From an uncultured bacterium (lineage in GTDB: Bacteria > Bacillota_I > Bacilli_A > Mycoplasmatales > Metamycoplasmataceae): a stretch of DNA of 24,648 nt. The translations under genes and the position numbers were made by a program. Below, in pieces: positions 1 through 24,648 of the stretch. The notes under the pieces are model-generated. The model ran no database searches. It saw only the letters and a program-made list of their open reading frames with translations, and was not told the DNA's origin. The stretch is taken from NCBI GenBank assembly GCA_929200685.1, contig CAKNAO010000001.1, positions 1,552 through 26,199 on the forward strand, read 5' to 3'. Numbering within the stretch: position 1 is the first letter of the stretch; the number at the start of each line of letters is the position of its first letter.

Positions 1-1341
1 TTTTTGATTGGATAATCATTCTTTTTCAAAATTTAAATATTCATTTTTTGCTAAATTTAATTGATTTTTTGATTCATGAATTTCTTTTTTATGTTTTCGT
101 TTATAACTTTTAAATTCATCAATTAAAGCTTCATTTTTTAATTTTTTACCTTTTAATAATTCAATATTATTAATAATTTGATTTAATTCAGATTTATTAA
201 TTGAGTCTTTTGAAAAATTATCTAATTTTTCAAGAATTAATTTTGCTTCATTAATATGATTTGTTTTATCAATTTTAATTAATGTTTCTCTTAATTTCTC
301 TGAATTTGTAATTCATAATAAAAATTCAAAATATTTTTCAATTAATAATCTTTTTTCTTTATTTAAAGAGTATAAATATTCCAATTCTTCAATTTTTTCT
401 GCTTCAAAAATATCAATGATATCAAGTTTAATTTTTTTATTTCTTGTTTTATATTTTTTAATATCATTAAATAAAATTTTTTTCTTTTCTTTTTTTAGAA
501 ATTTAACAAGATTTTTAAGTTTTTTAATTTCAAGATGAATTTCTTTATTTTTTTTAGCATATTCTTTATCTAAATTAACTTCTTTATTAAAAACATTAAT
601 TGCTTTTTTTAGTTTTAGTTCATCTTTAGGAAGTTTATTTTTTTTATAATTTTGTTCTTGTTTTTTATAATTATTAAAAATTTGATCAAGAATTTTTATT
701 GAATAAGAAAGAATTTTTTCATTTGTTTTAAATCTTTTTTCAAATGTTGATGAATTAAAAATTGAAATAAATTCATGAAATTCATTTGGAGATTCAAATT
801 CAATTTTTTGAGAATTTAAAACTTCAATTAATTCTTTATAAAATTTAATTAATGTTTCATATTCATGTTTTTGATTATCAAATTCACCTTTTAATTGTGA
901 ATTTAAAAAATTATATTTAAAAACTCTTCTCGTTTCTTTTAAATTATCAAGTAATTTTTTTTCATTTGCTTTTAATTGACCTGAAGTAGAAAGAGCTTCT
1001 TTAAGAATTGAATAAACATTCATTTTATCATTTAGTGATGAATATGGATCTTGAAAAATCATTTGAACATTTGAAGTTAAATGTTTTCTTGTTTTTTTTG
1101 AAATTCTTTTGCCAGAAACATCAATTCCATTAACAACAATATTTCCATAATAATCTTCAACTAATTTAACAATAGATCTAGCAATTGTAGTTTTACCTGA
1201 ACCAGATTCACCAATTATTCCAATTGTTTCACCTTCATGCAAATCAAACGAAACTTTATCAACCGCTTTTATAACATTTTTATTATTAACAAAATATTTT
1301 TCTAAATTTTTAATTTGTATAATTTTTTTATTTTTTTTCAT
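1..1341 (-). CDS. oppF: Oligopeptide ABC transporter ATP-binding protein OppF (3' end runs off the window; large mycoplasma-type insertion)
   Basis: ATG at 1341 with SD AGGAG upstream. Walker A GESGSGKT and QMIFQDPYSSLN. The track stop at 313 is TGA (Trp), and the frame appears open to base 1 (checked at both ends of the extension). Last gene of the opp cluster. Confidence 0.93.
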
Positions 1342-2384
1342 TATTTAAAAACTCCTTTAAAAATTTTTATTTTATCAGTAGTAATTTTTGGCATTTTAAC
1401 TTTGGGTGCCTTTGGATGAAGCAATCATGTTGCAGCATAATGTTCATTTTTAATATGAAATAATGGTGGTTCTTTAATAAAATCTAATTCTACTGCATAA
1501 TCATTTCTTTTAGCAAATGGACAACCAGATGATAAAAATCTCATATCAGGAGGAGTACCAGGAATTGCATAAAGATCTTTAGATTTTGAATTTTCAGGAA
1601 TTGAAGAAAGTAATGCTCATGTATAAGGATGTCTTGGATCAGTAAATATATCTTTTATATTCCCTTTTTCAAGTATTTTACCAGCATACATTACATATAT
1701 AAAATCACATAATTTAGCAATAACACCAATATCATGTGAAATAAATATAATTGAAACATCATATTTTTCTTTAATTTGTTGAAATAAATTAAGAACTGAA
1801 GCTTGCACAACTGTATCAAGTGCAGTTGTTGGTTCATCAGCAACAATTAAATCAGGTTTGCACATTACAGCAGAAGCAACTACAATTCTTTGTTTCATTC
1901 CACCTGAAAATGTATGTGGATATTGATTAATAACTTTTTCAACATTTCTAATTCCAAAAGAATTTAATGTTTCAATAATTAATTTCATTCTTTCTTTTTT
2001 AGTTTTTAAATCTTTCCTATTTTTTTCTAATGTATCAAGAAGTTGTTTTTTAATTTTTCTTGTAGGATTCAAGGAAGTCATAGGATCTTGAGGAATATAA
2101 GAAATTCTTTTGCCACGAATTTGTGATCATGTTTTTTTATTTAAAGAATTTAAATTAACTTCTTTAAGTTGCAACTTATTTGCTGAAGAAATAGCATTAG
2201 AACCATTAAGATTTAGTAGTGATTTAATAGTAACAGATTTACCAGAACCAGATTCACCAACAATACCAACAATTTGACCTTTTTTAACTTTTAAATCAAT
2301 TCCTCTAATTATATTGATTATTTCATTTTTATTTTTAAAAGCAATTTCTAAATTTTCAACTTTTAAAATAAGATCTTTATTCAT
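1341..2384 (-). CDS. oppD: Oligopeptide ABC transporter ATP-binding protein OppD (347 aa, code 4)
   Basis: Track fragments 2127-2384 and 1617-2081 share a frame. Walker A GESGSGKS, QDPMTSLNP, FSGGMKQR, ADEPTTALD. TAA overlaps the oppF ATG (TAATG). Confidence 0.95.
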
Positions 2385-3490
2385 TAATGCACCTCCTTAG
2401 TTTCAAGGGCATCATTAACTCCGTTGGCAATGAATTGCATACTTATAGTAAGAACAAAAATAATTATTGTTGGAACTAATAAATTTAATCAATTGTCTAA
2501 ATTATTTCTAGCATCATTAATAATTACACCTAAATCAACTGAATCTGAAGAAACTAAACCTAAAAATGCTAAACCTGCTTGAGTAAATATAATATATGGG
2601 ATTCTTCTAATAAAATTAGATAGTATTCTACCTAGTACACTTGGAACAGCATGTTTAAATACTAATTTTGTTTTGGAAACACCAATTGTTTTAGCAGCAT
2701 GAATATAATCAAGATCTTTTACTTTTAAAACATACATTCTTGTTAAATAAACTGGACCAATTCAACCAATACTAATAAGAGCTCATGACAAAGCAAAAAA
2801 ACCTGTACCAAGAATAAATGACATTAAAATTAATCATACAAGTGATGGGATACCACTAAGAATATCTAAAAATCTCATAAAATATATATCAATTTTTGAA
2901 CCAGCATTAAAACCAATAAATGCTCCAATTGCAAATCCAATCGCAAATTCTATAGTAGTAACAAATAATGCTAATTTAAGTGAATTTAATAATCCAACTC
3001 AAACTCTTGTTCAATTATCTTGACCAAATGAATTTGTTCCTAAAATAAATGAAATTCTTTCAGAACCTTGATTAACAAATTTTGTTATATTTATTTTTCC
3101 AATAGTAACATCATCATTTAATTTATCAATCTTAAAATTTTCATCACCTAAAAGATTTTTTCATGTGATTTTATCAGTTTCTGTTTCAATCAATACTTCT
3201 TCTCAACCATCATTAATTATAGAAGGTAATCTATTGCCAATAATTTTTAATGTATCATTTGAAATTGGTTCATTAGCTTTAAATGGGGAAGTGAATAAAA
3301 TAACAAAAGCTGTTAAAACTAAAGCTAAAAAAACTAACATTGCTAATATTGTAACTTTTCTAGAAAATAATCTTTTAAAAAATTCTTGAAAATTAGTTGA
3401 GGGTTTACCTGAAAGTTGAATAATATTTTTTGCTTTACTACTAGATAATTTTAAAAGTTTTAATTCTTGTTCTGAAAGTTTTTTATTCAT
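2384..3490 (-). CDS. oppC: Oligopeptide ABC transporter permease OppC (368 aa)
   Basis: Fragments 3203-3490 and 2489-2737 share a frame. LGTNSFGQDNWTRVW and AAKTIGVS...HAVP (EAA-like) motifs, hydrophobic helices. TAATG overlap with oppD. Confidence 0.93.
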
Positions 3491-4544
3491 CTTTACCTTC
3501 TTTAATATTTATTTTTTGTTGTTTTTCTAATTCTTCTCTAGTCTTTGGGTCTAATCAAAATGTTTTTAATCTATTAATTAATTTTAAATTATTTGCAGAA
3601 GCAGTAGAATATCTAATTCTAGGATCAACTACAACATACATGACATCAACAATAATTCTTGTTATAGTAGCAATAAAACCAAAAAATAAAACATTAAACA
3701 TAATAACATTTGTTTCATTTTCACGAAGTGCTGCAACAATAACTGAAGAAGTACCAGGCACATTAAAAAATATTTCAATAATTAAAGAACTGCCTAATAA
3801 AACTATAAAACCTGGTATTAATAAACCTATTAAAGGAATTGCAGAATTTCGAACAACGTATCTTTTAAATATAATTCAAGAAGTTAAACCTTTACTTCTA
3901 GCATTTAAAATATAATCTGAATTTAAAATTGATTTAATTTCATTTCTTGTATAGTAAGTAAATCCTGATAAAGAAGTAATTGTAAGAACTAAAATAGGGG
4001 CAATAATTGATTTTAAATAATTATTTAATCCAAAAATTGAACTTTCTAAAAAACTTGTTTGAAGTCCAATATGAGGACCTAAAATTAAAATTATTGAACA
4101 AAGAACAAAACCTGGTATTGCCATAAACATTACAACTATAAAACTTATTAAATTATCAAGAAATTTACCTGAATTATAACCTGCAATATAACCAAGTGTA
4201 ATTCCTAAGATAGCACTAATAATAAATGAAGTACTTGTAATTATTGCAGTATCTCTTAATGGTTTAAAGAATAATTCAGGAATTGAATCTGCATCTGATT
4301 TTGTATAAATAGGACCAAAATTAAATTTTGTAAAAATTCCTTTTACATAATCTCAAAAACGTTCTAATGCAGGATTATCAAAACCATATTCTTTCCATTT
4401 TTGATTAAATAAATCTTCATTTTCAAATTGAGTAATATTAATTGGATACTCTTTTCTAGCATAAATTAAAAACCAAACTATAACAACAAGTGCTAATAAT
4501 GAAATAATTCCTAATATTAATCTTTTAAAAATATAATTTAACAT
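3483..4544 (-). CDS. oppB: Oligopeptide ABC transporter permease OppB (353 aa)
   Basis: Three track fragments share a frame. YIFKRL N-terminus, SDYILNARSKGL EAA loop, IIVDVMYVVVDPRIR C-terminal motif. 8-nt overlap with oppC. Confidence 0.93.
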
Positions 4545-4547
4545 TTT

Positions 4548-7349
4548 TTAGTCTCCTTCCACACTTCACTCTGCTAGATGAACATAACCACCTCTTGCTT
4601 GAGTTGCTTTTAATCATTTTTTTCAAATTGAAACTGATGAAGAATTTTTACCAATAATTAAATTATTTCTTGTTGTTGCAATTTGTATATTAATTCCATT
4701 TAATAAACTAAATTCATCCATAAATGCTTTTATTTTAGATTCATCATTTTCTAGTACAATTTGTTGAACACTAATAACTCATGCTTGAAATTTAACTTTT
4801 GCAATATCAGAAATAATTTTATTAATTTTAGATTCTCTTAAATTTTTAGTAGAACCTAATACAATATCAAGAAAAGTATTTGAAACTGAACTAACTGTTT
4901 TTGATAAATTTTGTTTTGTAACAAGATTTTCAAAAGGAGTAGTTATTTTGGGTTGAAGTTCACTTCATGTATAAAATGACTTATTATTAGCTTTATTACT
5001 TTCTATATTTTTTTTAATTTTATCTTGAAATTCATTTGAATTAACTAATTCATTGTATTTTTTCTTATAATAATCAGCCACTAATTTAACATGAGGATAT
5101 GTTTTAACTATATTTGAATTTTCATCTAAACTTGATAAATATGATAAATATTGAACTCCAGATTGAGCTCTTCTTGAACTACTATTAATTTTACCGGCTA
5201 ATGTTAAACCAAGAACACCAGAATAATCTGCGCCCCAACCAATATAATCATGCATACCTTTACCTACTATATTAGGATAAACTCATTTACTTCAATTTGG
5301 AATCATTTTATCTCTTGATTTATTTGGTTCATCTATAATTTTTATTTTATATCTTCCTAAATTAAGACCTTCTAAAGTGTTTGCTATATTTTTATAAGAA
5401 ATTTGATCATGTTCTTGTAAAAGACTTGTTCTCACAGGAAGAGCAAAACTAATTTCAACTTCTTTAGAACCACTACCAAAAATAGAATCTAAAAGTACTT
5501 TTAGTTCTTTTTCAACTTCATCATATCTATGAGATTTTCAAACTTCAATAGCATTTGAAATTTTTGAAACCCTATCAAAATTTAATTTACCATTTAATTC
5601 TCCCATTGAAACAGGTTTTTTAATATTAGGATCTCATTTAAGCATTGGAAGATTTGTATAACCTTTTTTTGTATAAAGATCAAGTATATTTTTTTTAACA
5701 CCTTTTTTAAGTTTAACAACTCCACCAGGAGCAGCAAATAAAGGTCAATATTGTCTTTTACCTTTAGAATTAATAACTGCAAATTGTTCTCAATTAATTG
5801 ATCCATGTATTAAACTTTTAAAAATAGCAGATTTTGTAAACATATGTTTATAAACTTCATTTGTTCCAACAAGATCAATTTCTTTAAGTTCATTAGATGT
5901 TTTGCCAAAAAGTATCTTTCTAAAGTTTTCATTATAATTATTTTGATATAAATACCTATTTGATTTAGTAATATTTGGCAACATTGCTCAATTAAGGGTA
6001 TGACTTGAATCTTTAACAGAAAAGTATTGACTTCTTACAATTGTATCACTATATTTTTTAAAAATTTCAATTCTATTAGAAGAAGGTAAATTATTAATAT
6101 AACTTTGATTAACAAAATATTGAACACCATTTTTAAACCTATTATATGCTTGTAATGGTGTACTATCATCAGAAGCAGATTTTGAAATAAATGTAGAATA
6201 TTTTAAAATTGCATTTTTATTATTTCTAATATCAGGAACAGCATAATGTAAGTTTTTCCTTACTTCAACAACTGTTCTTGTATTTTTAGAAACATAATAT
6301 GCCCCTGCATAAAGCATTTCATCAAATTTTCTACCATATTTATAAAATCCTAGTTTTCCTAAATTATTTGACTTTGGAAGTGAATAATAATCATTAGATA
6401 ATTGATCAATGTAAGAAGAAGGTACTGCTGAAAAAGCAGTGTTATGATCATTTAATAAAAATTCTCATCAAATTGTTGGTTGAGTTTCGCCTTCAAAATG
6501 AAAACTAACTTTTTTTGGTTCATTACTTGGTGCAATTTGTTCTTCATTAACAAGCTTACCATCTTCACTTAAACCAAAAAAATTCTGTCAAGGAAGACCA
6601 GCTATATCAAAAATATATGTATTATCTACATCACTATAATCAAAATGACCTTTTCTAACTTTATCAGTAAATCTTTTTTCAAAGGGACTTGTTTCTTTAA
6701 TAGAAATTGATTTTGTTCATCCAGCAACTTCATAGCGATATTCAGAAATTCAATGCAAAAGATTAATTCTTAAACCTCTTAAAAAATCTTTATTTGTAAC
6801 TTTATATTTTGTCTTTTCTCCTTTATGATTTACTCAATAATTATCATCTCTTAAAATAAAATCAAATTTTTTAATTTTTGAATTAGCTAATAATTCTTGA
6901 AATTTATTACTATTTATATTTTTAGGATTTAAAAGTTTTTGATCATTAGTCAAAGGTTTATCCTCATCAAAAATATGTTTAATTTCTTCATTTTCTTCAT
7001 TAACATAAGTAACTTCAATTGCTTTAGCTTGTTTTAATTTTAAATGTTTTTTTGATTGATTTGCTTTTGAATCTAATTTTTCATCTGTTCATTGTGAAAC
7101 AAGCCTTGCTTCTGCATCTTTAAAACCAGAATAAGACCTTGCAGAACTATATGGAACTGTTCCAAATCATTTAAGAGTATCATTACCTTCAGGTAAGTTT
7201 ATATGACTAACTAAATGTTTTCTATTACCAACTCATGATTTTGCAAAATTATCACTTCCTGAAAAATTGCTACATGAAATAGTAGTAACTAGAGGTATTA
7301 AAGTAATTGTAGAAGATAAAAGAATTTTTTTAAATTTTCTATTTTTCAT
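4548..7349 (-). CDS. oppA: OppA-type peptide-binding lipoprotein (933 aa)
   Basis: Frame read through with only TGA (Trp) interruptions. Basic N-terminus, hydrophobic stretch and lipobox (MKNRKFKKILLSSTITLIPLVTTISC). First gene of oppABCDF. Contains a YAGAYY motif typical of mycoplasma OppA. Confidence 0.88.
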
Positions 7350-7484
7350 TTTTTTTCCTTTGCTTAGACTAAATTTTCAACAATTAAAACAAAAAAAGTA
7401 TAAATTAATATTAAACTAAAAAATAGGACTTAAATTATGATTTTAGAAATATTAAAGTATAGATTTTTAATATTAATCATTAGT

Positions 7485-7493
7485 ATTATAACA
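7485..7493 (-). promoter_or_regulatory. Extended -10 promoter (TGTTATAAT), probably for the opp operon
   Basis: Exact TGnTATAAT on the minus strand, about 135 nt upstream of the oppA ATG. Confidence 0.6.
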
Positions 7494-7538
7494 TTAAAAA
7501 ATATTTTTTAGAACTTGTTATATTTAAAATATATTTTT

Positions 7539-8426
7539 TTAAATTTTAAAATTTTCAAATTCAATTGGAGGTTTAACTTTAAATTCAAGTTCTTTTTTAG
7601 TTTTTGGATGAATAAATTTTAATTTTAAAGCATGAAGTCTTTGTCCAAAATCATCAATTTTTGTACCATATGTAGGGTCTCCAATGATAGGGTGTTTTAT
7701 ATATGAAAGATGAACTCTAATTTGATGAGTTCTTCCTGTTTCTAATTCACATCTTACAAGTGTTTTATTTTCAAAAATTTTTTCTACATAAATATGAGTA
7801 ATTGCATTTTTTGAATTTTGTTTTTGAACAGACATTTTTTGTCTATTTTTTGGATCTCTACCAATTGGTAAATTTATATGAATAATTTCATTATTTATTT
7901 TACCCTTAATTCAAGCTAAATATACTCTTTTTACTTTGTGTTTTTTTATTTCCTCTGCTAAAAATTTATGAGCTTCATTATTTTTAGCAACAACCAAAAG
8001 ACCAGAAGTATCTTTATCAATTCTATGAACAATTCCAGGTCTAATTAAACCATTAATATTTGAAAGATTTTTAAATCTATAAAGCAATGCATTAACTAAA
8101 GTGCCAGTATTATGACCTGGTGCTGGATGAACTATCATCCCACTTTTTTTATTAATTATTATAATGTCTTCATCTTCATAAACAACATCAATAGGAATAT
8201 TTTCAGGTTTAGCATTAATTTCTTTTTTAACAAAATTATTTATTAAAATTTCATTATTTTTATTAACAATAAAATTTGGTTTTCTTACTAAAATTCCATT
8301 TACAAAAATTGCATGATTTTCAATACCTTTTTTAATATCATTTCTTGAAAAATTAGAATTTTTTGCAATGTATTTATCAATTCTTTCTTTTTTATTAACA
8401 ATTAATATTTTTTTAAAACTTTTCAT
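7539..8426 (-). CDS. rluD: RluA/RluD-family 23S rRNA pseudouridine synthase (295 aa)
   Basis: N-terminal S4-like domain (ERIDKYIA), catalytic GIVHRIDKDTSGL, LETGRTHQIRVH. Two fragments are joined across TGA at 7911. Confidence 0.9.
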
Positions 8427-8461
8427 AAAAAAATTATAAATAAAAAATAATTTTCTTTTTT

Positions 8462-9877
8462 TTAAAGAACATATTCATCAATTGAATCATTTTCAACTAC
8501 TAAATATTTATCACCAGGTTTTGCACCATATTTAAAAACTACTTTTTTTGCCTCTGCATGATTTGCTTTAATAATTGCAAAATTTTCAACATTTATATCC
8601 ATAAAAACTGAAAATGTTATTCCAAATTGAGTTGTTTGTTTTGGATCATTAGTAACTCCTAAAATATTTGTGTTTGGTCTTAATTTTGCAATTTGAGTTA
8701 AAAGTTTTCCTGTTCTTGAAAGAACAACTGTAAATTTATATTCACCATTTTTTGCTTTATTTGTTACAAGTTTTGCAATTTCTTCTCTTTTATTTTTTGG
8801 TTTTGGTAAATCTTTTAAATAATTAAAATAATAATTTTTATTAAAAAATTCTTTTTCAGCCCTTTCATTGATAGTTGACATTATTCTTGTTGTAATAATT
8901 GGATATTTTCCAATAGCTGTTTCACCTGAAAGCATTGTAGCATCAGCACCAAGTTCAGTTGCATGATAAACATCAGTAACTTCACTTCTTGTTGGTGAAG
9001 GATTTTTCTCCATTGAATCAAGCATTTGAGTAGCAACAATTACTGGTTTTCCAACTTTTCTAGATTTTCTAATAATCATTTTTTGTTCAACTGGAACTTC
9101 ATAATATGGAATTTCAAGCCCAAGATCACCACGAGCAATCATAATACCATCAGCAGATTCTAAAATTTCATCTAAATTGTCAACTCCATATTGAGATTCA
9201 ATTTTTGCAAAAATTTGAATATAAGTAGCATTTTCTTTTTTTAAAATAGTTCTTATTTCTTCAACATTTTCTTTTGAATTTACAAATGAAGCAGCTATAA
9301 AATCAATTCCCAATTTAATTCCAAATTTAATATCATTGTAATCTTTTTTTGCTAAAAAAGGCATTGAAAATTTTGTTCCTGGTAAATTAATACGTTTATT
9401 AGTTTTGATTATATGAGAATTTTGGGTCTCAACATTAATTAAACCTGGTTCAACATCAATAACTTTTAATTTAAGTTTTCCATCATCTACTAATATATAT
9501 TTACCTGGTTTTAAATCTTTTGACATATCATATGAAACAGTTAATTGGGTATTACTGCATATTTTATTTTTATATGAATTATTATCAGTAAATATTTGTA
9601 TTTTTTGATTAGCATTAAATAATTGTTCACCATCTTTCATTTTTCCAATTCTTATTTCTGGTCCTTTTGTATCCAAAAGAATAGAAAGTGGTAATTGTGT
9701 TTCTTTAATTATTTCTTTAGCATATTTAATTCTTTGACCTTGTTTTTCATAATCACCATGTGAAAAATTCAATCTAATAGTAGTTACTCCAGCATCAAAC
9801 AATTCTTTTATTATTTCTTTTTTTTCTGATGAAGGTCCAATTGTTGCTATTAATTTTGATCTTTTTTTTGTATTCAT
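8462..9877 (-). CDS. pyk: Pyruvate kinase (471 aa)
   Basis: IATIGP, RLNFSHG, DTKGPEIR, AKIE, ARGDLG, ATQMLDSM, LSGETAIG motifs. SD AGGAG. Confidence 0.98.
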   Translation of the reverse strand: MNTKKRSKLIATIGPSSEKKEIIKELFDAGVTTIRLNFSHGDYEKQGQRIKYAKEIIKETQLPLSILLDTKGPEIRIGKMKDGEQLFNANQKIQIFTDNNSYKNKICSNTQLTVSYDMSKDLKPGKYILVDDGKLKLKVIDVEPGLINVETQNSHIIKTNKRINLPGTKFSMPFLAKKDYNDIKFGIKLGIDFIAASFVNSKENVEEIRTILKKENATYIQIFAKIESQYGVDNLDEILESADGIMIARGDLGLEIPYYEVPVEQKMIIRKSRKVGKPVIVATQMLDSMEKNPSPTRSEVTDVYHATELGADATMLSGETAIGKYPIITTRIMSTINERAEKEFFNKNYYFNYLKDLPKPKNKREEIAKLVTNKAKNGEYKFTVVLSRTGKLLTQIAKLRPNTNILGVTNDPKQTTQFGITFSVFMDINVENFAIIKANHAEAKKVVFKYGAKPGDKYLVVENDSIDEYVL

Positions 9878-9935
9878 TTATTTTCTCCTAAAATATAACT
9901 TTTATAATTAAAATTTTAACACTTAAAAATAATTA

Positions 9936-10907
9936 CTAAATTTGATTTATTTTATTAATTTTTTCAGTTAAATTTTTTCTACTTTTTCTTTTAATGTTTA
10001 ATGATTCAGGAATTGGAGTTGAAACAACTTTTCCATTAAGCATTCCAAGTGCAATTCCAGACTTACCTTTATAAAGAAGATCTACTGATTTTATTCCCAT
10101 TAATGTTGTCATAATTCTTTCTCCAGCAGTAGGTTTTCCCCCTCTTTGAATGTGAGAAAGAGAAATTTCTCTAGTGATAATACCTGATTTTTTTTCCACT
10201 TCTTTTCTTAAAGCATATAAATCATCAAAAATATTTTCTGAAACTGTAATAATTGTTGATCTTTTACCTTTTTTAATCATTTGTTCTTTAATTACTTTGG
10301 CAATATCATCAATAGTTTTGGGATTTTCTTTAGTGACAATTAACTCAGAACCAGTTGCAATTCCAGAAAATAATGCAAGATCACCACAACCACGTCCCAT
10401 AACTTCAACAATTGCAACTCTTCTATGAGATTTCATTGTATCTCTAATTTTTTCAATAGCATGAACAATTGTGTTTAATGCAGTATCATAACCAATTGTA
10501 AAATCAGTTGAACTTATATCATTGTCAATTGTTCCAGGTAGTGCAATAGTTTTAACTCCAAGTTCATGTAAAAGTTGAGCACCTTTATAAGAACCATCAC
10601 CACCGATTACAACAAGAGCATCAATTTCTTTTTCATCAAGTTTTGATTTAGCAATTTTTCTAATTTTTAATTTTTTAAATTGAGGAAATCTAGTTGAACC
10701 AATAATAGTTCCTCCATTTGCAAAATTTTCATCTAAATCTATCTTACTTGAAAGAACAAAATCTCCTTTATAGAGTCCACTATAACCTTCTTTTACTAAA
10801 AAAGTTTCAATTCCATGAACTTCTGCTTTTTTAACAATTGCTCTAATCGCACTATTCATACCTGGTGCATCTCCACCAGAAGTTAAAATTGCTATTTTTT
10901 TTATCAT
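9936..10907 (-). CDS. pfkA: ATP-dependent 6-phosphofructokinase (323 aa)
   Basis: TSGGDAPGMN, GGDGS, PGTIDND, EVMGR, HIQRGG motifs. SD GGAGG. Standard pfkA-pyk order. Confidence 0.98.
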   Translation of the reverse strand: MIKKIAILTSGGDAPGMNSAIRAIVKKAEVHGIETFLVKEGYSGLYKGDFVLSSKIDLDENFANGGTIIGSTRFPQFKKLKIRKIAKSKLDEKEIDALVVIGGDGSYKGAQLLHELGVKTIALPGTIDNDISSTDFTIGYDTALNTIVHAIEKIRDTMKSHRRVAIVEVMGRGCGDLALFSGIATGSELIVTKENPKTIDDIAKVIKEQMIKKGKRSTIITVSENIFDDLYALRKEVEKKSGIITREISLSHIQRGGKPTAGERIMTTLMGIKSVDLLYKGKSGIALGMLNGKVVSTPIPESLNIKRKSRKNLTEKINKINQI

Positions 10908-10964
10908 CTATAAACCTCCTTTAAACTTAATTTACTAATGATAAAATTATAATATAAGAATTTA

Positions 10965-11696
10965 TTATTTATTTTTAATTATCTTTTCTAAATATTTTGA
11001 ACATTTAACATATGGATCACTTTCTAAAAAATGTTTTTTTGGATCTGAAGCATTGTTAATTTCTTCAATAATTCCATTTTTTTTCCTTTTTATAAATTCT
11101 TTATATGTATCTTTATCATATTGAATAAAATCTTTGTATGATTTTTTTTTATTATAAATTTCATTAAATACTTTATTAACTTTTGGTTTAAATTTATTTT
11201 TAACACTAATTTCTCCAATTGAAAGCCCAAGAATTGAATATGCATTTTTGGGAATATTTAATTTTTTATTAATTTCATCCCCATAACTTTGAATTCCTCC
11301 AACCATGCTTGTTCCATAACCCATTTCTATAGCAGCATTCATAGTATAAGCGCATGCAATTGTAGCATCAATAATTGCTTTTAAAGAATCAAAATAAATA
11401 GTTTTTTGATTTTTTTTAATATTATTATTTTCATTAATTTTTGTTAATCTATATCTATCAGCAACAAATAAAACAAAAGCAGCAGCATTTTTAATGTGTG
11501 ATTGATTTCAATTTTTTCTTGAAATTCAATCAAGAGTTTTTTGATTCCTTATGATTATTGCGCTAAAAAGTTGGTGGTTTTCTGAAGTTGGAGAATTATT
11601 AATTATTTTTGAAAGTAATTCAACATCTTTATCAATCATTTTTTTGCCAGTAAATTTTTTAATTGAACTTCTATTTAAATATTTTTCCATTTTCAT
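10965..11696 (-). CDS. Nitroreductase family (NfsA/Frp-like) FMN-dependent oxidoreductase (243 aa)
   Basis: Extends upstream of the track ORF through TGA codons. LNRSSIKKF, SPTSENHQLFS, IDATIA...AAIEMGYGTSMVGGI motifs. An alternative ATG exists at 11690. Confidence 0.85.
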
Positions 11697-11716
11697 ATAA
11701 AAATTATATATGAATT

Positions 11717-11746
11717 AAAAAAACACCCTTAATAGGTGGGTGTTTT
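11717..11746 (-). terminator. Intrinsic terminator downstream of tRNA-Leu
   Basis: Minus strand reads AAAACACCC-9 nt loop-GGGTGTTTT, running into a T tract, 6 nt after the tRNA CCA. Confidence 0.75.
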
Positions 11747-11752
11747 CACATA

Positions 11753-11838
11753 TGGTGCCCAAGACTGGACTTGAACCAGCACGACCTAACGATCGGGGGA
11801 TTTTAAGTCCCCTGCGTCTACCATTCCGCCACTTGGGC
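11753..11838 (-). tRNA. trnL: tRNA-Leu (anticodon UAA), class II with long variable arm and encoded CCA
   Basis: GCCCAAG/CTTGGGC acceptor stem. GGGGA-CTTAAAA-TCCCC anticodon arm. CGATC-GTTA-GGTCG variable arm. GCTGG-TTCAAGT-CCAGT T arm. Ends in ACCA. Confidence 0.97.
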
Positions 11839-11858
11839 ATAATAAAATATGCTAAATA

Positions 11859-11889
11859 ATTATACAAAAAAATTATTTCTTTCTTTCAA
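11859..11889 (-). promoter_or_regulatory. Putative sigma70 promoter for tRNA-Leu (TTGAAA-19 nt-TATAAT)
   Basis: -10 TATAAT at 11859-11864. -35-like TTGAAA at 11884-11889 lies inside the metG 3' end. The spacer is slightly long. Confidence 0.5.
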
Positions 11890-13417
11890 ATAATAAATTA
11901 ATTTTTAATGGAAACTTATTATCAAATTTATTAAAATCCAATATTTTATCAAATCCAATTTTTTTAAATCCAAATGAATTGATAATAACAAGATGAGATT
12001 TATTTTTAATAACAATTGAAAGCATTGTAAATAAAGCATAAATTCCATTTAATAAATTATTTAAAACTTCAGAAAGTCTTTTTTTATTATTAGTTAATTT
12101 TCAAGGCATTGTTAAATCAATATATTTATTAAGTTCTTTTCCAAGTTCGATAACATTTTGAAAACCATTAAAAATTTTATATTTGTCCATTTCTTTTATA
12201 AAATTATTTGTTTTTTTAATTATTATATTTAAAATATTTTCATCATTTTTATTAGAAGTTTTTTTATGTTTTATTGGTTTATTAAAATTTTGATGAATCA
12301 TACTTACAACTCTTGAAAATAAATTTCCATAAATATTTGCAAGTTCTGAATTATAAGTATTTTTAAGTAAATTTTCATCAAAAATACCATCTTCATTAGT
12401 TTTAATTTTAGAAACTAAAAAATATTTAATTGTTTCATTATCATAATTTTTTAAAAGTTTTAAGGGGTTAATAACATTTCCTTTAGATTTAGACATTTTA
12501 CCTTTTGGAGTAATAATTCAACCATGTGAAAGAATTGTTGTGGGTTGTTTTAAATTAATACTTTTTAAAATAATTGGTCAATAAATTCCATGAAATCTTG
12601 TTATTTCTTTTCCAATAACATGAACTATTTCATCTCCATTTTCTCAAAATTTTTTAAACTCTAAATCATTTTCAGAATTATAACCAAGAGCAGTTATATA
12701 ATTATTTAATGCATCAAGTCAAACATACAAAATATGTTTATTGTCTTCTTTTACTTTAATTCCTCAATCAAAAGTTGATCTTGTTACTGAGAGATCTTCA
12801 AGTCCTTTTTTAATAAAATTATTTAAAAGTTCATTAATTATTTTTTTAGGTTGAATAAATTTTGGATGTTCTTTTAAATATTTTTTTCATCATTTTTCAT
12901 AATTAGAAATTTTAAAAAAATAAGATTCTTCTTCAACTTCTTTAAGTTCATGTTTAGAAATTGGATGATAATATTTTCCATCTTTTTTTTTGGCTTGAAA
13001 AAGAGTTAAATATTCTTCATCAGAAACTGAATAAAGCCCTTTATATTTACCTTTGTAAATATTCCTGGAATTTAAAAGATAACTAAATTGTTTAGAAACT
13101 GCTTCTTTATGTTTTGGACTTGTAGTTCTTGAAAAATAATCATATTGAATATCCATTTTTTCTCATAAATCAATAAATTTTTTACTTGTTAAATCAACAT
13201 ATTTTTGAGGATTCATGGAATTTTCAATTGCTTTTTGTTGAATTTTTTGACCATGTTCATCTGAACCAGTTAAAAATCTAGTTTCAAATCCCATTAATTT
13301 TTTATAATTATTCAAAGTAGCAGCAATAGTAGTTGTAAAAACATGTCCAATATGTAAATTGCCAGAAGGATAATATATTGGAGTTGTAACATAAAATGTT
13401 TTCTTTTTCTTTATCAC
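11873..13417 (-). CDS. metG: Methionine--tRNA ligase (514 aa, GTG start)
   Basis: [11 protein letters not shown] (HIGH), TGSDEHG, YVWLDALNNY, KMSKS. Frame checked across TGA codons. SD AGGAG before GTG. Confidence 0.97.
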
Positions 13418-14190
13418 TATTTTTCTCCTCTAATATATTTTATTGGTTTATATAATTTTTTGGTACTTTTTTTATATTCATGATTTTTTTTGTCTTTATT
13501 ATGAAGATAAATATTTTTAAGAAAATTAGTGCCTCATCCAGTTTTAAATCTTGCTTCAACAAGAACTAAATTTGATTTTGAATCAACTCTTGGATAAACA
13601 AATTGAACTCTTTTAGGTTCAAAAGAATATTTACGCATAAATTCACAAATATCTATAAACCTTTCTGTTGGCATAACAATTGCAAGATAACCTTTTTGTT
13701 CAATTATTTTTGAACTACCTTTAATTAATTGTTCTAAATTAAGTTTTATTTCATGTGTTGCTATTAAAAGTTCATCATTTCCTTTTTTTTTAATTTTTGA
13801 ATCAATTTTATAAAATGGAGGATTACAAACTATTGTGTTGTACTTTTTTTGTTGATTTTGAGAATGATTTTTATAAAAATCATTAAAATTTGCATTAATT
13901 AAATTAATATTTTTTTCTTTTTTATTTAAATAAATATTTTTTTTAGCTAAATTAATTGCTTTTTTTTGAATTTCAATTGCATCAATTTTTAAATCTTTTT
14001 TTCTTTCAGAAATAAAAATTGAAAGAGCCCCATTATTAGTTCCAACTTCTAAAATATGTTTAGTATTAACATTGATTGTTAAAAAATTACCAAGTAATAT
14101 AGTATCAATTGAATAATTAAAAGCTTCTTTATCTTGATAAATATACAAATTAGAATCAAAACCTAGTGAATTTTTTACTATCTTAGACAT
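13417..14190 (-). CDS. tRNA1(Val) (adenine37-N6)-methyltransferase family, YfiC/TrmN-like (257 aa)
   Basis: [21 protein letters not shown] motif, [11 protein letters not shown] at 14190 follows SD AAGGAG (the track's 14214 start is probably too early). Extends through TGA to a TAG overlapping the metG GTG. Confidence 0.88.
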
Positions 14191-14200
14191 TTTTCTCCTT

Positions 14201-15193
14201 TTAATATTTTTCAATTTTATATTTATTTAAAATTATATTTGATTCATCAGAAATAATACCTGGTTGAACTTCAGAAATATGACCTTTTTTAAGAATAGCC
14301 ATTATTAATTTGCCGATGTTAATTTTGATTTCAATAATATTTTCATCTTTTTTAATTAAATCTGCATAAAAATCTAACTCTTTTAAATTTTCTTTATTAT
14401 TTAAAGATAGTTGATCTGATAAAATAATACCATTAGCAAGTAAAGCAATAGAAGCAACTTTTAAAACTGAATTATTAACAAAATCTTTTAAAACAATTTG
14501 ATAAAAATTATTTTGTGAATATATTTCAATTGGAATAATAGAATGAAAATGACCTGAATATAGTTTTAATCCTGGATTTTGAAGTATATAACCATTAAGT
14601 TCATGGGCAAATTCTATTTCTCTTTCTTTTTTTGAAGAATTTGGATATTCATTTTCCATTGTTTGACTTGAAACATAAGAAGCAAATTCAGGAAAATTAC
14701 TTTTTAAATTATATTTTTTTGAAATTCTTTTTTCAATAGAATAAAAAAGTAAATAAAGATCTTGAACTTCTTTTTTTAAATATTTTTTAATATCAATATT
14801 TTTAGAAATTTTTACTTGAATAGTTAAATCATATTTTAAAACTGTTGAAGTAGGAGTTTCAGGTAAATCTCTTCAAATAAACATGCTTTTATTAAAAATT
14901 CCTTCATTATCATTTAATTTTAATTTATCAAATAAAGTTCTAAGTCAATTTGAATTAGTTAAAAGTAATTTAGCAACATTGTAATTATCTCCTAAATCAA
15001 ACGTTAGTGGTCTTGTTTTTTCTTCCATATTAATAGTTATTTCAGAATCTTCTTTTAAAAAAGTTGGTGAAAGTACGCTTAAAATAGAGTATTTATTATT
15101 AAAAAAATCTTTAATTTTTTTAATAATTAGTTCAGTTTCTTTAATTGTATCTTTAAGAGAAATTTTGGGTGTATAAGTTGTATTATATTTCAT
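14201..15193 (-). CDS. Aspartate--ammonia ligase (AsnA)-like protein with degenerate catalytic motifs (330 aa)
   Basis: Two track fragments share a frame across TGA. Colinear similarity to AsnA: RPLTFD, EGIFNKSMFIWRD, EYPNSSKKEREIEFA, KLYSGHFH, LIMAILKKGHISEVQPGI. Active-site motifs are substituted. Confidence 0.8.
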
Positions 15194-15227
15194 AATAACA
15201 ATTATAAAATAAAAATAGTTTTAATAA

Positions 15228-15875
15228 TTAACTAAATCAAGGTTGGAAAACAATCATTCCAACAATTATATGAATAATTATTAATATAAATAAATTAACT
15301 TTTTTTCTATATAAAATAAATGATTCTAGTATTACAAAAATTGTATAAAAAATTAAAGCATAAAATCTTCATCCTGAAAAAAATATTGATTTAGAAGATT
15401 TTTGTAATGATAAATAACTAGAAGCATTATTAAAGCTTACAAAAGGTAAAATTGTTGAAATAAATAATTGAATTGATAATGTTAAAAGTATTCCAATAAT
15501 TACTGGTCTTAAATATTTAATGATATTTTTCAAATATTTTGATTGTTCTGTTTTTGCAATCATTTTATAAGCTCAAAAAATCATTAAAATTGAAGGAATA
15601 GCAAAAACTAAATAAGTCAATAAAAGTGATAATCAACCTCATCATTGTCCATTTGAAATTAAATAACCTGTAAAAGCAGCAAATTTAGTACCTATAACTC
15701 CAGGAGTTGAATTTGCTATTGTGAATATATTTTCAATCAAATCTTGATTAATATTTGCACCATTTTTATCAAGTAATTCTCATAGTGATTTAAATAATGG
15801 CATAAATACTTGACCACTACCAAACACTATTATTCCTAGAAGAAAAACACCAAATATTGAAATTAATAAAATCAT
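15228..15875 (-). CDS. Short-chain chromate transporter (CHR family), second subunit (215 aa)
   Basis: VFGSGQVFMP, IANSTPG...FAAFTGY motifs, multiple TM helices. ATG overlaps the upstream TAA. Confidence 0.85.
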
Positions 15876-16435
15876 TATTTAATATTTCTTTCTTTAAAAT
15901 ATCCATAAATAAGTGTGATAATGATAATAAATATCATAAAAATTGCTGGAATATTTCAAGGAGTTGGAATAAATAAAGAAAAAGCAATACTAAATATTAT
16001 CAAACTAATCATTAATGGAATTCCAATTTCTTTTTTTGAAAGTTTTATAAATCTTATTGAAAAAGATAAAAGCAATCCAATGATTACTGGCATCACTGAA
16101 ACATTAATAACATATAAATAATTTGAAGGTATGTATTTTTGAGTAAATATTAATATTGTTAAGGCAAATAAAACATGTGGTAATATTCCTAATAATGCAA
16201 TAATTGCTCCTTTTCATTTCCCAAGCATTTTCATTGAAATATATGAAAGTGATTCTACTACTGAAGGACCAGGAATCATATTAGTTGCAATAATTAATTT
16301 ATCAAATTCTTTTTCTGTTAATCATTTATTTTTAACAACTGCTTCTTGACGCATAAAAGGAAATAAAGCATTTCCACCACCAAAAGCCATAAATGTTGAT
16401 TTTAAAATAAAATATAAAACTTTTAAACTAATCAT
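15875..16435 (-). CDS. Short-chain chromate transporter (CHR family), first subunit (186 aa)
   Basis: AFGGGNALFP, KNKWLTEKEF, TNMIPGPS signature motifs. Absent from the track because of TGA codons. Confidence 0.87.
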
Positions 16436-17064
16436 TTTTTATTAATCTTTCTATATAAATTTTTTATTGTATTATTTAATGTTATTTGATCATGAATTCT
16501 AATTACAAAATTTTCATTTTTAAAAGAAAAACAAAAACCATATTTTTCATGTTTAACATTATATATTTTATTTCAATTAAAATATTTTATTTTTTGTTTT
16601 GTGATAAACATAATTCTAAAATTTGTAATATTTAAATTACCATCATCAAGTTTTATCAATAATTCTTTATTTAAAAAAAGTTTTGCATTTGTAAATTTTG
16701 CTCCAACTTTTTCTTTTGCAAAAAGTTTTTCATTAACTTCTAAAATTTTAATATGTCTATCAATCGAAAATATTCTCTCTTCAATTAAAAAAAGATTATG
16801 TTTTTCAATTTGATTTAACTGAATTCTTGATTTAAAAATTATTCATTTTAATTTTTTAAATGTAATTTCATTTTCTTTTTGATTTAAAAATCATTTATTA
16901 ATTAAATTATGAATATAAGATTCTTTTCAAAGTTTATCTTCATCTTTAAAAATTTTTTTAAATTTAAAAAATGAAATACTTTCTAAATTATATTGATTAA
17001 TAATATTTTTATATTTTTTATCCATTATTTTAGTAACAATAATATTAAGTGGTCTTTTGAACAT
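16423..17064 (-). CDS. Hypothetical protein (213 aa) with possible C-terminal PH/GRAM-like domain
   Basis: Open frame under code 4 fills the gap between eno and the CHR genes. ATG at 17064 is 6 nt below a TATAAT (alternative ATG at 17025). Contains GNLNITNFRIMF. Overlaps the next gene by 13 nt. Confidence 0.7.
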
Positions 17065-17112
17065 AAAAAGATTATAAATAAAAAACATAAATGGTTTTTA
17101 ATGAATTGAAAT

Positions 17113-18561
<1,449 letters not shown>

Positions 18562-18608
18562 TTATTTTTTAAAAAATATATACTTAAAAATTATATAAAA
18601 ATTATTTT

Positions 18609-19340
18609 TTATTTTTTTATAATCTTAGTTTTTTTAGTTAAAAAATATATTGTTAAAAAGGAAATTCCAATATATAAACCACCTATAACAATTGGAAATA
18701 TAATGCTTACTCAAAGTGGTTGAGTTTTAAATCTTAAAAAAGGATAAATTGCATCTTTATGATTTCCACCATAAATAAAATAAATAATTGTTGCAAAAAT
18801 CAATCATGCAAAAGGATAAATAGAAACCAAAATAAGGTCTTTTTTAAGATTTAAATTTAATTTTAGTTTTTCCTTTTTAATTTCATAAATATATACTATC
18901 ATATAAATCAATGGAACAAATGTATGGAGAAAAAGTGTTGTTGTAAAAGTTAAAATTGTATATGAATTTCCTTTTGTAATTTTATCTGGAAATAAATATA
19001 ATCAAAAAACTAACATTGTAATTTTTAATGAAACAAATGTTAGTGTTTTAATTCTATTAGTATGAACACAATCTCTTCTTAAAAAACCAAGAACATTTAT
19101 TAATGAAATAATAAAAGCTAAAAAATTTGATTGAAATGTAAAATAAAAATATATATAAACACTATCTTGAGAAAAAGGTCGAGGATAATTAACACTTGGT
19201 TCTAAAAGACTTGGACTAAATTGAACTATATGAAATAATAATAATCCTATAAATGAAACTATTAACAATAATATTCAAATTTTAAAACTTTTATATTTTT
19301 TTAAATTTTTAGAAAAATTTTCTTTAACATGATTAAACAT
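18609..19340 (-). CDS. Pr6Pr-family (AIG1/FAR-17a-like) multipass membrane protein (243 aa)
   Basis: Frame read fully. Motifs YFYFTFQSN, FLHTFVP, IYPFAW, IYPFL, and about six hydrophobic segments. Confidence 0.75.
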
Positions 19341-19386
19341 AAATTAATTATATATAAAAAAAAAATAATAATCATTTTATCAAAAT

Positions 19387-19749
19387 CTAAATTTTATTTT
19401 TAATTCCCTTTTTAACTAATTCAACTATCATTTCAAATTCTTTTGGTTGATGTATTGCTAATTCAGATAACATTTTTCTATTAATTTGAATGTTTGAAAT
19501 TTTCAAACCATTCATAAATTTAGAATAAGATAAACCCATTGGTCTAACAGCAGCATTAATACGTGCTATTCATAATTTTCTAAAATTTCTTTTAACTTGT
19601 TTTCTATCTCTAAATGCATATGTTCATGATTTAATTACTTGTTGTTTTGCAACTTTAAAACCAATATGTTTATGACCAAAATATCCTTTAGCTAATTTAA
19701 GTCATTTTTTACGTCTTTTTCTTGTTACATTCCCAATTTTAACTCTCAT
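19387..19749 (-). CDS. rplT: 50S ribosomal protein L20 (120 aa)
   Basis: MRVK...AKGYFG...[26 protein letters not shown]...[10 protein letters not shown]...[10 protein letters not shown]. Missed by the track because of TGA codons. Confidence 0.97.
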
Positions 19750-19759
19750 CAATAGCTCC

Positions 19760-19948
19760 TTAAATTAAACCTTTAAGTCTTTTAAAATCAGAAGGATGCA
19801 TTAAACTTGATTTTCTTGATTGACGTTTTTGTTTAGTTGTTTTATTTTGAGCAAGATGTGATCTATATGCACAACTTCTTTTTACTTTACCAGAAGAAGA
19901 AACTTTTATTCTTTTAGTTAAAGATGATTTAGATTTCATTTTTGACAT
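19760..19948 (-). CDS. rpmI: 50S ribosomal protein L35 (62 aa)
   Basis: [22 protein letters not shown]...HLAQNKT. Lies between infC and rplT. SD AGGAG. Confidence 0.96.
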
Positions 19949-20513
19949 TTTTTGACTCCTTTTTAGAAATTTTTACTTTATCACCACTTATAAATAAATC
20001 TAAAAATCTTCCTCCATTTAAAGTTGCTGGTTTATCAATTTTAGCAATATCTTCTAATGTTTTAAAAAATTCATCTAATTTTTCATAACCAAGTTCTTTT
20101 CTTGCCATTTCTCTTCCTCTAAATTTTAAAGATATTTTTACTCTATCACCTGCTAGAATAAATTCTCTTGCTTTTTTAGATTTAACCATTAAATCATGAA
20201 TTCCAATCATTGGCGTTAATCTAACTTCTCTATTATTAATAATAGTTTGTTTTTGTTTAACTTCTTTTCTTTTCTTTTTACGTTCATATTTAAACTTACC
20301 ATAATCGAGAATTTTTGCAACTGGTTGTTTTGGATTGCTTGAAATAACTACTAAATCAAAGCCATTTGATTTTGCTTTTTCAACAGCATTTTTTTTATCC
20401 ATAACACCAAGTTTTTCACCTTTGTTTGAAATAATGAATAATTTTTTAAATGGAATATTTTCATTTATTAAATGTTCGGGTTTAGGTTTTTTTCTATTGT
20501 TTTGTTTTTTAAT
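19929..20513 (-). CDS. infC: Translation initiation factor IF-3 (194 aa, non-canonical ATT start)
   Basis: INENI, DLVVIS...[35 protein letters not shown]. An in-frame ATT lies 7 nt after AAGGAG, and no ATG is near the expected start. Confidence 0.93.
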
Positions 20514-20526
20514 AACTTTACTCCTT

Positions 20527-20652
20527 AAAATAAGAAAAAAGTGGTAATAACCACTCCTCAAAAACTACAAAATCCTAGGTCTTAACAAAACCCCCAGTAT
20601 ATTAACTAGCAGGTGAGAAGTGAATCTACTTTCTGCAAAATAAATTTATTAC
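20527..20652 (-). ncRNA. L20-leader-like cis-regulatory RNA (attenuator) upstream of infC-rpmI-rplT
   Basis: AAGTAGA...CACTTCTCACCTG resembles the Firmicute L20 leader 5' motif. Terminator AGTGGT-TATT-ACCACT-TTTTT at 20535-20555. Boundaries are approximate. Confidence 0.75.
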
Positions 20653-20658
20653 TAAATC

Positions 20659-20667
20659 ATTATAGCA
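20659..20667 (-). promoter_or_regulatory. Extended -10 promoter (TGCTATAAT) of the infC operon
   Basis: Exact TGnTATAAT immediately upstream of the leader. Confidence 0.75.
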
Positions 20668-20728
20668 TATTAAAAATAAAAAAATTCTTTTAAGATATTA
20701 AAAATATTTTAAATGTTAAAATATAAAT

Positions 20729-21283
20729 ATGAATAAAGAAATTATAGTAAATATTGAAATTCCAAAAGATTCTAATATTAAATATGAATTTGATAGAAAA
20801 AAAGGAAAAATAGTAGTAGATAGAATTTTAAGAGATGGTTTTAAATATCCAGCTAATTATGGTTTTTTAGAAGAAACACTTGACTGAGATGGTGATGAAT
20901 TAGATGTTTTAGTTTATTCAGAAAGAAAATTTATGCCAGGTGTTTCTTTAAACGCTAGAATTATTGGGGCAATGAAAATGATTGATGATGGAGAAACAGA
21001 TACTAAATTAATTGCTATTCACAATGATGATTATAAATTAGAAAAAATTGAAAATATTGAAGATATTCCAAAAAAATGACTAGATAAAGTTGAAACATTT
21101 TTTACAACATATAAAAACTGAAAAGGTGTTGGTACTACTTCAGTTTTAGGTTTTAAAGGATTTAAATGAGCTATCAAAGAATATAATGAATGTGTAAAAT
21201 TAATGAAAAAATATGGTAGTTGAGATAAAAATAAATTTATTAAAGAAATGAAAAAGAAACACCCAGAAAAATATACAAAATAA
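20729..21283 (+). CDS. ppa: Inorganic pyrophosphatase, family I (184 aa)
   Basis: [25 protein letters not shown]...[28 protein letters not shown]. Missed by the track because of TGA codons. Confidence 0.96.
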
Positions 21284-21287
21284 AAAG

Positions 21288-23162
21288 TTATTTTTTATTA
21301 TTTTTTTTAAAATTTTTCTTTATAAACTTTGGTTCAAAACCGGGTTTAGGTTCAGCATGTTTACATTTTGGAAATTTAGGACAACCTAAAAATTTGTTTC
21401 CATCTCTTTTATTTGTTCTAACTACAAGATTTGAATTACATTTAGGACATAATTTATCTGATTTTTCCAATGGAATTATAGTTACTTGAGTTTTTTCAAT
21501 TTGTTTTTCAATTTGTTTTTCAAATGAATTTCAAAAAATAGTTAGCATTTCTTTATAATCTTTTTTACCTTTTGCAATTTCATTTAAATCTTTTTCAAGC
21601 ATTGCAGTATATTCTTCATTCATAAATTTTGGAAAACCTTCAATTAATTTTTTATAAACAATATTTCCAAAATCTGTTATTTTCATTGCTTTATTTTCCA
21701 TATCAACATAAAATCTTTTTTTCAATATTCTAATTATTGAAGCAAATGTAGAAGGTCTACCAACTTTAATATCATCTAATGTTTTAATTAATGAACCATC
21801 ATTGTATCTACTAGGTGGTTGGGTTTCTTTATCTTCAATATTATATTTTTTAACTTTAAATTTATCACCAATATTAAATTTAGGAATTTTTATTTCTTTT
21901 TTACTATCAATTTCTTTCATTTCAACAACTTTATAATAACCATCAAATATTATTTTTGAATATGATAATTTATATAGTAAATCTAATTCACTTAATTTAT
22001 AGTTAATATTTTCTCTAATAGGAACTTTCATTAGTGATTTCATTGTATTTTCTCAAATTAATTTATATAATTTATATTCTCTATCATTTAAATCAAATTT
22101 TATTTTTGCTTTTTTAGGAGTAAGTTTAATTGAAGTAGGTCTAATTGCTTCATGAGCATCTTGATCTCCTGAAATTCCTAAAATTTTATCTGATAAATAT
22201 TCTTTACCATATTTATTTAATATATATTCTTTAGCATGATTAACAAATGTATTTGAAAGTCTTGTTGAATCTGTCCGAGGATAAGATATTAATCCACCTT
22301 CACCATAACCTTCATACAATCTTTGAACTGTATTTTGAATAACACTTGCTGACATTCCAATTGAAGAGTTACCTTTTTTATATAAAGTTGATTGTTTAAA
22401 AGGAATAATTTTTTTTTCTTTTTTCTTTTTAATTTCAATATTTTTAATTATAAGTTCATTTGAAAATTTAGATTTAATTTCATTTATTTGACTTTCATCA
22501 ACTCAAGTATTATTTTTAAATTTTCCATTTTTTAAATAAAAAATAGCAATTAAATTATTTTCTAATTTTGCACTAATAACTTTATATTTTGTAGATACAA
22601 ATGATTTAATTAATTTTTCTCTTTCGAACACAAGTTTTAAAGCAATTGATTGAACTCTACCTGCTGAAGGATAAGTTGGTGAATTTTTAATTTTTGTTTG
22701 CATAATTTTAGAAAGTTTATAACCAATTATTCTATCTAAAATTCTTCTTGCAATTTGAGAATTAACAAGTTTTAAATCTAATTTTTGAGGATTTTTAATA
22801 GCATTTTCAATAGCAATTTTAGTAATTTCATTAAATCTTATTCTATAATATTTATCTTTAATATCAAGAAAATTTACAAGATTATCTCCAATTGCTTCAC
22901 CTTCACGATCTGGATCAGTAGCAATATAAACTTTATTAACTTCATTTAATTCTTTTTTTATTTCTTTAATTATTTTCTTTTTACTAGGATCAATTTTATA
23001 ATTTGGAATTCAAGTTTCTAAATCAACTCCAAAACCATGTGGTCCACTAGAAGGGAGTTTTACTATATGACCAACAGAAGCTTTAATAATATAATTATTG
23101 CCTAAATATTTTTCAAGTGCTTTAATTTTATTTGGTGATTCAACTATTACTAAGTTTTTCAT
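21288..23162 (-). CDS. topA: DNA topoisomerase I (624 aa, one C-terminal zinc ribbon)
   Basis: [60 protein letters not shown]...CPKFPKC. Four fragments share one frame. Confidence 0.97.
21492..21526. repeat. In-frame 12-bp tandem repeat (TTTTTCAATTTG x2 plus partial) inside topA
   Basis: Read directly. Encodes [11 protein letters not shown] in the linker before the zinc ribbon. Confidence 0.7.
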
Positions 23163-23211
23163 AATAATATCTTACAACTTTTTAAAATAAAAAAAGAATA
23201 TTTTAAAATAA

Positions 23212-23949
23212 TTAATTATTTTTACAATTATTTATATCTTTAATGCTTGTTATTAAATTAGCGCCTTGTTTAATTAATTCAGAATTTCCATCTTGTTTAG
23301 ATCCATCTCCAGGAAAACAATAAATTTCTTTTCCAAGATTTAAAAAATTAGTTATTAAATGATTAATTGGTCCATCTTTTAAAGATGAGAATAAAATTAA
23401 AATCTTTGCAAAAGAAGCAGTTAATCTATTTCTATCTTTGCATCTTTGTTTACTTAATTTTATTCCTTCTGGGTATTCACTTAAAAATAAACTATTTTTT
23501 TTATTTTTTATTTGAGAATGAATTTGATCTAAACCATTTGCTAAAACATAAATTGCTTTTTCATTAATTATTTTTTCAATTTCTCTATCAACCCCTTGAT
23601 AATACATTGAAATAATACAAGAAGATTTAGTTATTTCTGGAACAAATTTTTTAATTCTTTGATTTGTTTTTTGATCAACATCATTACCAGTAACACAAAT
23701 AATATTTTTTTTAAGTAAATCTATATTACCTTTATATCAAACAACAAAAGGAGGTTTATAAGCTTCTTTTAATTGTTTTGGATAATCATTATCTAAAATT
23801 GTTTTAAAATTTCATTTTTTTTCTTTAATTTTATTTTCAAGTAACTTAATTTCTTCCGGACTAACTATTTCTTTTTTTTCAAGAGCACTATATATTAAAT
23901 CTCAATCACCTTCATATTTAATTGTAAAATATAATAATATAATATTCAT
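23212..23949 (-). CDS. dprA: DNA-processing protein DprA/Smf (divergent, 245 aa)
   Basis: YFTIKYEGDWDLIY N-terminus, DNDYPKQLKEAYKPPFVVWYKGN, LSEYP, RNRL, GNSELIKQGANLI. Directly upstream of topA. SD AAGGAG. Confidence 0.88.
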
Positions 23950-24033
23950 TTCTTTCTCCTTCATATTAATAAATAGATTAAAAAATATAAACACAATAAA
24001 AAAAGACAAATATTTTACTTATATAATTTAATT

Positions 24034-24573
24034 ATGAAAACAATTTCAATATACATAGATATTAGAAAATCTAAAGAAATGGATTTAGATGAAAAAATAA
24101 AAAAATATAGAAAAATGTATACTCAATTTTCAAGTTATAAACCCCAAAGAAATAATATTAGTCATAGAACAACAAAATATGTTGGAGATGGAGTGATATT
24201 AATTTTTAATGCTAATTCTTTAGATAATGATGAAGAATTAATTTCAATTATGAAAGAAATAGATAATAAAGTAATAACTCTAGAAGATCAAAATAATATT
24301 GATATAGGAATTGGAATTTCTTATTCTCTTGCCTCTGAAGAAGGAAATGAAGATTTATTTATTTCTCCTTCAATTGATGGAGCAGCATATGGCACTAATT
24401 TAGCTAATAAATGTATAGTAAAAAATAAAAAATGAAAATGAGTTTTACCACTCAAAATTGGAGATGATGGTGATGAATCAATTAATGAATTAAAAGAAAT
24501 TATTATAGAATCTAATAAAATTGATCAACATGAATCTAATTCTGGAAAAAATTTATGATTTGAATTTTTATAA
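24034..24573 (+). CDS. Class III nucleotide (adenylate/guanylate) cyclase domain protein (179 aa under code 4)
   Basis: YIDIRKS (D9), KYVGDGVILIF (K48, D52), IDIGIGIS, TNLANK (N122, K126). Extends past the track stop through three TGA codons to TAA at 24571-24573. Confidence 0.72.
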
Positions 24574-24648
24574 AACATAATTAATATATAAATAGTTTAT
24601 AAATTAAAAAAAATTATAATAAAATAAATTTTTATTTTAATTTTATAT

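What the first reader, a model, noticed from the sequence alone, without database searches (positions are those of the whole stretch)
24034..24573. Stand-alone class III nucleotide cyclase in a mycoplasma: possible unrecognised cyclic-nucleotide signalling or defence gene
Seen: a 179-aa ORF carries both metal-binding Asp motifs (YIDIRKS D9 and GDG D52, 43 residues apart), a Lys at the base-specificity position (K48 in KYVGD), an xGIGI beta-strand, and an N-x-A-x-K pair (N122/K126). It has no TM, sensor or regulatory domain and is divergent from the conserved dprA-topA block. Known: class III cyclases use two Asp residues about 44 apart plus an N/R(K) transition-state pair. Single chains carrying all of these work as homodimers. 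Lys at this position favours ATP. Class III cyclases also act as the sensor enzyme in Pycsar anti-phage systems, next to an effector gene. Mollicutes are not generally regarded as having cAMP/CRP signalling. Inference: this is an active minimal cyclase, either an orphan messenger source or the first gene of a defence-type module whose effector lies just beyond the window edge.
Basis: partly seen in the sequence, partly recalled or inferred. Interest (0 to 1): 0.8.

Follow-up and report, generated by a model that had tools for sequence, protein, structure and literature searches.

The report
Minimal cyclase from an AbiF-linked family
This small mycoplasma gene encodes a stripped-down nucleotide cyclase of the anti-phage (Pycsar) type; its relatives almost always sit beside an RNA-neutralised AbiF toxin gene, which points to an undescribed cyclase-plus-toxin defence module, but here the contig ends before any partner can be seen.

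Summary

Profile alignments put D115 at the canonical Asn and Y119 at the canonical Arg/Lys, so the transition-state pair is not canonical. K48 is not conserved, so ATP preference is unsupported.

The family is very rare: 28 hits among 1.84 billion representatives, and sporadic in Mollicutes. In 10 of the 11 relatives with readable flanks, the gene lies next to one of the following:
- an AbiF-type HEPN RNase (Abi_2; matches PDB 8vz6);
- that RNase's upstream promoter-hairpin-terminator small RNA;
- a remnant of the RNase.

One relative has PycTM instead.

In the window itself no partner is visible. The contig ends 75 nt after the stop, that tail lacks the RNA element, and no Abi_2 is found in the 89.5%-complete assembly.

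Verdict: a Pycsar-related minimal cyclase from a probable new cyclase + ncRNA + AbiF defence module. The window copy may be orphaned, and its catalytic competence is uncertain. An earlier scan note on other DNA reports a different mini nucleotidyltransferase paired with AbiF.

The parts
24034..24573 (+). 179-aa single-domain class III cyclase-homology protein (P0001), PycC-like; stop codon included
24022..24027 (+). TATAAT box 6 nt before the ATG, with no Shine-Dalgarno sequence (leaderless-type start)
   Evidence: Read directly. The same layout precedes the AbiF genes of relatives. The consensus scan is no better than shuffles.
24058..24060 (+). codon of D9, first metal-binding Asp
   Evidence: Invariant in A1 and nearly invariant in A2. 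Aligns with the first catalytic Asp of 8jsz (PMC11224242).
24187..24189 (+). codon of D52 (GDG), second metal-binding Asp
   Evidence: Invariant in 18 family members. Aligns with the second catalytic Asp of 8jsz.
24376..24390 (+). codons D115 to Y119: the positions of the canonical Asn and Arg/Lys transition-state pair, here Asp and Tyr
   Evidence: Profile alignments to 5mbg and 7r65. D115 is invariant family-wide. Position 119 is Lys in distant members but Y/W/T/F/A in the window's clade and F in P0022.
24547..24549 (+). codon of K172 in the invariant C-terminal GKNLWF motif. By position it may be the counterpart of the triphosphate-binding Lys of class III cyclases (inference only).
   Evidence: Invariant in A1. 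The assignment rests on motif position and recalled knowledge; it was not tested.
24574..24648 (.). 75-nt AT-rich tail up to the contig end; it holds no AbiF-type small-RNA element
   Evidence: Alignment with relatives' spacers. The covariance model R1 finds nothing in the window or the genome. Every public contig and unitig carrying the gene stops inside the gene or within 75 nt after its stop.
23212..24009 (-). dprA, transcribed divergently. It marks the same variable spot where two relatives (L003, L004) carry defence genes.
   Evidence: Pfam DNA_processg_A on the identical contig. Relatives L003 and L004 hold dprA, then Fic, then the cyclase gene, then AbiF or GmrSD.

Best explanation
The ORF encodes a minimal nucleotide cyclase domain of class III, related to the PycC enzymes of Pycsar anti-phage systems. 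It has no sensor or regulatory domain.

It belongs to a rare family confined to TGA=Trp Mollicutes-type contigs. Members of this family are almost always linked, on the same strand and in either gene order, to an AbiF-type HEPN RNase. That RNase carries its own upstream promoter-hairpin-terminator small RNA, the hallmark of AbiD/F type III toxin-antitoxin systems.

The most likely working model, which is inferred and not shown, has four steps:
1. The protein forms a head-to-tail homodimer.
2. D9 and D52 bind two metal ions and an NTP.
3. On phage infection it makes a cyclic mononucleotide; which base cannot be predicted.
4. That product, or the enzyme itself, releases or activates the RNA-neutralised AbiF RNase, giving abortive infection.

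In this genome the partner cannot be seen. The copy may be orphaned, as in relative L004, where AbiF is reduced to a C-terminal stub.
For: - Fold and kinship.
- Catalytic Asp pair conserved; PMC11224242.
- Linkage to Abi_2: L002, L003, L005, L006, L029, L040 (reversed order) and L041.
- AbiF stub in L004, and both genes broken in G359.
- RNA element downstream of P0018.
- The partner is an AbiF homologue: profile E 2.3e-8 to 8vz6, and the only fold match is 8vz6, TM 0.65.
- A conserved RNA element with compensatory pairs lies upstream of every partner.
- AbiD/F systems are protein plus upstream ncRNA (PMC13064643, bioRxiv 10.1101/2025.04.15.648962, PMC12737573).
- Tree: P0001 is sister to four AbiF-linked members inside a clade with 98/96 support.
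- Accessory distribution: a strong match only in the window's own genome among 398 same-order genomes, and none in the same-genus genome.
- Defence-island neighbours in relatives: Fic, GmrSD, KAP NTPase, SNF2, methyltransferase.
Against: - The canonical Asn/Arg pair reads D115/Y119. Position 119 is unconstrained in this clade, so cyclase activity is uncertain.
- Pfam Guanylate_cyc does not hit the protein.
- AbiF has no recognisable cyclic-nucleotide-binding domain; its whole length matches plain PbAbiF.
- In the window no partner is visible, the tail lacks the RNA element, and neither Abi_2 nor the element is found in the 89.5%-complete assembly.
- dN/dS of 0.3-0.7 shows only moderate constraint.
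- All linkage evidence comes from about 11 loci, mostly short metagenomic contigs.
Confidence: 0.6

Rival explanations
1. Orphaned remnant. The window's copy has lost its AbiF partner, as L004 has. It is a left-over gene with no current role, or one on its way to decay.
For: - L004 keeps an intact cyclase gene and RNA element but only the last ~61 residues of AbiF.
- In G359 both genes are broken.
- The window's tail lacks the RNA element, and no Abi_2 is found in the genome.
- Constraint is relaxed.
Against: - The ORF is intact, with all family-invariant residues.
- The identical protein occurs in four contigs from separate samples.
- The assembly is incomplete and breaks exactly here, so absence of a partner is not shown.
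Confidence: 0.25
2. Non-catalytic accessory. The domain only binds an NTP or a phage factor. It regulates AbiF or its RNA directly, as a sensor, second antitoxin or chaperone, without making a messenger.
For: - The basic transition-state residue is lost in the whole AbiF-linked clade, yet linkage and the two Asp are retained.
- AbiF shows no cyclic-nucleotide-binding module.
Against: - More distant AbiF-linked members (P0019, P0026) keep the Lys.
- Strict conservation of both metal Asp and of D115 is what catalysis predicts.
- The nearest sister group pairs with the messenger-activated PycTM effector.
Confidence: 0.2
3. Chance neighbours. The cyclase and AbiF are two independent defence genes that merely share islands. 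On this reading the cyclase is a solitary Pycsar-type enzyme, or a housekeeping cAMP source.
For: - Defence genes do cluster at these loci.
- AbiF with its RNA is a self-sufficient system elsewhere (PMC13064643).
- An earlier scan note describes solitary Pycsar-type cyclases (unchecked).
Against: - Adjacency holds down to ~27-31% cyclase identity.
- It holds in at least five different genomic settings and in both gene orders, always on the same strand.
- No CRP-like or CNBD gene is seen beside any copy.
- The gene is missing from nearly all related genomes, which argues against housekeeping signalling.
Confidence: 0.1

Closest known systems
Pycsar cyclases (PycC), e.g. Anabaena AnPycC (PDB 8jsz) and the PycC of PDB 7r65
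   Same: - Short class III cyclase domain with the two catalytic Asp.
- Best sequence-profile matches.
- Accessory, island-borne distribution.
- A sister branch of the same family (P0021) sits beside a Pfam-confirmed PycTM effector.
- A Pfam-confirmed PycC + PycTM pair exists in a same-order genome (L010).
   Different: - The partner is an AbiF HEPN RNase with an RNA antitoxin, not a cNMP-binding TM or TIR effector.
- Asp replaces the Asn, and in the window's clade the Lys is lost.
- At 179 aa it is shorter than the solved PycCs, with no N-terminal extension or zinc finger.
Canonical class III adenylyl/guanylyl cyclase catalytic domains (Pfam PF00211; e.g. 1azs, 8sl4, 5mbg)
   Same: - Metal Asp pair about 44 residues apart.
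- GIGI strand.
   Different: - No Pfam hit.
- The Asn/Arg pair reads Asp/Tyr.
- The Lys at the base-specificity position is not conserved.
- No regulatory domains.
AbiD/AbiF type III toxin-antitoxin systems (PbAbiF-AbiFr, PDB 8vz6; C. difficile AbiF-RCd22)
   Same: In relatives, the neighbouring gene is a full-length AbiF homologue with the R-x4-H motif. It is preceded by a promoter, a structured RNA and a terminator.
   Different: - Described AbiF systems have two parts (protein and RNA) and no cyclase.
- The Rfam abiF motif RF03085 does not match the Mollicutes RNA element.
- Nothing of this system is present in the window itself.
Type III CRISPR Cas10-Csm6/Csx1 signalling and Panoptes mCpol (functional analogies only)
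   Same: A palm-domain nucleotide cyclase is coupled to a toxic effector: a HEPN RNase in Cas10-Csm6/Csx1, a membrane effector in Panoptes.
   Different: - Different cyclase family: the fold hits rank class III domains above GGDEF and polymerase palms.
- No CARF or SAVED sensor on the RNase.
- No CRISPR array.

Membership tests
Class III nucleotidyl cyclase (cyclase homology domain, Pfam PF00211) | Beta-alpha-beta-beta-alpha-beta palm core with the full cyclase-domain topology | tested here: met
   [not shown]
Class III nucleotidyl cyclase (cyclase homology domain, Pfam PF00211) | Two metal-binding Asp about 44 residues apart | tested here: met
   D9 and D52 are conserved. They align with the catalytic Asp pair of 8jsz (PMC11224242).
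Class III nucleotidyl cyclase (cyclase homology domain, Pfam PF00211) | Asn plus Arg (or Lys) transition-state pair on helix alpha-4 | tested here: not met
   The aligned positions are D115 and Y119. Asp is family-wide. Lys is present in distant members but lost in the window's clade.
Class III nucleotidyl cyclase (cyclase homology domain, Pfam PF00211) | Score above the Pfam gathering threshold | tested here: not met
   No PF00211 hit for P0001 at E<=10. The best in the family is E 0.084, in 2 of 18 members.
Class III nucleotidyl cyclase (cyclase homology domain, Pfam PF00211) | Head-to-tail dimer and NTP cyclisation | not testable with these tools
   No multimer prediction or enzymology was available.
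Pycsar | PycC-type cyclase | tested here: met
   PADLOC PycC models hit 8/8 close homologues, best E 4.4e-9; the window protein scores 1.7e-5. The profile hits 8jsz and 7r65.
Pycsar | Adjacent effector with a cNMP-binding domain fused to TM or TIR | tested here: not met
   In the window the contig ends first. In relatives of the same clade the neighbour is AbiF. Only the P0021 branch has PycTM.
Pycsar | cCMP/cUMP synthesis and phage defence | not testable with these tools
   Needs biochemistry and phage assays.
AbiD/AbiF type III toxin-antitoxin | Abi_2 HEPN protein with the R-x4-H motif | tested here: not met
   Absent from the window and not found in the assembly with PF07751 or with P0009. 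Present beside relatives.
AbiD/AbiF type III toxin-antitoxin | Cis-encoded structured ncRNA with terminator upstream of the toxin gene | tested here: not met
   No such element in window 24574-24648 or elsewhere in the genome with model R1. Present in relatives.

The most novel reading that the evidence does not exclude
A three-part anti-phage system not yet described: a minimal class III (PycC-like) cyclase, a small antitoxin RNA and an AbiF HEPN RNase. On infection, a cyclic mononucleotide made by the cyclase unlocks the RNA-neutralised toxin. This would be a CRISPR-independent counterpart of Cas10-to-Csm6 signalling, sitting on the AbiF lineage from which Cas13 is thought to derive. The window's gene would be its cyclase component.
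Probability: 0.3. Interest if true: 0.8.

Novelty: new variant of a known kind. Interest (0 to 1): 0.58.

Why it matters
If the linkage is functional, it joins two defence principles so far treated as separate. One is cyclic-nucleotide alarm signalling (Pycsar). The other is RNA-antitoxin control of a HEPN RNase (AbiF, the proposed ancestor of Cas13).

It would also give a very small, tractable pair to test how a messenger could open an RNA-locked toxin.

In addition, cyclase-based immunity occurs in minimal-genome Mollicutes. A Pfam-confirmed PycC + PycTM pair was found in a same-order genome.

For this window alone the finding is modest: one intact accessory gene of a rare family, at a contig edge.

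Tried and rejected
- Pfam and NCBIfam gave no family for P0001. The weak HEPN_Cthe2314 hit (E 0.014, 1 of 18 members) was rejected as noise.
- A PDB search with the single sequence found nothing. The family profile was needed.
- Seeing past the contig end failed:
  - All four public contigs stop within 75 nt of the stop.
  - Logan unitigs stop inside the gene or about 20 nt after the stop, and the overlaps there are short AT-rich repeats from other loci.
  - The 75-nt tail only matches AT-rich spacers elsewhere, for example beside a repeat-rich surface-protein gene on C67.
- Own-genome searches found nothing for Abi_2, P0009, a relative's holA, comEC (PF03772) or the RNA model.
- The Rfam abiF motif RF03085 was not detected in relatives.
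- There were no relatives in JGI metagenome contigs, IMG/VR or phage records. Only one GTDB representative besides the own genome carries the gene. The wide alignment was too divergent for the locus scan.
- P0009 found no match in 398 same-order genomes.
- The promoter/terminator scan was no better than shuffles.
- A link between loss of Lys119 and AbiF pairing was considered and dropped, because P0019 and P0026 keep the Lys and are AbiF-linked.
- The protein collection had no record for P0006.

Full report
**1. The observation**

The ORF at 24034-24573 (+) is open only under the Mycoplasma code. It has three TGA codons (W134, W136, W175) and gives 179 aa. A TATAAT box lies 6 nt before the ATG. 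The gene is transcribed divergently from dprA (23212-24009, -), which follows topA. The window is G000:C1:1552-26199, so the contig ends 75 nt after the stop codon.

**2. What the protein is**

Pfam, NCBIfam and a single-sequence PDB search give nothing useful. Other searches agree on a class III cyclase domain:
- PADLOC's PycC model hits at E 1.7e-5. All eight close homologues hit PycC models, best 4.4e-9.
- An AlphaFold model built on those homologues is confident: pLDDT 82, pTM 0.84, topology beta-alpha-beta-beta-alpha-beta plus a C-terminal subdomain.
- The top PDB and AlphaFold-DB matches by Foldseek are all class III adenylyl, guanylyl or uridylyl cyclase domains.
- Language-model features point the same way.
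- A family profile hits 8jsz (uridylate cyclase, 8e-5), bPAC and the PycC of 7r65.

So the fold and the Pycsar kinship are established.

**3. Active-site residues**

- D9 and D52 are conserved. They align with the Asp pair of 8jsz, which its authors identify as the catalytic metal ligands (PMC11224242).
In the alignments to bPAC (…AVNVAAR…) and 7r65 (…AANYAAK…), the canonical Asn column holds D115 and the canonical Arg/Lys column holds Y119.
- D115 is invariant in all 18 family members.
- Position 119 is Lys in distant members, but Y, W, T, F or A in the window's clade and F in P0022.
- K48 lies at the classical base-specificity position but is F or L in close homologues. PycC enzymes use other determinants.
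- Base preference therefore cannot be read off, and catalytic competence is uncertain.

**4. Distribution**

- An exhaustive profile search of 1.84 billion representatives finds only 28 proteins at E<=1e-3. About 14 of them are ~180-aa family members.
- Among 398 same-order genomes, only the window's own genome has a strong match. The same-genus genome has none.
- One further GTDB representative, a Metamycoplasmataceae MAG, carries the gene.
- Nothing turns up in JGI metagenome contigs, IMG/VR or phage records.
- It is therefore an accessory gene, not housekeeping signalling.

**5. Neighbours in relatives**

| Locus (cyclase protein) | Flanks | What lies next to the cyclase gene |
|---|---|---|
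| L002/L005 (P0002, P0003) | rpsI … gyrB | Abi_2 protein directly downstream |
| L003 (P0004) | Fic … holA | Abi_2 protein directly downstream |
| L006 (P0008) | after a membrane transporter | Abi_2 protein directly downstream |
| L029 (P0022) | – | Abi_2 protein directly downstream |
| L041 (P0026) | – | Abi_2 protein directly downstream |
| L040 (P0019) | – | Abi_2 gene 22 nt upstream (order reversed) |
| L004 (P0005) | syntenic with L003 | only the last ~61 residues of the Abi_2 gene remain |
| G359 | – | both genes broken |
| L026 (P0018) | – | the RNA element follows the gene |
| L027 (P0021) | – | a second cyclase-like gene upstream and a Pfam-confirmed PycTM downstream |

In an ML tree the window protein is sister to the four AbiF-linked proteins P0002-P0005, inside a clade with 98/96 support.

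**6. The partner**

- It is a plain AbiF. It gives Pfam Abi_2 and PADLOC AbiD hits and has an R-x4-H motif.
- Its profile matches 8vz6 at E 2.3e-8.
- Its model (pLDDT 77) matches 8vz6, 'PbAbiF dimer bound to ncRNA', and nothing else.

**7. The RNA element**

- Directly upstream of every partner gene lies the same layout: a -10 box, an AAGG-containing hairpin, a GC-richer terminator hairpin with a U run, then a second -10 box 6 nt before the ATG.
- Four close copies give 18 predicted pairs, two of them with compensatory changes.
- A covariance model built from those four copies recovers the copies in L006, L041 and L026.
- In L040 the element sits upstream of Abi_2 rather than next to the cyclase gene, so it belongs to AbiF.
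- This matches the published picture of AbiD/F as protein plus upstream ncRNA type III toxin-antitoxins (PMC13064643; bioRxiv 10.1101/2025.04.15.648962; PMC12737573).
- The Rfam abiF motif itself does not match.

**8. The window's own situation**

- The 75-nt tail holds one G and one C. It contains no such element.
- No Abi_2 gene, AbiF-like protein or RNA element is found in the 89.5%-complete, 99-contig assembly.
- All public contigs and unitigs stop inside the gene or within 75 nt after it, at AT-rich low-complexity sequence.
- Whether a partner follows is therefore unknown. L004 shows that the cyclase gene can outlast AbiF.

**9. Mechanism**

What is shown:
- a class III/PycC-like fold with a conserved metal Asp pair;
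- recurrent linkage to AbiF and its RNA;
- an accessory, island-type distribution.

What is inferred:
- homodimer formation;
- infection-triggered synthesis of a cyclic mononucleotide;
- activation of the RNA-locked RNase.

The non-canonical D115/Y119 pair and the lack of any nucleotide-sensor domain on AbiF keep a non-catalytic regulator role open.

**10. Novelty**

I found no paper that links AbiF/Abi_2 with a cyclase. Described Pycsar effectors are TM or TIR proteins. An earlier, unchecked note of this scan reports a mini CD-NTase paired with an AbiF-like RNase on other DNA. If that holds, it would suggest that AbiF is a recurrent output of small nucleotide-signalling enzymes.

I class the finding as a new variant of a known kind.

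Noticed in passing
L002:8541-8626; L003:8547-8633; L004:8548-8635; L005:618-702; L006:1636-1727; L041:764-852; L040:285-392; L029:650-746; L026:1439-1524: Conserved small-RNA-like element upstream of the AbiF genes of Mollicutes. Its layout is a -10 box, an AAGG hairpin, a terminator hairpin with a U run, and a second -10 box 6 nt before a leaderless ATG. The Rfam abiF motif does not match it, so it may be an undescribed AbiF antitoxin RNA variant.
   Followed up: partly
L004:8619-8866: Only the C-terminal ~61-80 residues of the AbiF gene survive (75% identical to P0010), behind an intact RNA element and an intact cyclase gene. GmrSD genes follow. This looks like a deletion of the toxin.
   Followed up: yes
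L007:359-1767 (G359): A cyclase-like gene split over two frames, followed by AbiF fragments. The whole module is pseudogenised and lies about 350 nt from the 3' end of a 23S rRNA gene.
   Followed up: partly
L027:1422-3286: Two cyclase-like genes in tandem (P0044, 239 aa, and P0021, 188 aa), followed by a Pfam-confirmed PycTM. This may be a heterodimeric Pycsar cyclase.
   Followed up: partly
L010:912-2013; also L008:1026-2073 and L009:883-1977: Pycsar-type pairs (short cyclase plus small membrane protein) in other genomes of the same order. For L010, Pfam confirms both genes (Guanylate_cyc 27.3 bits, PycTM 28 bits).
   Followed up: partly
L002:2296-6878; L003:1-7930; L004:352-10690: In L003 and L004 the stretch next to dprA is a variable defence island (Fic, GmrSD, a second stand-alone Abi_2, AAA_15/21 ATPase, methyltransferase with helicase). 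In L002 the cyclase gene sits in a different setting, between rpsI and gyrB, with a KAP NTPase and an SNF2 helicase gene upstream.
   Followed up: no
window 24574-24648 and G000:C67:14-85: The AT-only spacer at the contig end is about 75% similar to a spacer beside a repeat-rich surface-protein gene on contig C67. Such low-complexity spacers seem to be where assemblies of this genome break.
   Followed up: partly
G000 whole assembly: Neither comEC (PF03772) nor a homologue of the relatives' holA was found. These two genes flank the island in L003 and L004, so that region may be unassembled or organised differently here.
   Followed up: no
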